This document shows positions 1-64,000 of a stretch of 64,000 nucleotides of DNA, one piece after another. The notes under the pieces were generated by a model that worked only from the letters and a program-made list of their open reading frames with translations, was not told the DNA's origin and ran no database searches. How positions within the stretch are numbered: the stretch's first letter is position 1; the number at the start of each line of letters is the position of its first letter. The translations under genes and the position numbers were made by a program. Source of the stretch: a virus (lineage: Duplodnaviria; Caudoviricetes); the IMG/VR virus record IMGVR_UViG_3300046678_000278, positions 1-64,000 of that record, one strand, 5' to 3'.

Positions 1-2539
1 TAAGGCCTAGAGCTAGAATTAGGTTATTGATGTTAGTTCCTAGGTTTAGAATATTAAGACCTAGTTCTACTGTTGCTCTAGTTATTTCAATAGTTAACGC
101 CGTATTAACAAAAGAATTTGCACTTATAGTTTCGTGCAATGTTACAATAGACCTACCCATTCCACTTTGTAAATTATTTTGGAAATCTATTATTGCTCCC
201 CTTAATTGAGTCATAGGGTCACGGTTTCTATCTCCTGCCGCTGCTCTTGTTTGACCAAATACTGATAATGCCTCAATGACTTCATTAAAATTTCTACCAC
301 TCTGCATAGCAAAGTCTTGTAGCTGTTCTACATTTTGAACTTCAATTCCTCTTTCTCTTAAAGCGTTATAGTCTAGATGATCGGCAAGTTCGGTAGCCAT
401 ATTTCCAATAGCTGCTCTTGCTGAGTTCCTATCAGAACCCAGAGAATCAATACCACCACCACCCATTCTTGTTGCTAATTGTTGTAAGAAGGCTAGATTA
501 TTCATACCACCAGTAGTTTGTAGTTGAGCTATTTCTTGTGCTATTCTACGTCTTTCAGATGCAGTTGTATTTCCAGTTATAGAACCTTGTAGTTGTGCTA
601 TTCTTTCTGGAATAGTACGAACTGTATCTCCTAGTGTATCTACTGCTCTATCGAAAGCACCAAATCCTTGATTATAACCACGAGCAGCTAACATTTGGTT
701 AACAGCCATGAGGGAAGTTCCACCTTGAAGTAGACCTCTCATTTCGTCACGCAACTGAGTTAGCGCATCAACCATTGGTCTTTCATTTTGAGTTCCTAAA
801 ATATTACTATTCATTAATTCTTGGACATTAACACCGCCTCTAGCTGCTGCTTGAATTAACATTGGCGCTAGTGGATTCCTTGGGTCAAAGTTGCCCATTG
901 CTTGAATAAGTGGACTTGTAACCTGTTCTGTACCTAATCTTCTAGCTGTTGCCGAAAAGCGAATCAAAGTTTCATTTGCAGAAGTAGTCAAACTGCCAGT
1001 ATTTCTCATTTGTTCTGCTAAACTACGAGCACTCTTAACTGCTGCTAAAAGATTATCACCAGTTACTCCAGTTGCTCTTCCTACTGCTTGAACTTGAGTA
1101 GACAAAACTCTAGCCTGAACAGCACTTAGATTAAATGACTGAACCCAACTAGCAAGTTCATCTGATGTTTGTTCTGCATTTGCTCCAATCATTCTACCAA
1201 GACCCAAACCAGTTCTAGCTTGGTCATTCATAGCCTGTTCTGATCTAAAGCCCCTTCTAGCCAGTCTGGTCATTTCGGCATTAAAATCTTGCATTGTCAT
1301 CATTAATTCATTGGCTTGCCGTCCACTAGTCAAGAACGCACTATACATGCTGTGTTGCCATGTACCAATTTGATTCGTGATATCTCCTACTGGACCACCA
1401 AGAGCCATTGTTAACTGACTAGTATTTTGCATTGTGTCGTAGGAATTTTTTGCTAATTCCGCAGGGTCCATGTTTACTTTTGGCATATTGCTGCTAAAAT
1501 TAGATGGACTTATCATATTCAACACGTTTAACACGGCTTGAAATCTCTTTTGAATGTTAGCTATTCTTTCCGCCAGATGTATTTGCATTCGCTCACCGGC
1601 AACTTGAGCAGCTACACCAATTCTTTTCATTAATTGTTCTTGTTCTTCTAGGGTAGAGTTTGTTTTATCCAGTGACCTGTAAGTGGCGATAGTGTCATCT
1701 AATATTTTTCGATCATATTGACTCATATGACCTTTATGCTTCAAAGCTCTTTCTATGTTTAATAATATTTTTTCATCATAATTAAATTCTTTTGCTGCTA
1801 AATCAACTATTTTTGCTAATTCATCCGCCGACAAACCAAACTTTTTTCCTAAGACTTCTGCCTGAGATATTAGTTCGTCATATATTTTCTTTGACTCAAT
1901 AGACATGCCTAATAGATTACTTCCCATGTCGGCTGCTTGCTGAATAGATTTAGCTTCACCCAAACCAGTAGCAGAACCTAATCCTGATGATGAACCAACA
2001 CTAGTATCTGAAACGGACTTTGACTTACTGATTCTGACTTTCTTTCCACTACCCATAAGAGCATTTAATACTTTAACTTCGCTAATAAGAATATCCATTT
2101 TACTAGCTACAGTAAAATCGTGTACGTGCAAAGAATGACCAGTTACAGCTTCTTTTGCCATTTTGTTTAGATTGTCAAATGTCTTTTTGTCTGCACCACC
2201 CATGCCGCCGCTGCCTTTCATATTATCTGCAAGGCGGTTTATGGCACTACTTAGATTTTTGAAATCATTACCCGTGGTTTTGGCTTTATCTTTTGTGTCT
2301 TTTATTACTTTTTGAATTAATTTGAGTGTTTTGTTTAAATCATCTAGGCCATCACTAAGTTGTTCCATCTTTTTGAGTTGTTCTTCGGCTCTTTTCTTTT
2401 CTTCACTTGATTCACCGCCAAATTTCTTAGCAGGACCAACAGCACCTACAATAGACGAAGCTAGAGCCTGAATAAACTCTTGTACGTTTACTCCTCCCGC
2501 TCCTAAGTCATTCATTGCTTGGTCAACTGTAACTGCCAT
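1..2539 (-). CDS. Tape measure protein, partial (runs off the left edge; not in the ORF track)
   Basis: Open minus frame from ATG at 2539 (MAVTVDQAMNDLGAGGVNVQEF...) through base 2, about 846 codons read without a stop. Helical, A/G/Q/M/L-rich, near the baseplate module. GTAAATA lies 4 nt upstream. Confidence 0.8.
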   Translation of the reverse strand, partial: MAVTVDQAMNDLGAGGVNVQEFIQALASSIVGAVGPAKKFGGESSEEKKRAEEQLKKMEQLSDGLDDLNKTLKLIQKVIKDTKDKAKTTGNDFKNLSSAINRLADNMKGSGGMGGADKKTFDNLNKMAKEAVTGHSLHVHDFTVASKMDILISEVKVLNALMGSGKKVRISKSKSVSDTSVGSSSGLGSATGLGEAKSIQQAADMGSNLLGMSIESKKIYDELISQAEVLGKKFGLSADELAKIVDLAAKEFNYDEKILLNIERALKHKGHMSQYDRKILDDTIATYRSLDKTNSTLEEQEQLMKRIGVAAQVAGERMQIHLAERIANIQKRFQAVLNVLNMISPSNFSSNMPKVNMDPAELAKNSYDTMQNTSQLTMALGGPVGDITNQIGTWQHSMYSAFLTSGRQANELMMTMQDFNAEMTRLARRGFRSEQAMNDQARTGLGLGRMIGANAEQTSDELASWVQSFNLSAVQARVLSTQVQAVGRATGVTGDNLLAAVKSARSLAEQMRNTGSLTTSANETLIRFSATARRLGTEQVTSPLIQAMGNFDPRNPLAPMLIQAAARGGVNVQELMNSNILGTQNERPMVDALTQLRDEMRGLLQGGTSLMAVNQMLAARGYNQGFGAFDRAVDTLGDTVRTIPERIAQLQGSITGNTTASERRRIAQEIAQLQTTGGMNNLAFLQQLATRMGGGGIDSLGSDRNSARAAIGNMATELADHLDYNALRERGIEVQNVEQLQDFAMQSGRNFNEVIEALSVFGQTRAAAGDRNRDPMTQLRGAIIDFQNNLQSGMGRSIVTLHETISANSFVNTALTIEITRATVELGLNILNLGTNINNLILALGL

Positions 2540-2546
2540 ATTTTAT

Positions 2547-3215
2547 TTACTCTGGTTGCGTTATGTCTGTAGGGTTAAATCTTGCATCTGGTTGCGCACG
2601 ACCAATGTTATAATCTCCATGTGGCTGTTTGTAGATAGCCTCTTGATATTGTTTTGCAAAGTCTTCGGCTGTTGGATGCATTTTCTGCTTCAACTGCTTC
2701 TGTACTTCTTTTCTTATCGCTTCTATCTCATTAGGCTTAAAAGAGCGTGCTGTTTTTAATACTCCATTAAGAAAATCACAATCCAAAACTTTAACTTGTC
2801 TACGTCCATCTTTCTTATAGCTACGATAACTATTTACTATATATTGATTGCCTTTTATGAATCCGTAATGAAACATTTTACCACAAAAATTATCGGTTAG
2901 TTGTTTCATGTATCTAAATGTAAGATAGTGTAGATTTAATCCAGAAATCATACCATTAGGCCACAATTTGCCAACTAAGCACAATGGAAAAGGATCATGT
3001 TCATACCACATATATTGAAAAGCTATTAAACTTCCTCTTTTAATGCTTTTGTTATAGACCCTTTTAAATATTCCCTTTTCGGCTTTTTGTTGTAGTTTTT
3101 GTTGCTCTAAATTGGATTGTAACTGTCTGGCTTGTTTCGCTTGAGATTGAGAATTAATCAAATCAGCCGCCGACATTCCCGGTGTCGTTGGCGTTGGTTG
3201 AATCGGATCAGGCAT
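2547..3215 (-). CDS. T4 gp2-like DNA end protector protein
   Basis: YEHDPFPLCLVG...GMISGLNLHYL matches the gp2 family motif (YWDxFPL...GLNLHY). Confidence 0.7.
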   Translation of the reverse strand: MPDPIQPTPTTPGMSAADLINSQSQAKQARQLQSNLEQQKLQQKAEKGIFKRVYNKSIKRGSLIAFQYMWYEHDPFPLCLVGKLWPNGMISGLNLHYLTFRYMKQLTDNFCGKMFHYGFIKGNQYIVNSYRSYKKDGRRQVKVLDCDFLNGVLKTARSFKPNEIEAIRKEVQKQLKQKMHPTAEDFAKQYQEAIYKQPHGDYNIGRAQPDARFNPTDITQPE

Positions 3216-3733
3216 TAGTTACCTTCTTTAGAATTACTCGTCACTTGATTTGCATAATCTTGGTTGCTATCTCTTGCTCCAATAATTTTGCCTAATGAAT
3301 CGTCGTCAATATCACCTTCTTCGTCATTTTGTAGTTTGGCTGAATGTAGGAAAAAGTTTAATATTTCTTCAACTAAGTATTTGATAAGGTCTTTTGCCGT
3401 TTTATCACTTTGGCCTTCGCTGATTAAATCCTTAAACATACCCTTAACATCTAGCAAATATGCTGTGCCGAATGGTTCTGCGTTTTCTTTGTTTTGCGGA
3501 CGAAAGCTAATAATGTCTTTTCCACGGGTGTAAATTCTAATACCACCGAACTCTAAACTCTCTATGATTGGATTGGCACTCACTGGTTTTTCAATGTAAA
3601 TATATGGGTCTTCGTGATGATTAAGTCGGTCTTTGACACCAAAACCTGCTTTTTCTAGAATCTTACCCAATAGACGTAAGTTGTCCTTATTCATCCTATC
3701 CTTACGTTCCAAAAATGCTGAGAACCTTTTCAT
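3215..3733 (-). CDS. Hypothetical protein with capsid-targeting-like N-terminus
   Basis: Likely start MKRFSAFLE at 3733; the longer track ORF overlaps the opposite-strand gene and its promoter. Confidence 0.6.
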   Translation of the reverse strand: MKRFSAFLERKDRMNKDNLRLLGKILEKAGFGVKDRLNHHEDPYIYIEKPVSANPIIESLEFGGIRIYTRGKDIISFRPQNKENAEPFGTAYLLDVKGMFKDLISEGQSDKTAKDLIKYLVEEILNFFLHSAKLQNDEEGDIDDDSLGKIIGARDSNQDYANQVTSNSKEGN

Positions 3734-3743
3734 GTAATATGTA

Positions 3744-3771
3744 TTGACAATATGGTAGAATTTATTATAAT
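3744..3771 (+). promoter_or_regulatory. Sigma70-type promoter
   Basis: TTGACA-N16-TATAAT, followed by GGAGG SD and ATG at 3789. Confidence 0.75.
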
Positions 3772-3788
3772 AAGATTGGAGGTAATAT

Positions 3789-4046
3789 ATGACTGTATTC
3801 TTTTTGGGCTTGTTGTGGTTTTTTATGATTTCAATGCAAACCAGAATCATAGCCTTTACTAATAATTTTATGTTTCATGGTCTTTGGACATTTATGGTAA
3901 GCATTGTTTGGGTATTTTTAATTAAGCAAATAATTGTTAGCACAGATAGCTGGGATTTTATTTTATATGCTCTTGGTACTGCTGTTGGTAGTATATTTGC
4001 TACTTATATTCATTCAAAGTTTATGACTAAAAAAGAAAAAGATTAA
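3789..4046 (+). CDS. Small multi-pass membrane protein
   Basis: 85 aa with about three hydrophobic helices; strong SD and promoter. Confidence 0.65.
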   Translation: MTVFFLGLLWFFMISMQTRIIAFTNNFMFHGLWTFMVSIVWVFLIKQIIVSTDSWDFILYALGTAVGSIFATYIHSKFMTKKEKD

Positions 4047-4510
4047 AAATTTTCGTATTGTTTTATATCATTCATGAACGCATCCCAGTATTTACCAAAT
4101 TCTGCAAGTTGTCTTCCATAGGTTTGTTCGCCATTAACTATTGCTTTAATGTTTCTCATCATAAACTTGTGAAATTGTCCAAGATGCTCAGCAGACTTCA
4201 AATCAGCACCACGATTTATTGTAGCTGGTTCTAGCATTCCACCGTTTTTTCTAAAATCAAGAATAGCATTAACTAGAGCATCTTTAGAAGCTTTGAGATT
4301 TTCCATAGGGACTTGAATCTCATATTTTTCAATGTAATATTGAAGTTTATTTATCTTATCTAACCAACCACTCATCATTTCAATAGGGTTAATTTTGTGA
4401 GAATAATAACCACGTTTATAAGAACCTACCGCTATTTGCCAAGCCCAGCGTCTAAGCTCACCCAAACTTATAGGGTGGCCCTCTTTCCAGTCGTCTCTTG
4501 ATTTTGTCAT
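4043..4510 (-). CDS. Hypothetical protein
   Basis: 155-aa ORF with TATAAATA 5 nt upstream of the ATG. Confidence 0.6.
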   Translation of the reverse strand: MTKSRDDWKEGHPISLGELRRWAWQIAVGSYKRGYYSHKINPIEMMSGWLDKINKLQYYIEKYEIQVPMENLKASKDALVNAILDFRKNGGMLEPATINRGADLKSAEHLGQFHKFMMRNIKAIVNGEQTYGRQLAEFGKYWDAFMNDIKQYENF

Positions 4511-4537
4511 GATATTATTTATAATAATGTTTATTTA

Positions 4538-5815
4538 TTAAACAACTTGCTTCGCAATAATTTCATAAAGACCAGGAACACTTCTCTGTAACTGCTTAAT
4601 TTCACTTGGATTGCCGGAATATGGTACGGAATTAAAGAAGATTCCACTCATTCCTGCGCTAGCCATCTTTAGTGTATCTAGATCGGCAATCAAGTATAGA
4701 ACACTATCACGACGTTCTATAAAAGGAACTTCTTCTGTTTCTGGTCTTCCATCATCATCAACTTCGCCAGTTTCTTTAACGAAGAAAAGACTATAATCAA
4801 TAACTGGAATAATTGCTCCATCATCACCAATTAGAACTTCTTTGTTTTCGTTCTCCCTACCACGAACAACCACTTTTCCTTCTTTATAAGCATCCATTAA
4901 GCTGTTTCCAATATCCCATCCTATAGAATAAATTGTTCCATCTGTGGTGCATACATGAATCAAGAAAGCACGTTTACGATAATGTTCTGCAATGGATTTC
5001 AGAATGATTTTTCTTCTTAGAACCTGTTTTTCTTCTGGGCTTCCTTCTGATAGGCTTTCACGTTCATTTGGTTTTAGATACTTAGTTGGATCATCAGAAA
5101 CCAAACTCCATTTGCCAAGATTAATTTCTCCAAACTGAGTTGTGAATCTTGTTGAAATATTAACGTCATAATCTTCACCACAATAAACAAGGTCTTTATT
5201 TGTAGAACCTGCACCTATTTGAACTGCACCAAAGAAAGCTGCCAACCATTTACGGTGAAGGTCTTGTTTCCAGCCAAAAGTACCGGATAACTTAATAATA
5301 CCTTGATATAGCAATGGTTGTTGTTCTATTGCTTGATTAAAGTGTTGCATTAGAGTTGTACCTGGATTAGTTCTATCTAAGTCTTTCTTTACTGCATTAC
5401 GAATTTGTGTACTTGCTTTAAAAACATTATCATCACGACGAAACATGAAGATTTGAATGTTATCTTCAACAAATTTGCGTTGTGAGGCTTCTAAATCACG
5501 ATCACGGATTGATTTTAGTAGGGTAACTAGTTCTTCATTATCACATTTAATTGCGGCTTCCATGAAATCGTGTTTCCAAGATTCATAATCACTATTTGCA
5601 TTTTGTTCTGGTGTTTCTATACTTTCTGGATCATTATTAGCATCATCTTCTGGACCTTGAGCGGCAGCAGAAGGATCATCTCCTGGTTGTGGCTGTTGTG
5701 GGGGTTGTTGTGGAGGTATGGAGCCACCTTGTCCTGGTGCATTAGGATCACTAGCTGGTGCTTGATTTCCCGCTGCATTTTCTGCTTCTATCCAATATTG
5801 CCAGTTGTTTCTCAT
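4538..5815 (-). CDS. Hypothetical, probable internal virion protein with P/Q/G-rich N-terminal linker
   Basis: 425 aa; starts MRNNWQYWIEAE; GATAAATA 5 nt upstream. Confidence 0.6.
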   Translation of the reverse strand: MRNNWQYWIEAENAAGNQAPASDPNAPGQGGSIPPQQPPQQPQPGDDPSAAAQGPEDDANNDPESIETPEQNANSDYESWKHDFMEAAIKCDNEELVTLLKSIRDRDLEASQRKFVEDNIQIFMFRRDDNVFKASTQIRNAVKKDLDRTNPGTTLMQHFNQAIEQQPLLYQGIIKLSGTFGWKQDLHRKWLAAFFGAVQIGAGSTNKDLVYCGEDYDVNISTRFTTQFGEINLGKWSLVSDDPTKYLKPNERESLSEGSPEEKQVLRRKIILKSIAEHYRKRAFLIHVCTTDGTIYSIGWDIGNSLMDAYKEGKVVVRGRENENKEVLIGDDGAIIPVIDYSLFFVKETGEVDDDGRPETEEVPFIERRDSVLYLIADLDTLKMASAGMSGIFFNSVPYSGNPSEIKQLQRSVPGLYEIIAKQVV

Positions 5816-5819
5816 AATA

Positions 5820-6227
5820 CTATTTATCCTTTGCTTCTTTATCTAGATCAGAAAAGAGCTTTCTTTTATCTATAAAATCGTTGTGTTGATGGGCTATAAC
5901 TGTTTTTGGACCTTCTTTATTATAAACTTTCATCATCATTTCTAGCATTCTAGTCTTTTTATCTATAAGGTCTGATTTTAGCTTCAATAAATTAACAAGA
6001 GCTTCTTTACTAGCACCAGTTGCATCTCCTGCATTGAAGACCATTTCAGCAAAGTTCACATATGCTTCTTGTATTTCATTTTTTTCGACATCTATATCAC
6101 CCATTACCGTTTTGACAAGTTCTACTACTTGTTCTGTTGCTATAAGTTGAGTATCAGTTTGAGTGGGTGGAACACTAATATTCATTGCTACTTGTGGCAC
6201 AGCAAGATCATTTTTTTGATTTTCCAT
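5820..6227 (-). CDS. Hypothetical helical protein
   Basis: Likely start MENQKND at 6227, with CTAAATA 4 nt upstream. Confidence 0.55.
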   Translation of the reverse strand: MENQKNDLAVPQVAMNISVPPTQTDTQLIATEQVVELVKTVMGDIDVEKNEIQEAYVNFAEMVFNAGDATGASKEALVNLLKLKSDLIDKKTRMLEMMMKVYNKEGPKTVIAHQHNDFIDKRKLFSDLDKEAKDK

Positions 6228-6344
6228 GTTGTATTTAGCCAAATTAAAAGATATTGTATATATAAAAATAGAATCACACTTCTTACTTTTCTTATTTCCC
6301 CCTAAATACATTGTCAAACACCAAATGGAATGGGAGTAATATAG

Positions 6345-6818
6345 ATGTCCGAGATAGAAAAAACCCTCATTGAAGAAATTAAACAAATTATCAACATAAC
6401 TAGCAGGGTGGATGAGAGAGTTAAGATGATTGCTGATAGTCAGAATCAGATAGGTCAAAGACTAGAGCATTTTATTGATGAGCATAATGAATTAGCTTCA
6501 AAAGTTTATGTTATAGAAGCTAAAAATGGTTCTAAAGCATATGAGCTTATCAGTAAACTTGATGATAGATTGGATATTTTGGCATCTAAATTGGAAATAA
6601 TTGAGCTTATAGGGTCTAAGAAGCACACAGAAGAGATTGCAGATCATGAAGATACAATAATAGACATATTACATCGTACTAAAAATTTAGAAGAGCATAA
6701 AAGCAATATATCAGATAAAATTAAAACTGTTTTCAATCATGTAGTGCAGGGTGTATTTTTTATAGCTATTGCTTATATTCTTTACAAGTTGGGAATAAAT
6801 CCACCCCCAGGTCAATGA
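6345..6818 (+). CDS. Coiled-coil protein with C-terminal transmembrane helix
   Basis: Heptad pattern followed by VVQGVFFIAIAYILYKLGI; GGGAG SD. Confidence 0.55.
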   Translation: MSEIEKTLIEEIKQIINITSRVDERVKMIADSQNQIGQRLEHFIDEHNELASKVYVIEAKNGSKAYELISKLDDRLDILASKLEIIELIGSKKHTEEIADHEDTIIDILHRTKNLEEHKSNISDKIKTVFNHVVQGVFFIAIAYILYKLGINPPPGQ

Positions 6819-6841
6819 AACATTACTAATATAAGGACACT

Positions 6842-7381
6842 ATGGCAAGAGCAACTAATTATAATGGGCAACTGCAACCAATTAATTGCAGTATAACTAT
6901 TAATGGAACAACAGTAAAGCCAAGAATTTTACCAGAAATATCAGATTCCAAGTCGGCTTCTTATAATGATGAATCTGTTATTGGTAGATCATTCCCAATT
7001 AAGACATTTTCTCATGGTGAAAATCGCTCAATTTCAATGAAGTGGAAGATTCTTATTGTTGACACAGAAACATTATTTGAAGCAGTGCAGCAATTAAAGG
7101 CATTTACAAGTTTAGTTTATCCGCAAGCTGGATTTGGAAATACACCTTATCAACCGCCAACTATTTGCACTATTGATTGTGGACAAATATTATCCGCTGG
7201 GTCTGGCGAGAATTTTGGTCCGCTTTGTGTTATATTGAAATCTTATAGCATCACCTATCCAACAGATGTAGCTTGGAATGAAGATTTTATGATTCCTTAT
7301 AAGTTTGATATTGATTTGTCTTGGGATGTTGTTTATGCGACAAGCGAACTTCCAAATTCAAACATGATTATTGGTTTTTAA
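6842..7381 (+). CDS. Baseplate/tail-tube initiator protein (gp48/gp54 or CIS-tube-like)
   Basis: PEISDSKSASY...IGRSFPI...Y-P...PP pattern; first gene of the baseplate operon. Confidence 0.6.
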   Translation: MARATNYNGQLQPINCSITINGTTVKPRILPEISDSKSASYNDESVIGRSFPIKTFSHGENRSISMKWKILIVDTETLFEAVQQLKAFTSLVYPQAGFGNTPYQPPTICTIDCGQILSAGSGENFGPLCVILKSYSITYPTDVAWNEDFMIPYKFDIDLSWDVVYATSELPNSNMIIGF

Positions 7382-7392
7382 TGAGGTATTAG

Positions 7393-7725
7393 ATGTCTAC
7401 ACCGATTGAAATAGCAAGAGGAGTGAAGAATATTGACTTTGTAGCGAATACAAGTCGTTATATTAATTCTACACTTATTTATTGGGGTGATAAAAGAGTT
7501 TTGACCTATGAGACTTATAAAAGGCCAACTTTCGCTCCAAGTAATACTGATAAGTTTTTGATTATTAGTGCGGGAGAAGAGTTTCGTCCCGATTTAATTG
7601 CCAAGAGAGCATATGGAGTTAATTTAATTGCTTTTTGGTGGAAGATAATGGAAGCTAATAATATTTTTGATGTTTTCGATTTAAAGGCAGGGACAACGCT
7701 TCGTATTCCTGCGGTTTTGGGTTAA
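7393..7725 (+). CDS. gp53/LysM-like baseplate wedge protein
   Basis: RPDLIAKRAYG...WWKIMEANNI...LKAGTTLRIP. Confidence 0.8.
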   Translation: MSTPIEIARGVKNIDFVANTSRYINSTLIYWGDKRVLTYETYKRPTFAPSNTDKFLIISAGEEFRPDLIAKRAYGVNLIAFWWKIMEANNIFDVFDLKAGTTLRIPAVLG

Positions 7726-7727
7726 TT

Positions 7728-9329
7728 ATGATTTGTAATCTAAGTGGACTATGTGGAAATGTTGCTTCGCCCAATTTGACAAAAAAGGCAATCGAAGAAC
7801 CTAGTATTGCGCCTTTTGTTCAAGTTCAAATTAGGGGTGCGGGTGATGCTGTTGAAGCACAAGCATTCTTAGGCGGGGAAGCATTCGATATATACGGAAG
7901 TGATCCAGTTGATATAGGCGTTGGTAATGGTTCTTTTCCAGCAGTAGTTAAATCACTTCAAGTTGGAACATCTAATGGTGCTGGTGCAGAAATAGAAATT
8001 GTGGATCAGGAAGGTGGAGACTTTAGTGTTATATTTGAGAGAGTAACAAGACTTGGTACAGCAACAGATTCATTGTGTTATATTAGATGGGGATGGGTTT
8101 CTACGGTTTGCGGTGGTGGCTCAGTGGCAGTAACAACAGCAGAAAATCCAAGAGGTTTTCAGCCAACAGGTGGAAGTGTTTCTCCTTGGGTTTCTTTTAC
8201 AATGATGACTTTTTCTGTTGATTATTCTGCCGGAACTATAAAGTATAAAATAAACTGTGTTGACACTTTAGCCACTTTAGTTGATTCAAAATATAATGGT
8301 TCTATAGAATGTCATTTTCGTACAGCAGTTGAAACGCTTTGTGAAGAAAGATCGGTGGCTGTAAAATTTGTGGCGTTTAGTGGTAACACCGAAATACCAT
8401 TTACTTTTAAAACAGACGGCACAGGTACGTGTGATGAAGATTTTGGTATGTGGAGAGTTTGGGAAGGTCGGAACCGAACTGTTTTAGCTTGCATATACGA
8501 ATGGACTAGATTGCATCTTGCTAATACTGGTAGTCCACAGGGAGTTGGTATTAGAGTAATAATGGATCATACAACTGGTGCTAATGGAACATTAATATTT
8601 CTGGCAAGTCCTATTGATCCTTGTTCTGGTTCAAGTGCTGCTAATTCTAATAACTCTATTGCTAATTATATAGTGAATGGTGGTTGTGACAGTCCAGTTA
8701 TTAATTTTAAGCCAACTATAGGATGGACTGGTGTTGGGGCAAATGCTGCTGGCGGTGCTGGTGGTGGTTCTGCGCCAGGAACTCAATTAAATAGAGGACC
8801 ATCGCCATGTTTAGCCAATTTGTCAGCTAATCCTCATCTATACACTCCAACAAATGGCGGTATTAGACTTGGTACTAATCTTGCTGTTGCAGCTAATAGA
8901 AGTGACATATTGGCTTCTGGACCATTGAGAGCTTTAAGATATGTCCATAGCCATACTATAACTAATAATCTGGTTAGTCTTGCGTGGAATCCTATTACGG
9001 CAGAGCTAAAAGTACAGGGTGATCCTTCTTATACACATCCTTTACTTTATCTTGCTAGGTATATGAGTTTAAGTGTTCTGAATCCTTTTCAAATAGGAAC
9101 ACAAGCGCCTTGCAGATGGACAAACACTCCATCTTGTAATGAGGTGCTATCTAATAACAGTTGGATTATTGAAGGTGTTTCTCATGACATAAGAGAAGGT
9201 TCATATACAACTACTTTTAAGATAAGACTATTAGCACCAGGCCAAGATGCTGTTCTTGATGCATTCTTAGCTCCTGTAATTAATGCAGCTAGTGCGGTAG
9301 GAAATGCAATCGCTGGTTTACCATTTTAA
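7728..9329 (+). CDS. Baseplate hub protein (gp27/gpD-like)
   Basis: Lies between the LysM and gp5 genes; IRWGW and AELKVQGDP...WIIEGVSHDI...YTTTF motifs. Confidence 0.65.
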   Translation: MICNLSGLCGNVASPNLTKKAIEEPSIAPFVQVQIRGAGDAVEAQAFLGGEAFDIYGSDPVDIGVGNGSFPAVVKSLQVGTSNGAGAEIEIVDQEGGDFSVIFERVTRLGTATDSLCYIRWGWVSTVCGGGSVAVTTAENPRGFQPTGGSVSPWVSFTMMTFSVDYSAGTIKYKINCVDTLATLVDSKYNGSIECHFRTAVETLCEERSVAVKFVAFSGNTEIPFTFKTDGTGTCDEDFGMWRVWEGRNRTVLACIYEWTRLHLANTGSPQGVGIRVIMDHTTGANGTLIFLASPIDPCSGSSAANSNNSIANYIVNGGCDSPVINFKPTIGWTGVGANAAGGAGGGSAPGTQLNRGPSPCLANLSANPHLYTPTNGGIRLGTNLAVAANRSDILASGPLRALRYVHSHTITNNLVSLAWNPITAELKVQGDPSYTHPLLYLARYMSLSVLNPFQIGTQAPCRWTNTPSCNEVLSNNSWIIEGVSHDIREGSYTTTFKIRLLAPGQDAVLDAFLAPVINAASAVGNAIAGLPF

Positions 9330-9341
9330 TAAAGAAAATTT

Positions 9342-11522
9342 ATGAGTCAAATAGAACAAAGATTAAGAAGATTAGAAAAGCTTTTAAGTGAATCTCAATA
9401 TGATGCTAGACATATAGTTCGCTCTGAATTATATCACAGAGAACGATTGGATATGCAACCAGAAGCCGTTCCTCATATGATTAGTGCTCTCTGTGTTAAC
9501 ACTATAGACCCAATGGCAGAAGGGCAAGTGCAATTTTATACGCCGTTTGTTACTGGTCCAGGTGTTCAAGTTAAAGATTTGCCTTGGGCATATCCTGTTT
9601 CGCCATTTGGTGGTTTTGATGATTCTGGTGTAACTTGGGTTCCACCTGCTGGTTCTAAACTGGCTCTATTGTGTGAAAATGGAGATATTCATCATTGTTA
9701 TTACATTGGAACTTTTTGGACAGGAACAAGAGGCGTAAACCCAGGTACTAATCAAGGTTCTATAGCAGAACAAGATATAGGCGACATGCCATCTGAGGAT
9801 AATAATAGATTAGACGTATGGGGTTATCATATACCAGAATATGATTGTGTTTGGGAAGGTACAAGAGATGGTTATAACCTTGGATCAAATGATGGGGATC
9901 AAGTTAAACAACCTTGGAATACAGACAATGTTCAAGCAAAAGATTGGGACACGCAAGATGATTTTGATCCAAATCCAGAATCAAATCAGTTTATGACTTA
10001 TCCTCACATATATGGATGGAAGACACCTGGAAAACATTATGCCAAGTATCAAGATGGGGATCATAAATGTAATGAAAAATGGAGTAGAGTAGAACATGCC
10101 AGTGGTCGTGGCAACATCTTTATGATGAAAGACGACCATTTACATCCAGCAGCGCAGTGGGCTTTTAATGGAGATTCTGGTGTAGATTTAAGTGAATGTC
10201 ATTCTCCGATGGAAGACTTCTCAGATTGCACAGACCCTAATGAAACTTCTGAATGTGATGGTGAAGAAAGCAATCAAGAAATTAGTAAAGAAGAATTTGG
10301 TAATCCATTCTATAAACGCAAAGAGGAAATGAGATTTTATCAAGCGCCTAAATCACTTGCTCAATATCAGAATCCAAAATGTGAATTGCCTCAGAGTGGT
10401 TTTCAACTACAATCTTTATCTGGTATTCAATTTGTAGCTGATGATAGTGTAGATCAACCTCAAGGTGTCCCAAATTGGAAACTGGATTTTGATTGGGGAT
10501 GTAATGATGTTGCAAAGTGTAAAGTTTTTATTCGTTCTGCTACTGGTCACTACATTGGCGCTAATGATACAGAAGATGACACACTTATTCGTGGAGAGCT
10601 TAATGGCATTAGAATATCCACAGCAGGAAGTAATAAGATTTTAATGTCGGATCATACATTAGGAGAAAAGGGAGAGCCAACAGAAGCCGGTGATAAGCGT
10701 GGTATCTTTATAGAAAGCACGTCTAAGCATGTTCTAGAAATGCATGATGAAGGCAATAAACAGCATAGTTTGCCAAGACAGCATCCGCCCATAGACCCAG
10801 AAACAGGGGATCAAGAGAATATTTCCGATGCTAAGGCAGATAAGGCTTATGTATTGCTTCGTTCTGGATATGGATTGCAGTTAAGAATGGAAGATGCTTC
10901 TAGTCAGGAAGAGACACAGAATCAATATTTGCAATTATTAGCTCCACAGAAGGATAATGAGGAACGTGGTCCCCATATGATGGTGATGCAAGAACAACCA
11001 GAAGGTCCAGGTTTAGTTCTAATGCGTGCTGGTGGAGTATATTATATAAATTCCTATGATGATTCTATAGAAGTTGTTGGCGATGAGAACAATCCAATTC
11101 CAGCTAATAAATTTGTTCAGGTAATGGGTGATTATATTGTAGATGTTAACAATTATTATTTTAACCATAATAAACTTACTATTTTTCAATCGGAAACTTA
11201 TATTGTCTTGTTTGCCGGAAGAGATTGTAATGATCCACAGGCCGAAGCCGAATCAGCAGGTCAAGCGGCTAATGATAACGTTCAGATTGCTATGCAGTCT
11301 AATGATTTGGGAGTTCCTAATCAATTACCGTTGAATAAACGTCCTTGTTTACATCCTGTAGTGACAGGCGCTGACCCTTGGGTGTGTCCTGTAACTGGAT
11401 TCGTTCATTTTGGTGTAATAGCCGATCCAGCAGACCCAACACGACTTTTGCATAATAGTTTGAGTGATAGGGTTTTTGCATCTAAATCAAAAGACAAAAA
11501 TCCAGAAAACATAGAGGTGTAG
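9342..11522 (+). CDS. Central spike protein (gp5/VgrG OB-fold)
   Basis: DPMAEGQV...LPWAYP...WVPPAGSKL..LCENGD...YYIG OB-fold motif, followed by beta-strand repeats; no lysozyme domain seen. Confidence 0.8.
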   Translation: MSQIEQRLRRLEKLLSESQYDARHIVRSELYHRERLDMQPEAVPHMISALCVNTIDPMAEGQVQFYTPFVTGPGVQVKDLPWAYPVSPFGGFDDSGVTWVPPAGSKLALLCENGDIHHCYYIGTFWTGTRGVNPGTNQGSIAEQDIGDMPSEDNNRLDVWGYHIPEYDCVWEGTRDGYNLGSNDGDQVKQPWNTDNVQAKDWDTQDDFDPNPESNQFMTYPHIYGWKTPGKHYAKYQDGDHKCNEKWSRVEHASGRGNIFMMKDDHLHPAAQWAFNGDSGVDLSECHSPMEDFSDCTDPNETSECDGEESNQEISKEEFGNPFYKRKEEMRFYQAPKSLAQYQNPKCELPQSGFQLQSLSGIQFVADDSVDQPQGVPNWKLDFDWGCNDVAKCKVFIRSATGHYIGANDTEDDTLIRGELNGIRISTAGSNKILMSDHTLGEKGEPTEAGDKRGIFIESTSKHVLEMHDEGNKQHSLPRQHPPIDPETGDQENISDAKADKAYVLLRSGYGLQLRMEDASSQEETQNQYLQLLAPQKDNEERGPHMMVMQEQPEGPGLVLMRAGGVYYINSYDDSIEVVGDENNPIPANKFVQVMGDYIVDVNNYYFNHNKLTIFQSETYIVLFAGRDCNDPQAEAESAGQAANDNVQIAMQSNDLGVPNQLPLNKRPCLHPVVTGADPWVCPVTGFVHFGVIADPADPTRLLHNSLSDRVFASKSKDKNPENIEV

Positions 11523-11532
11523 TAAATAGAAT

Positions 11533-11964
11533 ATGGCAAATAATAGTAATAGTTGGAAAGGTTTTCCTTATCCTATTGTTAAGAACCCTGGTGGATTTTT
11601 TAAATCTAAGAGCGGTGCTGCACAAATCAAGTCAGATTTGTTGATTTTGTTATTAACATACCCTGGCGAACGTGTAATGCTTCCAGAGTTTGGAACACCG
11701 CTACAAGATTTAATTTTTGAACCTGGAGATAGCACACTTATTAATCAAGCAAGACAGATGATTATAAAGTCTATTAACAGGTGGGAGCCAAGGGTTCGTA
11801 TTGATAAAATTGAGGTTACGATAAATCCATCTGCAAAACATCTTAATAAAAATGATAATTTAGATGAAAGATTTGCTATTTTAAATATTAGGATTCTATT
11901 TAATGATCCTGATGTTTTAACCCACTTACAGGAATTAGTATTAGATGTGCCTTTGCCATCTTAA
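11533..11964 (+). CDS. Baseplate gp25/gpW-like protein
   Basis: LLLTYPGERVMLPEFGT...IFEP...INRWEPRV. Confidence 0.9.
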   Translation: MANNSNSWKGFPYPIVKNPGGFFKSKSGAAQIKSDLLILLLTYPGERVMLPEFGTPLQDLIFEPGDSTLINQARQMIIKSINRWEPRVRIDKIEVTINPSAKHLNKNDNLDERFAILNIRILFNDPDVLTHLQELVLDVPLPS

Positions 11965-11978
11965 TAAAGGTATAACTT

Positions 11979-13541
11979 ATGTCAAATGATTGTCCTACAT
12001 TATTGAGTCCATTAGCGCAATCTCAACAAGCAGCATCGGAGATTTTGCCGTCATTGAATTACACTAATCAAGATTTTGCCTCTTTAAAAACAAGGCTTGC
12101 TTTATTAGTTGAACAAAGATTTGCAAATGATTTCACTGATTTTTTTGAATCCGATCTTGGCGTTATGTTAATTGAGGCTTATGCTTTTTGTACTGATATG
12201 TTGTCTTTTAAAATAGATCAACAAGGCAACGAAAGATATATTGATACTGTTGCAGAACTTGCTAACGCTTTTCGTATTTGTAAAGCGGTAGGATTTCAGC
12301 CAACGCCGCCCATAGCTTCTACTGCTTTGTTCAGTGTTACAATTAATACTTTGCTTCAAACAGACCTAGTTATTCCTTCTGGTTATCCAGTCACAGCCAC
12401 TAGTAATGTTGGCAGTATAGGACAGATTATTTATCAACTTTATCCAGCAGATTTAGATAATAACCCAATTTTCGATCAAGATATCCTAATTTCGGCAGGT
12501 TCTTTTACTAATACCTCAATTATTGGTGTTGCAGGAAAAACATTTAATGATTCACATACTTCTACTGGAGTAGTGAACCAAACTTACACTTTACTTCAAT
12601 CTCCTGTATTATTTGATAGTGTTACGGTTGTTGTAAATGGAACAGTGTGGACGCAAGTTGATTTCTTTACGGATTCAAAGCCAAGATTTGAATATAGAGT
12701 TGAATATGATTCCAAGTGGAATGCAACTGTTATATTTGGCAACGGTCAGGCTGGATATATTCCAAGTCAAGGATCACAGATTCAAATAACATATAGAGTT
12801 GGTGGTGGAACTAGTGGAAACGTTGTTACTGGTGCTTTTAATTTTCAAGCAGGTTTCTTAGTCCCAGGATTCAATATAACTGTTCCTGTAACGTTCATTA
12901 ATTATACAGCAGGCAGTAATGGATATGATGGAGATACGATTGATGATATTCGTAGAAAACTTCCTGCGTTTGTTAAGGTTCAAAACAGAGCAGTAACAGG
13001 GGAAGATTATAAATTAAGTGCTGAACTTTTTGCTTCTCCATATAACGGACAAGTCGGTAAAGCTACTGCTGTTCTTAGAAATCATGGTTGTGCTGGAAAT
13101 ATAGTGGATTTATTTATTTTGTCTAGGGATGGAGCTAATGGATTAACTCAAGCAAGCGATCAATTAAAAATTGATTTGGCTGCTCATATGGATGATATTA
13201 AAATGCTTACAGATTATCTTTGCGTAAAAGACGGAGTTGTAGTTTTTGTTGATACTGTTATTGATTTGCATATTCCTAAGTTTTATAGAAAATTTGCAGC
13301 ACAAATACAAGCACAAGCTCAACAAATTCTTACTTCGTTTTATCAGCTTGGAAATTGGGAATATGGTAAAATATTGAAGTCTAATGATTTATTACAGTCA
13401 TTATCTTCTATTAAGCAAGTTACAAATGTTAATATTACATTTATAACTAATAACCAAAACCAACCATTAGATGTTGTGGTCCCAAAATATTATGAAATTA
13501 TTCGTCCAGATAACACAAATATAGTTCTTACTTTTGAGTAA
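11979..13541 (+). CDS. Baseplate wedge gp6/J-like protein
   Basis: LNYTNQDF, FGNGQAGYIP, YRVGGGTSGNV, QNRAVTGEDY. Confidence 0.9.
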   Translation: MSNDCPTLLSPLAQSQQAASEILPSLNYTNQDFASLKTRLALLVEQRFANDFTDFFESDLGVMLIEAYAFCTDMLSFKIDQQGNERYIDTVAELANAFRICKAVGFQPTPPIASTALFSVTINTLLQTDLVIPSGYPVTATSNVGSIGQIIYQLYPADLDNNPIFDQDILISAGSFTNTSIIGVAGKTFNDSHTSTGVVNQTYTLLQSPVLFDSVTVVVNGTVWTQVDFFTDSKPRFEYRVEYDSKWNATVIFGNGQAGYIPSQGSQIQITYRVGGGTSGNVVTGAFNFQAGFLVPGFNITVPVTFINYTAGSNGYDGDTIDDIRRKLPAFVKVQNRAVTGEDYKLSAELFASPYNGQVGKATAVLRNHGCAGNIVDLFILSRDGANGLTQASDQLKIDLAAHMDDIKMLTDYLCVKDGVVVFVDTVIDLHIPKFYRKFAAQIQAQAQQILTSFYQLGNWEYGKILKSNDLLQSLSSIKQVTNVNITFITNNQNQPLDVVVPKYYEIIRPDNTNIVLTFE

Positions 13542-13544
13542 AAT

Positions 13545-16505
13545 ATGGCATTACTAAAAATTGACCAGAATCCGACAATAACAGATACGATACTTTTCGA
13601 TCTTTTTACAACTGACGATAGTGGTGTTGCCATTACTCCGTATAAGGTAAATGCTGTTACTATTTATTTTATTGAAAGAAATTACGTTTCAAGCAATTTA
13701 GAAGAATTTGATTTAGACATTAGTGGATTTCAATCAACTTTTAATTATAAGAATGCAGCCCCCATACAAGTTTTTGGTTCAGATGACTTCCCAGCTTGGT
13801 TATCATCGGATACAGCAGATGCTTTCTTAACTCAAGTTTTGTTTGATGAAAATAACAATCCAGAAGTAGGACATTTTCAATTAGAATGGACACCATCCCA
13901 AAATACTAATACAAGAGAAGGCGATTATTTTCTTTGTTATACTTGGACACCAATACCAGCAGGGACTTCCCTATCCACCTTGTTTTATTTCAATATTGGT
14001 GGTGCATTTTTGGCTCCTACAATACCAAGCCAACAAACTAATCCTATAAAGTATCCAACACTATTAAGTCGCTATACACCAAGTATGTTTAAGCAGTTTT
14101 TATCTGCTGCTGATGTTACTCCGACAGTAATTGAAAAAACAAATTTGGCTGTTGCTGATGGGTTTACGGAAATAGAAAATCTATCAAATCAATTAGTTAA
14201 TCTATGGGATGCTAATCTAGTAAAAGAAACATTTTTGCCTTATTTGGCTAATATGTTTAAATGGAAATTGCGTAGTGGCGATCCTACTTTGTGGAGAAAA
14301 CAAGTTGGCAATGCAATTTCAATGTATAAGCAAAAAGGAACACTTAAAGGTTTAAGAGAAGCACTCAAAAACTCTGGTGTTGATTTTAAGAAAATAACCT
14401 ACTATTGGCAGATTATAAGTAATTTTACTTGGCAGGAAGCATTCATTGTAACAAATCAAACGCAATTTTGTTTATCTAAGAAGGCTTTATTGCCCGTAGA
14501 AAGCGACAATTTCCATATTTTCTATAGGGCTAATGGAACGTTAAATTATGTAGAGGTTCCATTAAATTATGTTCAGTTTGTTACTACAAGTTCGACAAAT
14601 GAAAACTGTGAGAATAATTCTGTTAACACCACTTGTGTAAATTGGGTTACTAACATTATAACTCTTCAAGCTGGCGATGTAGTTAGAATACTTTATAAAG
14701 TAGCTGAACCAGTTGACCAACAATTAGAAAATTATATTCAAACATTAGACTTGGCCGATCAAAGGGATGAGATTACAGTAACATTTCCATCTAAGAACTG
14801 GAATGTTAGATTAATTGCTGAGGATGACATCTTGTTCCCAGTAATAGTTCCAGTCAAACATCCTTTTGCATATGCTTCGGTTTATGGTAGAAAGAGAACA
14901 GAGTTTCCATATTCAGAACAGATATATAACATGGAAGAGTATAATGGATCGACTAGAGATTCAACTGATCCTTGCGATTTAGATTATACATTTTCTGATG
15001 TTTGTACAGCTTGTCGCAGTAGTAAGATTTCAATAGATGTTTCTATAGAAGAGTTGTCAAGTGATAGAATTGAGGAAGTAGAAGAGGTTATTAAGGATTT
15101 CATTCCTTTTCATGCTGTTTTGCACTCAATCAATTATGTTGGATTAACAGATGAGTTTATACCTCCTCCAATAGAAGAATTAGAATGTTTGATACAATGC
15201 AATCTTGAAGACAATATTGCATTCAGCCAGTTTGATTTTGATAGAATAATTATAGACGGATTAAATCCTGGCAATATAACCCGTGATATGCTATCGAACG
15301 CAACCACTGTGGCTGTTGGAACAGATGGTACTGGAGTTAATCTTGCGTATACTATTTTTTCTCCTGGTATTGATTTTGGCGAAATAGGAATTAATGACAC
15401 CAATAATCTTTTAGAGATTTTATCTGGCACTAATCAAGGAGAGTATTCATTACTTGATCCTCCATCGCCAGTTGCCGATGTTGTAGGCATTACTCAATAT
15501 CCACTGGATCATGCTGGTTTTCCATTTAGATTTTCTAATATTCAATATGAAGAAATGAGTGTCAGTGTATATCAAGAGAATTTTGTAACATTTACAGATT
15601 CAGATATTGATTTCTCTTTATTCCCAATCCCAGATGAAGATGTGTGGGTTATTAACGTAACTAGTGGTTCTAATATTGGAACTTATTCAATTAATAGAGT
15701 TTTACCAAATAACACATTGGTTTTAACTGGATGGACTGCTGGTGCTGATTCTGGATTTACATATGACTTAAACGCTCCTGGCAATATTAATGTTGCTTCT
15801 GGGATTAGTGGAATAGTTTCTGTTTCCCAAAGAGGAAAAGTCCAAACACAAGTTCTAGATCACTTCAATGTTCAAAAAGGTGACTATGTATTATTTGGTG
15901 GACAACAATATCCTTTGATTTATATAGACAAACAACTTCCTTCACCTACAAATGATTACTTGCACATTGAGGGTTATTCTGGTGGGGATCAAATCGGTAG
16001 TGTTAATATTAAGATTCTAAGAAGATTAGTTGATAATGCTGTTGGGTATTTAAATTTCCGTGGTATGCAGTTACAAACAGTTTCAGATTATGAAGTGACG
16101 CTAGGAATACAAAACGGTCAAAATCCACTAAGTCCAATGGTTGAGAATAGTGATTTTAAGGAGAATTATTTAATACTAATTGGTTCAACTTATTATGCAA
16201 TGGCTGATATTGATGGACAAAGTATTACTCTTAATGGTCCCGTATTGGATTGGGGAACACTGGGTCAAACAACTATGGTTAGTTATACAATAATTCAACT
16301 TGTTAATATGCCAATTTCAGTACAGAGTGGCTATGATGAGCAATATAGAACATTTGATTTTGTTGATAGAAGAGGCGATGTAGTATTTATGGAAGAACAA
16401 ACGTTAACTATAGGTTTTAAATTGGCGATGTTAAACAATCCAGATTCAATTAGCGAAACAGTTAGGGCTAAAGAGAAGATTTGGTGTACTGTTACTGAAC
16501 AGTAA
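13545..16505 (+). CDS. Baseplate wedge gp7/tail protein I-like protein
   Basis: FLPYLANMFKW...YKQKGTLKGL and IKDFIPFH motifs; follows gp6. Confidence 0.7.
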   Translation: MALLKIDQNPTITDTILFDLFTTDDSGVAITPYKVNAVTIYFIERNYVSSNLEEFDLDISGFQSTFNYKNAAPIQVFGSDDFPAWLSSDTADAFLTQVLFDENNNPEVGHFQLEWTPSQNTNTREGDYFLCYTWTPIPAGTSLSTLFYFNIGGAFLAPTIPSQQTNPIKYPTLLSRYTPSMFKQFLSAADVTPTVIEKTNLAVADGFTEIENLSNQLVNLWDANLVKETFLPYLANMFKWKLRSGDPTLWRKQVGNAISMYKQKGTLKGLREALKNSGVDFKKITYYWQIISNFTWQEAFIVTNQTQFCLSKKALLPVESDNFHIFYRANGTLNYVEVPLNYVQFVTTSSTNENCENNSVNTTCVNWVTNIITLQAGDVVRILYKVAEPVDQQLENYIQTLDLADQRDEITVTFPSKNWNVRLIAEDDILFPVIVPVKHPFAYASVYGRKRTEFPYSEQIYNMEEYNGSTRDSTDPCDLDYTFSDVCTACRSSKISIDVSIEELSSDRIEEVEEVIKDFIPFHAVLHSINYVGLTDEFIPPPIEELECLIQCNLEDNIAFSQFDFDRIIIDGLNPGNITRDMLSNATTVAVGTDGTGVNLAYTIFSPGIDFGEIGINDTNNLLEILSGTNQGEYSLLDPPSPVADVVGITQYPLDHAGFPFRFSNIQYEEMSVSVYQENFVTFTDSDIDFSLFPIPDEDVWVINVTSGSNIGTYSINRVLPNNTLVLTGWTAGADSGFTYDLNAPGNINVASGISGIVSVSQRGKVQTQVLDHFNVQKGDYVLFGGQQYPLIYIDKQLPSPTNDYLHIEGYSGGDQIGSVNIKILRRLVDNAVGYLNFRGMQLQTVSDYEVTLGIQNGQNPLSPMVENSDFKENYLILIGSTYYAMADIDGQSITLNGPVLDWGTLGQTTMVSYTIIQLVNMPISVQSGYDEQYRTFDFVDRRGDVVFMEEQTLTIGFKLAMLNNPDSISETVRAKEKIWCTVTEQ

Positions 16506-17199
16506 TTTTAAAAGGAAACCACATAACGCTTTTTACACTAACATAAGCTCCCAATGAAGGATTTCTACCACTAGTTGCCATACCACCATGACTTTTATCA
16601 CCCATATGTTGATCTTTTGGCTTGCCTAGTTGAATATCTTTTATATTAATGTTTACACCCTTGAAGTATTGTTCTATGTTGTCTTCTAAGCCTAGTTTAA
16701 CATCTTCTGGGTTGTGGCCTTTTTCCCATCTCCATATTTCTACCATTTTGGATTTGGCACTAGCAAAAGCATCTAATAGATTCCAAAAAAATTCTTCATC
16801 ATTAATACAGATGGATTTAACATCTAAAGTTTTCCATAGAGAACTTTTTAGTATTTGACTTTTGAAATCGGCAAGAAAAGATTCAAAGATACCAGGAGAA
16901 ACCCATTTTGGTCCTAACATCCATCTGGCAGTTGCTTCTACTAGACCTCTGTATCCACCTTGAGTTGGTGTTACATATTCTAGTCTGGTACTTTTTAATG
17001 GATGGCCTTTTTGCATGATTGTTTCGGTAAAATCGCCACCTACTTCCTTCCAACCTACTTGAGAAATCCAACGTTCAATGGTTTGCCTGTCAAAATTACA
17101 GTCATCACCATTTTCGTCATTATCTATTGGTGGTTCACTAATAGTAGATCGGTTTCTTGTAAGTGTTGCTACTTCAAGGAATTTTTTGAAGCTCTTCAT
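16492..17199 (-). CDS. Hypothetical protein with capsid-targeting-like N-terminus
   Basis: MKSFKKFLE; CTAAATA 5 nt upstream; inverted within the baseplate operon. Confidence 0.6.
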   Translation of the reverse strand: MKSFKKFLEVATLTRNRSTISEPPIDNDENGDDCNFDRQTIERWISQVGWKEVGGDFTETIMQKGHPLKSTRLEYVTPTQGGYRGLVEATARWMLGPKWVSPGIFESFLADFKSQILKSSLWKTLDVKSICINDEEFFWNLLDAFASAKSKMVEIWRWEKGHNPEDVKLGLEDNIEQYFKGVNINIKDIQLGKPKDQHMGDKSHGGMATSGRNPSLGAYVSVKSVMWFPFKITVQ

Positions 17200-17230
17200 A
17201 ATTTTATTTAGAGCAATAGAGGTAAATAAT

Positions 17231-17755
17231 ATGAAATCTAACTATTTTAAGGTTTATATGGAACAGAAAATTGAAATACTAAATGATGATGTAGAAATCA
17301 AGTCTAATGGAAAGATTTTTCTAACCATGCTTAATAAAGACGGGACTGCTTCACAAATGGCTGTCCGTAATAAGGTTGTTTTAAGTGGTAGAAGTGCTTT
17401 AGCATCTATTGTAGCTAATCAATTTGAAGGCGTCTTTAGTTTTTATATAGCTAGAGTATTGTTTGGCAATAATGGTACTGTAGGTGGTGTTCCACGTTTT
17501 GTTGAAGATACGCAAACGGGTTTATTCGGTCCAGTTATTCTAGCCAAGCCTGTCATCGCAACAATCGACCCTCTTGCCACTTCGCAGGTTACTTTTACGA
17601 CTACTGTGGCTTTTGGAGAACTGGTTGGTTTTGCTATAAATGAAATGGCATTAGAGATGGCAAATGGTCAGATTTTCAGCATGGCAACTTTTGGAGATGT
17701 TAACAAGACATCTACTACCCAGCTTATTTATAATTGGCGGTTAAATTGGATTTAA
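17231..17755 (+). CDS. Baseplate/tail-fibre attachment protein
   Basis: NKVVLSGR...FG..G....INEMAL..ANGQIFS...K pattern; start at 17231 or 17258. Confidence 0.55.
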   Translation: MKSNYFKVYMEQKIEILNDDVEIKSNGKIFLTMLNKDGTASQMAVRNKVVLSGRSALASIVANQFEGVFSFYIARVLFGNNGTVGGVPRFVEDTQTGLFGPVILAKPVIATIDPLATSQVTFTTTVAFGELVGFAINEMALEMANGQIFSMATFGDVNKTSTTQLIYNWRLNWI

Positions 17756-17770
17756 CAGCATAAATAGAGT

Positions 17771-18043
17771 ATGGGCGCATTCAAACAATATATCGAAGGT
17801 GAAAGATATCCAAATCCAAATACTTTGTGTTCAGACATACCTAGCGTAAGAGCCAGGAAAATGTGTAATCGTCTAAGGATAATAACTATTCAAGATTTAG
17901 CAAGTCATAGTGTAAAAGAATTGAAATCAACACAACCAGGAAGCACTTTATCTAATGAAGATTGGGGTATGATTAGAAGATTCTTAATGGGTGCTGAATT
18001 AGCCTTTAAAGACGAATATTACTATCCACTAGAAGATTTATGA
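17771..18043 (+). CDS. RNA polymerase alpha-CTD-like protein with capsid-targeting-like N-terminus
   Basis: PSVRARKMCNRLRIITIQDL...ELK...IRRFL...LAF aligns with the alpha-CTD pattern LSVR..NCL...I.T..DL. Confidence 0.6.
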   Translation: MGAFKQYIEGERYPNPNTLCSDIPSVRARKMCNRLRIITIQDLASHSVKELKSTQPGSTLSNEDWGMIRRFLMGAELAFKDEYYYPLEDL

Positions 18044-18062
18044 ATCATTAGATAAATAGAGT

Positions 18063-18857
18063 ATGCCAAATATAAATCTAATTCCTGTTCCTCCTTATCT
18101 ACCGCTAACTCCATATCATCATTTAGCCGATCAAGCACCTATTGATGCACTAACAACTCGTATAGACATTGTTAATGCTCAAGTGGACATTGATGCTAAT
18201 ACATTAAGAAATTCTATTGGTACGTGTGGCAGCTTGGATAATAGGCTAAATCAATCTATTAATGAAGATGGAAGTCTCAAATCTACGGCGATTGATAGTG
18301 CTTTACATCAAATTTCAGAACACTTAGATGGTAATGGCTTTGTTAGAATGACGATTGGCGAAAGAACAAAGTTAAGTCTTATTGCTGATGAAGCTACTAA
18401 CTTTGGTGTTCAAATCAATACTGTATCTGGAATTATTGCCTTCAATCAGGGATTTTTGGATATAGAACCTTCTGATACTATCACATGGAGATATGAGAAT
18501 GGTTCTATTTACGCTGATAATGATTTTCCAAGTGCTGTAAGACATTTACACTATTATAACGTAAATCCAGTGCCAACAAATTTAATAACCCCTGACTATA
18601 TTAATTATTATACAACAAGCATTGCTACACCATACAAAGAGGGATCATTGAGAGTTTTCATAAATGGTGTTCGTTTAAGCCCAAATGCCTCTGTTGATGT
18701 TCCTATTTTTAATGGTACTGAATATGTTCCAACCTCTTTCTCTTTTAGTGAAGATACATCAGTAGTAGACGGAGTGGTAACAACTGGTTTGTTTAACCTT
18801 TCCAGCGCTATTGACAATACGATAACTATTTTTATAGACTTCGATGTTCTTTACTAG
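18063..18857 (+). CDS. Virion structural protein (tail fibre/whisker-like)
   Basis: N-terminal coiled coil and a beta domain with GSLRVFINGVRL; late promoter upstream. Confidence 0.5.
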   Translation: MPNINLIPVPPYLPLTPYHHLADQAPIDALTTRIDIVNAQVDIDANTLRNSIGTCGSLDNRLNQSINEDGSLKSTAIDSALHQISEHLDGNGFVRMTIGERTKLSLIADEATNFGVQINTVSGIIAFNQGFLDIEPSDTITWRYENGSIYADNDFPSAVRHLHYYNVNPVPTNLITPDYINYYTTSIATPYKEGSLRVFINGVRLSPNASVDVPIFNGTEYVPTSFSFSEDTSVVDGVVTTGLFNLSSAIDNTITIFIDFDVLY

Positions 18858-18866
18858 GATTAATAT

Positions 18867-19370
18867 ATGATTGATTTTCAGAAGTCCCTAGGATTTATAA
18901 TACTAAATCCAGATAATAATCCTACCGCTTTACGCATTACAACCAATACTATAAAGGATAATTTTCCTCATGCCAAGGTTGTATCTGTCATTGGCGCTAA
19001 GGCAGATGATAGTAAGCAAATTAAAGGCGGAAACACAATAACATCTTTAATGGATGCGGGTATTAAGAACTCTAAAACGGAGTGGTGTCTTATTACTATG
19101 GCAGGTACTTACATAAGGCACTATCATTTAAAAAAATATGATCTTTTTCTTAAAGATGAAAAAGAGATATTGTATCCTGTTGTCAATAAAAAGTATGCTT
19201 TTGACGATGCAACTATAAATGGTATTTTGATTCACAAGAAAGCCATTGAAGAAGTTGGTAAGTTTGGTGACGATAATTGGAATATACAGCTTGTTAAAAT
19301 GCTGTGGGCTATTAAAGCCATTGAAAAGGGATATAGATTTAAAGCACTTGTTGGAGCTAGATTAGCATGA
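18867..19370 (+). CDS. Degenerate GT-A glycosyltransferase-like protein
   Basis: DAGIKNSKTEWCLI and ILIHKKAIEEVGKFGD...KGYRF resemble the GT2 core; DxD not evident. Confidence 0.45.
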   Translation: MIDFQKSLGFIILNPDNNPTALRITTNTIKDNFPHAKVVSVIGAKADDSKQIKGGNTITSLMDAGIKNSKTEWCLITMAGTYIRHYHLKKYDLFLKDEKEILYPVVNKKYAFDDATINGILIHKKAIEEVGKFGDDNWNIQLVKMLWAIKAIEKGYRFKALVGARLA

Positions 19371-19948
19371 TGGAAATTGAAGAATTATTGAAAAACTCAC
19401 AAATGGGAAGTCCCACATTCTTCCAATTAAATTATTTCGTAATTGGCAAAGAACCTACGCCACAATCTAAAATGCACAAATGCATTGAGGAAATTAGAGA
19501 TAGGTATAAGGCTATTAAAAATATAAAGTTTGAAATAGATGAACTTAAAGACCAAAATGAACTTCTATCTTTGTCTTTAATAGAGGTAAAGACCAGTAAA
19601 GATTATGAGATTAGAATTAGACAAGTAGATAGAAAAATAGATTCTAATATTGAACAAATTGAATTTCTCAAATCTAAAATTGATTCTTATGAAAAAGAAA
19701 TAAAGTTTTTGAAAGAATTGTTTGACCAGATTAATGAAAGAGTTCCATTAAAGCCTTGGGATGATTACAATGTTCAATTAGAGTATTGGAATGCTAAAAT
19801 GACTCAAGAGATTAATACTAGAGCTATTATGGGTCTTCCAGCAGATTTAGAAACGATTAAACTGATAGCCGCACTTCCAGACCAGATGCCAATTAAAAAG
19901 CAGTTATTAAGTCATATTGAAAAAAAGACGTTGCCAAAAGATAAATAG
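19367..19948 (+). CDS. Coiled-coil hypothetical protein
   Basis: 193 aa with a long heptad region. Confidence 0.55.
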   Translation: MMEIEELLKNSQMGSPTFFQLNYFVIGKEPTPQSKMHKCIEEIRDRYKAIKNIKFEIDELKDQNELLSLSLIEVKTSKDYEIRIRQVDRKIDSNIEQIEFLKSKIDSYEKEIKFLKELFDQINERVPLKPWDDYNVQLEYWNAKMTQEINTRAIMGLPADLETIKLIAALPDQMPIKKQLLSHIEKKTLPKDK

Positions 19949-19951
19949 TTC

Positions 19952-20488
19952 ATGTTATTTAAATTATGGTTAGAAGCTAGAACTGATATTGTTTACCATG
20001 CTACTTTTTTTAAGAATCTAGAGGGTATTGCAGAGTATGGTTTATCTTGGAAAGATAGCGAAGGGGCAAATTTTTACGCTTATGCAAGACATTCATTTGG
20101 AAAGACGTTTTTCTCACACACTTTGGATAATGCAAGATTTTGGGTCTCTAAATTAGAGATGGTAGGAAATGATACTTCTGATAATGTTTTAGAAGATGGT
20201 TTAATTCCTATTATATTAAGATTTAGATTCAATAGGCGACCAACAACAGACAGATGGCAAATAGATAAAGAAAGCGATATTGGCAGGGATGATTATCATA
20301 CAAATAGAATTATTCAGCCACAAAGTATTCAATGGTGGGATGGTAAGATTTGGAAGAGCGTTGATGACCAAAATATAGACCATAGTTTATTTCTAGAATG
20401 GCAGAATTTTGGAGATGAAGAATATGACAAATATGGAAATCCAAATGGCGCTTGGTATTATAAACAAAGTTATCCTTATCCGAGGTAA
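19952..20488 (+). CDS. ADP-ribosyltransferase/Tpt1-fold-like protein with capsid-targeting-like N-terminus
   Basis: MLFKLWLE, then VYHAT..NLEGI...GL...TFFS...A..W...ILRF...IQPQSI. Confidence 0.55.
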   Translation: MLFKLWLEARTDIVYHATFFKNLEGIAEYGLSWKDSEGANFYAYARHSFGKTFFSHTLDNARFWVSKLEMVGNDTSDNVLEDGLIPIILRFRFNRRPTTDRWQIDKESDIGRDDYHTNRIIQPQSIQWWDGKIWKSVDDQNIDHSLFLEWQNFGDEEYDKYGNPNGAWYYKQSYPYPR

Positions 20489-20491
20489 ATT

Positions 20492-21469
20492 ATGGCTAAA
20501 TTTATAGACAGAATTGCGTCAACAGACAAAGGATATTTAGCTGGTGATTTAAGCATATATCCTGTAGCTAAAGATACGCATGAACAGTTATATACGGCAT
20601 CTAACAATGCCCAAACTATAACAACTCAAAGTACAAGCTATAATTCCCCAATTTTTGTTGTAGAAGATACAAGTTCATTTCCAGATCAAGGTTTGATCTT
20701 AATAGGTACAGAACAGATATATTATTCAATTAAAACTGCAAATGGTTTTACTGGTTTAAAGAGAGGTTTTGCTGGATCAAGACAGAACACTTGGCCAATT
20801 AATACTCCTGTTTATGGTGCTGTCTTTGCAGAACCACACAATGCTATTAAAGATGCATCAATTAATATTGAAAAAAATCTAGGGTTAATTAAGAACCCAG
20901 ACCCTAAATCATTAAATGGTATTTTAACAGCGCTTGAAACTAGATTTTTATCACCAAGGCCAGTATTCAGAGCAGACCCAAGAACGGGAGTTGCTCCACA
21001 CGTTGTAAGTTTTCAAAATTTTACAGAAAGTCCTGCTATTAGATATTTTTGGGATTTTGGAGACGGTTCAACTTCACAAGATTTTGCTCCAACACATACA
21101 TATGAAGCAAGTGGTAATTATAGCGTTTCGTTAACAGTAATTACAAGTTTGAATGGTCAGGGCATTGCAACTAAGAAAGATTACATTAAGATTGGATTGC
21201 AGTATGCTCCTGCATTTTTTTATACAACTCCGATATCTGGTACAGTAAGTGATACTTTCACTTTTATAGACCAATCAGACGGCAGTATAGCTAGTAGGTA
21301 TTGGGTGTGGGATGATGGAACAACTACTTCAATAACTGACCCAAATGAACATACAGCAGAGCATCAATATACGGTAGCAGGAACATATAATCCATCTTTA
21401 TTATTAGTCTTTTCTGATGAAACAAAAAATGTAGTCCTTGCCACAGAACCAATTATAGTAGGAAATTAA
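20492..21469 (+). CDS. PKD-domain virion protein (paralog 1)
   Basis: WDFGDG...PTHTY...GNYSVSLTV plus a second PKD; N-terminal domain shared with paralogs 2 and 3. Confidence 0.75.
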   Translation: MAKFIDRIASTDKGYLAGDLSIYPVAKDTHEQLYTASNNAQTITTQSTSYNSPIFVVEDTSSFPDQGLILIGTEQIYYSIKTANGFTGLKRGFAGSRQNTWPINTPVYGAVFAEPHNAIKDASINIEKNLGLIKNPDPKSLNGILTALETRFLSPRPVFRADPRTGVAPHVVSFQNFTESPAIRYFWDFGDGSTSQDFAPTHTYEASGNYSVSLTVITSLNGQGIATKKDYIKIGLQYAPAFFYTTPISGTVSDTFTFIDQSDGSIASRYWVWDDGTTTSITDPNEHTAEHQYTVAGTYNPSLLLVFSDETKNVVLATEPIIVGN

Positions 21470-23572
21470 ATGAGCAATTATCCAGTAAATTTTGATGATG
21501 ATACAAACCTTTTTTTAGTACATGATGGTCTAAGATTAACATTAGCAGAAGATTATTCGCCTGGGGATACTTCCATTGTAGTGAATGGCGATCCTACGCT
21601 TTCTTTCCCGCCTACTGGGATTATTACATTAACAGAACAATGTAGCACTATTGACAAAAGGGCAATCTCTTTTACGTATAGTGGATTAACTAAAACTGGC
21701 TTTACAGGTTTGGTTTTAAATAGTGGTTTTACTGACGTTGCTAAGCCAAAATTGTTTACACATATTACCATGAATGTTGTTGCAGAACATCATGATTCTC
21801 TCAAAGATGCTTTAATTCAGATTGAACACATGGCGGGGAAAAGAGGAGAAGTAGCAGTTAAACCCAAAACTGGTACTATGGAAGCTAGAATTAATTACTT
21901 ACGGAGTTTGGTTTTAAGGCCAAAGGCTTGGTTTTCTGTAGATAAAAAGGTTGGCGCTGCACCATTAACTGTCAATATACAAGATTTAAGTGTTCGTGCG
22001 CCAAATAAGTACGAATGGGATTTTGGAGATACTGATACAGATACACTTATCTTTCCTTACGTGCCTGGACAAGCAGAAGGTACAAGTCCACCACCAGACG
22101 GCAGTGTTTCGCATATTTATACTACTCCTGGCACATATAGCATTACTTTAACAGCCACTAATCCATTTGGAACTAATGAAATTACAATAACTGATCTTAT
22201 TACAGTAAGAACAGGTGCACCGAATGAGGCAACTATTGACTTTAATGCTAGTCCAATACAAATAGTAAGTGGTGGTGTTATTAGATCAAAAATAAATGTG
22301 CCTATCGAAATTGATGTAATTTCTTCTGGTGTTCAGGTTGGTGATCCCATAGTTGAATACACTTGGGTTATAAATGATGATTTATTTCATCAAAATTCAT
22401 CAACAACGGATGCACAGTTTAGTATTGGTGGATTATATGATGTTCAGCTACGTGTAGATACAGAACTTGGGTCTTATAGAATTACAACCTTTCCAAAAGT
22501 TCTAGATATTATTGAAAAGAACAATCTTTGGCTTTCAATATTTGATTCTCCAACATCAAATACAGCTATAACAAAAAATATTTCAACTTATGAATTTGGT
22601 CTTATTAGCGAAGTGTTTAAAACAAAAACTTATAACACACTTTCAGTTAAAAGAGATTATACTTTTTTGAATAGTTTACCTAATTCCGCACAGCAAATTC
22701 GTGAGTTCCGCAGAAATAATGGATTCACACAAAGAAATGCCACTTCATCTGGCAATCATGGTTCTGGTGTTATGTATTGGCAAGAAGATAATAGTAGTGT
22801 GAGATTGATGGAGTTTGATGGATTTGCTGATGTGTATTCTACTTTGCCTGTAGATACAATGAATAGGTCTTGGAATTGGGTATCTTTGAACTCTCCTGAT
22901 AATGTTTATTTCTTGTTTGGAAATCAAAATCCAACTATAGACTTAACTAACGTTGAAACACAATCTGTTAGTTTGGGAAGTTTTGCATTGTCAAGTGAAA
23001 CATTGAGTACTTTTGATAATGGAGCAGATGAATTGAAGTCTAATGTCGGTGATGGCACTGATGGAGAATTTTCTGTATATCGTTCATGTTGGAAAGATAA
23101 TACTGGTTACATTGTTCGCAATGATAATACTGGATCATTTTTTAGATTAAGAAGTTTTTATAGAACTGATGGAGTTTTTAATAACCCTATTCAATCTATA
23201 ATGAAACTGCCAGATTTGCCAGGCGGAATGGGAAACCCTAAATCAGAAGGCCAATTAGTAACATTGACTAATGGAGTTTATTTCTTCAATAACAGTGGTG
23301 GAGTTTCTGTTTATAACACCGCAGCTAATATTTGGGAATCTTTTGGGCCTGGAATTGGAAGTCCTTTGTTTTCAACTCTTCAAGATTCTACAGTATCAGG
23401 ATTTGATAATGTTTCTAATACTTTATTGGCTACAAGTGATGGTGACAGGGTTGCTTATTTAAGTTTTGATTATAGTAATAAGACTTTTATGAAGTTTAAT
23501 GAAGTTGATGGAACTTTCCATAAATTGCCAAATAGACCCTCTGGTGAGCAATTTGTTACTACAGTTTACTAA
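21470..23572 (+). CDS. PKD-domain virion protein (paralog 2) with beta-rich C-terminus
   Basis: WDFGD...HIYTTPGTYSITLTATN; AEHHD.LKDA motif. Confidence 0.75.
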   Translation: MSNYPVNFDDDTNLFLVHDGLRLTLAEDYSPGDTSIVVNGDPTLSFPPTGIITLTEQCSTIDKRAISFTYSGLTKTGFTGLVLNSGFTDVAKPKLFTHITMNVVAEHHDSLKDALIQIEHMAGKRGEVAVKPKTGTMEARINYLRSLVLRPKAWFSVDKKVGAAPLTVNIQDLSVRAPNKYEWDFGDTDTDTLIFPYVPGQAEGTSPPPDGSVSHIYTTPGTYSITLTATNPFGTNEITITDLITVRTGAPNEATIDFNASPIQIVSGGVIRSKINVPIEIDVISSGVQVGDPIVEYTWVINDDLFHQNSSTTDAQFSIGGLYDVQLRVDTELGSYRITTFPKVLDIIEKNNLWLSIFDSPTSNTAITKNISTYEFGLISEVFKTKTYNTLSVKRDYTFLNSLPNSAQQIREFRRNNGFTQRNATSSGNHGSGVMYWQEDNSSVRLMEFDGFADVYSTLPVDTMNRSWNWVSLNSPDNVYFLFGNQNPTIDLTNVETQSVSLGSFALSSETLSTFDNGADELKSNVGDGTDGEFSVYRSCWKDNTGYIVRNDNTGSFFRLRSFYRTDGVFNNPIQSIMKLPDLPGGMGNPKSEGQLVTLTNGVYFFNNSGGVSVYNTAANIWESFGPGIGSPLFSTLQDSTVSGFDNVSNTLLATSDGDRVAYLSFDYSNKTFMKFNEVDGTFHKLPNRPSGEQFVTTVY

Positions 23573-23584
23573 ATATCAACAACC

Positions 23585-24481
23585 ATGACTGTTATTTCAC
23601 TAAAACCCCTTGTGACAACTAAGAATGTGTCAAATAAATTAATTGGCACATTTTCAGATACTAAACCTCTGCCTGTTGACAAATATATTGTTAGTATAGG
23701 ATGGGGAGATACTTTTTCTTCTCAGGCCACTACAGCAAAAACTGGCAATAACACATATAACATTATTGGAAGCCATACTTATCATAAAACTGGAAAATTT
23801 ATATTAAAAGTAACTGTATACAATACAATCACAAAAGAATTATCCACCTCAGTAACATCAATAACAGTCGGTTCTAGCGGTTCTGGTCCTGGGAAACATA
23901 AAATGGGTGGTGGTGGTCCTGGGAAACATAAAATGGGTGGTGGTGGTCCTGGGAAACATAAAATGGGTGGTCCTGGTAAGAAAATGAAAGGTGGACCTGG
24001 ACCTGGAATGCATCATAAGAAAAAGTCTCATATGAAAAAACATATGAAGCACAAGAAGTCTCATATGGGCATGGGAATGATGGGAATGATGGGTATGATG
24101 GGTATGGGTACGAGTATGCATCATGAAAATATGATGAAACATATGATGATGAAAATGATGATGTCTTCCGGTTCTGGTTCATTTGGGTCCATTGAAAGTC
24201 CATCACCAAGTCCATCACCAATGCCTAGTCCAACATCTAGTCCTAATCCAATGCCTAGCCCAAAACCTAGCCCAACCTCTAGCCCTAGTCCAAGTCCTTC
24301 TCCTTGCCCAAATGATTTGACTAGACCAACTCCTGGTGATCCTTGTACTTGTGTGAGTGCTTATATAGCTAATGGACCAGTATTTGGAGCGCCATTGCCG
24401 GGACAGCAATGCGTTAGTCCATGTCCACCAGGATATCAGAATCCACCATCATTTGGTCAGAACTGTCTTCCTGGAGCGTAA
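23585..24481 (+). CDS. Ig/PKD-like domain with G/K/H/M-rich and Ser-Pro low-complexity tracts and a Cys-rich tip
   Basis: SIGWGD...GSHTY domain; GPGKHKMGGG repeats; (SP)n tract. Confidence 0.6.
   Translation: MTVISLKPLVTTKNVSNKLIGTFSDTKPLPVDKYIVSIGWGDTFSSQATTAKTGNNTYNIIGSHTYHKTGKFILKVTVYNTITKELSTSVTSITVGSSGSGPGKHKMGGGGPGKHKMGGGGPGKHKMGGPGKKMKGGPGPGMHHKKKSHMKKHMKHKKSHMGMGMMGMMGMMGMGTSMHHENMMKHMMMKMMMSSGSGSFGSIESPSPSPSPMPSPTSSPNPMPSPKPSPTSSPSPSPSPCPNDLTRPTPGDPCTCVSAYIANGPVFGAPLPGQQCVSPCPPGYQNPPSFGQNCLPGA
23884..23971 (+). repeat. 30-bp tandem coding repeat, about 2.9 copies
   Basis: Unit tggtcctgggaaacataaaatgggtggtgg, no spacers. Confidence 0.9.
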
Positions 24482-24524
24482 AATAAATTTGGTTTTCTTG
24501 ATATGATATTGTTATATAAATAAT

Positions 24525-26309
24525 ATGCCAATGTACTTTCCACCAATTCCTGTGTATCCTGTAGGTTATGATAGTGATTTTACATTGTTTCTGGTCTATA
24601 ATACATCAGAAACTATCACTGTTGCCGATACCGATGCGTTTTCAGAGGAAATACCTATTAGGCCACAACCGGGCAATAAACCTGAAATATGGCCAGATAA
24701 TGGGTATGCTACAATATCTGGTGAGCTTTTTTATTATGATGCCGTTGATAAAAATAGCAACAATAGAGTTTGTAGATTTCGTAGATGCGTTAGAAATTTA
24801 GGAGGAAAAACAACACAGTTTAATTCCGAAAACACCTGGGTTAGAGGTTTTGTTATAGCAGAACATCATAATCAATTAGTTAATTGTGTTTTATTAGTTG
24901 AAAACTTTATTGGTGAAAACTTTTCTCCTGACTATAAGACGCTAGACTGGAGAATTAGGCATTTAGCTGATACGCCAATTATATCTGACGATTTTGGTTG
25001 TTCTGATGTAGAATTTGATTTTAATATTGTTAGCAGCAGTCCAGCAACCGGAACAATAGCTACTTATAATGTTCAAACTCAAGGTGGGGCTGGTAATTTT
25101 ACCCTACAGTTTGGTGATGGTAATTCTACCAATTCAGCTTTATCTGGAACTCACGTATACGCACCTGGAGCGACTATTGATCCTGTTGTAGTTATGAAGA
25201 ATGATACTTGTCAAGTTGTACAAACAGCAAATATTAGAACTAACACCAATACACCTATAGAAACTCCTGATACGCCTCCATTTGTTGTACCAGTGCCCAT
25301 ACCACCACCTATTCCACCTTTTAATGTTCCTAACATTAACGCACCTATGCCACAAATGAATTTTCCTCCTATTATGATGCCAGCATTTCCAGCATTTCCT
25401 GGTTTTCCTAGCATTATTGAAATATCTCAGTTGGGTGGAATAAGCTTAATTGAAGTTAATCCAATTATTACCGTTAGTCCTCATATTAATGTTGATTCTA
25501 TTGACAACAGTGGAGGTAGTGGTCATCGTTTATTTCCTAGAGAAAGAGAACTAGGTAAATTTTATTCAGTGGCTAGTAGCGGTGTAGTTGAAACACCGGG
25601 CAGAATAGAAGTTGATCCACACATTGTTGTTAGTCCAACCATAAATGTTAGTACGATAGGAAGAAATGCAAATTTCCCTTCAACTATTTCGATTGGTCCG
25701 TTTCCATCAATGATACCAATAGGTCCATTTCCTCCTGTACCTCCAATACAAGTACAGATGCCAATTATTCCTCCAATACAAGTGGCTCCTGTAATGTTTC
25801 CATCTATTGTTGTAGATGATGGCGACGATGGTGGTGGTGGTATGGGTGGTGGTATGGGTGGTGGTATGGGTGGTATGGGTATGGGCGGCGGCATGAGCAA
25901 TATAGGCGGCATGTCATTAGTTGGTGGTGAAGTAATTAAACTAGAAAAATCTGATATTCAATCTCAGCCTTTAGTAAATAAAGTTGAAATAGGTGAAGAT
26001 GTAATTATGAGAATTGCTAATGGAGTTGGAAGAACATTTGCAGAGGTGTTAGCAGAACATCTTAATTCAATGACTATTGAGCCTTCTGATTTTGAAAGAT
26101 CAGTAATGCCGTTAAGTATGCCACAAGAAATTCCAAATTTTGATACTAGACCAGAAGTGACTCCTGTTGAAGTTATACCGATTATTAGAGAAGAAGAGGG
26201 TTTGTTTGAAGAGGAAGAGACTAAATTAAGTCCAGTTCAAATAATGAAAGCTAAACATTTAGGTCAAGAGATTGATTCAGTTAGAGTACGAGTTATACCT
26301 AAAAGATAA
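24525..26309 (+). CDS. PKD-like virion protein (paralog 3) with Pro-rich and Gly-Met tail
   Basis: AEHHNQL motif; FGDG...GTHVY; TATAAATA upstream. Confidence 0.65.
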   Translation: MPMYFPPIPVYPVGYDSDFTLFLVYNTSETITVADTDAFSEEIPIRPQPGNKPEIWPDNGYATISGELFYYDAVDKNSNNRVCRFRRCVRNLGGKTTQFNSENTWVRGFVIAEHHNQLVNCVLLVENFIGENFSPDYKTLDWRIRHLADTPIISDDFGCSDVEFDFNIVSSSPATGTIATYNVQTQGGAGNFTLQFGDGNSTNSALSGTHVYAPGATIDPVVVMKNDTCQVVQTANIRTNTNTPIETPDTPPFVVPVPIPPPIPPFNVPNINAPMPQMNFPPIMMPAFPAFPGFPSIIEISQLGGISLIEVNPIITVSPHINVDSIDNSGGSGHRLFPRERELGKFYSVASSGVVETPGRIEVDPHIVVSPTINVSTIGRNANFPSTISIGPFPSMIPIGPFPPVPPIQVQMPIIPPIQVAPVMFPSIVVDDGDDGGGGMGGGMGGGMGGMGMGGGMSNIGGMSLVGGEVIKLEKSDIQSQPLVNKVEIGEDVIMRIANGVGRTFAEVLAEHLNSMTIEPSDFERSVMPLSMPQEIPNFDTRPEVTPVEVIPIIREEEGLFEEEETKLSPVQIMKAKHLGQEIDSVRVRVIPKR

Positions 26310-26525
26310 TTATTCTTCATTGTCTTTTGATTGTGATTGTACGGCTTTAAGATTTGCTTTTTTGGCTTTGCTTTCAGCAGAAGCAGCTTTAAATTCTAGT
26401 CCTTTAGCTTTAACTTCTTTTGTTTTAGCTTTAACTTCTTGCCCTTTGGCTTTAAGTTCAGCTGACTTTTGCTCGTTAACGCTATCTTCTTTCTCACTTA
26501 CGAATTGTATGAATGTTTTGAACAT
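26310..26525 (-). CDS. Small Lys/Ala-rich repeat protein with capsid-targeting-like N-terminus
   Basis: MFKTFIQFVSE followed by ExKAKxx heptads; ATAAATA 6 nt upstream. Confidence 0.65.
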   Translation of the reverse strand: MFKTFIQFVSEKEDSVNEQKSAELKAKGQEVKAKTKEVKAKGLEFKAASAESKAKKANLKAVQSQSKDNEE

Positions 26526-26536
26526 AATAAGTATTT

Positions 26537-27397
26537 ATGGACTTTAATAAAAATATGAAAATTATAATTAAAAAACATGCCAATAAGAATCATTACCTAT
26601 TAACCCCAGATGGATATTGGGTTAGGGATTTTACTAGAAAAGTGTTTCCTCAAGACATTAACGATCTTATTACCAATCAAGAATTTAATATTTTTGCTGA
26701 AAATGAATTAACAATTAAAACTATGAACATTGCCAATATTGACAATGAATTTATTCGCAAAGATAAAGTTATTATTGTTTCTGACGGATATCAATTTGAA
26801 CAGAAAAAACATCTACTAAAAAAACTTCCTAGAGATGTTGTTATTATTGGGACTAACAGATCATTAGCTAATTGGAGTTCCGATATTAGGATGGATTATT
26901 ACTTAAATAACAATCCCTATAAAGAAGCAATGTCCTGTTTGCCCAGCGCAAGCTACACACCAAAATGTATAGTTAGTTGTAGAACATATCCAGACTTTGT
27001 TAGATTTTATCGCAAAGTAAAAGGTGTATTGTTCAAATATGTCCCATCAAAGAGTAAAAAATATGGAAGCATTAATGATGCCACTTATTACATTGATGAC
27101 TATAGAAATCCTATTTGTGCTTCAATAAATTTGGCTTATCGTTGGGGAGTAAAGAAATTAATGTTGTTTTGTTGTGATGATGTTTTCAGTGGAGAGAGAC
27201 AAGGAAGCATAAAAGTTAAAGATGATTTGTATATGTATCCGCAACATAAGATGGCTCACTCATTTATTAATGGGTGTTTGTATTGGTTAAAGCACCAAGA
27301 GTTTAATCCAGTGCAAATAGTTAACTACTCTCAAGGCTTAGAATATTATAATGTTCCATATATAAAAGAAGACGGCATTGAGGAATTTTTTAAATGA
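26537..27397 (+). CDS. MptE/Maf (DUF115)-like protein
   Basis: KVIIVSDG...VIIGTNRSL...D...ASINLAYRWGVKKLMLFCCD. Confidence 0.5.
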   Translation: MDFNKNMKIIIKKHANKNHYLLTPDGYWVRDFTRKVFPQDINDLITNQEFNIFAENELTIKTMNIANIDNEFIRKDKVIIVSDGYQFEQKKHLLKKLPRDVVIIGTNRSLANWSSDIRMDYYLNNNPYKEAMSCLPSASYTPKCIVSCRTYPDFVRFYRKVKGVLFKYVPSKSKKYGSINDATYYIDDYRNPICASINLAYRWGVKKLMLFCCDDVFSGERQGSIKVKDDLYMYPQHKMAHSFINGCLYWLKHQEFNPVQIVNYSQGLEYYNVPYIKEDGIEEFFK

Positions 27398-27681
27398 TTG
27401 AATCTTTTAAAATGTGGGAAGCAGGATTAGCTGATGATGGTTTCACAGACCCAGGCCGTCCATTAATAAAAAATAAAAAGATTATTAATAGATATAGAAT
27501 CCCTAATATTCCAACATATAGTTTTGAGAAGGATCGTGGGATGGCGTCGAAAGCTGTTGAAGGTAAATTGCCTCCGTTAGGCAATTTGGCATCTGTTCTT
27601 AAAAGGGATTCAAGAAAAGATTTGCCAATATACAAGTATGACGTGGTTAAAACAGCCAACACTAAACTAGACCCAGGATAA
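27394..27681 (+). CDS. Hypothetical protein with capsid-targeting-like N-terminus
   Basis: Starts MIESFKMWEA. Confidence 0.5.
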   Translation: MIESFKMWEAGLADDGFTDPGRPLIKNKKIINRYRIPNIPTYSFEKDRGMASKAVEGKLPPLGNLASVLKRDSRKDLPIYKYDVVKTANTKLDPG

Positions 27682-27688
27682 TTAAGAT

Positions 27689-27904
27689 ATGGGCAAATTT
27701 GATTTTGAAGATGAAGACAACTTTAGCCAAGGTGACGAACCTACGTTTTCATTATACGATTTTAAAAAATGGCTTTCCAAACAAAATAAAATAAATAAAG
27801 AAGAAATTAAAAACGAAGCAACGAAGAAAGTCCGCAATGAAGAAGAAGAAAGAGCAGAATTTAAAGAAAGAGTCAAGAAGCGTCGTAAAAAGAAGGGTGA
27901 ATAA
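27689..27904 (+). CDS. Small charged hypothetical protein
   Basis: Acidic N-terminus and basic C-terminus. Confidence 0.5.
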   Translation: MGKFDFEDEDNFSQGDEPTFSLYDFKKWLSKQNKINKEEIKNEATKKVRNEEEERAEFKERVKKRRKKKGE

Positions 27905-28182
27905 TGATGGCTCGTCCAAGAAACGGTAGAAGCAATCCACATCACAATCCAGGTCACAGTCGTAATCCAGTGCATCAACACGGTCATGCTTATCGTGGCC
28001 ACAACTATCGTCATATGTGTTATAGAAATACATGGTATGGTTGGTCATATAGAATTTGGTGTGTTAGATTTGGAGTGTGGATATATTGGTCCCCAGTAGA
28101 TGTTTGTTGGTATCGTCTTTATTCAGACGGCATTTATGTACCTTGTGATGATTTTACTGATCCAAATTGGGATGGTAGATAA
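27904..28182 (+). CDS. His/Arg-rich protein with W/Y/C-rich domain
   Basis: 92 aa; followed by a terminator. Confidence 0.55.
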   Translation: MMARPRNGRSNPHHNPGHSRNPVHQHGHAYRGHNYRHMCYRNTWYGWSYRIWCVRFGVWIYWSPVDVCWYRLYSDGIYVPCDDFTDPNWDGR

Positions 28183-28196
28183 TAAAAGAGTTATTT

Positions 28197-28224
28197 AAAA
28201 GGCGTGGTAATACACGCCTTTTTT
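28197..28224 (+). terminator. Rho-independent terminator
   Basis: aaaaggcgtg-gtaata-cacgcctttttt. Confidence 0.75.
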
Positions 28225-28276
28225 GTTTAATATGAGGATAATAAATAATAATAGTCTCTTTACAAGGATGTATTTT

Positions 28277-29044
28277 ATGCGTAAAATTTGGTTTTTGGCT
28301 TTTTTGTTTTCTGTTTTATTGATTTTTAATCCTGAAAATCAGGTAATTGTAGAACCAACATCAATTTACAAAGTTGATTATAGGACAAATTTCCTTTTTA
28401 TAGGTGTTGATTATAACACAAAGGAAAATGAAAAAGATGCTTTTGTTGAAGAAATAGAAATATTTGAAAAAGATATGCTTCGTAGTTTTAAAGCACTTTC
28501 TCCTAAGTTTGATTCTAGATCAATCTACGGAAAAATTTGCACTAGAGAAAATTGTTTTAAAGGATTTGATTGGATAGTTGAAAATTCTAGCGAAAAAAGT
28601 GTTTCCATAGTTTATATTGGAACACATGGCAGAAACAAAAAAGAATTAGGCGGTTATGCCTTTGTTGGTAATGATAGAATACCTATTCTTGGAAGTGAAA
28701 TTGCTGGAAAATTAAAGAACACTAAAGGTAGTTTAATTTTAATTATTGATACCTGCAAAGCAGGAGGAATGGTTGATGATTGGAAAGATTGTGGACCAAA
28801 TGTTTGTATAATATGCTCCAGTAGCAGTACGGAATTTACTTATTGTTGGAAGCTCACAGTTGCTATGAGGGATGCTCTTGTTAATGCTGATGAGAACAAT
28901 AATGGAGAAATTGATCTTGGAGAATTTAGAAAATATCTTCCAGGGAGAGTTAGAGAATTAACCGATAATCAAACTGTAACAATGTCTTCAAATTTTCCTA
29001 TGATAGTTGTTGGTAGTAGACTTCAATCTACATCAACTCCATAG
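28277..29044 (+). CDS. Caspase-family (C14/clan CD) peptidase with N-terminal signal or TM segment
   Basis: VYIGTHG and LIIDTCKAGG His/Cys dyad; ADENNNGEIDLGE loop. Confidence 0.7.
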   Translation: MRKIWFLAFLFSVLLIFNPENQVIVEPTSIYKVDYRTNFLFIGVDYNTKENEKDAFVEEIEIFEKDMLRSFKALSPKFDSRSIYGKICTRENCFKGFDWIVENSSEKSVSIVYIGTHGRNKKELGGYAFVGNDRIPILGSEIAGKLKNTKGSLILIIDTCKAGGMVDDWKDCGPNVCIICSSSSTEFTYCWKLTVAMRDALVNADENNNGEIDLGEFRKYLPGRVRELTDNQTVTMSSNFPMIVVGSRLQSTSTP

Positions 29045-29175
29045 TATTCTTTGTAGATAAACTTTATAGTTTCTTCTATGACAATTTGTTTGTAGATATC
29101 GTTTTCTCCTTCAAGTTGGTTCATAAAGGCATTTAGGATTGCTTGTCCATCTTTGACTAGTTCTTCTGATGTCAT
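29023..29175 (-). CDS. Small hypothetical protein, 50 aa (not in the ORF track)
   Basis: MTSEELVKDGQAILNAF...YGVDVD fills the intergenic gap. Confidence 0.5.
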   Translation of the reverse strand: MTSEELVKDGQAILNAFMNQLEGENDIYKQIVIEETIKFIYKEYYGVDVD

Positions 29176-29251
29176 AAAGTTATATATGGGAATTAAAAAT
29201 AATTAGTGCTTCACTAAATACAGTAGGTTAACTTCACAAGGAGTGTTAATA

Positions 29252-29527
29252 ATGGCAATTACTTTTACAGTAAATTTAGGTACTACAAATGTATTGAGTT
29301 CTAAGAACCCATACAGCAGCACTGATCCACAAGGATCAAATTTTGCAGCTACACGTTCAACGTTTTTCCCTGATTTCTTGAGGAATAATTATATTCGCAA
29401 GGATGGGGATACTATTGTAGTTAGTGGCAGAGCAGCTTTGTATTTGAAAAACAATTACAGCAACCTAGCAACAACAGCAGCAGCAAGAACATATGCTTTC
29501 TTGACCTATGTTAGTGGAGACGCATAA
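29252..29527 (+). CDS. Small probable virion protein
   Basis: CTAAATA and AAGGAG SD upstream; T/S/N/A-rich. Confidence 0.55.
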   Translation: MAITFTVNLGTTNVLSSKNPYSSTDPQGSNFAATRSTFFPDFLRNNYIRKDGDTIVVSGRAALYLKNNYSNLATTAAARTYAFLTYVSGDA

Positions 29528-29534
29528 GGAAAAA

Positions 29535-29870
29535 ATGACAAGTTTTTATAACCTATACGAATCTAGTCAGAAAGATACTGGTAAAGACTTTTGGTTTAAA
29601 CCTGACGACAATGATGAAGGCGTAGAGGTTATCAAGAGAGGGCTAGAAATTCGTCCAGATAGAACAGAAGGCAATACCTTTTGGGACGATTTCATAGGAG
29701 TATTTGGACAAAACACCGAGGATGCTGCAAAGTTCCTTGGTGTTCCTCGTGATAAGATTGCTAAATGGCCAGGAAAAGTCCGTAGACTAGTTGATATTGT
29801 TCGTGCCCAGAATGAAAATGATGATGCCAAGAAAAACAAAAAGGCTCACATGATTAATACTGGATTTTAA
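29535..29870 (+). CDS. Hypothetical protein
   Basis: Start MTSFYNLYES after AAGGA; possible HTH-like segment (DAAKFLGVPRDKIAKW). Confidence 0.55.
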   Translation: MTSFYNLYESSQKDTGKDFWFKPDDNDEGVEVIKRGLEIRPDRTEGNTFWDDFIGVFGQNTEDAAKFLGVPRDKIAKWPGKVRRLVDIVRAQNENDDAKKNKKAHMINTGF

Positions 29871-30583
29871 TTCTTCTCGAATACAAATTTGTTTGCAATA
29901 TAATAATTCTCAATGCTACCTGCGTCTATCCAGAAACCAGGCATATGCCAACAACTCAATTTTGATTTTTCTAGATAATAATTATTGACATCTGTAATTT
30001 CATATTCGCCACGATTACTTGGCTTTAACGTTTTAATAACATCAAACACATCTGGTGGATAACTATAAAGTCCTGTTATAATATAAGGACTTAATGCTTC
30101 TTTAGGCTTTTCTACGATTCTTTTAATTCTCATATCGTTTTCATGAAATTCTACGTTTCCAAATGCTACTGGATTATCTACTCTTGTAATGCCAACACAA
30201 GCACAGTCTGGATTTTTTTCTGCTTGTTCTGCAAAGCCTACCAAACTATCTCCGAAAACGTTATCACCTAGAATAACCATGCACCTTTCATTACAGATGC
30301 CTTCCCACAATCCTAAAGCGTGAGCAATTCCTTTTGGTTCATCTTGTACTTTGTATGTAAAAGAGCAGCCAAAGCGACTTCCTGAACCTAGAAGTTCAAC
30401 AAAATCACCCATATGTTCTGTGCCTGTTACGATTAGTATTTTCGTAATACCACATTCAACCATCTTCTCTACGGGATGGTAAATAAGTGGTTTATCGCCT
30501 AAAGGTAATAGATTTTTATTAGTAACTCTTGTAAGTTCTTTAAGTCTGGTTCCTTTGCCGCCCGCTAAAATTATGCCTATCAT
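29867..30583 (-). CDS. rmlA: Glucose-1-phosphate thymidylyltransferase
   Basis: GIILAGGKGTRL...NKNLLP, ILGDN, VEKP, RGEYEITD. Confidence 0.9.
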   Translation of the reverse strand: MIGIILAGGKGTRLKELTRVTNKNLLPLGDKPLIYHPVEKMVECGITKILIVTGTEHMGDFVELLGSGSRFGCSFTYKVQDEPKGIAHALGLWEGICNERCMVILGDNVFGDSLVGFAEQAEKNPDCACVGITRVDNPVAFGNVEFHENDMRIKRIVEKPKEALSPYIITGLYSYPPDVFDVIKTLKPSNRGEYEITDVNNYYLEKSKLSCWHMPGFWIDAGSIENYYIANKFVFEKN

Positions 30584-30864
30584 TTCTTTTTCTCCCAAGG
30601 TCTTTTTACTTCATCATTATCCCAATAGGCACAGCAATTTCTTTCATTTACATATTGTTTTATTTCTGGGTGATTACACATTCCTATTTCGCCCTCTTTT
30701 TTAATCCACCTACAATTAGAGCAATTAGTGCCCTTGATGCCCTCTGGTAATGTAATTAAATCACCTTTTTTAGCTAAATCCATTTTTTGAGGTATTATTC
30801 CTCCACTGCTGTCTTTCTTAAAATTGTGGTCTTTAGCTTCGGAAAATTGTTCCCATGTCTTCAT
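30580..30864 (-). CDS. HiPIP-like Cys-rich protein with capsid-targeting-like N-terminus
   Basis: MKTWEQFSE; CSNC...C...V....CCAYW. Confidence 0.5.
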   Translation of the reverse strand: MKTWEQFSEAKDHNFKKDSSGGIIPQKMDLAKKGDLITLPEGIKGTNCSNCRWIKKEGEIGMCNHPEIKQYVNERNCCAYWDNDEVKRPWEKKK

Positions 30865-31337
30865 GTAACCCTCCATATTTCTGCTTTTTTATCTTTTTCC
30901 GATATTATGTATTCTCCATTAGTAGGTTTTGGCCATTCTGCAAGACTATAATGTATTGATTTTTCATTCTCTGGTTTATAGGTATCTGATTGTAAGTAAA
31001 TGATAGTTGCATCAGTTGTAGCCATAAAACCATGAGCAAAACCACTTGGTATATGGACAGATGTTGGTATATTAGAATCTAATATGTTTATAAACTGTTT
31101 TAGATATGTTTCTGAATCTTTTCGCATATCTACAGCCACGTCGTAAATTTGACCATGTATGCAAGTAATTAATTTATCAAAATCAGATAGATGTAATCCT
31201 CTAATGGTGTTTTTAACAGAGAATGACCAATTTACTTGTTTTGGTTCTATATCAAATGATCCGTATCTATAAATTTCTTGAAAGAAACCTCTATTATCAG
31301 GAAATCTTTTTAATTCATTAACTTTGAATATCTTCAT
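30861..31337 (-). CDS. rmlC: dTDP-4-dehydrorhamnose 3,5-epimerase
   Basis: DNRGFF.E, IRGLH, DVAVDMR, IPSGFAHGF. Confidence 0.9.
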   Translation of the reverse strand: MKIFKVNELKRFPDNRGFFQEIYRYGSFDIEPKQVNWSFSVKNTIRGLHLSDFDKLITCIHGQIYDVAVDMRKDSETYLKQFINILDSNIPTSVHIPSGFAHGFMATTDATIIYLQSDTYKPENEKSIHYSLAEWPKPTNGEYIISEKDKKAEIWRVT

Positions 31338-31350
31338 GTCATAAAATAGT

Positions 31351-31373
31351 AAAGCCCTCAAAAAGAGGGCTTT
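31351..31373. terminator. Hairpin terminator, possibly bidirectional
   Basis: aaagccctc-aaaaa-gagggcttt. Confidence 0.6.
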
Positions 31374-31379
31374 GTTGTA

Positions 31380-31649
31380 TTACGAAAGGTAAACATTATA
31401 AGTGAATTGAGCACTAGGATAGTGTCCATGACTTACGCTGTTTGAATTTAGTGGATTTGCTATTCCAAAATCAGCACTTTTGCCAATATTTGCTACAAAT
31501 GCTGCATTCCCAGTGTTAAGTGGGCAAGCTGCATTGTTAACATCATTAACATCAAATACTGAAAGCGGTAGTGTTGCTGCTCCTACTGCTAACTGTCTAA
31601 CGAATGGTGCTGTTGGGATTGGTGGTAGTGTTGGGCCATTTTGTGCCAT
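31380..31649 (-). CDS. Small probable virion protein
   Basis: AAGGAG SD; A/N/P-rich with few charged residues. Confidence 0.55.
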   Translation of the reverse strand: MAQNGPTLPPIPTAPFVRQLAVGAATLPLSVFDVNDVNNAACPLNTGNAAFVANIGKSADFGIANPLNSNSVSHGHYPSAQFTYNVYLS

Positions 31650-31702
31650 AATTTTTCTCCTTTAAAAAACACTATAGTATATAGTCTATTGGGAGGTGAT
31701 TT

Positions 31703-32749
31703 ATGACAAGAGTATTACTTACAGGCATTGGTGGATTTGTAGGAAGTCATTGTGTTAGATATTTTCTAAACAATACAGATAGGCACATAGTAGGATTGGA
31801 TTCATTTAGACATAAAGGTACTTATTCTAGATTGAATTATGAAAACATTGTTGACAACAGTAGGGTTACATTACTGAAACACGATCTTACTGTTCCCATT
31901 GATACTGCACTAGAAAATCAAATAATGGATAGAAGTATAGTCAATGGCAAGGTCGTAGAGTCTGGTATTGATTATGTTATTAGTATGGCATCTGATTCAG
32001 CTGTAGAACGTTCTGTAACCGATCCTGCTGCTTGTTGGCGTAATAACTGCGAACTAGTATTAAACATGCTAGAATTGTCTAGAAGAATTAAACCAAAGGT
32101 ATTTTTGCAGATTTCAACTGACGAGGTATATGGAGATTGCCCGGCAGGATATTCTCATCCTGAATGGGATATAATACTCCCATCAAATCCCTATTCGGCT
32201 TCTAAGGCTGCTCAAGAGGCACTTTGCATTTCTTATTGGCGAAGCTATAACATGCCAATCGTTCTTAGCAATACAATGAATATGATTGGCATTACTCAAG
32301 ATAAGGAAAAATTTTTACCTAAGCTAATATGGAAGATTGCTACAGAACAAGAGATGGAAATATATGCTGATACTCTAGAAGATGGTACAAAGTTTATTGG
32401 CACTAGATTTTATCTACATTGTGATAACCATGCAGATGCTTTGATGTGGATACTAGAAAAACCTGTAACTCAGTATTCTCATGAAACCAGATTTCCTGAT
32501 AGATATAATATTTGTGGCAATAAGGAGTTTAATAATCTTGAATTTGCTCAGTTGGTTGCTAAACTTATGAATAAGCCTTTGAAGTATAGGCTAGTTGAAT
32601 CAAAGTCAGCAAGACCAGGATATGATCGTCGTTATGCTCTAGATGGAAGTAAGTTAAACAATCTTGGTTGGAAGCCACCATTAGAATTTGAAGAGAGTCT
32701 AAAGCGTATTATTAATTGGCAACTGGAAAATCCTCATTGGGTTATTTAA
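31703..32749 (+). CDS. rmlB: dTDP-glucose 4,6-dehydratase
   Basis: TGIGGFVG, STDEVYG, PSNPYSASK, RPGYDRRYA. Confidence 0.9.
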   Translation: MTRVLLTGIGGFVGSHCVRYFLNNTDRHIVGLDSFRHKGTYSRLNYENIVDNSRVTLLKHDLTVPIDTALENQIMDRSIVNGKVVESGIDYVISMASDSAVERSVTDPAACWRNNCELVLNMLELSRRIKPKVFLQISTDEVYGDCPAGYSHPEWDIILPSNPYSASKAAQEALCISYWRSYNMPIVLSNTMNMIGITQDKEKFLPKLIWKIATEQEMEIYADTLEDGTKFIGTRFYLHCDNHADALMWILEKPVTQYSHETRFPDRYNICGNKEFNNLEFAQLVAKLMNKPLKYRLVESKSARPGYDRRYALDGSKLNNLGWKPPLEFEESLKRIINWQLENPHWVI

Positions 32750-33284
32750 CCAAAAAATCATATGTTAAAGCCATTTGTCGCCACAGCTGCATAACTCTTT
32801 GTTCATTAACTGTTCTGTTCTTTGCCGTAAACTCCATTGCTTTATGAAAAGGATGTGTTTTTTCTTTCTCTTGCCATGTTTTTAAGTCGAATTTGCCGCA
32901 AGTAGAATAGTCAACAATAGAGATTAAGTCTTGGCTGTCTGCTGCTCCAAAACAAGATAAAGTTTTTGCTTCAACTATTCCCTCAAGAGGTTCTTCTATA
33001 TCTCTTATTATCATATGGTTATCTTGCACTATTACGACTGGCAGAGATATAATCCCACCATTTAGTAAGTTTTGTATTGCTGTGCTTTCTTTTCCATTGC
33101 GTGGATAAGCCAGGTACGGAATATTGCATCTATTTAGAAGCGAAAATTGATATGCTTTGTTGTTTCTTTGAAAAACAACAGCAACTTTCCATGTTGGTAG
33201 GGTAGAATTTATTGAATACCAGCACGAAAAAGTTTGCCACTGATTATGCATTTCTGATTTTGTTGAAATAACTATTGTTGACAT
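32742..33284 (-). CDS. Hypothetical protein, possibly a degenerate glycosyltransferase-like fold
   Basis: Start MSTIVIS; only weak pattern similarity. Confidence 0.4.
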   Translation of the reverse strand: MSTIVISTKSEMHNQWQTFSCWYSINSTLPTWKVAVVFQRNNKAYQFSLLNRCNIPYLAYPRNGKESTAIQNLLNGGIISLPVVIVQDNHMIIRDIEEPLEGIVEAKTLSCFGAADSQDLISIVDYSTCGKFDLKTWQEKEKTHPFHKAMEFTAKNRTVNEQRVMQLWRQMALTYDFLVK

Positions 33285-33305
33285 TTTTCCTCTTTTCACT
33301 ATAAT
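33278..33305 (+). promoter_or_regulatory. Sigma70-type promoter
   Basis: TTGACA-N16-TATAAT upstream of 33339. Confidence 0.7.
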
Positions 33306-33338
33306 CATAGTAGTTTACTTCAAAAAGAAAGGTGTAAC

Positions 33339-33698
33339 ATGAGTGCTATTGTAAGTTTAGATGGTTCTGTTCAAAGGCAGGGCATAAAGGTTAGTGCCCG
33401 TGATTGGTTGGATATGGGTTCAGAAACATGGGCCAAGACACCAGATAAGGTAAAGGCATTGGCTTATCAGGCTGCACAAATAACAGGATGGACTGATGCT
33501 GGACTTATTAAACTAATGACAGGTACATGGGGTCCAAGAATTGACGAAGATACTGCAAAATTCACTCTTGAAACATTACGAGAGTTATCGAAAGAGAATC
33601 CGGCAGATGTAGAAGAGGTATACAAAGATGATGCTCCTCCACCCGTGTTCAAGATTACCGGATGTGATAAAATGATTCCTTTTCCTCCAAAAGATTAA
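33339..33698 (+). CDS. Hypothetical protein
   Basis: 119 aa; SD and promoter present. Confidence 0.6.
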   Translation: MSAIVSLDGSVQRQGIKVSARDWLDMGSETWAKTPDKVKALAYQAAQITGWTDAGLIKLMTGTWGPRIDEDTAKFTLETLRELSKENPADVEEVYKDDAPPPVFKITGCDKMIPFPPKD

Positions 33699-33782
33699 TT
33701 TCGTAAAAATTGCCCTTTACATAACGAAACAAATAAGATAGAATACATCCCACTGAACCACCACACTTTTAGGGAATGAAAA

Positions 33783-34664
33783 ATGAGCAGAAAACTCATC
33801 GGCTTGACTGGACCTTCGGCGTTCACAACGGAGTGCGTAGATATGCTTGAGCAATTCTACGATGCCGATTTTGTGATGCTTTACCATAATAATGAAGAAA
33901 CACTCATGGATTGGGTTAAAAAGTGTGATGGTGTTTGTATCGCCGGGGGAGTGGACATTCATCCAAGTGTTTACGATCACAGCATTTGGAATGGCCAAGG
34001 CTATACCAAATTCGACTTGAAGCGTGATGAACGTGAACTAAAGATTATCAATTATTGCAAAAAAACGAAGAAACCCATGCTTTGCATTTGTCGTGGGCAT
34101 CAACTTCTCGGTATTTCTTACGGTTTCTTTTTGATTCCTGATCTTGCAAGTTCCTCTATCTGTCATCAACCGCAGCGGGCACAAATCAGCGTTGAAAAGA
34201 ACGAACCTGTTCACGCTGTCAGTATCGTTGACACAGATAAGTATTTCCGTACTTTCGCTGGGGCAAAAAATCCAACAGAAAGAATGCCCTTCAAGCGGCT
34301 CATGGGATATGACCAAAACGCAAAACTTTGGACAAACTCTTTCCACCATCAAGGTTTGGCATATCCACAAAGCAAGAAGAATTGGCCTGATGGTGCTTCC
34401 GGCATTACTGTTTACGGTACTGCCCGTGTGGATTTAACCCACATCAAGGTCGAAAAGATTATTGAATTGATGGGTACTGACAGTTGGATTTCTTGTCAGT
34501 GGCATCCTGAGTTTGATTGGATGTGCAATAGCGCTTCCAGAGCGGTTCTTGAGCGTTTTAAGACCATTCTCAATAAAAGCAAACAAGAAGAAATCAAGGA
34601 TGAAGTCAAAGTCCTTGCATCAATCAGCGAGATTGATGCAATTCCACAGGACGAAGAGGTATGA
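33783..34664 (+). CDS. Peptidase C26 / gamma-glutamyl hydrolase (class I glutamine amidotransferase)
   Basis: GGVDIHPSVY, RDERE, ICRGHQ, NSFHHQ, QWHPE; TTTACA-N17-TAGAAT upstream. Confidence 0.85.
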   Translation: MSRKLIGLTGPSAFTTECVDMLEQFYDADFVMLYHNNEETLMDWVKKCDGVCIAGGVDIHPSVYDHSIWNGQGYTKFDLKRDERELKIINYCKKTKKPMLCICRGHQLLGISYGFFLIPDLASSSICHQPQRAQISVEKNEPVHAVSIVDTDKYFRTFAGAKNPTERMPFKRLMGYDQNAKLWTNSFHHQGLAYPQSKKNWPDGASGITVYGTARVDLTHIKVEKIIELMGTDSWISCQWHPEFDWMCNSASRAVLERFKTILNKSKQEEIKDEVKVLASISEIDAIPQDEEV

Positions 34665-34670
34665 GAATTT

Positions 34671-35069
34671 ATGCAAGAAGATGATTTTCTTGAGTTTTCA
34701 TACAAGAAACCATTGAGGGATGAAACGATCTTCCCTCAATGGTATGAAAACACTTATAAAAAAACTCCCATAAGACGGATGGTAAATGATGTTATAGCTC
34801 CAAGGTTAGAATCCTTATCTGACTTGGATTTGTCGATAAGGACTACTAATATTTTAGAGAATGATGGCATTAAGACCGTAAAACAACTTATCGGCTATAC
34901 TATTGATGAGTTATTTGAAATTCGTAATTTTGGAGAGACTTCACTAAGGGAAATCAGAAAGAAGTTAGCAGATAATGGTTTGTTATTAGTGGGTGATAGT
35001 GTACCTGACGACAGATTCAGATTTGAAGACGAGCGATTTCTATCCGCCGAACGATTTGGATTGGACTAA
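34671..35069 (+). CDS. RNA polymerase alpha-CTD domain protein with YKKP-type N-terminal tag
   Basis: LSDLDLSIRTTNILENDGIKTVKQLI...IRNFGETSLREIRKKL...GL. Confidence 0.85.
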   Translation: MQEDDFLEFSYKKPLRDETIFPQWYENTYKKTPIRRMVNDVIAPRLESLSDLDLSIRTTNILENDGIKTVKQLIGYTIDELFEIRNFGETSLREIRKKLADNGLLLVGDSVPDDRFRFEDERFLSAERFGLD

Positions 35070-35075
35070 ATATTT

Positions 35076-35969
35076 ATGTATATTATGCAGCAATATGATG
35101 ATGCTCTAAAGTTTATTTTGGAAAATGGTGAACGAAGGTCAAATCGCACTGGCGTTGACTGCTTAACCATCTATTCAATGACACAAACATATAGGATAGA
35201 TGAATACTTCCCACTTCTTACCAAACGTAAACTTTATCCCAAAGCTATCTTTGCTGAACTTCTTTGGATGCTTTCTGGCTCTACCGACAATGAAGAACTA
35301 ATTAAACTTGGTGCTAATTTTTGGACACCTTGGGTAGATGAAACTCATCCAGAAAACAAAAAGTTTTACGAACGAACAAAATTTCGCAAAGGATTACTTG
35401 GTCCAGTATACGGTTTCCAAATGAGATACTTTGGTGCGCCATATTTCCCAGGAGTAGAAAGTAGAGGGTTTGGACAGACAGATGGTATTGATGTAGGTGT
35501 AGATCAAATAAAATGGCTGATAGAAGAGATAAAGATTAATCCAGACTCAAGAAGATTGATAGTATCTCTTTGGAATCCAGCCGATCTACATATCATGCGG
35601 CTACCACCTTGTCACTATTGCTTCCACGTTTTCATAGACGGCAAGGGTAGAATGTCCCTTTTGTTAAATCAGAGAAGTTGTGATTTTCCTGTTGGAGTTC
35701 CGGCCAATATTCAATTTTATTCTGCTTTGTGTTATATGATAGCACAACAAACTGGATATACACCTTATCAGTTTATTCATCATACAGAAGATTCACACAT
35801 TTACATGAATCAAATTGATAGTGTTAATGAGTATTTGGGCCGTGAAGCAAAGCCTTCGCCAAGAATGACGCTCAACAAAGCAAAGGATATATTTTCTTAT
35901 CAATTAAGCGACTTCAAGATAGAAGAATATGACCCGCATTCCCCAATAAAAGTTATGGTGACTGTATGA
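35076..35969 (+). CDS. thyA: Thymidylate synthase
   Basis: NRTG, ELLW, GPVYGFQ, SRR, LPPCH, QRSCDFPVGVPAN, HIY. Confidence 0.95.
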   Translation: MYIMQQYDDALKFILENGERRSNRTGVDCLTIYSMTQTYRIDEYFPLLTKRKLYPKAIFAELLWMLSGSTDNEELIKLGANFWTPWVDETHPENKKFYERTKFRKGLLGPVYGFQMRYFGAPYFPGVESRGFGQTDGIDVGVDQIKWLIEEIKINPDSRRLIVSLWNPADLHIMRLPPCHYCFHVFIDGKGRMSLLLNQRSCDFPVGVPANIQFYSALCYMIAQQTGYTPYQFIHHTEDSHIYMNQIDSVNEYLGREAKPSPRMTLNKAKDIFSYQLSDFKIEEYDPHSPIKVMVTV

Positions 35970-36133
35970 GGAAATTCTTTGAAACATTGATTCTTAGTGC
36001 AATTTTATTCATAATGGGATTTTTAGCGTATCCATTGGTGTTCGTTCCGCTTGGTGCTAAACTTTTTCCAGAGTTTATGGATGAATTGGTTGCACTTTAC
36101 AGGATATATCTAACACAACTATGGGGATTTTAA
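35966..36133 (+). CDS. Small membrane protein, 55 aa (not in the ORF track)
   Basis: MRKFFETLILSAILFIMGFLAYPLVF...; ATGA overlap with thyA. Confidence 0.5.
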   Translation: MRKFFETLILSAILFIMGFLAYPLVFVPLGAKLFPEFMDELVALYRIYLTQLWGF

Positions 36134-36135
36134 CC

Positions 36136-36405
36136 ATGATTGAATATGCTGATATTCTAGATAAAAGAGTGATTATTGTAATGACAGAAGAAGAAGGTAT
36201 TACACTCATTCCTGGTGTGGCTAAACTTGACAAAGACAACTATATGTTTGAAGTTTACCCAGATAGAGAAGTTATGGAAGAATGGGATGCTAATGAAGCC
36301 GTAGGTATTGGCTGTGAAACTTTTGAAAATGATGTTATTCGCAAACTGGATGATGACCACAATTTAAGAATTAAGTATAATGTTGACTATGCAATTATGT
36401 TATGA
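36136..36405 (+). CDS. Acidic hypothetical protein
   Basis: Part of a tightly packed operon. Confidence 0.5.
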   Translation: MIEYADILDKRVIIVMTEEEGITLIPGVAKLDKDNYMFEVYPDREVMEEWDANEAVGIGCETFENDVIRKLDDDHNLRIKYNVDYAIML

Positions 36406-36412
36406 GGATAAT

Positions 36413-36607
36413 ATGAAATACTCTATTGAGTTAAATTGTCTTGACAATGGCCGAAAGTTCCTTAATTATTGGGATGATGAAAATGGCGAAGACGTAATTT
36501 GTGAAATCATTAATGGACAAATAATGATAGAAGAAAAAGAAATGTCATTTAAAGAAATATCATTTATGGATTTCGTTCAGCTTGTTGAAAGGAAAACAAA
36601 TGAATAA
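36413..36607 (+). CDS. Hypothetical protein
   Basis: GAGG SD, start MKYSIEL. Confidence 0.5.
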   Translation: MKYSIELNCLDNGRKFLNYWDDENGEDVICEIINGQIMIEEKEMSFKEISFMDFVQLVERKTNE

Positions 36608-36812
36608 TTTGCAAGCAAGTGACTTGCCAACGCCTAATGACCTTCTAGGGATTGGGAACTTTTGGGACGGAGAAAAAGCCAAAGACCCAGACGGAAAGAC
36701 TTATTGGCGGTATATGATTTTTACTTATAAAGACAAAAGAACTTATGTTCTAGAGAATCATATTGAACCCGAAACTCGTAAAATTAATCAGATTGTAAAG
36801 CGTCTTTATTAG
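36600..36812 (+). CDS. Hypothetical protein
   Basis: AAGGA SD, start MNNLQ. Confidence 0.5.
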   Translation: MNNLQASDLPTPNDLLGIGNFWDGEKAKDPDGKTYWRYMIFTYKDKRTYVLENHIEPETRKINQIVKRLY

Positions 36813-36832
36813 TAATTTATAAAAGGAATAAT

Positions 36833-37111
36833 ATGCCATACATTAAACAAGAACAAAGAGAAGAGCTAGAACCTCTAATTAATGAGTTAGCTTCTAAGAT
36901 TCAATCCCTATCAGATAAAGATAAAACTGCTTTTGCTGGATTATTAAACTATGCTTGTACTTGTATAGCATTAAAAACCATTCCAGAGAAAAGATATTGG
37001 GCTATTGCAGCAACTACTGGCGCTTTGAGAAATGCTGCCGAAGAATTTTATAGAAGATATGGCGTTCCTTATGAAGATGAAATGATAAAAACTAACGGAG
37101 ATGTCTACTAA
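36833..37111 (+). CDS. Conserved phage protein (MPYIK...GxLNY...EFYRR...PYED...NGDVY type)
   Basis: Recognisable motif layout; function unknown. Confidence 0.65.
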   Translation: MPYIKQEQREELEPLINELASKIQSLSDKDKTAFAGLLNYACTCIALKTIPEKRYWAIAATTGALRNAAEEFYRRYGVPYEDEMIKTNGDVY

Positions 37112-37329
37112 TGGGATGGAAGAAATCACCTAATCATGGGATGCCTAAAACTTATAATTGGACTTTTATGAGTTATGGTTCAAATGAAACTCCCAAAAAA
37201 ATACCTTGGTATTTTATAAACTATCAAGATTGGGGATTTGGATTTTCTGTAGTTTTTAATCGTGCTTTTCGAGGCATTAAAATTCATTTTTTGTGTTTTG
37301 AATCAGTTTTAGGTTGGTATTACAAATGA
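37111..37329 (+). CDS. Hypothetical protein
   Basis: Coupled to neighbouring genes by overlaps. Confidence 0.45.
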   Translation: MGWKKSPNHGMPKTYNWTFMSYGSNETPKKIPWYFINYQDWGFGFSVVFNRAFRGIKIHFLCFESVLGWYYK

Positions 37330-37796
37330 TATACTTAATAGTTGCAACTGACCCTAATGGCGTTATAGGTAAAGACAACACTATACCTTGGCATTGTTCA
37401 GAAGACCTTAAACTCTTTAAGAAGAGAACAGTGGGCGGCTCTGTTATAATGGGCAGTAATACATGGAAGAGTTTACCTAAGAAGCCACTGCCAGACCGGA
37501 AAAATTATGTTTTAACACGTTCTCTGACGTGGTTTGATGATACAAGAGTTGTGTGGTGTAGTTCTTTGACTGATGCTGTCAAGCACGCTTCCGAAGAAAC
37601 AGAAAATGTTTTTATTATTGGTGGGGAGCAGATATACAAAGAAGCTCTCAATCAGAACGTAGTTGATCGCATAATCTTGAGCAAATTAAAAAAAGAATAT
37701 GATGGAAACCGCTATTTCAAAGTTCCTAAAGATTGGGTAGAATATCAGAGAGATAGTTACGAGGAGTTCGATGTCATTTACTTTGTGAAGGGCTAA
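37326..37796 (+). CDS. folA: Dihydrofolate reductase
   Basis: IVA...GVIG..NTIPW...DL..FK..T...VIMG..TW.SLP..PLPDR.N; IIGG. Confidence 0.95.
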   Translation: MIYLIVATDPNGVIGKDNTIPWHCSEDLKLFKKRTVGGSVIMGSNTWKSLPKKPLPDRKNYVLTRSLTWFDDTRVVWCSSLTDAVKHASEETENVFIIGGEQIYKEALNQNVVDRIILSKLKKEYDGNRYFKVPKDWVEYQRDSYEEFDVIYFVKG

Positions 37797-38042
37797 ATGA
37801 AACTCTTAAAGGACTTTTGGAAACATTGTTGGAATTTCTTCTTTCTGTATAAAGAAATACCTACTCAGTGTTGGAAATGCAAGAAACCAATGGTAATTAA
37901 ACTTAAATTACCTAATACTTATGATTTGAAAAATCATCGCTGCATTTCAGGTTCAATGGCTTGTAGGTGCGGCGAAATAACACAAGTATCTTATTACGTT
38001 AATATATCAGGACCAGCATTTGGTCGTAAAATGGGAGATTGA
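37797..38042 (+). CDS. Small Zn-ribbon-like protein
   Basis: CWKC...CRCG. Confidence 0.45.
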   Translation: MKLLKDFWKHCWNFFFLYKEIPTQCWKCKKPMVIKLKLPNTYDLKNHRCISGSMACRCGEITQVSYYVNISGPAFGRKMGD

Positions 38043-38043
38043 G

Positions 38044-38253
38044 ATGGATTTATTGAATAAAGTTTTGGATATGATGGCACATTGGTCGGCGTGTGGGCAA
38101 GGTATATTTTTATTGTTAATGGTTTTGATTGTATTGGGGTTTGCGTATAGTTTTTTCAAATTGATAATTGAGTTTATTCTAATATCCTTTAGAGGCTATC
38201 CAAATAAACCCCATAAGTGTCATCATGGTAAAGATCATGTCCAGAAAACATAG
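38044..38253 (+). CDS. Small membrane protein
   Basis: Hydrophobic helix; GGAG SD. Confidence 0.5.
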   Translation: MDLLNKVLDMMAHWSACGQGIFLLLMVLIVLGFAYSFFKLIIEFILISFRGYPNKPHKCHHGKDHVQKT

Positions 38254-38635
38254 TGATGTTATTGACAGGCTAACTGATCGTGTTAAAAGTTATTACAACA
38301 CGATTAATCGCCGTCAAATGTTTAGTATTTACTCTATAGTTGACATGGAGTTATTTAGGGAGTTTGGTGGAGTATGTAAATGGCTAGAGGGAAATTCACC
38401 AATATTAAATTCGTTTTCTAATGCTTATGGCCAAATTGAAGTTGTTAATGTTGTTATGGATGTTCATTTTGATGAACACAGCATCAAATACGGCAGAAGA
38501 GATTATGCTATAGGCAAAAGTGAATGCAACACAACAGTTGGCAAAAGAACATTTAAAGAAGAATGGGTATTAAGTAATAGGGGTCTTTGGGTTAATTGCA
38601 ATATTGTTCCAAAGGAGCTTAACAGTGAACAATGA
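38237..38635 (+). CDS. Hypothetical protein
   Basis: ORF within the operon. Confidence 0.5.
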   Translation: MSRKHSDVIDRLTDRVKSYYNTINRRQMFSIYSIVDMELFREFGGVCKWLEGNSPILNSFSNAYGQIEVVNVVMDVHFDEHSIKYGRRDYAIGKSECNTTVGKRTFKEEWVLSNRGLWVNCNIVPKELNSEQ

Positions 38636-39170
38636 AGAAGCGGCTAAAGCAAATAGTCTTGAAAGTATTCCAGCCGAAGAAATTAAAGTTGAGCCTAAGT
38701 CTTCTGGAACAAAATCCAAAATTGGCGATGACGCATTCGTATCTGAATTTGTAAAGCTAATAAAATCTGGTCCAGTATGGCGCAGTTCTGGTAAACTTGC
38801 AGAAATACTACAAGTTGACGTTGTAAACTTAGCAGCATGGATGGATAAGCAACCAGAAATAGCAAGGCGTCCAGGCAAAGAAGACGGCGTAGTTTATTAT
38901 GCTGCTTTGAGAAGATTAGAAGAGGAAAAAGAAAAGATTCCTCCTGGTATGGAGAGAAAGCAAATAATAGAAGAAGATAGATATGCTTTTGCACTTCTTC
39001 ATCAAAGTTATAATAATCTGACAACAACTCTTGAAAAATATGCTCTTGGTATTCATACTAGAAACAAAGAAAGTTTTGCTAAATTGGTTGAAGCCAGAGA
39101 TGCAATGAGTGCAGGGATAGTGTTATTTGCAAATGCTTTAAAGTTAGATATTTCAAAACTCCCAAAGTGA
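38625..39170 (+). CDS. Hypothetical protein, possible winged-helix plus helical domain
   Basis: GTG start after AAGGAG; WRSSGKLAEILQVD segment. Confidence 0.5.
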   Translation: MNNEEAAKANSLESIPAEEIKVEPKSSGTKSKIGDDAFVSEFVKLIKSGPVWRSSGKLAEILQVDVVNLAAWMDKQPEIARRPGKEDGVVYYAALRRLEEEKEKIPPGMERKQIIEEDRYAFALLHQSYNNLTTTLEKYALGIHTRNKESFAKLVEARDAMSAGIVLFANALKLDISKLPK

Positions 39171-39177
39171 GAAAGTC

Positions 39178-39360
39178 ATGACTACTAAACAGTTGATAGC
39201 TAGAATTGGTTTCACCTCAATGGTATTTGTTATCTTGGGAACTCTAGTTTTTGGAATGATTTCCAGTATAGGGTGGTTTGGCGCATTGGTTGTTTTTAGT
39301 ATGATTTTCTGCATTTTACTTGTAGTAGCTGCCTTTATGTGGTGTGCAAACAATATGTGA
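39178..39360 (+). CDS. Small two-TM membrane protein
   Basis: Two hydrophobic helices. Confidence 0.5.
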   Translation: MTTKQLIARIGFTSMVFVILGTLVFGMISSIGWFGALVVFSMIFCILLVVAAFMWCANNM

Positions 39361-39453
39361 TTTATATGAATAACACTAAATGGTTTATAATTGCTATTAT
39401 TTTATTGTTGCTACAAATTATACAAATTTTTTATTGGTTCATAAGGTGTACAA

Positions 39454-39639
39454 ATGCTTAGTAAAATAGATAAAAAATTCGCTACGGTTGTTGATGTTAC
39501 AGCTGGATATAGTTCAACTGGACTTTATTTAGATATTTTTGTGCCTACCAAATCTAGAGAAGATCACGGGAACCTCAAGGAAGCTATCAAGAAACTTATC
39601 GAAGCAGCAGGATATGAAGTCTATAGAGGCGCTAAATAA
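39454..39639 (+). CDS. Hypothetical protein
   Basis: AAGGTG SD. Confidence 0.5.
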   Translation: MLSKIDKKFATVVDVTAGYSSTGLYLDIFVPTKSREDHGNLKEAIKKLIEAAGYEVYRGAK

Positions 39640-39713
39640 TTTTGAACAAAAAGGGTTTACATCTCTCAAAAATGAAAATAAGGGACTAAATTAACTATGA
39701 GGAGAGATAAAAA

Positions 39714-40022
39714 ATGCCTACCTATAGTTTTTTCTGCAAAAAATGTGATCTTGAATTTTCTGAGATGTGCATGTATAGTGATAAAAAGAAAGTTGGTTGC
39801 CCTAAGTGTGGCAAGAAGAAGTTAAGTGAGCTTGTGACAGGACCAAGAGCTATCATATTCAAGGAAAAGAAGGGTACTAGTAGGGAAGATAATTTTGAGT
39901 ACGTTGCACAATGGAATGCAGAACAAAATCAAAACTTGAGAAGGGCCGCTGAAAATGCTAATAAACACGGCGATCCTTATAAGCATATAGATGATTCAAG
40001 ATACGAAGGAAAAATAGTTTAG
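39714..40022 (+). CDS. FmdB-family zinc-ribbon protein
   Basis: MPTYSFFCKKC...F...CPKCG. Confidence 0.85.
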   Translation: MPTYSFFCKKCDLEFSEMCMYSDKKKVGCPKCGKKKLSELVTGPRAIIFKEKKGTSREDNFEYVAQWNAEQNQNLRRAAENANKHGDPYKHIDDSRYEGKIV

Positions 40023-40024
40023 TC

Positions 40025-40052
40025 TTGACTTTTTAAATTTTTAGTGTAGATT
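40025..40052 (+). promoter_or_regulatory. Possible sigma70-type promoter for prkA
   Basis: TTGACT-N16-TAGATT, about 150 nt upstream of the ATG. Confidence 0.4.
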
Positions 40053-40201
40053 AGCTTTAGTAAATTAAGTCCCATCATAATAATAACTCGTCGATAATAA
40101 TTCTCAAATAATATTGTAAGAAGATAGTTTCTATTCATAGTGCTATAAGATATGTTTATAAGACACATCTGTACGCACACATCTTTTAGGGAGCGGGTTA
40201 T

Positions 40202-42313
40202 ATGACCGTTAAAACAAGCCGTCGTTTTGAAGAACTTTCCAAGCAGTTTGATCGTGAAAAGTATCAGAAACTCACCGAGAAGATGAGCTTTCCACAATAC
40301 TTGGATCGTGTATTTGATCGTCCAAGATTGGCCTATAGTGCCTATCAAAGACTTTATAGTATGATTATTTCTGCTGGAACCTATAATATTGAGCGATATC
40401 GCAAAACCGTTACGAAGTACAAGTTCTTCAACGACCCAGAGATTCCAATCTTTGGTCTAGAAGATACTTTAGGAAATCTAGTCAAACACGTCAAAGGTGC
40501 TGCAAGCTGGCACGGAACAGAGAAGCGTATTCTATTGCTTCACGGACCAGTAGGCTCGTCCAAGTCTACCATCTGCCGTCTTCTAAAGCGTGGTCTAGAA
40601 CGATATAGTCAAACAGATGATGGTGCAATTTACACCTACACCTGGACAAATCTTGGTGAAATCAAGAACGACCGTGGAGAAGTCTTGTTCCCAGCGCTTG
40701 ACATTAAGGATGAATGCAAGTGTCCAATGAACGATGATCCATTGAAGTTAATCCCAAGCTATATGCGTAAAGAGATTCAAGACCGTTTGAATCAAATCAA
40801 CGAAGAGGGTAGCACAACCCCAGAAATGAAAAGCACCATTTACCAGATTCGTTTAGGTGGTGAACTAAACCCACAATGCGACTTCTACATGACAGAGTTG
40901 CTAAAACGTTATAATGGCGACTGGGGTAAGGTTGTAGAAAACCATATCGAAGTTCGTAGAATCGTCTTGAGTGAATCCAAGCGTGTTGGTATCGGTACTT
41001 TCCAACCAAAAGACCCGAAGAATCAAGATGCAACAGAACTCACAGGTGATATCAACTACACCAAGTTGGCTCACTATGGCGTTGACTCCGATCCAAGAGC
41101 GTTTGGTTTCGACGGTGAATTTGAAGTAGCCAACCGTGGCTTCATCGAGTTCATTGAAGTTCTCAAATTGGAAAAAGAGTTCTTGTATGACTTGCTAGGC
41201 GTTTGCCAAGAACGTCAATTCAAACCAAAGAAATTTCCACAAATCGACGTTGATATGGTCATCGTCGGCCACACCAACAATCCTGAGTTCGTCAAGTTAC
41301 AGCAAGACGTAACAATGGAAGCTCTTCGTGATAGAACAGTTCGTGTTGACGTTCCTTACTTGCTACGTTGGACTGACGAGCTTAAAGTTTTGGAACAAGA
41401 TTACGGCAAGGAAAGAGTTAAGAACATCCACATTGCTCCGCATACCTTGGAAATCGCTGCATTGTGGGCAATTTTGACACGCCTCAAGGACGGCAAGGAC
41501 AACGTAAGTCTTGTCGATAAGGCAAAACTTTATGACGGTCGAAGTATGCCAGGATGGACAGAAGATCGTGTAAAGGAATTGCGTGACAAGTATGCTGATG
41601 AAGGCATGTCCCGTGGTGTATCCGCCCGTTACGTCCAGAACAAGATTGCAAACGCACTTGTAAGCAATCCTGGTTACGTCAACATGTTCATGGTCCTCAA
41701 CGAAATCAAGGAAGGCTTAGGCACATTCGCCCTAATCGTTGATGAAAATGATCGTCAACACTACGACAACTGCATAGAGTTGGTTAAGAAGGAACTAGAC
41801 GATATCTTGAAAAAGGAAGTTCAACGAGCCTTGGTTGCTGATGAGAACGCAATCACCCGTTTGTACACCAACTACATCGACAACGTTGTAGCGCACGTTG
41901 AAAAGACAAAGATTACCGACCCATTCACAGGCGCTGAGATGGAACCAGATGAACGCTTGATGAGAGCAATCGAAGAGAAAGCCGATATCGGCGATCAATA
42001 CGCAGACGATTTCCGTCGCCAGATTGCAACTTACATTGGTACTCAACACATGAAGGGCAAGGAAGTTCGTTGGGACAGCAATCCTAAGTTGGCAAAGGCT
42101 TTGGAAAAGAAGCTCTTTGAAGACACCAAGGACACAATCAAGTTGTCTGCTCTAAGCAAGGGCGCAACTGTAGGTGACAAAGACCTTCAAGAGAAGATCG
42201 ACGCCGTTAAGACACGAATGATTCGCAACTACGGCTACAACGAAAACAGTGCTACAGACGTACTAAACTACGTTGCAAGTATCTTCGCCCGTGGCGAAAC
42301 CTCTGATAACTAA
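40202..42313 (+). CDS. prkA: PrkA/YeaG-family AAA+ protein
   Basis: LLHGPVGSSKS Walker A, GIGTFQP.DPKNQD.TELTG, DPRAF.FDGEF..ANRG..EF.E..K, EALRDR, G.SARY, YGYN..SA.DVL. Confidence 0.95.
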   Translation: MTVKTSRRFEELSKQFDREKYQKLTEKMSFPQYLDRVFDRPRLAYSAYQRLYSMIISAGTYNIERYRKTVTKYKFFNDPEIPIFGLEDTLGNLVKHVKGAASWHGTEKRILLLHGPVGSSKSTICRLLKRGLERYSQTDDGAIYTYTWTNLGEIKNDRGEVLFPALDIKDECKCPMNDDPLKLIPSYMRKEIQDRLNQINEEGSTTPEMKSTIYQIRLGGELNPQCDFYMTELLKRYNGDWGKVVENHIEVRRIVLSESKRVGIGTFQPKDPKNQDATELTGDINYTKLAHYGVDSDPRAFGFDGEFEVANRGFIEFIEVLKLEKEFLYDLLGVCQERQFKPKKFPQIDVDMVIVGHTNNPEFVKLQQDVTMEALRDRTVRVDVPYLLRWTDELKVLEQDYGKERVKNIHIAPHTLEIAALWAILTRLKDGKDNVSLVDKAKLYDGRSMPGWTEDRVKELRDKYADEGMSRGVSARYVQNKIANALVSNPGYVNMFMVLNEIKEGLGTFALIVDENDRQHYDNCIELVKKELDDILKKEVQRALVADENAITRLYTNYIDNVVAHVEKTKITDPFTGAEMEPDERLMRAIEEKADIGDQYADDFRRQIATYIGTQHMKGKEVRWDSNPKLAKALEKKLFEDTKDTIKLSALSKGATVGDKDLQEKIDAVKTRMIRNYGYNENSATDVLNYVASIFARGETSDN

Positions 42314-42340
42314 GAATAATATTTCATATTAATAATACAA

Positions 42341-42363
42341 GAAGGGGGGATTTTCCCCCCTTC
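42341..42363 (+). terminator. GC-rich hairpin after prkA
   Basis: gaagggggga-ttt-tccccccttc. Confidence 0.7.
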
Positions 42364-42380
42364 TATTTACGGGAGATTTT

Positions 42381-42632
42381 ATGGAGATGGAATGCTTAGA
42401 ACTGACTTATAAAAAGCCTCAACAACCAAGATCATTAAATGGTTATTACTATGGTTATGATAATTGGGATTGGGAAGTCACTAAAACAAATCTAGGAACA
42501 TTCAGAGAAGAACCCAAGCCACCTAAAGTTGCTTGGTCTAGGGAAATGGCTAGAGAGTTTGGAGTAGAATATTATGGAAGTAGTAACCTTGACGTACAAA
42601 AAGCCAAATTGCAAAAAGACAGTAACGCTTGA
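42381..42632 (+). CDS. YKKP-tag small protein 1
   Basis: MEMECLELTYKKP; GGGAG SD. Confidence 0.6.
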   Translation: MEMECLELTYKKPQQPRSLNGYYYGYDNWDWEVTKTNLGTFREEPKPPKVAWSREMAREFGVEYYGSSNLDVQKAKLQKDSNA

Positions 42633-42735
42633 TGGATATGCAAGAATTAGAATACCACTAATAAGAAGATTGCAACCACAGAGCATGATTCAAGTGCCAT
42701 TGGTAGCAAAGCCGTTTCCTCACCTTATAGCATAG
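42574..42735 (+). CDS. YKKP-tag small protein 2, 53 aa (not in the ORF track)
   Basis: GGAG SD at 42561; MEVVTLTYKKPNCKKTVTLDGYARIRIPLIRRLQPQSMIQVPLVAKPFPHLIA*. Confidence 0.65.
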   Translation: MEVVTLTYKKPNCKKTVTLDGYARIRIPLIRRLQPQSMIQVPLVAKPFPHLIA

Positions 42736-42745
42736 GAAAATTAAT

Positions 42746-42973
42746 ATGGAACTTCTAGACTTTGATTACCGAAAACCGACTAGGTTTCAAAGATATGTAG
42801 CCCGCAATTTAGAGCTTGTTAAAAGACAAGAAGAAGAAAAGTTGGCAAAGTTTAATGAGCGAACACGGTCAGTAATAGAACAGATGAAGAAATTATATGG
42901 ATATAGTACGGAATCAGCACATGATGTATTAAGTCATGTTCATAAATCATACAAAGAAAACATACAGGGGTAA
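42746..42973 (+). CDS. YKKP-tag small protein 3 carrying a PrkA C-terminus-like segment
   Basis: MELLDFDYRKP...MKKLYGYSTESAHDVLSHV; AGGA SD. Confidence 0.7.
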   Translation: MELLDFDYRKPTRFQRYVARNLELVKRQEEEKLAKFNERTRSVIEQMKKLYGYSTESAHDVLSHVHKSYKENIQG

Positions 42974-42976
42974 AAT

Positions 42977-44212
42977 ATGCCACACAATATAAAAGAAGAT
43001 CACAAAGAGTTCAGAGATGTAGTAGGCGGAAAGGTTAGAGACGAACTCAAGAAGTTTATAAGAACAGGCAAGATATTCAGACAGCGTGGTAAAAATGGTA
43101 AAGTTGGTGTTACTATTCCACGTATTGATTTACCTCATATTGTTTTCGGCAAGCCAAATGAAGGTGTAGGTCGTGGTCCTGGTGGTCCTGGTGATATTAT
43201 CGGTAAAGACCCAGATAAAGGCAAAGACGGAACAGGTGCAGATGGCGATCATGCAGAAGGTATTGTTGTTCAAGTAGACCTAGAATACATTCTCAAACTA
43301 TTGAAGGATGAGCTAGAACTTCCTGACCTTCTACCAAAAGCAAGTCAAACTTTTGAAGACGAGAAAACTGTCTATAACGGTATTTCTAAAGTTGGTCCAA
43401 ATGCACTTCTACACAAACGAAGAACGTTAAGAGAAACTATGAAGCGTGTTTCTGCTGCTGGCGGACTTGATAAAACCGCAGTGGTTCCTGGTTTCAATCA
43501 GCCAGTAAGATTGCTTCTTCCAAATAACGATGATAGACGATATCGCCAGTATAATATTGTTAAGCGACCAATTAGCAATGCTGTAATATTCTACATGCGT
43601 GATGGTTCTGGTTCTATGGACCCATTTAAGTGTGATATTGTCAGTGATGTTTGCTGGTGGTTAGACTTGTGGATTCGTACATTTTATAAAAAGACGGAAT
43701 CATGTTATATTTGGCACGATACCGAAGCTAAGGAAGTATCGCAAGAGAATTTCTATAACTTGAGATTCGGTGGTGGTACACGTTGTTCATCGTCCTTGAG
43801 GTTAATGAAAAAGTTAATTCAGCCAAAGAGCAAGTATGATCCTTCCAAGTGGAATATTTATGCTTTCTATTTTGGTGATGGTGAAAACGAACAGAACGAC
43901 AATCCAAATTTCAGTAAGTTATTAAAGAATGATCTTGGACCAAAGAAGGTTAACTTGTTTGGTTTAACACAGGTTCTAGCGCATGGCTATGATGGAACAT
44001 TGAAGCACCATGTTGATAAGCAGCTTGAAGGTGGAAAATTGTCTGCTGAACACACCAGAACTACTGCAATCGACCGTCCAGAAGGCGCAAGTTGGGATTA
44101 TTATCAAGACCCAGCAAATCGTGATGAAGCTGTTAAGAAGGCATTGAAAGATTTGCTTGGAAAGAATGTCAAGGCTGGTCGTAGCACGGTTAAGATCGAG
44201 GAAATAGCATGA
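42977..44212 (+). CDS. yeaH: YeaH/YhbH (DUF444) vWA-domain protein
   Basis: IPRIDLP..VFG, DDRRYR, AVIFYMRDGSGSM (MIDAS), GGT..SS, WNIY.F...DGEN. Confidence 0.9.
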   Translation: MPHNIKEDHKEFRDVVGGKVRDELKKFIRTGKIFRQRGKNGKVGVTIPRIDLPHIVFGKPNEGVGRGPGGPGDIIGKDPDKGKDGTGADGDHAEGIVVQVDLEYILKLLKDELELPDLLPKASQTFEDEKTVYNGISKVGPNALLHKRRTLRETMKRVSAAGGLDKTAVVPGFNQPVRLLLPNNDDRRYRQYNIVKRPISNAVIFYMRDGSGSMDPFKCDIVSDVCWWLDLWIRTFYKKTESCYIWHDTEAKEVSQENFYNLRFGGGTRCSSSLRLMKKLIQPKSKYDPSKWNIYAFYFGDGENEQNDNPNFSKLLKNDLGPKKVNLFGLTQVLAHGYDGTLKHHVDKQLEGGKLSAEHTRTTAIDRPEGASWDYYQDPANRDEAVKKALKDLLGKNVKAGRSTVKIEEIA

Positions 44213-44574
44213 ACTCTAACGATGTATTCAAACTCCTAAAGACTGGCGTTAAGTTTAAACGTCATATGGAGTGTGTTGAAGCTGGTTATGGTTGCAAGCT
44301 AGGCCAAAACTATACCCAAGAAGGTGTTGTTTATAAACCCGCCAGATGGGTTAAAAGGCAATATGACAATCCGCCAAGATACAAAGAGTTAATTGCGGAA
44401 GTGCCTTATGTTGACAGGGATGGAGTAACTAAAAAGGGTTATCTTTGTATTAGGTCTAGTCATCTTGATAAAAGTGATATTGAACCATTAGAGAATGGGT
44501 TTAAAGTTGTTGGAAAACCAGACCCAAACTTTAATATGGGAGTTTGGAACGAAACTTACATATTAGAAGAATAA
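44209..44574 (+). CDS. Hypothetical protein between yeaH and spoVR
   Basis: 121 aa; ATGA overlap with yeaH. Confidence 0.55.
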   Translation: MNSNDVFKLLKTGVKFKRHMECVEAGYGCKLGQNYTQEGVVYKPARWVKRQYDNPPRYKELIAEVPYVDRDGVTKKGYLCIRSSHLDKSDIEPLENGFKVVGKPDPNFNMGVWNETYILEE

Positions 44575-44597
44575 CTTAAATCTTTGGAGATATACAA

Positions 44598-46157
44598 ATG
44601 GCTCAGAGCTTAATGCAGACGCCAGAATTGCTTAAAGGAAACAATACTATACCCGGCGTAAAGATTCCTGATGAAATTCTCAAGGAAATCCCTGGTATTT
44701 TTAAGGCTTGTAGGGATTGGGGATTGGATTTTTATCCAACTGTAGTAGAGTTTCTAGACTATGACGGAATTTCAGAGGTTGCTGCTTATGGTGGTTTCCC
44801 TGTAAGATTCCCTCACTGGTCTTGGGGTGAACAATATGAAGAACTGTCCCGTGGATATGAGTTTGGAATGCATCGTATCTATGAAATGGTTATTAATACA
44901 AATCCATGTTATATCTACTGCTTGGATTCTAACACTTGGGTTGACCACGTAACAGTTATTGCTCACGCTACAGGTCATAATGACTTCTTTAAGAATAACA
45001 TTTTCTTCTCTCAGACAAGCCAGAACATGATGAATGAATTGGCTAACCACGGAACTCGTATCCGCAAGTACATAGCGGAATGGGGTAAGGAAGATGTCGG
45101 TAAATTTATTGATAAGGTTATGTCTGTTGAAACCCTTCTAGACCCAGCTAAGGCATGGTTGAAGAGAAGACAGAAAGAGCCAATTCCAGAGATTCGCCGT
45201 CAGTATAATCATCCAAGGCGTTTGAAGGTCGAAAAGGGTCACGAACACATGGAAGAATGGATTAACACTAAGGATTATATTGATGCTGAAAAGAAAAGGA
45301 TTCGTGAAGAAGAGTTGAAGAAGAGCATTGGATTATTCCAAGGTGTTGATAAAGATATTTTTGGTTTCTTGAAAGATAATGCTCCAATGAAACCGTGGCA
45401 AGAAGACATTATTAGTATGTTGTATGAGGAATCAATGTATTTTGCTCCTCAAGGACAGACTAAGATGCTTAATGAGGGATGGGCGTCTAAGGTTGATAGT
45501 GAAATGATGGCCCGGCACGGATTAGCTAAGGATGGCGGTATTGTTGAATATTCAGCACACAAGGCTGGTGTTCTTGGTGGTAAAGAATCCATGAATCCAT
45601 ATAAGATGGGTTACTTGCTTTTAGAAGATATTGAGGAAAGATGGAACAAGGGAAAATTCGGCAATGAATACGATGATTGCGAAGATTTCCGTGAGAAGTT
45701 GAATTGGGATAAAAAGCTAGGATTAGGACATGACAAAATTTTTGAAGTTCGCAAGTATTATGATGACGTAACTGCTATTAGTGAATTTTTCACTCAAGAA
45801 TTTTGTGATAAGTATGAGTTCTTTATTTGGAGAAGATTCCCAGACGGAACTTATAAGATCATGGAAAGAGATGCTAAGAAGATTAAGCATATGCTATTAC
45901 AGCAAAAAGTTAATCGTGGCTTACCTACTATTAAATTAGTAGAACCAAACTACAAGAACCGTCGTGTGTTTTTAATGGAACACCAATGGGACGGAAGAAC
46001 TTTGCATCCAACCCAAACCAGTGAAACTATGAAGGCGCTAAGTTATATCTGGAAAGGTCCATGTGCCATCTTGACTAAAAACAAGGATAACAAGCAGATT
46101 ATGTACTACTGTGAAGATGCTAATGCAAAGGTCGAAGTTGGAGAACCAGCCATCTAA
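44598..46157 (+). CDS. spoVR: SpoVR/YcgB family protein
   Basis: GFPVRFPHWSWG, IYEMVIN..PC, AH..GHNDFFKNN, YFAPQGQTKMLNEGWAS, NPYKMG. Confidence 0.95.
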   Translation: MAQSLMQTPELLKGNNTIPGVKIPDEILKEIPGIFKACRDWGLDFYPTVVEFLDYDGISEVAAYGGFPVRFPHWSWGEQYEELSRGYEFGMHRIYEMVINTNPCYIYCLDSNTWVDHVTVIAHATGHNDFFKNNIFFSQTSQNMMNELANHGTRIRKYIAEWGKEDVGKFIDKVMSVETLLDPAKAWLKRRQKEPIPEIRRQYNHPRRLKVEKGHEHMEEWINTKDYIDAEKKRIREEELKKSIGLFQGVDKDIFGFLKDNAPMKPWQEDIISMLYEESMYFAPQGQTKMLNEGWASKVDSEMMARHGLAKDGGIVEYSAHKAGVLGGKESMNPYKMGYLLLEDIEERWNKGKFGNEYDDCEDFREKLNWDKKLGLGHDKIFEVRKYYDDVTAISEFFTQEFCDKYEFFIWRRFPDGTYKIMERDAKKIKHMLLQQKVNRGLPTIKLVEPNYKNRRVFLMEHQWDGRTLHPTQTSETMKALSYIWKGPCAILTKNKDNKQIMYYCEDANAKVEVGEPAI

Positions 46158-46162
46158 ACAAA

Positions 46163-46200
46163 ATCCCACCTGAAATGGGTGGGATATATTTTATTTTTTT
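46163..46200 (+). terminator. Rho-independent terminator
   Basis: atcccacc-tgaaatg-ggtgggat followed by a T-rich tract. Confidence 0.7.
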
Positions 46201-46254
46201 GAAATCAATACTACACTAATGTACCGATTCAAAAATCCTAGGAGATAATTAATA

Positions 46255-47265
46255 ATGAAGATTTTTAAGTATATCGCTATTGCTTTAATGGGTGCAGTAA
46301 CAGTTTTTGGGCTGTCACTCACTCCCGCAGTTTCCCAAGAAAAAGCCAAAGTAGCTAAAGTAGCTCAAATTAAAAAGATGACACCGGATGAAATTCCGCA
46401 GTATTTACAAGACCTTAGTGTTACAATTCATGCAGGCCGTTCTCAAGGTTCAGGCGTAATTAAGACTCGTGATGGTGTTAATTATATTCTAACTGCTGGA
46501 CACGTTGTAGAGGGTTTGCGACATACTCGTTCGATTATTGACCCAAAGACAGGCGGCTCTCGTACAAAAATCGAATTTGAAGATGCTAAGATTGTTAAAG
46601 AAATCTATGATGACGACGGACGATCAGTAGGTAGAGTTATAATGGATGCCGAAGTGCTTCGTTATAGCGATGCAGATAATGGTGAAGATTTGGCACTTCT
46701 AAGACTTCGCAAGAAGAATTTTGTTAAATCATCTGTTAATTTCGATAGTAAGGGAATAGTACCAGTAGGTACAGATTTGTTACACGTAGGTTCTCTTCTA
46801 GGTCAGCTTGGTTCAAATAGTTTGACGACTGGTGTAGTAAGTCAACAAGGTCGTGTGTTGAGAGGCGTAGTTTACGATCAGTCCACATGTGCTGCCTTTC
46901 CAGGTAGTTCAGGTGGTGGTATCTATCGCAAGGCTGACGGCGCTTATGTTGGCATGATTGTTCGTGGTGCCGGTGAAACATTCAATCTTTATGTCCCAAT
47001 GCGTCGTATGAGAACATGGGCAGAACGTCAAGGTATTCAATTCGTTTTTGATGATGCTGTTGCTGTTCCTACCGAAAAGGTTCTTCGTAGTTCTCCAATC
47101 GAAGATGTAGCAGGCGAAGATAGAAAAGATCAGAAGTCGAACCCAAGCCCACATAATAATGTTAATGAACCTAATATTCAGTTTAGACTTTATGTGCGAC
47201 CAACTAACCCAACTCCAAGTTCAATTCCACAAGTTAAGTTGGGAAGATTTCAAGCTAGCTGGTAA
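46255..47265 (+). CDS. Trypsin-like (S1) serine protease with signal peptide
   Basis: ILTAGHV, DLALL and FPGSSGGG catalytic triad; N-terminal K plus hydrophobic signal. Confidence 0.85.
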   Translation: MKIFKYIAIALMGAVTVFGLSLTPAVSQEKAKVAKVAQIKKMTPDEIPQYLQDLSVTIHAGRSQGSGVIKTRDGVNYILTAGHVVEGLRHTRSIIDPKTGGSRTKIEFEDAKIVKEIYDDDGRSVGRVIMDAEVLRYSDADNGEDLALLRLRKKNFVKSSVNFDSKGIVPVGTDLLHVGSLLGQLGSNSLTTGVVSQQGRVLRGVVYDQSTCAAFPGSSGGGIYRKADGAYVGMIVRGAGETFNLYVPMRRMRTWAERQGIQFVFDDAVAVPTEKVLRSSPIEDVAGEDRKDQKSNPSPHNNVNEPNIQFRLYVRPTNPTPSSIPQVKLGRFQASW

Positions 47266-47288
47266 ATAATATAATAGCAACGTAAATA

Positions 47289-47313
47289 AGGGCAGGCATT
47301 TGCCTGCCTTTTT
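47289..47313 (+). terminator. Rho-independent terminator
   Basis: agggcaggca-tt-tgcctgccttttt. Confidence 0.7.
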
Positions 47314-47341
47314 CTTATCTTTCTTCTTTATAGAGGTTACT

Positions 47342-47662
47342 ATGTCTTACTATGCGGATAAATTGGATAATTTTGTCAACTTAGCTACGACTGGTCATAT
47401 GAATCTTGAAGAATTTGATGGAACAGATTTAGAATATAGGTTCATGGATACCAGCGACCCTACAAACATTGAAGCTGCAAGAGATTATTTTCAATTAGAG
47501 TTAGGTTTTCTTGGCGGTTTAGATAAAGAAGATTTGGAATCTATATGGGAAATGGCTATTGAAGATTGTCGTTGCACTAAGGAACTATTTAATGCAATTA
47601 AAGTTTTAAAGGATAAATATGGACAACAAGTATATGAATCCGATTACGGTACTCCGTTCTAA
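47342..47662 (+). CDS. Acidic hypothetical protein
   Basis: GAGG SD, start MSYYAD. Confidence 0.55.
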   Translation: MSYYADKLDNFVNLATTGHMNLEEFDGTDLEYRFMDTSDPTNIEAARDYFQLELGFLGGLDKEDLESIWEMAIEDCRCTKELFNAIKVLKDKYGQQVYESDYGTPF

Positions 47663-47694
47663 AATAAAAGAATGGACAGAAAAAATTAAAAATT

Positions 47695-47937
47695 ATGATT
47701 ACAGCAAAAAATCCTTGGACAAGACGAATCCAGATAAAAAGTCTAAATAATACCTTAGCCGTTTTATCAAAAGAATGGGTAGATCGTCCTTGGAATGAAC
47801 AACTCAAGAAATTAATTACTAAGCTAGCTCAAAATTTTTTAACTAAATATTCCACGCCTCCGGGCATTACATTTGCAGTTGTACTTGAAAAAAATAATTT
47901 AGATGTTATATTTAAGGGTATAAAGATTGTAGATTAA
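47695..47937 (+). CDS. Hypothetical protein
   Basis: 80-aa ORF. Confidence 0.45.
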   Translation: MITAKNPWTRRIQIKSLNNTLAVLSKEWVDRPWNEQLKKLITKLAQNFLTKYSTPPGITFAVVLEKNNLDVIFKGIKIVD

Positions 47938-47949
47938 TAAGAGAATATA

Positions 47950-49359
47950 ATGCCATTAACAATAAGCGGATACGAACACCTTCATCGTCATAGCGATTTT
48001 TCACTTCTTGATGGTTACGCAAAAGTATGGGAATATGCAGAAAGGTCAAGACATATTGACCAACACTATCTTTGCATAACAGATCACGGAATGATGGCAT
48101 CAGTGCCAAGTCAAATTAGATGCTGTGAAGACATTACAAGAGGCGATATTAAAGAAGAACGCCCTGGACATACACTCAAACCTTTATACGGTGTAGAGCT
48201 ATATGTTCAAGACAAACATTGTAATGAAGATTCTCGTAAAGACCTTTCTCCAGATGAAGCAAAAGAACATCGCAAGTCTTATCACTTATTGGCAATAGCT
48301 CACAATTTAACTGGATATACTAATCTTGTCCAATTAACCAGTTGGGGATGGATAAATGGATTCTACTACAAGCCAAGAGTTACCCACGAACAACTAATGA
48401 AACACAAAGAAGGGGTTACATTCTCTTCTTGTTGTTATATGGGAGAAATTGGGCAAGCATTTGATCGTTACGGACCAGATGCAGCAGAAGCCATGTTAGA
48501 GAAGTATATGGCAATGTTTGGAGAGCATTTCTTTCTAGAATTGATGCTTTTGGACTTTAGTAAGCAGAAGCCATATGATGAATGGCTCATTAAGGCACAC
48601 GATAAATACCATATTCCTTTGATTGTTACTAACGACTGCCATTACTGCAATCAAGAAGATAGCAAGTATCAACGCTATATGTTGATGATCCAAAAGGGTA
48701 CTACCATTGCACAAATAGAGAATAAACTTTTAAAGGGTGATGATGACCAAGACATCTTTGAATTACAAGATAGTAACCTATGGATGAAGTCCGAAAAGGA
48801 AATGAATGACAAGTGGCTTTCGATGTATTCAGATGTTATTCCACTAGAGTTATTTGAACAAGCTAAAGCAAATACAATTAAGATATGCGAAAAAGCAAGC
48901 AACGTTGAAATTAATAGAGAAGCCAAGCTGCCACAACTACCAAATGAAAAAGAGAAGTTTTTAGAGCAAATAGAAGCTGGTTTGAAGTGGCGAGGTTTGT
49001 ATACTAAGAAGAAATATCGTGATAGATTAGTGGAAGAAGCAAGTTTGATTCTAAGGAAGGGATTCGCAAGTTACTTCTTAATCCAAAAGATGTTTACAGA
49101 TGAAGCCAGAAGGGTTTGTCCTAAATATCTAGGATGGGGAACAGGACATGAGGCTGTTGGTCCTGGTCGTGGTTCCGGTGTTGGTTCTCTTTGTAATTAC
49201 GTCTTAGGTATTACAGACGTTGATCCTATTAAACATGGTCTTCTATTTTCAAGATTTTTAAGTGAATCCCGTGGTGGAAAGATTATCAGAACAAGATTTT
49301 CAAAAGCACCACTTCCTCTAGACGTTGAGATTTTTGATGAAAAAGATAATACACATTAA
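47950..49359 (+). CDS. dnaE: DNA polymerase III alpha subunit, N-terminal half (PHP domain and start of palm)
   Basis: HLHRHSDFSLLDG, TDHG, GFYYKPR, TNDCHY, GPGRGS.VGSL..YVLGITDVDP...LLF.RFL; ends before PDIDxD. Confidence 0.9.
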   Translation: MPLTISGYEHLHRHSDFSLLDGYAKVWEYAERSRHIDQHYLCITDHGMMASVPSQIRCCEDITRGDIKEERPGHTLKPLYGVELYVQDKHCNEDSRKDLSPDEAKEHRKSYHLLAIAHNLTGYTNLVQLTSWGWINGFYYKPRVTHEQLMKHKEGVTFSSCCYMGEIGQAFDRYGPDAAEAMLEKYMAMFGEHFFLELMLLDFSKQKPYDEWLIKAHDKYHIPLIVTNDCHYCNQEDSKYQRYMLMIQKGTTIAQIENKLLKGDDDQDIFELQDSNLWMKSEKEMNDKWLSMYSDVIPLELFEQAKANTIKICEKASNVEINREAKLPQLPNEKEKFLEQIEAGLKWRGLYTKKKYRDRLVEEASLILRKGFASYFLIQKMFTDEARRVCPKYLGWGTGHEAVGPGRGSGVGSLCNYVLGITDVDPIKHGLLFSRFLSESRGGKIIRTRFSKAPLPLDVEIFDEKDNTH

Positions 49360-49558
49360 CCAACATATCATTAAAGCTAATCGTAAGAATGGCACTAATG
49401 ACCCAGTTATAACTGTTAAGACTTATAAATCTAATCAATATGCTCGTAAGATAAAAATCAATGGGCCTAGTGAAATTGTCTATAACCCAGAAAAGCCATT
49501 ATCTTGTGGTGCGCACGTTTGGTTGGAATGTAATTGCGAAGTTGAAATTATTGAATGA
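49337..49558 (+). CDS. Conserved small phage protein
   Basis: KKIIHINQH.I..N...P.ITVK...GPS..VY.P.KPLSCGA.VW.E layout recalled from other phages. Confidence 0.6.
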   Translation: MKKIIHINQHIIKANRKNGTNDPVITVKTYKSNQYARKIKINGPSEIVYNPEKPLSCGAHVWLECNCEVEIIE

Positions 49559-50824
49559 TTATTTCTTTTTGCAATTAACACAGTAATCACTCATATGGGC
49601 AAACATATGTGGATAACCGCCCATTTCTTCTATCATGTTACCGTGAGCAGTTTCGCCTTTAAGTTTAGGCATTGGAGGAGCACCAGGAGGTACACCTTGT
49701 CCCATATCTAGTCCACCGCCACCAGCTGGAGGAATTGGAGGAGGAGCGCCGGGCATACCAGCAGGGGCACTAGGACCAGCCCCAGGCATTCCTGCCCCAG
49801 GACTTCCGCCCATTCCGCCAGCACCTCCCATAGGACCACCGCCACCGAAAGCACCACCCATAGTAGGACTTTGCATTGTAGGACTTCCACCACCATTATT
49901 AAGTTGTGGACCTCCGCCCCCGCCCATAGAACCACCTTGAGGGGTTACTAATCTTGCTGGGGCACTTTGACTTGGGTTTTGTGGACCTTTTCCTATAGGG
50001 CCACCATCTTCAAAAGCTAAGTCTACTTTTGGTTGTACTTCTTCATTAATCTTTTGTTCCATTACATACTTATTAAGAGCATCCATGTATTGTTCATTCA
50101 TAGCTCTAGAAATTCTCTTGCAACGCTTTCGGCCTTCTTCCGGTGCAGCCATACCTTCTGCAAGCATAGTATAAAATTCTGGATGACTAAAGTTTTCATT
50201 TAGTAATTGCCCCATACCACCGTCATGTCTTTTCATTTCACGAACAAAGCGACTTAATAGCCGTGGATTTTTCACCATGAGCGCAGCCATATATTGCATT
50301 GTTTGATTTGGGTCTGGGGTGAATTGATTGCCGTATAAGTCTGTTATTGTTGGCAGCGGCTCATCACTGCCTTCGACGAAAAAATTTATAAAACCCTCCG
50401 GAGATAAATCCTTGGTTTGTTCAATGAAACTCTCAGATTTCATCTTTTGGCTTTTAACTTTTTCTATACGAATATCGGGCTTTTCGCCAAGAGCCGCAGA
50501 GTTCTCTGGTGTTTGGACTTTGTTACCCTTAAAGGCAAATCCAGACTTAACATCGTCTTCGTCATGAACTAGAAGTTTGTTCTGTTCTTGATCTTTTACT
50601 TCACCACCTTTGTATGGTAGTGGGTCTTCTTTAGTGCCTTTTACTGGGTTAGTTGACATTTGGCCTTTATAATCCCTGCCAGCTAGACTTTTCTTTAGAT
50701 CAAGTAGGTGTGGACCTTTATCTGCCTTTGGTATGTCCTGATTAGGAATTGAGCCGTTATTATCAGCCAGTCCCTTTTCCTTCGCCTCAGCGAAAGACTT
50801 AAAACTTTTCTTAAAATTGCTCAT
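49559..50824 (-). CDS. Probable internal head protein with G/P/M-rich disordered region
   Basis: Starts MSNFKKSFKSFAEAKE; C-terminal CxxC. Confidence 0.6.
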   Translation of the reverse strand: MSNFKKSFKSFAEAKEKGLADNNGSIPNQDIPKADKGPHLLDLKKSLAGRDYKGQMSTNPVKGTKEDPLPYKGGEVKDQEQNKLLVHDEDDVKSGFAFKGNKVQTPENSAALGEKPDIRIEKVKSQKMKSESFIEQTKDLSPEGFINFFVEGSDEPLPTITDLYGNQFTPDPNQTMQYMAALMVKNPRLLSRFVREMKRHDGGMGQLLNENFSHPEFYTMLAEGMAAPEEGRKRCKRISRAMNEQYMDALNKYVMEQKINEEVQPKVDLAFEDGGPIGKGPQNPSQSAPARLVTPQGGSMGGGGGPQLNNGGGSPTMQSPTMGGAFGGGGPMGGAGGMGGSPGAGMPGAGPSAPAGMPGAPPPIPPAGGGGLDMGQGVPPGAPPMPKLKGETAHGNMIEEMGGYPHMFAHMSDYCVNCKKK

Positions 50825-50914
50825 TCGGTTCTCCATAGAGTTAAGATTATATATGATTTATAATGTAAAAATAGCATTGTCAAGGGGATAAATAGTTTGT
50901 AAAGTAATAGATAC

Positions 50915-51493
50915 ATGGTGATACAAATGGATAACAATCAGAAACAGATCGTTCTTGGAACGCTTTTAGGCAATGGATATATTTGTCAAGGCACTAAAAA
51001 CAGCTATCTTTGTATACGACATAGCATGAAGCATCTAGAATGGCTTAAAAATAAAGCTAGTGGCATATCAAAGTATGGTGCGGCTACTCCTATGTACATT
51101 AGTGGAACTACTTGCACATGGCGGTCTATATCACATCCTATCTTTACAGACCTTCGCAAGTTTTGTTATCCAAATGGTCAAAAACAAGTTTGTATGGAGT
51201 GGCTAGATCAATTAACGGACTTTGGTATTGCAGTATGGTATGGCGATTCGGGAACACTGATGGGCAGAAAACAAAAGAATGCCTGTTTAAGAACTCAATC
51301 TTATGGACTAGAAGGTAATAAAATTATAGAACAATTCTTTAACGAAGTCAATATACCATGCCATCTTAACAAATCTAGAAATAGTTATGTAGTGGTTTTT
51401 ACAGTGCCAGGAACAGAAAAACTCATAAGATTGATAGGTATGCATCTACCTAAAAACAGGTATCCAAAAATACTTAGTGGTAGTTTCAAATAA
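50915..51493 (+). CDS. Free-standing LAGLIDADG-family protein, probably nuclease-inactive
   Basis: VLGTLLGNG and IAVWYGDSG motifs. Confidence 0.75.
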   Translation: MVIQMDNNQKQIVLGTLLGNGYICQGTKNSYLCIRHSMKHLEWLKNKASGISKYGAATPMYISGTTCTWRSISHPIFTDLRKFCYPNGQKQVCMEWLDQLTDFGIAVWYGDSGTLMGRKQKNACLRTQSYGLEGNKIIEQFFNEVNIPCHLNKSRNSYVVVFTVPGTEKLIRLIGMHLPKNRYPKILSGSFK

Positions 51494-51534
51494 GATTGAC
51501 AATTACAGTAATTGTGATAGTATAACTTTATTAA

Positions 51535-54003
51535 ATGAACAATATAATAAAAATAGAAAACCAATATAGTTGGTTTTTATCTGATAATGAAACTATAAAA
51601 ACAATTCTTTGGAAAATGCTAAGATTTAGAGCCAGGAATTATTTTCACAATGTTCGTTATAAGATGAAAGTATGGGATGGATTTGATGATTTCTTCAAGA
51701 AAGATTCTGGAAGATTTCTAACAGGTCTATTGCCAGAAGTCCAAATGGTTCTTAGAACTAAAAAAATAGAATATACAATTAATGACACCAGAGAGCCATT
51801 TAAGTGGAATATAGATAAAATAGATGCTTCTTACCTCAATGAAGGTCCAAATCCAGTAGCCGAATTGCGTGATTATCAAGTAGATTATGTTAATTACGTT
51901 ATTACCAACTGGCGTGGTCTTATAACATCTCCGACTGCTAGTGGCAAAGCACAGCCATTAGATTCTAAGGTTTATACACCATCAGGCCCAGTAAAAATGG
52001 GAGATTTGAAAATTGGTGATTATGTCTGTACGCCTTCTGGAAATGTTTCAAAAATAATAAACATTTACCCACAAGGAGATAAAGATGTATATTGTATTAC
52101 TTTTACGAATGGGGATAAAGTAGAATGCTGTGCAGATCATTTATGGAAAGTTGATGCAATTATTGATGATTGGAAAGATAAGATAAAAGACACCAAATAT
52201 CTTATTGAAAATTGCCACAATCCTTCCGGTCGTCCAAAATATAGTATAAAAACTCCAACATGTGTGTTTTTTACTACAAAACCATTGCAAATGAATCCAT
52301 ATTTAATGGGGGCATTAATTGGAGATGGCAATCTTACAAATTCAATTAAGTTTTCTAATGTAGATGAAGAAATATTGAATAATGTAAAATTAATTTTACA
52401 AGAAGATTATCATTTACGATATATTGCAAAATGTGATTATGCGATAGTTAAAAAAGTAGGCAATAATTATAAATCAAAAACAGACCAAAAAAACATCTAT
52501 GTTGATGCTATGAGATTTTATGAATTAATGGGCAAAAAGTCACAAGATAAATTCATACCAAAAGATTTCAAATATAATTCAATAGAAAATAGATTGTTAT
52601 TAATTAAGGGATTAATGGATACGGATGGATATGTAGATCAAAATGGTTATTTAGAATATTGTACTTGTTCAAAACAATTATCACTAGATGTTAAAGAGGT
52701 AATTGAATCTCTTGGTGGAATGTGTAGAATTAGAACAAAACAGTCATATTATGTTTATAACAATGAGAAAAAGTCCGGTAAAATATCATACATTATTTCA
52801 ATAGGCATTCAAAACTCAAGTGCATTATTGAACTTAACTAGAAAAAAAATTAGATGTAAAAACAATAGAAAAAACATGATGTGTAGAGTTATATCAAAAA
52901 TTGAAAAAGTTGGCACTAAACCTTGTCAGTGTATCTTAATTGATAATGAAGATCATCTTTATTTGACTGACCATATGATACCAACACATAATACCAATAC
53001 AATGAAGGCAATTATCAAGGCTCTACCCCCAAAGACGCCTACGCTTATTCTAGCAAATAAGAGAAGCCTTGTACACGCCAACTATGAAGAAATCAAATCT
53101 CTCGGTATTGATTGGGTTGGAAGGCTATATGATAAGAAGAAAGACCCAAATTTTATTACTTGTGCTACGGTTCAGAGTGCTCATTTATTAAAGGCAATTC
53201 TACCAAAAATTAAAGTTTTAATTGTAGATGAAGTCCATGAAATGATGAGCAAGATTCCTAAGAGAGTATATAATTCACTTAAAAATTGCGGGGTTAGAGT
53301 AGGAATGTCAGCCACCCCATTCAAGTTTGGCGGCAAAGATGAATGTCAGAAGTTTGAAGTTAAAGGTTATTTTGGGCCAATCTTCTTAACAGATTCTACA
53401 GAAAGTGGTAAATTAACAACCAAAGAGTTAATTGATAGAGAAATTCTGTCTACTGCTAATTGTACATTCTATCACGTTAATGAACCTAAGTTGCCATATG
53501 AAATCTACTTAGATGCTGTAACAAAAGGCATTGCAGAGAATGAATATTTCCATAAGTTAGTTGTAAAACTAGTAAAGAAACTTACGGGTAGAACGCTTAT
53601 TATTGTAGAAAGATTGGCTCACGGTGATAGATTACAAGAATTAATGCCTAATGCCTTGTGGGTGCGTGGTAAAGACGATATAGAAACAAGACAGGTAATT
53701 ATAGAAAGACTAAAGAATGAAGAGGGAGATGTCGTTGCTATAGCTACTTCTGGAATCTTTAATACGGGTATTAACGTCTTTTGCCATAATCTTATTAATG
53801 CTGCTGGTGGACAAGCAGACCATCAAATCATTCAGAGGTTTGGTAGAGGATTGCGTAGAGCTAAAGATAAGGAAAATCTAGAGTATTATGATTTTATGTT
53901 TAATATCAATGATTACCTAGACAAGCATTCTCGCAGAAGAGTTAGTATATTGGAAAAAGAAGGTCATAAAGTAACAGTTTTAGAAAAAGGTATAGAACCA
54001 TGA
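51535..54003 (+). CDS. UvsW-like SF2 helicase with intein
   Basis: LRDYQ, SPTASGK|T, IVDEVH, GMSATP, IQRFGRGLR; TTGACA promoter at 51496. Confidence 0.9.
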   Translation: MNNIIKIENQYSWFLSDNETIKTILWKMLRFRARNYFHNVRYKMKVWDGFDDFFKKDSGRFLTGLLPEVQMVLRTKKIEYTINDTREPFKWNIDKIDASYLNEGPNPVAELRDYQVDYVNYVITNWRGLITSPTASGKAQPLDSKVYTPSGPVKMGDLKIGDYVCTPSGNVSKIINIYPQGDKDVYCITFTNGDKVECCADHLWKVDAIIDDWKDKIKDTKYLIENCHNPSGRPKYSIKTPTCVFFTTKPLQMNPYLMGALIGDGNLTNSIKFSNVDEEILNNVKLILQEDYHLRYIAKCDYAIVKKVGNNYKSKTDQKNIYVDAMRFYELMGKKSQDKFIPKDFKYNSIENRLLLIKGLMDTDGYVDQNGYLEYCTCSKQLSLDVKEVIESLGGMCRIRTKQSYYVYNNEKKSGKISYIISIGIQNSSALLNLTRKKIRCKNNRKNMMCRVISKIEKVGTKPCQCILIDNEDHLYLTDHMIPTHNTNTMKAIIKALPPKTPTLILANKRSLVHANYEEIKSLGIDWVGRLYDKKKDPNFITCATVQSAHLLKAILPKIKVLIVDEVHEMMSKIPKRVYNSLKNCGVRVGMSATPFKFGGKDECQKFEVKGYFGPIFLTDSTESGKLTTKELIDREILSTANCTFYHVNEPKLPYEIYLDAVTKGIAENEYFHKLVVKLVKKLTGRTLIIVERLAHGDRLQELMPNALWVRGKDDIETRQVIIERLKNEEGDVVAIATSGIFNTGINVFCHNLINAAGGQADHQIIQRFGRGLRRAKDKENLEYYDFMFNINDYLDKHSRRRVSILEKEGHKVTVLEKGIEP
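51949..52992 (+). mobile_element. Class 3 intein with LAGLIDADG endonuclease, 348 aa, inserted in the helicase P-loop
   Basis: Begins AQPLDS and ends IPTHN before Thr+1; DHLW, CQCI and THN form a WCT signature; GALIGDG and GLMDTDG. Confidence 0.85.
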
Positions 54004-54362
54004 CATTGTTTCAGAAAAAGAACTTTGTATTAAAGAGCGGCAAAGAGACTGACTGGAAGATAGAAGCAGATTCACTAACATTAGAAGACTTAGACACTTT
54101 AGCCTTATTGGTTAGTAAAAAGTATAACTTTTCAAAGGTTTATGGTGTTCCCACTGGGGCGGTTAGATTTGCAAAGGCATGTGAACCTTATTGCAAACCA
54201 GGGCATCCGATATTGATTGTTGAGGATGTGGTTACAACAGGTGGAAGTATGGAAAGATACCGCAAAGAGTTAAATCTTACAGGAGATGTAATAGGCGTCT
54301 CTATTTTTGCTAGAGGAACCTATCCTGATTGGATTCACCCCATGTTTATTTTTTGGGATTAA
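54000..54362 (+). CDS. Short orotate-phosphoribosyltransferase-like PRTase
   Basis: FVLKSG, GVPTGA, IVEDVVTTGGS PRPP-binding motif. Confidence 0.75.
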   Translation: MTLFQKKNFVLKSGKETDWKIEADSLTLEDLDTLALLVSKKYNFSKVYGVPTGAVRFAKACEPYCKPGHPILIVEDVVTTGGSMERYRKELNLTGDVIGVSIFARGTYPDWIHPMFIFWD

Positions 54363-54670
54363 ACAATAATTTCTTTAATTTGAGCGCCACCATTAGGGGA
54401 TGGGTCGATTGTTCTCTGGAAACTCTCTTCACTTGTTTCCTTATTAATTAGCTTTTGTTCCTTGAGAATGACTTTGCCCCAAATCTGCTTTTTGACAGAT
54501 GTAATAGGATCATGCCAATCTTGGGCGTACATTTCAGGTACATTTACCTCGGCGCTGCGTTGAAATGCCAAGTATTGCTTACTTGTTTGTTTTTTATCGG
54601 GTTTCCATGTGCCAAGTGTTACTTCACAGAATGGATCAACTTTTTGTACTTTTTGGAATGAATTACTCAT
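54359..54670 (-). CDS. Hypothetical protein
   Basis: 103-aa ORF. Confidence 0.5.
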   Translation of the reverse strand: MSNSFQKVQKVDPFCEVTLGTWKPDKKQTSKQYLAFQRSAEVNVPEMYAQDWHDPITSVKKQIWGKVILKEQKLINKETSEESFQRTIDPSPNGGAQIKEIIV

Positions 54671-54683
54671 ATCATAAAATAGT

Positions 54684-54721
54684 AGAAGGACCGGAATTTT
54701 TCATCCGGTCCTTCTTTTTTT
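54684..54721. terminator. Hairpin terminator
   Basis: agaaggaccgga-atttttca-tccggtccttct followed by a T-run. Confidence 0.7.
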
Positions 54722-54735
54722 GCAATTTTCTTGTT

Positions 54736-55032
54736 TTACACTGTCGGTTTCACCATGATAGGCATGAACGGCACGTTTATCTCTTGCGGGAACGGCAAAT
54801 CCCGTTGTGTTTCCCAATGGCCAGAATCAGGCATACCTTGCCATTTTTGAAGTGAAATTGACTTCGCTCGTGATCGTTCCTCATCATCAAGGAGTTCAAA
54901 CCACGGCGTATCGTAGTATTCTTGGACTTGGTTAAAGTTTTGCCCCAGACAGAGCAAACCTTCTTCACCATTGCTGTATGTCACCAAAGCTCGCCAACGT
55001 TGCGGTCTGGCTTCCGTAAGATTTTGCTTCAT
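54736..55032 (-). CDS. Hypothetical protein, GC-richer, with its own promoter
   Basis: AAGGGA SD; promoter at 55073-55101. Confidence 0.65.
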   Translation of the reverse strand: MKQNLTEARPQRWRALVTYSNGEEGLLCLGQNFNQVQEYYDTPWFELLDDEERSRAKSISLQKWQGMPDSGHWETQRDLPFPQEINVPFMPIMVKPTV

Positions 55033-55072
55033 GATTTCCCTTTTTTGAATGGGACAAAGATATCACGATTCC

Positions 55073-55101
55073 ATATTACCACGACAAAAGAATAATGTCA
55101 A
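55073..55101 (-). promoter_or_regulatory. Sigma70-type promoter
   Basis: Minus-strand TTGACA-N17-TAATAT with extended TG. Confidence 0.65.
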
Positions 55102-55135
55102 GCAAAAAAATACAAAAAATTCGATAAATAAAGAT

Positions 55136-55516
55136 ATGACAACAAAATCGTTTTTCTCTGCCTCAACTTTATTCCGGGAACTTGGCGAACCTGCTGGTGC
55201 TCCCCCTGGTGGAGCTCCTGCTGGCGGTCCCCCTGGTGCTGATCCTATGAGTGGCGGAATGGGTGCTCCTCCCGGTGGTCCTCCTATGGGTGGTGGAATG
55301 GGTGGTCCTCCTGGTGGTGATCCAATGGGCGGTCAACAACAAGCACCTATTGAGATTAAATCTATTCCGGCAGCAGATGTTTGGAAGTTGCTAGAGAAAA
55401 TTGTTAAAGATGATAAGTATAAAAAATTCTTTGATGAAATCAATATCACCAAGCAACAAGATCAAACTGTTTATAGTAAAAAACCGGATAAAGAAAAAAC
55501 TAGTTTACAAAAATAA
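55136..55516 (+). CDS. G/P/M-rich hypothetical protein
   Basis: Start MTTKSFF 5 nt after GATAAATA; GAPPGG repeats. Confidence 0.6.
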   Translation: MTTKSFFSASTLFRELGEPAGAPPGGAPAGGPPGADPMSGGMGAPPGGPPMGGGMGGPPGGDPMGGQQQAPIEIKSIPAADVWKLLEKIVKDDKYKKFFDEINITKQQDQTVYSKKPDKEKTSLQK

Positions 55517-55587
55517 ATTAGATATTGATTTTTAGATTTGGTATGCTATTATGATTACACCTATAATCTATATTTACTAAATCAACA

Positions 55588-56619
55588 ATGTCAAAAATAT
55601 TATTTTTCAGCGATATTCATATACATGCGCATAAAGGCAAAGAATCAAGATTACAAGATTGTCTAGATGCTTTATACTGGGTGTTTAATACAGCCCGTGA
55701 GCGCAACATTAAAGATGTTGTGTTTGCGGGTGATTTGTTTCAAGATAGAACAAACATTAAAGTTTATACCTATCATCAAACATATAAAGTATTCACACAA
55801 TTCTCTGACTTAAATATCTGGTTACTTCTAGGTAATCATGACTTATGGTATTCAGAAAAAGCTGATATCAGTAGTGTTATTCCTATTGGCGCTCTCAGCT
55901 ATGTTAACGTCATAGATAAACCAACAACAATAAAGATCGCTGGAATAGACATTGATTTTCTGCCTTATACACAAAATCCGATTGCTATATTGGCAGATAA
56001 CTTTGATACAAGAGCGCCAATATTAGTTGGTCATATTGCTGTTGATGGGGCAACTCTCAATTTTAATCACAATATCAAAGCAGAAGTTTCCGTTGAATAT
56101 GAAAATGATATGATGCCTGTAAGTAAAGATTTATTTGATGGTTATCAGAAAGTCTTTCTGGGACATTATCATGGATCGCAAAAATTAAATAATGTTGTAG
56201 AATACATTGGATCAACTTTACAATTAAATTTTGGCGAAGCTAATCAGAAGAAGCATATTATAGTTTTCGACACCGAGACATTTGGCGTAGAATACATTGA
56301 GAACACATTTTCACCAAAGCATTACATCATAAAAGCCGAAGAAGTTGATAAGTATGATTTGGGTTCAAACTTCTTTAATGTTATTATTGACGATATTAGT
56401 CAGGTTGATATTCTAGAAATGAAGTCTAAACTTATCAAAGAATCAGATGCTACTTTTCATTTTATTCATAGCAAAAGTAATCAAGTAGAAGATAAGTTAA
56501 ATCAAAAATTTGATTTAGTAGAGGGAGATGTTCTAGAGCGATATGTCAAGACAATCCAGCATGAATTAGATGAAGGTATGCTATTAAAAATTGGGAAGGA
56601 GATTTGCATTGCAAATTAA
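55588..56619 (+). CDS. SbcD/Mre11 (gp47-like) nuclease
   Basis: SDIH, GDLF, GNHD, GH, LGHYH. Confidence 0.9.
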   Translation: MSKILFFSDIHIHAHKGKESRLQDCLDALYWVFNTARERNIKDVVFAGDLFQDRTNIKVYTYHQTYKVFTQFSDLNIWLLLGNHDLWYSEKADISSVIPIGALSYVNVIDKPTTIKIAGIDIDFLPYTQNPIAILADNFDTRAPILVGHIAVDGATLNFNHNIKAEVSVEYENDMMPVSKDLFDGYQKVFLGHYHGSQKLNNVVEYIGSTLQLNFGEANQKKHIIVFDTETFGVEYIENTFSPKHYIIKAEEVDKYDLGSNFFNVIIDDISQVDILEMKSKLIKESDATFHFIHSKSNQVEDKLNQKFDLVEGDVLERYVKTIQHELDEGMLLKIGKEICIAN

Positions 56620-58552
56620 ATATATCCGTGCCAAGAATTTTCTTTCTATTGGGGAACCGATAGAAGTTGATTTTACTAAATATGGCAATATTGTAACTAT
56701 TAAAGGCGAAAATAGAGATCAAGGCCCAAATGCTAGTAATGGCGCTGGCAAATCTACATTGATAGAAGTTATTGTTTATGCTCTCTTTGGCGAACTTATT
56801 AAGAATTTAAGTCATAAGAAAGCAATTAACATTAAGGCCAAGAAGGGTCTAGAAGTTGAAGTAAGATTTGACTTAGACGGGCACAGTTATTCAATTATTC
56901 GCAAGAGAGAGCCAAACAGCATAGAGATTTGGAAAGATGGAGTTAATGAAAGCAAGGGCGGAAAAGATAAGCAAGAAGAAATTAACAAGATTATAAAATT
57001 AAACTACACAGCATTTATTAATGTTGTTTGTTTCGGTCAACATAATACAAAGCAGTTTCTAGCTTGTAAGGCAGAAGATAAAAGAAATATAGCTGAAAAT
57101 TTATTATCTCTTGACAAGTATAATAATTACTGTAAAATTACTAAAGACAAACTTAAAGAGTTTCAAACTAGACTTGATAATTTTTCTGTTCTTTATGAGA
57201 AGTCAATTCAAGATATTGATACTATTGGAAAACAAATCAAGCAAATACAATGCCAGCAACAAGAATGGAAGACCACTAAGTTGAATGGTATTGATTTTTT
57301 GAATAAAGAAATCGGTAAAATACAACTACGAATGTCGGAAATGGTTGATTCTTCTTCTGCGGACAACTATAAGAAGTTACAAGAAGTAGAAATTGAACTT
57401 GCTGCTAAGATGGCCGACAAGGTTAAAAAAAATGAAGGTTTTAATTTTGCATTAGAGAAGATGAACAAACTCAAGGAAGATAATCAAAACAACATGCTTC
57501 TTATTAAAGAACTTCAATACGCAGTTAGTAGAACTAAGAAAGAAATAGATAACATTAAAATTGGTAATCGTGATCTTATTTCAAAAGATGGCGGAAAGTG
57601 TCCTGTATGTTATGGCATAGTTGACAAGAGCAATTTTGAAAACATACTAAAGCATAATGAAGAACACATACGAACATTATCAGAAGATTTGAATGTTTCT
57701 AATAAGAATTTAGAGAAATATCAAGAAGATTATAAGAAACTTGAAAGTGCTATAAGCAAGATAAAAAGTGCTTATGATGATGCAAAAATTCGTGAATTGG
57801 ATTTGAATAGAACAATAAAAGAACTAGAAAGAAGTAAAAGTATTCTTTCTGCTTCTGTGAGACAAAATGCTTCTTCTGGGTTATTGCTATTAGAACAACA
57901 AATGGAACACATGAAGGACCAACTGGCTGAGACTCAAAAAGAGCTTGAGCTTGGTGATCCTTATGGTGACATCTTAAACACTATACAAGTTGACTTGGAA
58001 AAACTTCTAGTCAAAAACAGCGAATTAAAGAATGATATTAAGGGTATTGAGACAATAAAACCTTATTATGATTTTTGGGTTAAGGCTTTTGGTGATAAAG
58101 GCATTCGTTCTTTTATCATTGACGAGATTATTCCCATTCTCAATTCTAGAATTAGTTACTGGTTACAGTTCTTGGTAGACAATAAGATAAAATTGACTTT
58201 CAATAAAGAACTAGAAGAGAAAATAGAACGTAATCCTGCTGACGGTGATCCATTTGTTTACAATGCCATGTCAGGTGGAGAACATCAAAGAATTGATTTG
58301 GGAATTGCTCTAGCATTTGCGCAAGTGATGATGTTAACCTCCGGTACATGCCCATCTTTGGTTTGTTTGGATGAAGTAGGAACCAATTTAGACAGACCTG
58401 GAATTGTAGCAGTATACAACATGATTTGCGAACTCTCTAGAGAAAAACAAGTTTTAGTTACAACTCACGATCCAGACTTGTTGGAAATGCTAGCTGGTCA
58501 TGAAACCATTAAAATCATTAAGGAAAACGGTTTTTCAAGGATAGAGAAATAA
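56609..58552 (+). CDS. SbcC/Rad50 (gp46-like) ATPase
   Basis: NGAGKST, CPVC zinc hook, MSGGE, LDE, TTH; probable TTG start. Confidence 0.9.
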   Translation: MQIKYIRAKNFLSIGEPIEVDFTKYGNIVTIKGENRDQGPNASNGAGKSTLIEVIVYALFGELIKNLSHKKAINIKAKKGLEVEVRFDLDGHSYSIIRKREPNSIEIWKDGVNESKGGKDKQEEINKIIKLNYTAFINVVCFGQHNTKQFLACKAEDKRNIAENLLSLDKYNNYCKITKDKLKEFQTRLDNFSVLYEKSIQDIDTIGKQIKQIQCQQQEWKTTKLNGIDFLNKEIGKIQLRMSEMVDSSSADNYKKLQEVEIELAAKMADKVKKNEGFNFALEKMNKLKEDNQNNMLLIKELQYAVSRTKKEIDNIKIGNRDLISKDGGKCPVCYGIVDKSNFENILKHNEEHIRTLSEDLNVSNKNLEKYQEDYKKLESAISKIKSAYDDAKIRELDLNRTIKELERSKSILSASVRQNASSGLLLLEQQMEHMKDQLAETQKELELGDPYGDILNTIQVDLEKLLVKNSELKNDIKGIETIKPYYDFWVKAFGDKGIRSFIIDEIIPILNSRISYWLQFLVDNKIKLTFNKELEEKIERNPADGDPFVYNAMSGGEHQRIDLGIALAFAQVMMLTSGTCPSLVCLDEVGTNLDRPGIVAVYNMICELSREKQVLVTTHDPDLLEMLAGHETIKIIKENGFSRIEK

Positions 58553-58638
58553 TCTACCTGCGTTTGCTTAATAACAAAAATAAAATTTAACATTGAGGTA
58601 TTAAATACCTTCACCTAAAAATCGTAAGGATAATATTT

Positions 58639-59616
58639 ATGTCGAACATCTTTAAAGAGCAAATTGCCCGCAAACCAGACCACTACCCTTGGACAAATGA
58701 TTATATTAATGCTATGTGGCAAGGTCATTGGACACCTAATGAATTTAATTTCAGAAGTGATGTTCAAAATTTCAAAACTGACCTGACAGAAGAAGAGAGA
58801 CAAATTATAACTAAAACTCTATCAGCTATTGGTCAAATTGAGATTGCTGTAAAGAAGTTTTGGGCTAAACTGGGAGATACGTTGCCCCATCCTAGTATTG
58901 TAGATATGGGTTTGGTAATGGCTCAAATCGAAGTAGTTCACAATAGGGCTTATGAGAAGTTGCTTGATGTATTAGAGTTAAATCAAGCCTTTGAAGATAA
59001 CTTAAAGTTGGATATCATTTCTGGTAGGGTCAACTATCTGAGGAAATATTTAGAAAAGAACTATTCTGATAGTCAAAAGCAATTCGTATATGCGCTAGTG
59101 TTATTCACTTTGTTTGTAGAGAATGTTTCTTTATTCAGTCAGTTCTACATCGTCTCTTGGTTTCATAGATACAAAAATGTTCTAAAGGATACAGCGCAAC
59201 AAGTTCAATATACTGCGAAGGAAGAGACTTGTCATGCACAAATAGGAATAAAGTTAGTTCAGGTTATTAGAGAAGAACTTCCAGAATTATTTGATGGTGA
59301 CTTAGCCGAGAAAATTCGATATGAGGCAATGGAAGCATATAAAGCAGAAGCTAAGATTGTCGATTGGATGTTAGGTGACTATAAGGACGAAAAGATTAGT
59401 GCGGAAATATTGAAAGAGTATATTAAAAGCAGAATTAATGAATCATTGGTTCAAATAGGATTTAAGAAAGTCTTTGAATTAGATGAAAATATGTGTGATG
59501 AATATGAATGGATGGATGAAGAGGTTTTGGGAAATACAATTACGGATTTCTTTTTTAAGCGACCAATAGAGTATGCAAAGAAGAATCAAAGTTTCAATGA
59601 AGAGGAATTATTTTAA
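58639..59616 (+). CDS. nrdB: Ribonucleotide reductase beta subunit (class Id-like)
   Basis: QIEIAVK, EVVHNRAY, VENVSLF, EETCH, DFF.KRP.EY. Confidence 0.9.
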   Translation: MSNIFKEQIARKPDHYPWTNDYINAMWQGHWTPNEFNFRSDVQNFKTDLTEEERQIITKTLSAIGQIEIAVKKFWAKLGDTLPHPSIVDMGLVMAQIEVVHNRAYEKLLDVLELNQAFEDNLKLDIISGRVNYLRKYLEKNYSDSQKQFVYALVLFTLFVENVSLFSQFYIVSWFHRYKNVLKDTAQQVQYTAKEETCHAQIGIKLVQVIREELPELFDGDLAEKIRYEAMEAYKAEAKIVDWMLGDYKDEKISAEILKEYIKSRINESLVQIGFKKVFELDENMCDEYEWMDEEVLGNTITDFFFKRPIEYAKKNQSFNEEELF

Positions 59617-61268
59617 TGTATGAAAAATATTATTGGATTAACGAAGAGTCAAGGAAATTTTTAGATCGTGGTTACTTAGCCAATAATCAAACTCCACATG
59701 AAAGAATCAGACAAATTGCAGAATGTGCTGAAAAGACTTTAGGCATTGCTGGTTACGCAGACAAGTTTGAAGATTATGTATCTAGAGGTTGGTTTAGTTT
59801 AGCTTCTCCTGTTTGGGCTAATTACGGCAACAATAAAGGTTTGCCAATTAGTTGCAATGGGTCATATGTGTCTGACACTATGAACTCTATTCTAGAAAAA
59901 ACAGCAGAAGTTGGAATGATGACCAAACATGGTGCTGGTACATCTGCTTACTTTGGAGACTTGAGAGGCCGAGGTGCAGGTATTAGTGCTGGTGGAAAAT
60001 CTAGCGGTCCTGTTCATTTTATGGAGCTATTTGATTCTGTAACAAACGTGGTTTCTCAATCCAACGTTCGCAGAGGTTCATTTGCTGCTTATCTAACTAT
60101 AGATCATCCAGACATTAACGAATTTCTTAGTATCAAGAGCGAAGGCAACAGAATACAAAACATATCTATTGGTGTTTGCATATCAGATGATTGGATGAAG
60201 GGTCTTGTTAATGGCGATAAGGATAAAAGAAAGATTTGGGCAAAAGTAGTCCAAAAACGATTTGAAAGTGGTTATCCTTACTTATTCTTTACAGATACAG
60301 TTAATAAAAATTCTCCAAAAGTTTATAGAGATAAAGGTATTAAGATTCATGCAAGTAATCTTTGTACAGAAATTTTTTTGGCAAGCAATGAACTAGAAAG
60401 TTTTGTTTGTGATCTGTCATCTTTGAATCTATTACATTGGGATGAATGGAAAGATACTGATGCTGTAGAGGTATTAACTTACTTCCTAGATGCTGTAATG
60501 GAAGATTACATCAGAAAAGTTAAAGATATTCCTTTTATGAGATGTGCTTATAACTTTGCTGTAAATCAAAGGGCATTAGGCATTGGAGTACTAGGTTGGC
60601 ACTCCTACCTTCAATCTAGAATGATCGCTTTTGAGTCAATGGATGCCAAATTCCTAAACTCAAAGATTTTCTCTACAATTAAGAATAAATCACAAAAAGC
60701 ATCTGCTGAGTTGGCTAGAATGTATGGAGAGCCATCATTACTAGAAGGCTATGGTTTGAGGAATGTAACTACAATGGCAATAGCTCCAACTACTTCTAGT
60801 TCCTTTATTCTGGGACAAGTTTCGCCTTCTACAGAGCCATTGAACTCTAACTATTTTACAAAAGATTTAGAAAAGGGTAAATTTACTTATAAAAATCCTT
60901 ATTTAAAAACTATTCTAAAAAAATACGATAAAGACACAAAAGAAATATGGAGTAGTATTCTAATAAAGGGTGGTTCTGTACAGCATTTGGACTTCTTGAC
61001 AGACCACGAGAAAGATGTTTTTAAGACATTTGGAGAAATTAGTCAGAAAGAAATAGTTATTCAGGCAGCACAAAGACAAAAGTTTATAGATCAAGGACAA
61101 TCTTTAAATTTAACTATTCATCCAAATACCTCACCAAAAGAAGTTAGCAAATTGCTCATAGAAGGGTGGGAAATGGGAATTAAGTCTTTTTATTATCAAA
61201 GAGGCACTAATCCAGCGCAAGAGTTGGGGAGAAATAGTATTTTAGCGTGCAAATCATGTGAAGCATGA
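59616..61268 (+). CDS. nrdA: Ribonucleotide reductase alpha subunit, compact, no ATP cone
   Basis: GLPISC, SNLCTEI, VCDL, APTTSSS, SFYY, C-terminal CKSC. Confidence 0.92.
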   Translation: MYEKYYWINEESRKFLDRGYLANNQTPHERIRQIAECAEKTLGIAGYADKFEDYVSRGWFSLASPVWANYGNNKGLPISCNGSYVSDTMNSILEKTAEVGMMTKHGAGTSAYFGDLRGRGAGISAGGKSSGPVHFMELFDSVTNVVSQSNVRRGSFAAYLTIDHPDINEFLSIKSEGNRIQNISIGVCISDDWMKGLVNGDKDKRKIWAKVVQKRFESGYPYLFFTDTVNKNSPKVYRDKGIKIHASNLCTEIFLASNELESFVCDLSSLNLLHWDEWKDTDAVEVLTYFLDAVMEDYIRKVKDIPFMRCAYNFAVNQRALGIGVLGWHSYLQSRMIAFESMDAKFLNSKIFSTIKNKSQKASAELARMYGEPSLLEGYGLRNVTTMAIAPTTSSSFILGQVSPSTEPLNSNYFTKDLEKGKFTYKNPYLKTILKKYDKDTKEIWSSILIKGGSVQHLDFLTDHEKDVFKTFGEISQKEIVIQAAQRQKFIDQGQSLNLTIHPNTSPKEVSKLLIEGWEMGIKSFYYQRGTNPAQELGRNSILACKSCEA

Positions 61269-61318
61269 TAGTTAAAAAAGTTATAGCTTGAATATATAAA
61301 TGTAAAGGAAATTATACT

Positions 61319-62005
61319 ATGTCAAGTGATATTTTTTATGATAGATTGATTGGGCCAACACCATCTATAGATGTTTCGGATCAAACGGCTACTGCACTTT
61401 CTGTAGGTGGAGAAACAGCACCAACAGAGGTTAGTGCTAAGAATTATGGAACTATTGTAATTCAAGTATCCGGCCCAGGCGACACTCCTCCTGCTTTGCC
61501 AGCTACTTGTGGTGATACTTTAGGTGGCTCTTATACTCTTATTAAAGAGGTTTTATTTAGTGGTTTTGCTTTAGATGTATTTTCGCATATATCTAAAACG
61601 CCTTATGGTGCAACAACCATTACAACTTCTCATCAACCAAGTAAGCGTCGTATTATAATGGCAAGCGAGTGGTATAATCTTAATTCGGTAGAAAAACATG
61701 CTTCTGCGTTTTCAACAACTGCAAGTGCTGCTATTGAACTAGGAGATTTCCATATTGGCAGGAGACATTGGTTAGTTGTAGCGGCAGTAGCAATCGGTGG
61801 TGCTTCTCATGGAGATAGTGTTTCAATCCCTGATGATTGGAACTTACTACAAGATACAGCCACAAATGTTGGTGACAGTAATGATATTCGTCTAATAGTT
61901 GCTTATCAAATTGCAAATAAGCATAAAAAGGTAGATTTCCGCCCAACAATCGGCAACCCATATTCTTGGGGCGGAGTCATGTTCGCATACAAAGCTAAAA
62001 TATAA
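61319..62005 (+). CDS. Probable virion beta-sandwich protein
   Basis: S/T/A/G-rich; TATAAATG upstream; hairpin terminator at about 62024-62050. Confidence 0.45.
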   Translation: MSSDIFYDRLIGPTPSIDVSDQTATALSVGGETAPTEVSAKNYGTIVIQVSGPGDTPPALPATCGDTLGGSYTLIKEVLFSGFALDVFSHISKTPYGATTITTSHQPSKRRIIMASEWYNLNSVEKHASAFSTTASAAIELGDFHIGRRHWLVVAAVAIGGASHGDSVSIPDDWNLLQDTATNVGDSNDIRLIVAYQIANKHKKVDFRPTIGNPYSWGGVMFAYKAKI

Positions 62006-62103
62006 TTTGAGTTAGAAATCATAAAGGCTCTTGATTTTCAAGGGCTTTTTGTTTATATTGCCTTATCAATAATCAATGTTTATTAAATGAACGGAAGCCA
62101 TGA

Positions 62104-63771
62104 ATGTGCAAATTTATTTTCGTGACAGGTGGAGTTATTAGTGGATGTGGCAAAGGGATTTCAGCAGCTTCAATAGGATTGTTACTAAAAATGAGAGGGG
62201 AAAAGGTTCAAATCATAAAATTTGATCCCTACCTCAATATATCAGCCTCAACCCTCTCCCCATACCAACACGGCGAATGTTGGGTTTGTGATGATGGGTC
62301 TGAAACTGATTTAGACCTTGGACACTACGAAAGAATCACTGGTATCGAAGTTGGCAGTAAGAACATTTGTACAAGTGGAACGTTGTTTTCTTCTATTTTT
62401 GACGAAGACAGGGAAGGCAAATACCTTGGCGAAACAATTCAGATTCATCCGCATGTTACGAATAAGATCAATGATACACTCATGAATCTTGGGAAAGAAT
62501 GTGATATTGTTATTTGTGAAATAGGCGGAACGGTTGGCGATTTAGAATCTGGCCACTTCATGATGGCAATTCAACAAATTCGGCAACGCATGGGTGGTGA
62601 TAATGTTTTGATTGTCCACGTAGCGCCCATTTTGTGGCAAAATACGATTGGTGAGTTCAAAACAAAACCACTCCAAAAGTCAATTATTGAACTTCAAAGG
62701 TTTGGAATCCAGCCAGACATTCTACTTTGTCGAACATCACAGTCAGTTCAAGATAAAGTTTTGGTAAAAGTTTCAGAACTAACTGGTGTATCCAGGGAAG
62801 CTGTTTTTGAAGCTCCTGACGTATCAAGTGTATACCAAGTGCCAATATCCTTCTATGATAGACATGTTGATGATTTGATTGCTGATAAATTTCATCTTAG
62901 GCGAACAGGCGTAAGAATCCACAAATACAGAGATTTGGTCGAAAAGTACATTGCTGCAACAGATATGCCAGATATCACTGTTGGTATTATTGGCAAATAT
63001 ACAGCAGTCTCAGACGCATACATTTCGTTGAAAGAGGCAATTTACCATGCTTCTGTCAGTAATAATACAAGAACAAACATAAGATGGATTGAGGCATCTA
63101 AGCTGGAAGAGTGCCAAACAATGAGAGGAATGTCTAAATATTTTGATGGAGTTGATTGCATTATTGTTCCTGGTGGGTTTGACATTCGTGGCGTTGAAGG
63201 TAAGATGAAGGCTATTCAGTATGTAAGGGAGAGAAAAATTCCATTTTTGGGTATTTGTTTAGGTCTTCAATGCGCAGTAATAGAATTTGCACGTAATGTT
63301 TGCGGTATTGACAATGCCAATAGTGAAGAATTTAAAAAAGGCAACAAGGAAATAACCCCTTTGGTTCATTTTATTGAAGGCCAACAAAACATTAAAAAGA
63401 AATCTGGCACATTGCGGCTTGGTGCATATGATTGCGAATTGACCAAGGATAGTTTGGCTGCTAACGTATATAAGAAGAGGGAATGCAGCGAAAGACATCG
63501 CCATAGATATGAAGTAAATTCGGCATATGTTGATTTACTATCTAAAAAAGGATTTAACGTTAGCGGAACCAATCCAGGCACAGGATTAATAGAAATAATG
63601 GAATTGGACAGGTCTTTGCACCCTTACTTCATTGGTACACAGGCTCACCCAGAGTTCAAATCCAGACTTGGTTATGCTGCACCACTTTTCCACTCTTTAA
63701 TCTCGGCTGCTATGGACAAAAAGCAAATAAACCGTAAGATAGGTTCAGAATCCACTTTATTAGAAGACTAA
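62104..63771 (+). CDS. pyrG: CTP synthase
   Basis: FVTGGVISGCGKG, ETDLDLGHYER, EIGGTVGD.E, KTKP, GICLG, ERHRHRYE, HPEF. Confidence 0.95.
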   Translation: MCKFIFVTGGVISGCGKGISAASIGLLLKMRGEKVQIIKFDPYLNISASTLSPYQHGECWVCDDGSETDLDLGHYERITGIEVGSKNICTSGTLFSSIFDEDREGKYLGETIQIHPHVTNKINDTLMNLGKECDIVICEIGGTVGDLESGHFMMAIQQIRQRMGGDNVLIVHVAPILWQNTIGEFKTKPLQKSIIELQRFGIQPDILLCRTSQSVQDKVLVKVSELTGVSREAVFEAPDVSSVYQVPISFYDRHVDDLIADKFHLRRTGVRIHKYRDLVEKYIAATDMPDITVGIIGKYTAVSDAYISLKEAIYHASVSNNTRTNIRWIEASKLEECQTMRGMSKYFDGVDCIIVPGGFDIRGVEGKMKAIQYVRERKIPFLGICLGLQCAVIEFARNVCGIDNANSEEFKKGNKEITPLVHFIEGQQNIKKKSGTLRLGAYDCELTKDSLAANVYKKRECSERHRHRYEVNSAYVDLLSKKGFNVSGTNPGTGLIEIMELDRSLHPYFIGTQAHPEFKSRLGYAAPLFHSLISAAMDKKQINRKIGSESTLLED

Positions 63772-63793
63772 TTGTTCTTTTTGGAGAACTGAT

Positions 63794-64000
63794 ATGATTG
63801 CTGCTGAAAAAAGATACTATATGGTAACTACCAATGGACTTGCAAAAACATCTCCATTTATTGCTTTGGACCCTGATGAAGCTCTCACATATTCTTATCG
63901 TCTTGAGCGATACCTAAGAGCCTTGAAAATGAATCCATCCTTATCAGATGAAAAGGCTATGGCTATCGCAAATGATGAGTTATCTTCACCTTTACCTGAT
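63794..64000 (+). CDS. Hypothetical protein, partial (runs off the right edge)
   Basis: GGAG SD; MIAAEKRYY... open to the window end. Confidence 0.55.
   Translation, partial: MIAAEKRYYMVTTNGLAKTSPFIALDPDEALTYSYRLERYLRALKMNPSLSDEKAMAIANDELSSPLPD

Follow-up and report, generated by a model that had tools for sequence, protein, structure and literature searches.

A giant T4-like freshwater phage carries a modular family of mini-proteins (about 50-130 aa) in which one short N-terminal peptide, the tag, is joined to different bodies, three of which are, to judge from sequence comparison, copies of pieces of other proteins. The family is restricted to one narrow phage lineage, and its tagged open reading frames (ORFs) are real genes, under purifying selection though fast-evolving. 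The window analysed here is a stretch of 64,000 nucleotides (positions 1 to 64,000 of IMG/VR record IMGVR_UViG_3300046678_000278), belonging to a contig of 105,736 bp that holds about 21% of the phage genome according to the CheckV estimate.

A common opening peptide

Four ORFs, all on the plus strand, begin with the tag. ORF 34671 (34671-35069, 132 aa) has it at residues 1-14 (34671-34712). The three others stand in tandem between prkA and yeaH: ORF 42381 (42381-42632, 83 aa; tag 42381-42419), ORF 42574 (42574-42735, 53 aa; tag 42574-42606), which overlaps the former by 59 nt in a different frame, and ORF 42746 (42746-42973, 75 aa; tag 42746-42778), which ends 3 nt short of yeaH. The original prediction had described this common motif at the head of the four ORFs, with an SD sequence for each ORF of the array; every one of them was found with the peptide expected, and an SD-like sequence lies ahead of each (GAGG, GGGAG, GGAG and AGGA). 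Scans for sigma-70-type and T4 late promoters near the array returned nothing above chance.

When members from related phages are included, the consensus in all 14 members is M-E-h-h-[EDT]-[FLI]-[TNSD]-Y-[KRQ]-[KRA]-P, that is, 11 residues at the extreme N-terminus, with a beta-strand-like alternation and, in a single member, A replacing the second basic residue. The core Y-[KR]-K-P occurs eight times in the six-frame translation of the 105,736-bp contig, and the four occurrences that fall in open frames are all N-termini of tagged ORFs. The frequency of the motif is far from that of chance: the regular expression put forward with the original prediction matches 4 times, whereas 200 shuffles that preserve dinucleotides contain 0.025 matches on average and never more than 1, a comparison that overstates significance, since the pattern was derived from the same data, while leaving a large margin. 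It had also been proposed that conservation acts at the level of the protein, and the codons bear this out. Over eight tag codons of the four ORFs compared pairwise, positions 1 and 2 differ at 29% of sites (12% within Y-[KR]-K-P), whereas position 3 differs at 67%, against a random level of 73%; over the 14 members, the corresponding figures are 26% and 66%. The eight codons flanking the tag on either side differ at the random level at every codon position. Synonymous sites of the tag are thus saturated while its amino acids are held, which indicates selection on the peptide itself rather than on the RNA sequence.

Comparison with Pfam and PHROGs, where an E value of 0.1 or lower counted as a match, gave chance-level results for the tag and for the bodies of ORFs 42381, 42574 and 42746, the PrkA tail excepted, in agreement with the earlier remark that no described family was recognised. 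The tag presumably resembles the motifs that bind sliding clamps (beta clamp; T4 gp45), of the Q-L-x-L-x-L or L-D-F-L-F type; a clamp gene was sought in the 105.7-kb contig and not found. The N-terminus of E. coli RpoA has an aromatic-x-K-P at residues 8-11. Descent of the tag from RpoA is a weak lead, as two Planctomycetota RpoA sequences misfit the pattern and the spacing differs.

Bodies, some of them borrowed from other proteins

The body of ORF 34671 is an RNA polymerase alpha-CTD (residues 48-100, 34812-34970), which matches positions 14-66 of the 67 in the Pfam PF03118 profile with 62.8 bits (cut-off 23.8; E 2.6e-17). Lacking the alpha N-terminal domain, the protein is not an RpoA but carries a free CTD. 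In the syntenic relative L265, the orthologue (L265:1187-1483) keeps both tag and domain (60.1 bits to PF03118; dN/dS 0.18). Homologues are otherwise limited to distant bacterial alpha-CTD proteins, which are tagless. An AlphaFold2 model from the single sequence, without an alignment, had a pLDDT of 44.7, too low for use. The alpha-CTD of bacterial RNA polymerase binds DNA and activators. The tagged domain recalls Srd and Srh of T4, small and fast-evolving proteins, each with a piece of the host transcription machine, that are presumed competitors or decoys. Srd and Srh are not known, however, to share a tag or to belong to a modular family that includes capsid or PrkA fragments.

The body of ORF 42746 is a copy of the tail of PrkA. 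Residues 31-72 (42836-42961) align in hhalign with that tail at E 1.6e-5 for the sequence alone, 2.2e-7 for a pair and 1.4e-9 for a trio of tail mimics, and the three mimics match the full-length PrkA profile at positions 659-698, so that residues 659-698 of the neighbouring PrkA (42176-42295, plus strand) are the source or model of the body. The L265 orthologue matches positions 224-255 of the 255 of PF06798 (E 0.0026; 17.9 bits, below the cut-off of 25). Because the match is limited to the last 32-41 or so of the 255 positions, ORF 42746 is best described as a copy of the tail and not as a PrkA. Among 1.84 billion representative proteins no relative of this ORF was found. AlphaFold2, given three sequences, predicts a confident helical hairpin (pLDDT 79.7; helices 13-51 and 55-74), with tag residues 1-12 non-helical and ahead of the helices, outside the fold; the low confidence of that placement (pLDDT about 51) fits a free end.

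In ORF 42574, residues 22-36 (42637-42681) copy the invariant block, the most highly conserved one, of the gp23-type major capsid proteins, and residues 39-53 (42688-42732) form a degenerate second copy. In comparison with the closest large relative's capsid protein (tblastn, Smith-Waterman), one of 3000 shuffles reached the score, and hhalign against 60 capsid proteins gave E 2.5e-5 for the ORF alone and 1.3e-6 with its orthologue. The match is confined to a block of 15-25 residues; the fold model of gp23-type capsids, PF07068, matches neither this ORF nor ORF 42381 in Pfam. The orthologue, L265:10194, has retained tag and block together with the overlap (dN/dS 0.35). The capsid-protein block copied in both corresponds in alignment to residues 20-88 of mature T4 gp23, and we take it to be the Gol region, whose coordinates are presumably residues 93-122. 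In T4, this region binds EF-Tu and triggers the Lit abortive-infection defence of E. coli. The parallel with the Gol region and the Lit protease (review PMC3014915) lies in an aligned block, present in ORF 42574 and its orthologue; unlike Gol, the block is here a free-standing copy behind a tag, repeated in degenerate form, and placed outside any capsid protein.

ORF 42381, whose codon score is typical of genes, has a body without recognisable relative: searches of the ESM Atlas, the PDB and five related records found none. The ESM Atlas model has a pLDDT of 0.30 and the body is probably disordered. The orthologues P0129 and L265:9995-10228 are 71% identical (dN/dS 0.58). Similarity of this ORF to capsid proteins, which had been suggested together with that of ORF 42574, was rejected (E 0.62-0.86 against capsid profiles in hhalign); the other bodies proposed at the outset, alpha-CTD, PrkA tail and the capsid-like ORF 42574, stood. 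ORFs 42381 and 42574 are alike over about 22 residues.

The family in related phages

Members are not limited to the phage of the window: ten more were found in the relatives L265, L199, L201 and L252, bringing the family to 14 ORFs in five related phage contigs, with at least seven body types. This supports and extends the architecture first proposed, in which members arrayed between prkA and yeaH combine a common N-terminal peptide with unrelated, partly borrowed bodies. Eleven of the 14 members directly follow prkA, another is found 1.9 kb upstream, and two, the alpha-CTD genes, are some 5 kb away. Body types D and E are distantly related. Types E, F and G (from L201 and L252), compared with PrkA, YeaH, SpoVR and the capsid protein, gave no match; with the body of ORF 42381, four types resemble nothing, and the label of mimic does not cover the whole family.

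Each of the four ORFs of the window has an orthologue in L265, where PrkA is 98% identical, with dN/dS between 0.18 and 0.58. The dN of these pairs is 0.21-0.66, against 0.01-0.04 for prkA, yeaH, thyA and the C26 gene, the proteins changing 10 to 60 times faster than those of flanking genes; nevertheless, conserved cores are held while synonymous sites are saturated. For ORF 42746 and the alpha-CTD gene, synonymous divergence is deeper than in the flanks, which suggests exchange of cassettes. Seven further contigs from metagenomes represent the same phage, at 99.97-100% identity to the contig, which leaves too little variation for a pN/pS.

Further away, no tag ORF was found in 47 IMG/VR loci with PrkA and five whole related records. 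L001 and L002, the closest PrkA relatives in IMG/VR (PrkA identity 79-84%), contain the PrkA-YeaH-SpoVR trio and lack the tagged genes, hence the PrkA module does not need them. A degenerate DNA pattern of the tag had at least 118 matches in all of IMG/VR; among the matches listed, no contig had two, and those in frame seem due to chance. UvsW-like helicases (L066, L158) open with a similar first strand but have no relationship to the family.

A slot between prkA and yeaH

The array lies in a particular place. Upstream is prkA (40202-42313, plus strand; 703 aa), with an AAA+ and a PrkA C-terminal domain (PF08298, PF06798; PDB 9xip, E 2.5e-199), followed just past its stop by a G+C-rich hairpin with an 11-bp stem (42340-42364), 17 nt before ORF 42381; the hairpin is kept in the syntenic relative upstream of L265:9995. 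Downstream, the border is yeaH (42977-44212, plus strand; DUF444, vWA-like; PF04285, E 9.3e-66). The tagged ORFs occupy nearly the entire gap. With lengths from 16 to 1112 nt among relatives, this junction is a hot spot of gene gain.

A family of about 71 aa with an invariant N-terminal peptide, M-x-N-x-W-L, occupies the slot in more distant relatives, and in L026, L044 and L019 a second slot ORF has only this peptide in common with that family. Homology to the tagged ORFs was considered and rejected, none being detectable. The likeness is one of organization (same slot, same size, an invariant N-terminal peptide); by contrast with the tagged family, there is one dominant body type, with no Pfam match and no recognisable mimic.

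What the tag may do

The tag may dock on a partner while the body acts as a decoy or adaptor, a proposal based on the position of the genes, the model of ORF 42746 and the parallel with the M-x-N-x-W-L family. Two modules would then be at work. The N-terminal peptide of 11-14 residues would act as a short linear motif, and the exchangeable body would bind the usual binder of the copied segment, or compete for it, as mimic or bait. This general reading, a handle common to all bodies and a mimic attached to it, falls a little short of an even chance in our judgement. The identity of the partner is a more fragile matter: our best guess, a tentative one, is the PrkA-YeaH-SpoVR machine, an AAA+/vWA assembly encoded around the array. 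If the tag docked there, the mini-proteins could be adaptors, pseudo-substrates or regulators, and the mimic body would recruit, or shield, the partner of the segment that it copies. Candidates would be EF-Tu or a capsid sensor for the Gol-like block, partners of RNA polymerase for the alpha-CTD, and partners of PrkA for the tail. YeaG is known to drive bulk proteolysis in starvation (PMC13684143). In favour of the handle reading are the tag kept in 14 members, the dN/dS values, the identified bodies, the tag outside the fold in the model of ORF 42746 and the linkage to prkA. On the other side stand the two alpha-CTD genes some 5 kb from prkA, the untagged L001 and L002, the four body types without match, the single A in the tag, the confinement to one narrow lineage, and the hydrophobic-hydrophobic-E of nine tags, which would suit a T4-type prohead-protease site as well. 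The complete scheme, in which the tagged proteins would be programmable adaptors or decoys of a phage-encoded AAA+ machine for protein turnover, is a doubtful one.

Another account, unlikely in our estimate, makes of the tag a capsid-targeting propeptide, a variant of the T4 sequence, by which the mini-proteins would enter the prohead. A gp21-type protease would then cut after the conserved E at residue 5, and the mimics, injected along with the DNA, would be active from the very start of infection. T4 gp21 cleaves after L/I-x-E, and residues 3-5 read hydrophobic-hydrophobic-E in 9 of the 14 tags. In this T4-like phage group, a gp23-type capsid protein (E 6.5e-88) is encoded by the closest large relative, with a gp21-type prohead protease adjoining (PF03420, E 8e-26). 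The design is also that of the T4 internal proteins (IPI-III) and Alt, where a short peptide at the extreme N-terminus, with a hydrophobic-x-E element near its end, is a common address label for many otherwise unrelated cargoes. The sequence of the tag is different, however, and its best-conserved residues (Y, the basic residues and P) fall past the putative cut; the would-be P1 is D or T in the 5 tags without E, and the propeptide would have just 5 residues, against 10 in T4. Furthermore, the bodies are tiny fragments while T4 cargoes are enzymes or DNA-binding proteins, and the tagged genes, without TATAAATA nearby, are found among nucleotide-metabolism genes and prkA, away from head genes.

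We see about as little probability in a degron, the tag keeping the mimics short-lived through ClpXP, ClpAP or Lon, either directly or after a cut exposing F, L or I for ClpS. To be sure, the peptide is at the extreme N-terminus, hydrophobic then basic, and outside the fold in the model of ORF 42746; directly after the conserved acidic residue, all 14 tags have F, L or I; and decoys needed only within a time window would be plausible clients. Sequence rules for the N-terminal degrons of ClpXP and ClpS-ClpAP are loose. However, Y, the basic residue and P are fixed across at least seven body types, a stronger selection than known degrons usually show, and there is no sign of a processing protease.

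It is quite improbable that the tag is a relic of history, one small gene having been duplicated and its body replaced, with the N-terminus kept as a start module (for initiation, or as a nascent peptide regulating in cis) that binds no partner. The tandem arrangement of the members, the stretch of likeness between ORFs 42381 and 42574, the distant kinship of types D and E and the propensity of the junction to gain genes would all be expected. But the amino acids of the tag are held despite saturated synonymous sites, the upstream regions and SD sequences are unlike one another, and the distance from start codon to motif varies among members, by up to 3 residues. Finally, it is very unlikely that the small ORFs are non-coding remnants of capsid and prkA DNA, deposited between genes by illegitimate recombination at a hot spot: ORFs 42574 and 42746 do have low codon-usage scores (5th percentile; the non-overlapping part of ORF 42574 scores below every true gene window) and the latter lacks relatives in the protein collection, but in the syntenic relative each of the four has an open, tagged counterpart at dN/dS below 1, the 42381/42574 overlap included, their cores are kept amid synonymous saturation, and they fill almost all of the gap.

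A possible handle for many baits

Polymorphic effector families show a comparable organization, with a conserved N-terminal delivery module, swappable C-termini and tandem arrays. The tagged family differs in that its conserved part is 11 residues and not a domain, in the absence of toxin domains and immunity genes, and in the size of its products, 50-130 aa. Were the tag to serve for docking or as an address, the family would be a compact natural case of one handle for many baits, the baits being copies of segments recognised by host defences or host machines. If the mini-proteins are adaptors or decoys, they would constitute a natural toolkit for targeted degradation or decoying that evolves through bait swaps. 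As the mini-proteins could point to clients of the PrkA-YeaH-SpoVR module, widespread but unstudied in phages, a docking tag would further provide the first experimental way into it. Should the tag turn out to serve packaging or degradation instead, the family would still illustrate a way for giant phages to build new small regulators, in which pieces of conserved genes are joined to an unchanging start module in a hypervariable slot.

Tagged open reading frames and their relatives

Four small ORFs of the window, starting at 34671 (132 aa), 42381 (83 aa), 42574 (53 aa) and 42746 (75 aa), open with the same peptide of about 11 residues (the tag) and continue into different bodies; all four are present as the original prediction described them. 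The motif Y-[KR]-K-P occurs eight times in the six-frame translation of the whole contig, the four open-frame occurrences being the four tagged N-termini, and looser patterns over the contig found no extra member. The regular expression put forward with the prediction finds four matches; 200 dinucleotide shuffles gave 0.025 on average. When the eight tag codons are compared pairwise among the four ORFs, positions 1 and 2 differ in 29% of cases and position 3 in 67% (random, 73%), whereas the eight codons flanking the tag on each side are at random level at every position. The tag is therefore an eight-residue island kept at the protein level within otherwise unrelated sequence, which bears out the earlier reading of its codons. 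SD-like sequences precede all four ORFs, as had been claimed for the three in tandem, and their upstream regions have no mutual likeness. A degenerate second copy of the tag core (T-Y-K-K-T-P) lies in the linker of ORF 34671 (aa 26-36; 34746-34778) and is not kept in its orthologue on L265, a syntenic contig. In viral contigs of no relation to this one, SF2 helicases of the UvsW-like kind (L066:2557-3990, L158:4431-5831) start with a peptide that fits the tag core, I-x-F-D-Y-K-K-P; it probably forms the first strand of the helicases' N-terminal domain and resembles the tag by chance.

No tagged ORF was found in 47 IMG/VR PrkA loci or in five whole related records. The search for further members in relatives, which the original prediction had proposed, succeeded in four contigs, after a PrkA scan of metagenome contigs had turned up closer relatives. 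In L201 (PrkA 91% identical) two tagged ORFs directly follow prkA, and in L252 (88%) three do, with bodies differing from those of the window. At L199:1014-2089 (PrkA 87% identical), a tagged mimic of the PrkA tail comes directly after a gene resembling DNA methyltransferases, at a distance of 1.9 kb upstream of prkA; as this lies outside a prkA-yeaH gap that is short there, tagged genes move as cassettes. A profile built from nine members retrieved P0129 on L265, a contig in synteny with the window (nucleotide identity about 88%) that carries an orthologue of each of the four tagged ORFs, the overlapping 53-aa ORF included. With those of the window this makes 14 members, 11 of them directly after prkA. 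Their tag codons differ by 26% at positions 1 and 2 and by 66% at position 3, and the consensus is M-E-h-h-[EDT]-[FLI]-[TNSD]-Y-[KRQ]-[KRA]-P, with Y and P invariant throughout.

Possible roles of the tag

We read the family as mimic bodies carried on a common exposed handle, the tag, which would bind some shared partner. A serious rival is a capsid-targeting role of the T4 type: a hydrophobic-hydrophobic-E pattern occupies residues 3-5 in 9 of the 14 tags and a gp21-type protease occurs in the lineage, but the best-conserved tag residues lie beyond the putative cut site and five members are without the E. Alternatively, the tag may serve as a degron or, in cis, as a start module.

That the ORFs are non-coding scraps is ruled out by their L265 orthologues, which also make genes of 42574 and 42746 despite a codon usage that on its own leaves both doubtful. 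Between the window and L265, the flanking genes (prkA, yeaH, thyA, C26) keep 94-98% protein identity, with dN/dS of 0.03-0.05 and dS of 0.34-0.68. The corresponding identity and dN/dS are 61% and 0.18 for the alpha-CTD gene 34671, 71% and 0.58 for 42381, and 64% and 0.35 for 42574; 42746 is 38% identical, its dN/dS not computable as synonymous sites are saturated. Every computable tagged pair has dN/dS below 1, yet the tagged proteins change 10-60 times faster than those of the flanking genes. In 42746 and in the alpha-CTD gene, synonymous divergence is also greater than in the flanks, suggesting that alleles or cassettes have been exchanged at both.

Origin of the bodies

The body of 34671 is, as predicted, an RNA polymerase alpha-CTD (Pfam E 2.6e-17), with genuine RpoA and TPR-plus-tandem-CTD proteins of Phycisphaerales as nearest cellular relatives (42-53% identity; L266-L271). 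This likeness may hint at a donor or host, though the G+C of the phage is only 36%. In the Phycisphaerales (Planctomycetota) TPR proteins, the repeats are followed by two alpha-CTD copies.

The claim that 42746 copies the PrkA C-terminus also holds: the last 40 or so residues are reproduced (hhalign E 1.4e-9 against the tail profile), as they are in the orthologue on L265 and in the member on L199, and the three align to positions 659-698 of full-length PrkA. Independently, Pfam places the L265 orthologue on the last 32 positions of PF06798. Synonymous sites between the copy and the window's own prkA are saturated, so the copy is either old or imported. An AlphaFold2 model of 42746 from a three-sequence alignment has two helices (13-51 and 55-74; pLDDT 79.7) and a tag that forms a non-helical N-terminal extension (pLDDT about 51); a short linear motif would be expected to show a free end of such low confidence, although this does not prove one.

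Two bodies had been thought possibly capsid-like. This stands for 42574, which carries a copy of the invariant block of gp23-type capsid proteins followed by a degenerate second copy; its score against the capsid protein was reached by 1 of 3000 shuffles, and the hhalign E-value over 25 columns is 2.5e-5 for 42574 by itself and 1.3e-6 when the orthologue is added. The block aligns to residues 20-88 of mature T4 gp23 and is covered by the Gol region, residues 93-122 of the gp23 precursor. The capsid-like reading fails for 42381, whose body matched neither capsid proteins nor anything else searched. In L201 and L252, the bodies of types E, F and G found no assignment in family and profile comparisons; type E may be a shortened version of type D, the body of 42746 that copies the PrkA tail.

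Genomic setting and the PrkA machine

The window makes up the first 64 kb of its contig (105,736 bp, G+C 36%), which CheckV estimates at about 21% of a genome. The contig has a baseplate-wedge gene, and its closest large relative, the record behind L002, encodes a capsid protein of the gp23 type and a prohead protease of the gp21 type; the lineage is T4-like. The tagged ORFs lie on the + strand in the order C26 amidotransferase, 34671, thyA, DHFR gene, prkA, the three-ORF array, yeaH, a 121-aa orphan ORF (44209-44574) and spoVR. A DnaE fragment of some 460-470 aa (PHP domain and start of the polymerase domain; 47950-49359) is a separate gene in L265 too (15260-16648). GrpE-like, class II tRNA-synthetase-like and LAGLIDADG endonuclease genes of L265 (3707-4189, 6282-7049, 19223-19801) are missing or different at the matching places of the window, which indicates a high turnover of accessory genes despite the nucleotide identity.

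Across 45 related loci (L001-L047) the prkA-yeaH junction (window 42314-42976) is between 16 and 1112 nt long and is, on this comparison, a hot spot where genes are gained. The junction of yeaH with spoVR is likewise variable (8 to 976 nt) and holds unrelated inserts, the 121-aa ORF being that of the window. In at least 17 more distant relatives the prkA-yeaH gap is filled by a family of ORFs of about 71 aa with an invariant N-terminal M-x-N-x-W-L (alignment A1, including L047:12138-12353, L026:12137-12542, L044:12155-12570 and L019:12158-12511), which has no Pfam match and no homology with the tagged family. A further candidate for this family, in the 381-kb record (L194), is located at a great distance from the slot. 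In L026, L044 and L019 a second slot ORF shares only the M-x-N-x-W-L peptide, so that the pattern of one N-terminus with different bodies recurs there with another peptide. This recurrence is the best pointer, an indirect one, and hints that the N-terminal peptides relate to the adjoining PrkA-YeaH machine. As for the machine itself, PrkA has been reported as an ATP-dependent protease (PMC9512850), bulk starvation proteolysis is reported to require YeaG (PMC13684143), and structures of a PrkA homologue have been solved (PDB 9xip).

Neither Pfam nor PHROGs contains a family that accounts for the tag or for the bodies left without assignment. Phages are already known to make mini-proteins copied from pieces of host proteins, and the design of one short N-terminal address for varied cargo is familiar from the T4 capsid-targeting sequence and from polymorphic effector families. 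We think it rather unlikely that the proteins serve a phage AAA+ protease module as adaptors that swap their baits, which would be something categorically new. What is new is the tag peptide, its association with prkA, and the copying of the capsid's Gol-like block and of the PrkA tail in the bodies.

Follow-up and report, generated by a model that had tools for sequence, protein, structure and literature searches.

The analysed DNA, referred to as the window, is a stretch of 64,000 nucleotides at the start of a viral contig of 105.7 kb, whose completeness, estimated at about 21% by CheckV, implies a jumbo phage. The same DNA is also present in many soil and rhizosphere metagenomes; no RNA run is listed for the locus. 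In the region under study, a Zn-ribbon gene, prkA, a GC-rich hairpin, ORF83, a 53-aa ORF, a 75-aa ORF, yeaH, ORF121 and spoVR follow one another, the identities of PrkA, YeaH (DUF444) and SpoVR being confirmed by Pfam. In PrkA the C-terminal domain is also recognized (PrkA_C, E 2.6e-71), and the best PDB match of the protein is 9xip, a 'serine protein kinase' (E 2.5e-199), a solved structure for which no paper was found in the literature. The elements relevant to the analysis are reported below, together with the evidence for each; L093 denotes a related soil-phage locus, detected in a metagenome scan with YeaH.

40202..42313, plus strand: prkA, 703 aa (Pfam AAA_PrkA, E 4.7e-74)
42340..42364, plus strand: GC-rich hairpin, terminator- or attenuator-like, directly after the prkA stop (scan)
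42381..42632, plus strand: ORF83, starting with the leader MEMECLELTYKKP (positive in-frame codon score)
42574..42735, plus strand: 53-aa gene, with leader MEVVTLTYKKP (GGAG upstream; orthologue in L093)
42734..42739, plus strand: Shine-Dalgarno sequence of the mini-protein gene, AGGAAA, which shares nucleotides with the stop of the 53-aa gene (direct reading)
42746..42973, plus strand: mini-protein gene, 75 aa, ATG start (ORF reading, codon statistics, orthologue in L093)
42977..44212, plus strand: yeaH (DUF444, vWA-type; Pfam DUF444, E 9.3e-66)
44598-46157: spoVR (Pfam)

The segment 42746-42973 is a true gene, coding for a micro-protein of 75 residues. An earlier note had described it as an intact ORF, preceded by its own Shine-Dalgarno sequence and ending 3 nt before yeaH, and direct reading bore out each of these points: the TAA stop occupies 42971-42973 and the ATG of yeaH is found at 42977. 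The codon score is +0.12 in frame, against -0.93 and -0.96 in other frames, and GC1 exceeds GC3, the pattern of real genes. The ribosome-binding site of yeaH, again by direct reading, sits within the last codons of the mini-protein gene. The two genes are in the same frame, with only TAA AAT between them (42971-42979). A fusion of mini-protein and YeaH by stop-codon read-through was considered and rejected, since in L093 the two frames differ and the stop is double; the frame match, found in the window but not in L093, is probably a coincidence.

The product had been described in the earlier note as a duplicate of the C-terminal helices of the adjacent PrkA, and this similarity was evaluated at several levels. 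The ungapped alignment of 28 residues against PrkA 663-691, with 12 identities, was reproduced, and BLASTP assigns an E value of 2e-4 to the comparison between the two proteins. The alignment score was reached by 4 of 2000 shuffled sequences when the whole PrkA was the target, and by none of 2000 against its last 60 residues. A tail HMM, built from 56 distinct phage PrkA tails out of 80 phage prkA loci collected, assigns 19.6 bits to the mini-protein, while the best of 5000 shuffles scored 8.0. Among the 872 six-frame ORFs of the 105.7-kb contig, the mini-protein is the sole match to the tail HMM besides PrkA, the next best ORF scoring 4.9 bits. When the mini-protein was used as query against 11,538 ORFs of phage loci, the top 25 matches were all PrkA. 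Comparison by hhalign with 32 PrkA tails gave a probability of 90% (E 1.5e-6) for the window protein and, for a profile combining it with its L093 orthologue, a probability of 98% against PrkA tails (E 8e-14). The similarity is real, and the objection named in the earlier note, a lack of significance against shuffled controls, does not apply.

The earlier note also proposed a search with a HMM of the PrkA C-terminal domain, whose outcome depends on the model used. The full Pfam model PF06798 (PrkA_C; gathering threshold 25 bits) gave no match at E<=1 on the window protein, which the custom tail HMM does detect. The L093 orthologue scores 48.3 bits with the tail HMM (E 4.6e-17) and 23.6 bits with PF06798, just under the gathering threshold, so that membership of the Pfam family by this threshold fails; its match covers only positions 222-255 of the 255 of the profile (E 4.7e-5). 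Neither the whole domain, of about 255 residues, nor the AAA+ part of PrkA is present. Compared with PF06798, and with the same domain of PrkA/YeaG in 9xip, the mini-protein shares a helix, a G-Y-N/S turn and a second helix, with the core YGY..SA.DVL..V, and holds about 30 of the 255 domain positions; it has no AAA+ or kinase-like body and no IFARGD, while its helix 1 is longer and its N-terminal leader is new.

The turn and the second helix (Y-G-Y-S-x-x-S-A-x-D-V-L-x-x-V) descend from a PrkA C-terminal hairpin. At the DNA level, only 37 of 90 nucleotides are identical to the adjacent prkA, and 8 of the 12 identical residues are specified by different codons, which indicates that the motif has been retained at the protein level. 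The window copy keeps the core YGY..SA.DVL..V, without most of the conserved surface residues of PrkA helix 1 and without the terminal IFARGD. The residues kept are mainly those expected to hold the hairpin together, so that preservation of the surface by which PrkA contacts its partners is not proved by the sequence alone; retention of conserved, relative to variable, PrkA columns is not significantly preferential in the window protein (p 0.13-0.25).

Structural models were obtained with AlphaFold2 for both proteins, and the segments to be compared are the following.

42746..42781, plus strand: leader, mini-protein residues 1-12, MELLDFDYRKPT (no secondary structure in the model, pLDDT about 60)
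42854..42943, plus strand: PrkA-tail-like segment, mini-protein residues 37-66 (end of helix 1, turn G52-Y53-S54, helix 2)
42179..42289, plus strand: PrkA terminal hairpin, residues 660-696 (modelled with a 49-sequence alignment)

The mini-protein, modelled from its single sequence with a pLDDT of 86.7, is predicted to consist of an unstructured stretch (residues 1-12), a helix (13-51), the turn G52-Y53-S54 and a second helix (55-73). In the PrkA model, a linker of low confidence (654-657) is followed by a helix (660-677), the turn G678-Y679-N680 and a helix (681-696). The predicted layout of helix, G-Y-(S/N) turn and helix is identical in the two models, and the turns correspond to each other in the sequence alignment. 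The PrkA tail is highly conserved, both in the 56 phage tails and in 9xip, where the hairpin forms the very C-terminus. Searches with the mini-protein returned no match in the ESM Atlas and only chance-level matches among PDB sequences; Foldseek found nothing at E<=0.001 for its model, as expected of a helical hairpin.

Conservation could be evaluated by comparison with L093, whose YeaH is 94% identical to that of the window phage. Its yeaH is preceded by an orthologue of the 53-aa gene and then by a 76-aa ORF (L093:197-427), which reads ...RIREVKDKLIDKYGYNEQSAQDVLEYVS... and ends 13 nt before yeaH. Over 34 residues, the 76-aa product shares 53% identity with the consensus of PrkA tails, and it keeps much more of PrkA helix 1 than the window copy does. 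The two mini-proteins are 34% identical, a similarity reached by none of 3000 shuffles. Between the two phages, yeaH shows a dS of about 1.5, i.e. saturated, with a dN/dS of 0.03; for the mini-protein gene dN is 0.58, non-synonymous change being about 15 times faster than in yeaH, and the ORF is open in both. A run of 75 random codons would remain open with a probability of 0.0035. Since the frame is open in both phages despite saturation of synonymous sites, the gene has been maintained, in diverged form, at its position in at least one related phage, and does not behave as a decaying vestige; a frameshift or neutral evolution in relatives, named in the earlier note as evidence that would speak against it, is not what the intact L093 orthologue displays.

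The distribution of the family is narrow. Only two sequenced lineages are known to have it; a third is presumably represented by a diverged relative, seen in contigs of other soil runs, which conserves the flanks and in which 42691-42965 is substituted by 294 nt less than 80% alike. Six metagenome contigs encode an identical protein, and their DNA is essentially identical too. A word-index search of 5.8 billion proteins, of near and longer lengths, returned the mini-protein itself only, and an exhaustive phmmer search of 1.84 billion representatives only itself and a repetitive coiled-coil protein. By tblastn on 50,697 phage records, the window protein gave chance-level matches only and the L093 copy retrieved only a PrkA tail; nothing was found when the two-sequence alignment was compared with viral contigs. 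Similarly, no small ORF matching the tail HMM was found in 81 other phage prkA loci.

Both closer and more distant relatives bear the prkA, yeaH and spoVR trio without the mini-protein. The insertion is absent in L013 and L011, where PrkA is 79-84% identical, in L094, where YeaH is 82% identical, and in L012; in these four loci the post-prkA hairpin is followed by a spacer of 100-226 nt only. A different small ORF is found at the same position in L092. The YeaH relatives P0003-P0010 show 76-97% identity. In the 80 phage loci, prkA and yeaH are separated by as little as 16 nt and as much as 2.7 kb. The absence in relatives, together with the single PrkA found at each locus, points to an innovation specific to this lineage, the prkA-yeaH junction being a hot spot for gain and loss. 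The hairpin which follows prkA occupies the same place in L013, L011 and L012, with a sequence that differs among the four phages; this suggests a conserved terminator or attenuator between prkA and yeaH-spoVR.

The reading favoured here, to which a probability of about one half is assigned, is that the mini-protein is a free mimic of the PrkA tail, which tunes or blocks the PrkA-YeaH-SpoVR machine. The protein would be produced together with YeaH and translated just ahead of it, as the 3 nt between its stop codon and the yeaH start lead one to infer, and would display a free copy of the PrkA tail. This copy may occupy the docking surface of the tethered tail, either on a neighbouring PrkA protomer, on the PrkA body or on YeaH; a hairpin attached through a low-confidence linker, as in the PrkA model, is a supporting context. 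By occupancy or by substitution at the docking site, it would tune the PrkA-YeaH-SpoVR system, of the phage or of the host, or block it, at the level of assembly or activity. The leader would act as a separate short peptide element, probably directing or docking the protein. The mini-protein can reasonably be regarded as a putative dominant-negative or competitive regulator of PrkA, as suggested in the earlier note.

The nature of the presumed partners may be related to better known systems. NorQ and CbbQ are MoxR ATPases, which work with vWA partners. The AAA+ part of PrkA is structurally nearest to NorQ, including NorQ-NorD vWA complexes, and to CbbQ (Z about 12), which is consistent with PrkA and YeaH forming a MoxR-AAA+/vWA pair, in which YeaH would be the vWA-type partner. 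As to the mini-protein, eukaryotic microProteins, such as LITTLE ZIPPER in plants and Id in animals, consist of a single interaction module from a larger protein and can titrate the partners of their parent. Like them, the mini-protein is small, is derived from a larger protein, holds a single module and has no catalytic parts. MicroProteins are eukaryotic derivatives of transcription factors, whose dominant-negative action has been demonstrated; the mini-protein, in contrast, is phage-encoded, comes from the tail of an AAA+ machine and lies in the operon of its parent, its action being putative.

The N-terminus led to a different possibility. The earlier note had observed that it differs from PrkA; this is so, and the leader is in addition common to three other small proteins of the contig, which makes it a putative second functional element of the mini-protein. 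Its motif is M-E-x-x-x-[LF]-x-Y-[KR]-K-P, in the version MELLDFDYRKP in the mini-protein. The six frames of the 105.7-kb contig were scanned with the regular expression M-[EQ]-x(3-8)-[LF]-x-Y-[KR]-K-P: the leader is found on four real ORFs only, all on the plus strand and within the first 14 residues, and every Y[KR]KP on real plus-strand ORFs of the contig is N-terminal. Besides the mini-protein gene, ORF83 and the 53-aa gene, which are clustered between the post-prkA hairpin and yeaH, the set includes one more distant ORF.

34671..35069, plus strand: 132-aa leader protein, MQEDDFLEFSYKKP followed by an RNA polymerase alpha-CTD (Pfam RNA_pol_A_CTD)

The four leaders differ synonymously in codons. 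One leader carried by different payloads, with synonymous codon differences, is a protein-level element; the mini-protein fits the wider family definition M-[EDQ]-x(3-8)-[LFV]-x-Y-[KR]-K-P, in which conservation is seen at the protein and not at the DNA level. In the 132-aa protein, which is a paralogue of the mini-protein by its leader only, the RNA_pol_A_CTD domain spans residues 48-100 (Pfam E 2.6e-17), and the protein is likely a mimic or decoy of the host alpha-CTD. At least two of the leader payloads are, therefore, modules copied from larger proteins. The 53-aa ORF is a real gene, read in a different frame from ORF83, whose 3' end it overlaps by 59 nt; it has its own GGAG and an orthologue in L093 (L093:37-207; 42% identity, blastp E 2e-8); the pair shares MExxTLTYKKP and IRIPLIRR, the L093 leader being MEIITLTYKKP. 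No homologue of ORF83 was found. The possibility that the 53-aa and 83-aa leader proteins contain capsid-protein fragments was considered, and is unsupported within the contig, which represents about 21% of the genome.

These data raise the possibility, rated as rather unlikely, that the leader sends borrowed modules to one destination, either the virion, for injection, or a hub protein of phage or host. The PrkA-tail module would then act on the host PrkA/YeaG, or as a handle, and not on the phage PrkA. The occurrence of the leader on just four ORFs in the whole contig, encoded by synonymously differing codons, its fusion to a bona fide RNA_pol_A_CTD, its disorder in the model and the retention of MEIITLTYKKP in the 53-aa orthologue of L093 all argue for it. 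On the other hand, the leader of the L093 mini-protein, MDVINVKYKKV, is only loosely similar (170 of 3000 shuffles reach the similarity of the N-terminal parts alone), a search of five related phage records with a leader profile gave nothing convincing, no known targeting signal matches, and the other two payloads have no match within the contig. A whole family of proteins made of a leader and a borrowed module (alpha-CTD, PrkA tail and the two other payloads), acting as decoys or adaptors and all deployed alike, is rated as possible, though rather unlikely; if it existed, its members, for example packaged and injected or docked to a hub, would take over host transcription and starvation-proteolysis machinery. 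A partial precedent is offered by the internal proteins of phage T4, where a capsid-targeting N-terminal leader is common to several small proteins. In both phages, a short N-terminal peptide recurs on small proteins that are otherwise unrelated to one another; the leader sequence here is unrelated to that of T4, no protease site is evident, and packaging is conjectural.

A second alternative arises from the clamp-loader small subunit gp62 of T4-type phages (PHROG 225), where a similar hairpin, Y-G-Y-S-x-x-K-A-x-x-x-L, follows a lysine-rich stretch; the gp62 of a cyanophage contains ...LVKQFYGYSTDKARDAL... The hairpin could be a generic module, present in several families, and the function of the mini-protein could be unrelated to PrkA. 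Both mini-proteins match PHROG 225 (E 0.0036 and 0.016); the window protein scores 75 against the gp62 of S-WAM1, more than against PrkA and never reached in 2000 shuffles; and hhalign aligns the mini-protein pair to gp62 with a probability of 77% (E 2e-5) over 45 columns, including the K-rich stretch. The hhalign probabilities nevertheless favour PrkA tails: the pair has 98% with PrkA tails and 77% with gp62, and the window protein alone 90% and 20%. Moreover, gp62 and PrkA-tail profiles are barely alike (probability 3%), the L093 copy shows the 53% identity to the PrkA tail consensus reported above, and in both lineages the gene lies inside the prkA-yeaH operon. Membership of the gp62 family failed, since only 24-46 columns align, with a probability of 20-30% for single sequences; gp62 is also larger (130-190 aa) and adjoins gp44 and regA, while the mini-protein gene sits in the prkA operon. 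This alternative is thus considered improbable, and the likeness to gp62 would reflect, as far as profiles can tell, a recurring small hairpin motif and not the origin of the gene.

In the gp62 proteins of T4-type phages collected (L099-L106), the sequence K-K-K-R-[YF]-x-K-W-x-K is conserved and followed by the hairpin [YF]-[YG]-x-S-x-x-K-A. This stretch resembles KKVKWKKWKK...YGYNEQSA of the L093 mini-protein.

It is very unlikely that the ORF is a non-functional relic, open by chance, of the 3' end of a prkA that was duplicated or replaced, or of a second paralogue since lost. In favour of a relic are the short length and strong divergence of the copy, the loss of its terminal IFARGD, the GC3 of prkA (0.47, against 0.27-0.38 in its neighbours), which is compatible with gene replacement, and the junction with yeaH, which is the gain and loss hot spot described above. 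Start codon, Shine-Dalgarno sequence and motif are nevertheless intact in two lineages across saturated synonymous divergence, the codon pattern is frame-specific, and in the ancestral layout of the clade prkA is followed by hairpin and spacer, its end not abutting yeaH. The earlier note had offered, in particular, a remnant of the second prkA paralogue that some bacterial operons possess; such a remnant would have lost its open frame, and the 81 phage prkA loci contain exactly one PrkA-like ORF each. The relic hypothesis is largely refuted already, and that part of the first reading is not supported; the homology to the PrkA tail and the maintenance of the gene were upheld.

Finally, an ORF serving only to bring ribosomes to the yeaH start, with an irrelevant peptide, would fit the 3 nt between stop and ATG, the yeaH ribosome-binding site lying inside the ORF and the gap of 13 nt in L093, but is hardly credible, as the PrkA-tail motif and the hairpin layout are kept while synonymous sites are saturated, and most relatives express yeaH without any such ORF.

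To our knowledge, few bacterial stress modules of unexplained mechanism are as widespread as PrkA/YeaG-YeaH-YcgB(SpoVR). Jumbo phages commonly encode the trio, and these phage copies are annotated and unstudied. In E. coli, YeaG (YeaG/SpdA), a PrkA homologue, is required for starvation-induced bulk proteolysis (PMC13684143). A naturally selected, free-standing copy of the PrkA hairpin singles out this hairpin as a functional interaction element, and the mini-protein may serve as a ready-made reagent for probing the PrkA-YeaH-SpoVR starvation module. It is also a clear case of a prokaryotic virus that has turned part of an adjacent gene into a micro-protein, and the shared leader hints at a wider strategy for the deployment of borrowed modules.

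Some additional features of the operon were observed. Between yeaH and spoVR lies ORF121 (44209-44574), which has a 4-nt overlap with the yeaH stop and good coding statistics; no homologue was found in 81 phage loci, Pfam or PHROGs, and it is another lineage-specific insertion in the operon. At 0.47, the GC3 of prkA exceeds that of yeaH, spoVR and the small ORFs (0.27-0.38), the GC of the contig being 0.36, and in the comparison with L013, a phage apparently higher in GC, PrkA is 83-84% identical and YeaH only 75%: prkA may have been replaced relatively recently. In one metagenome contig (L007), an in-frame deletion of 72 nt, at 43226-43297, falls within the Gly/Asp-rich linker of yeaH.
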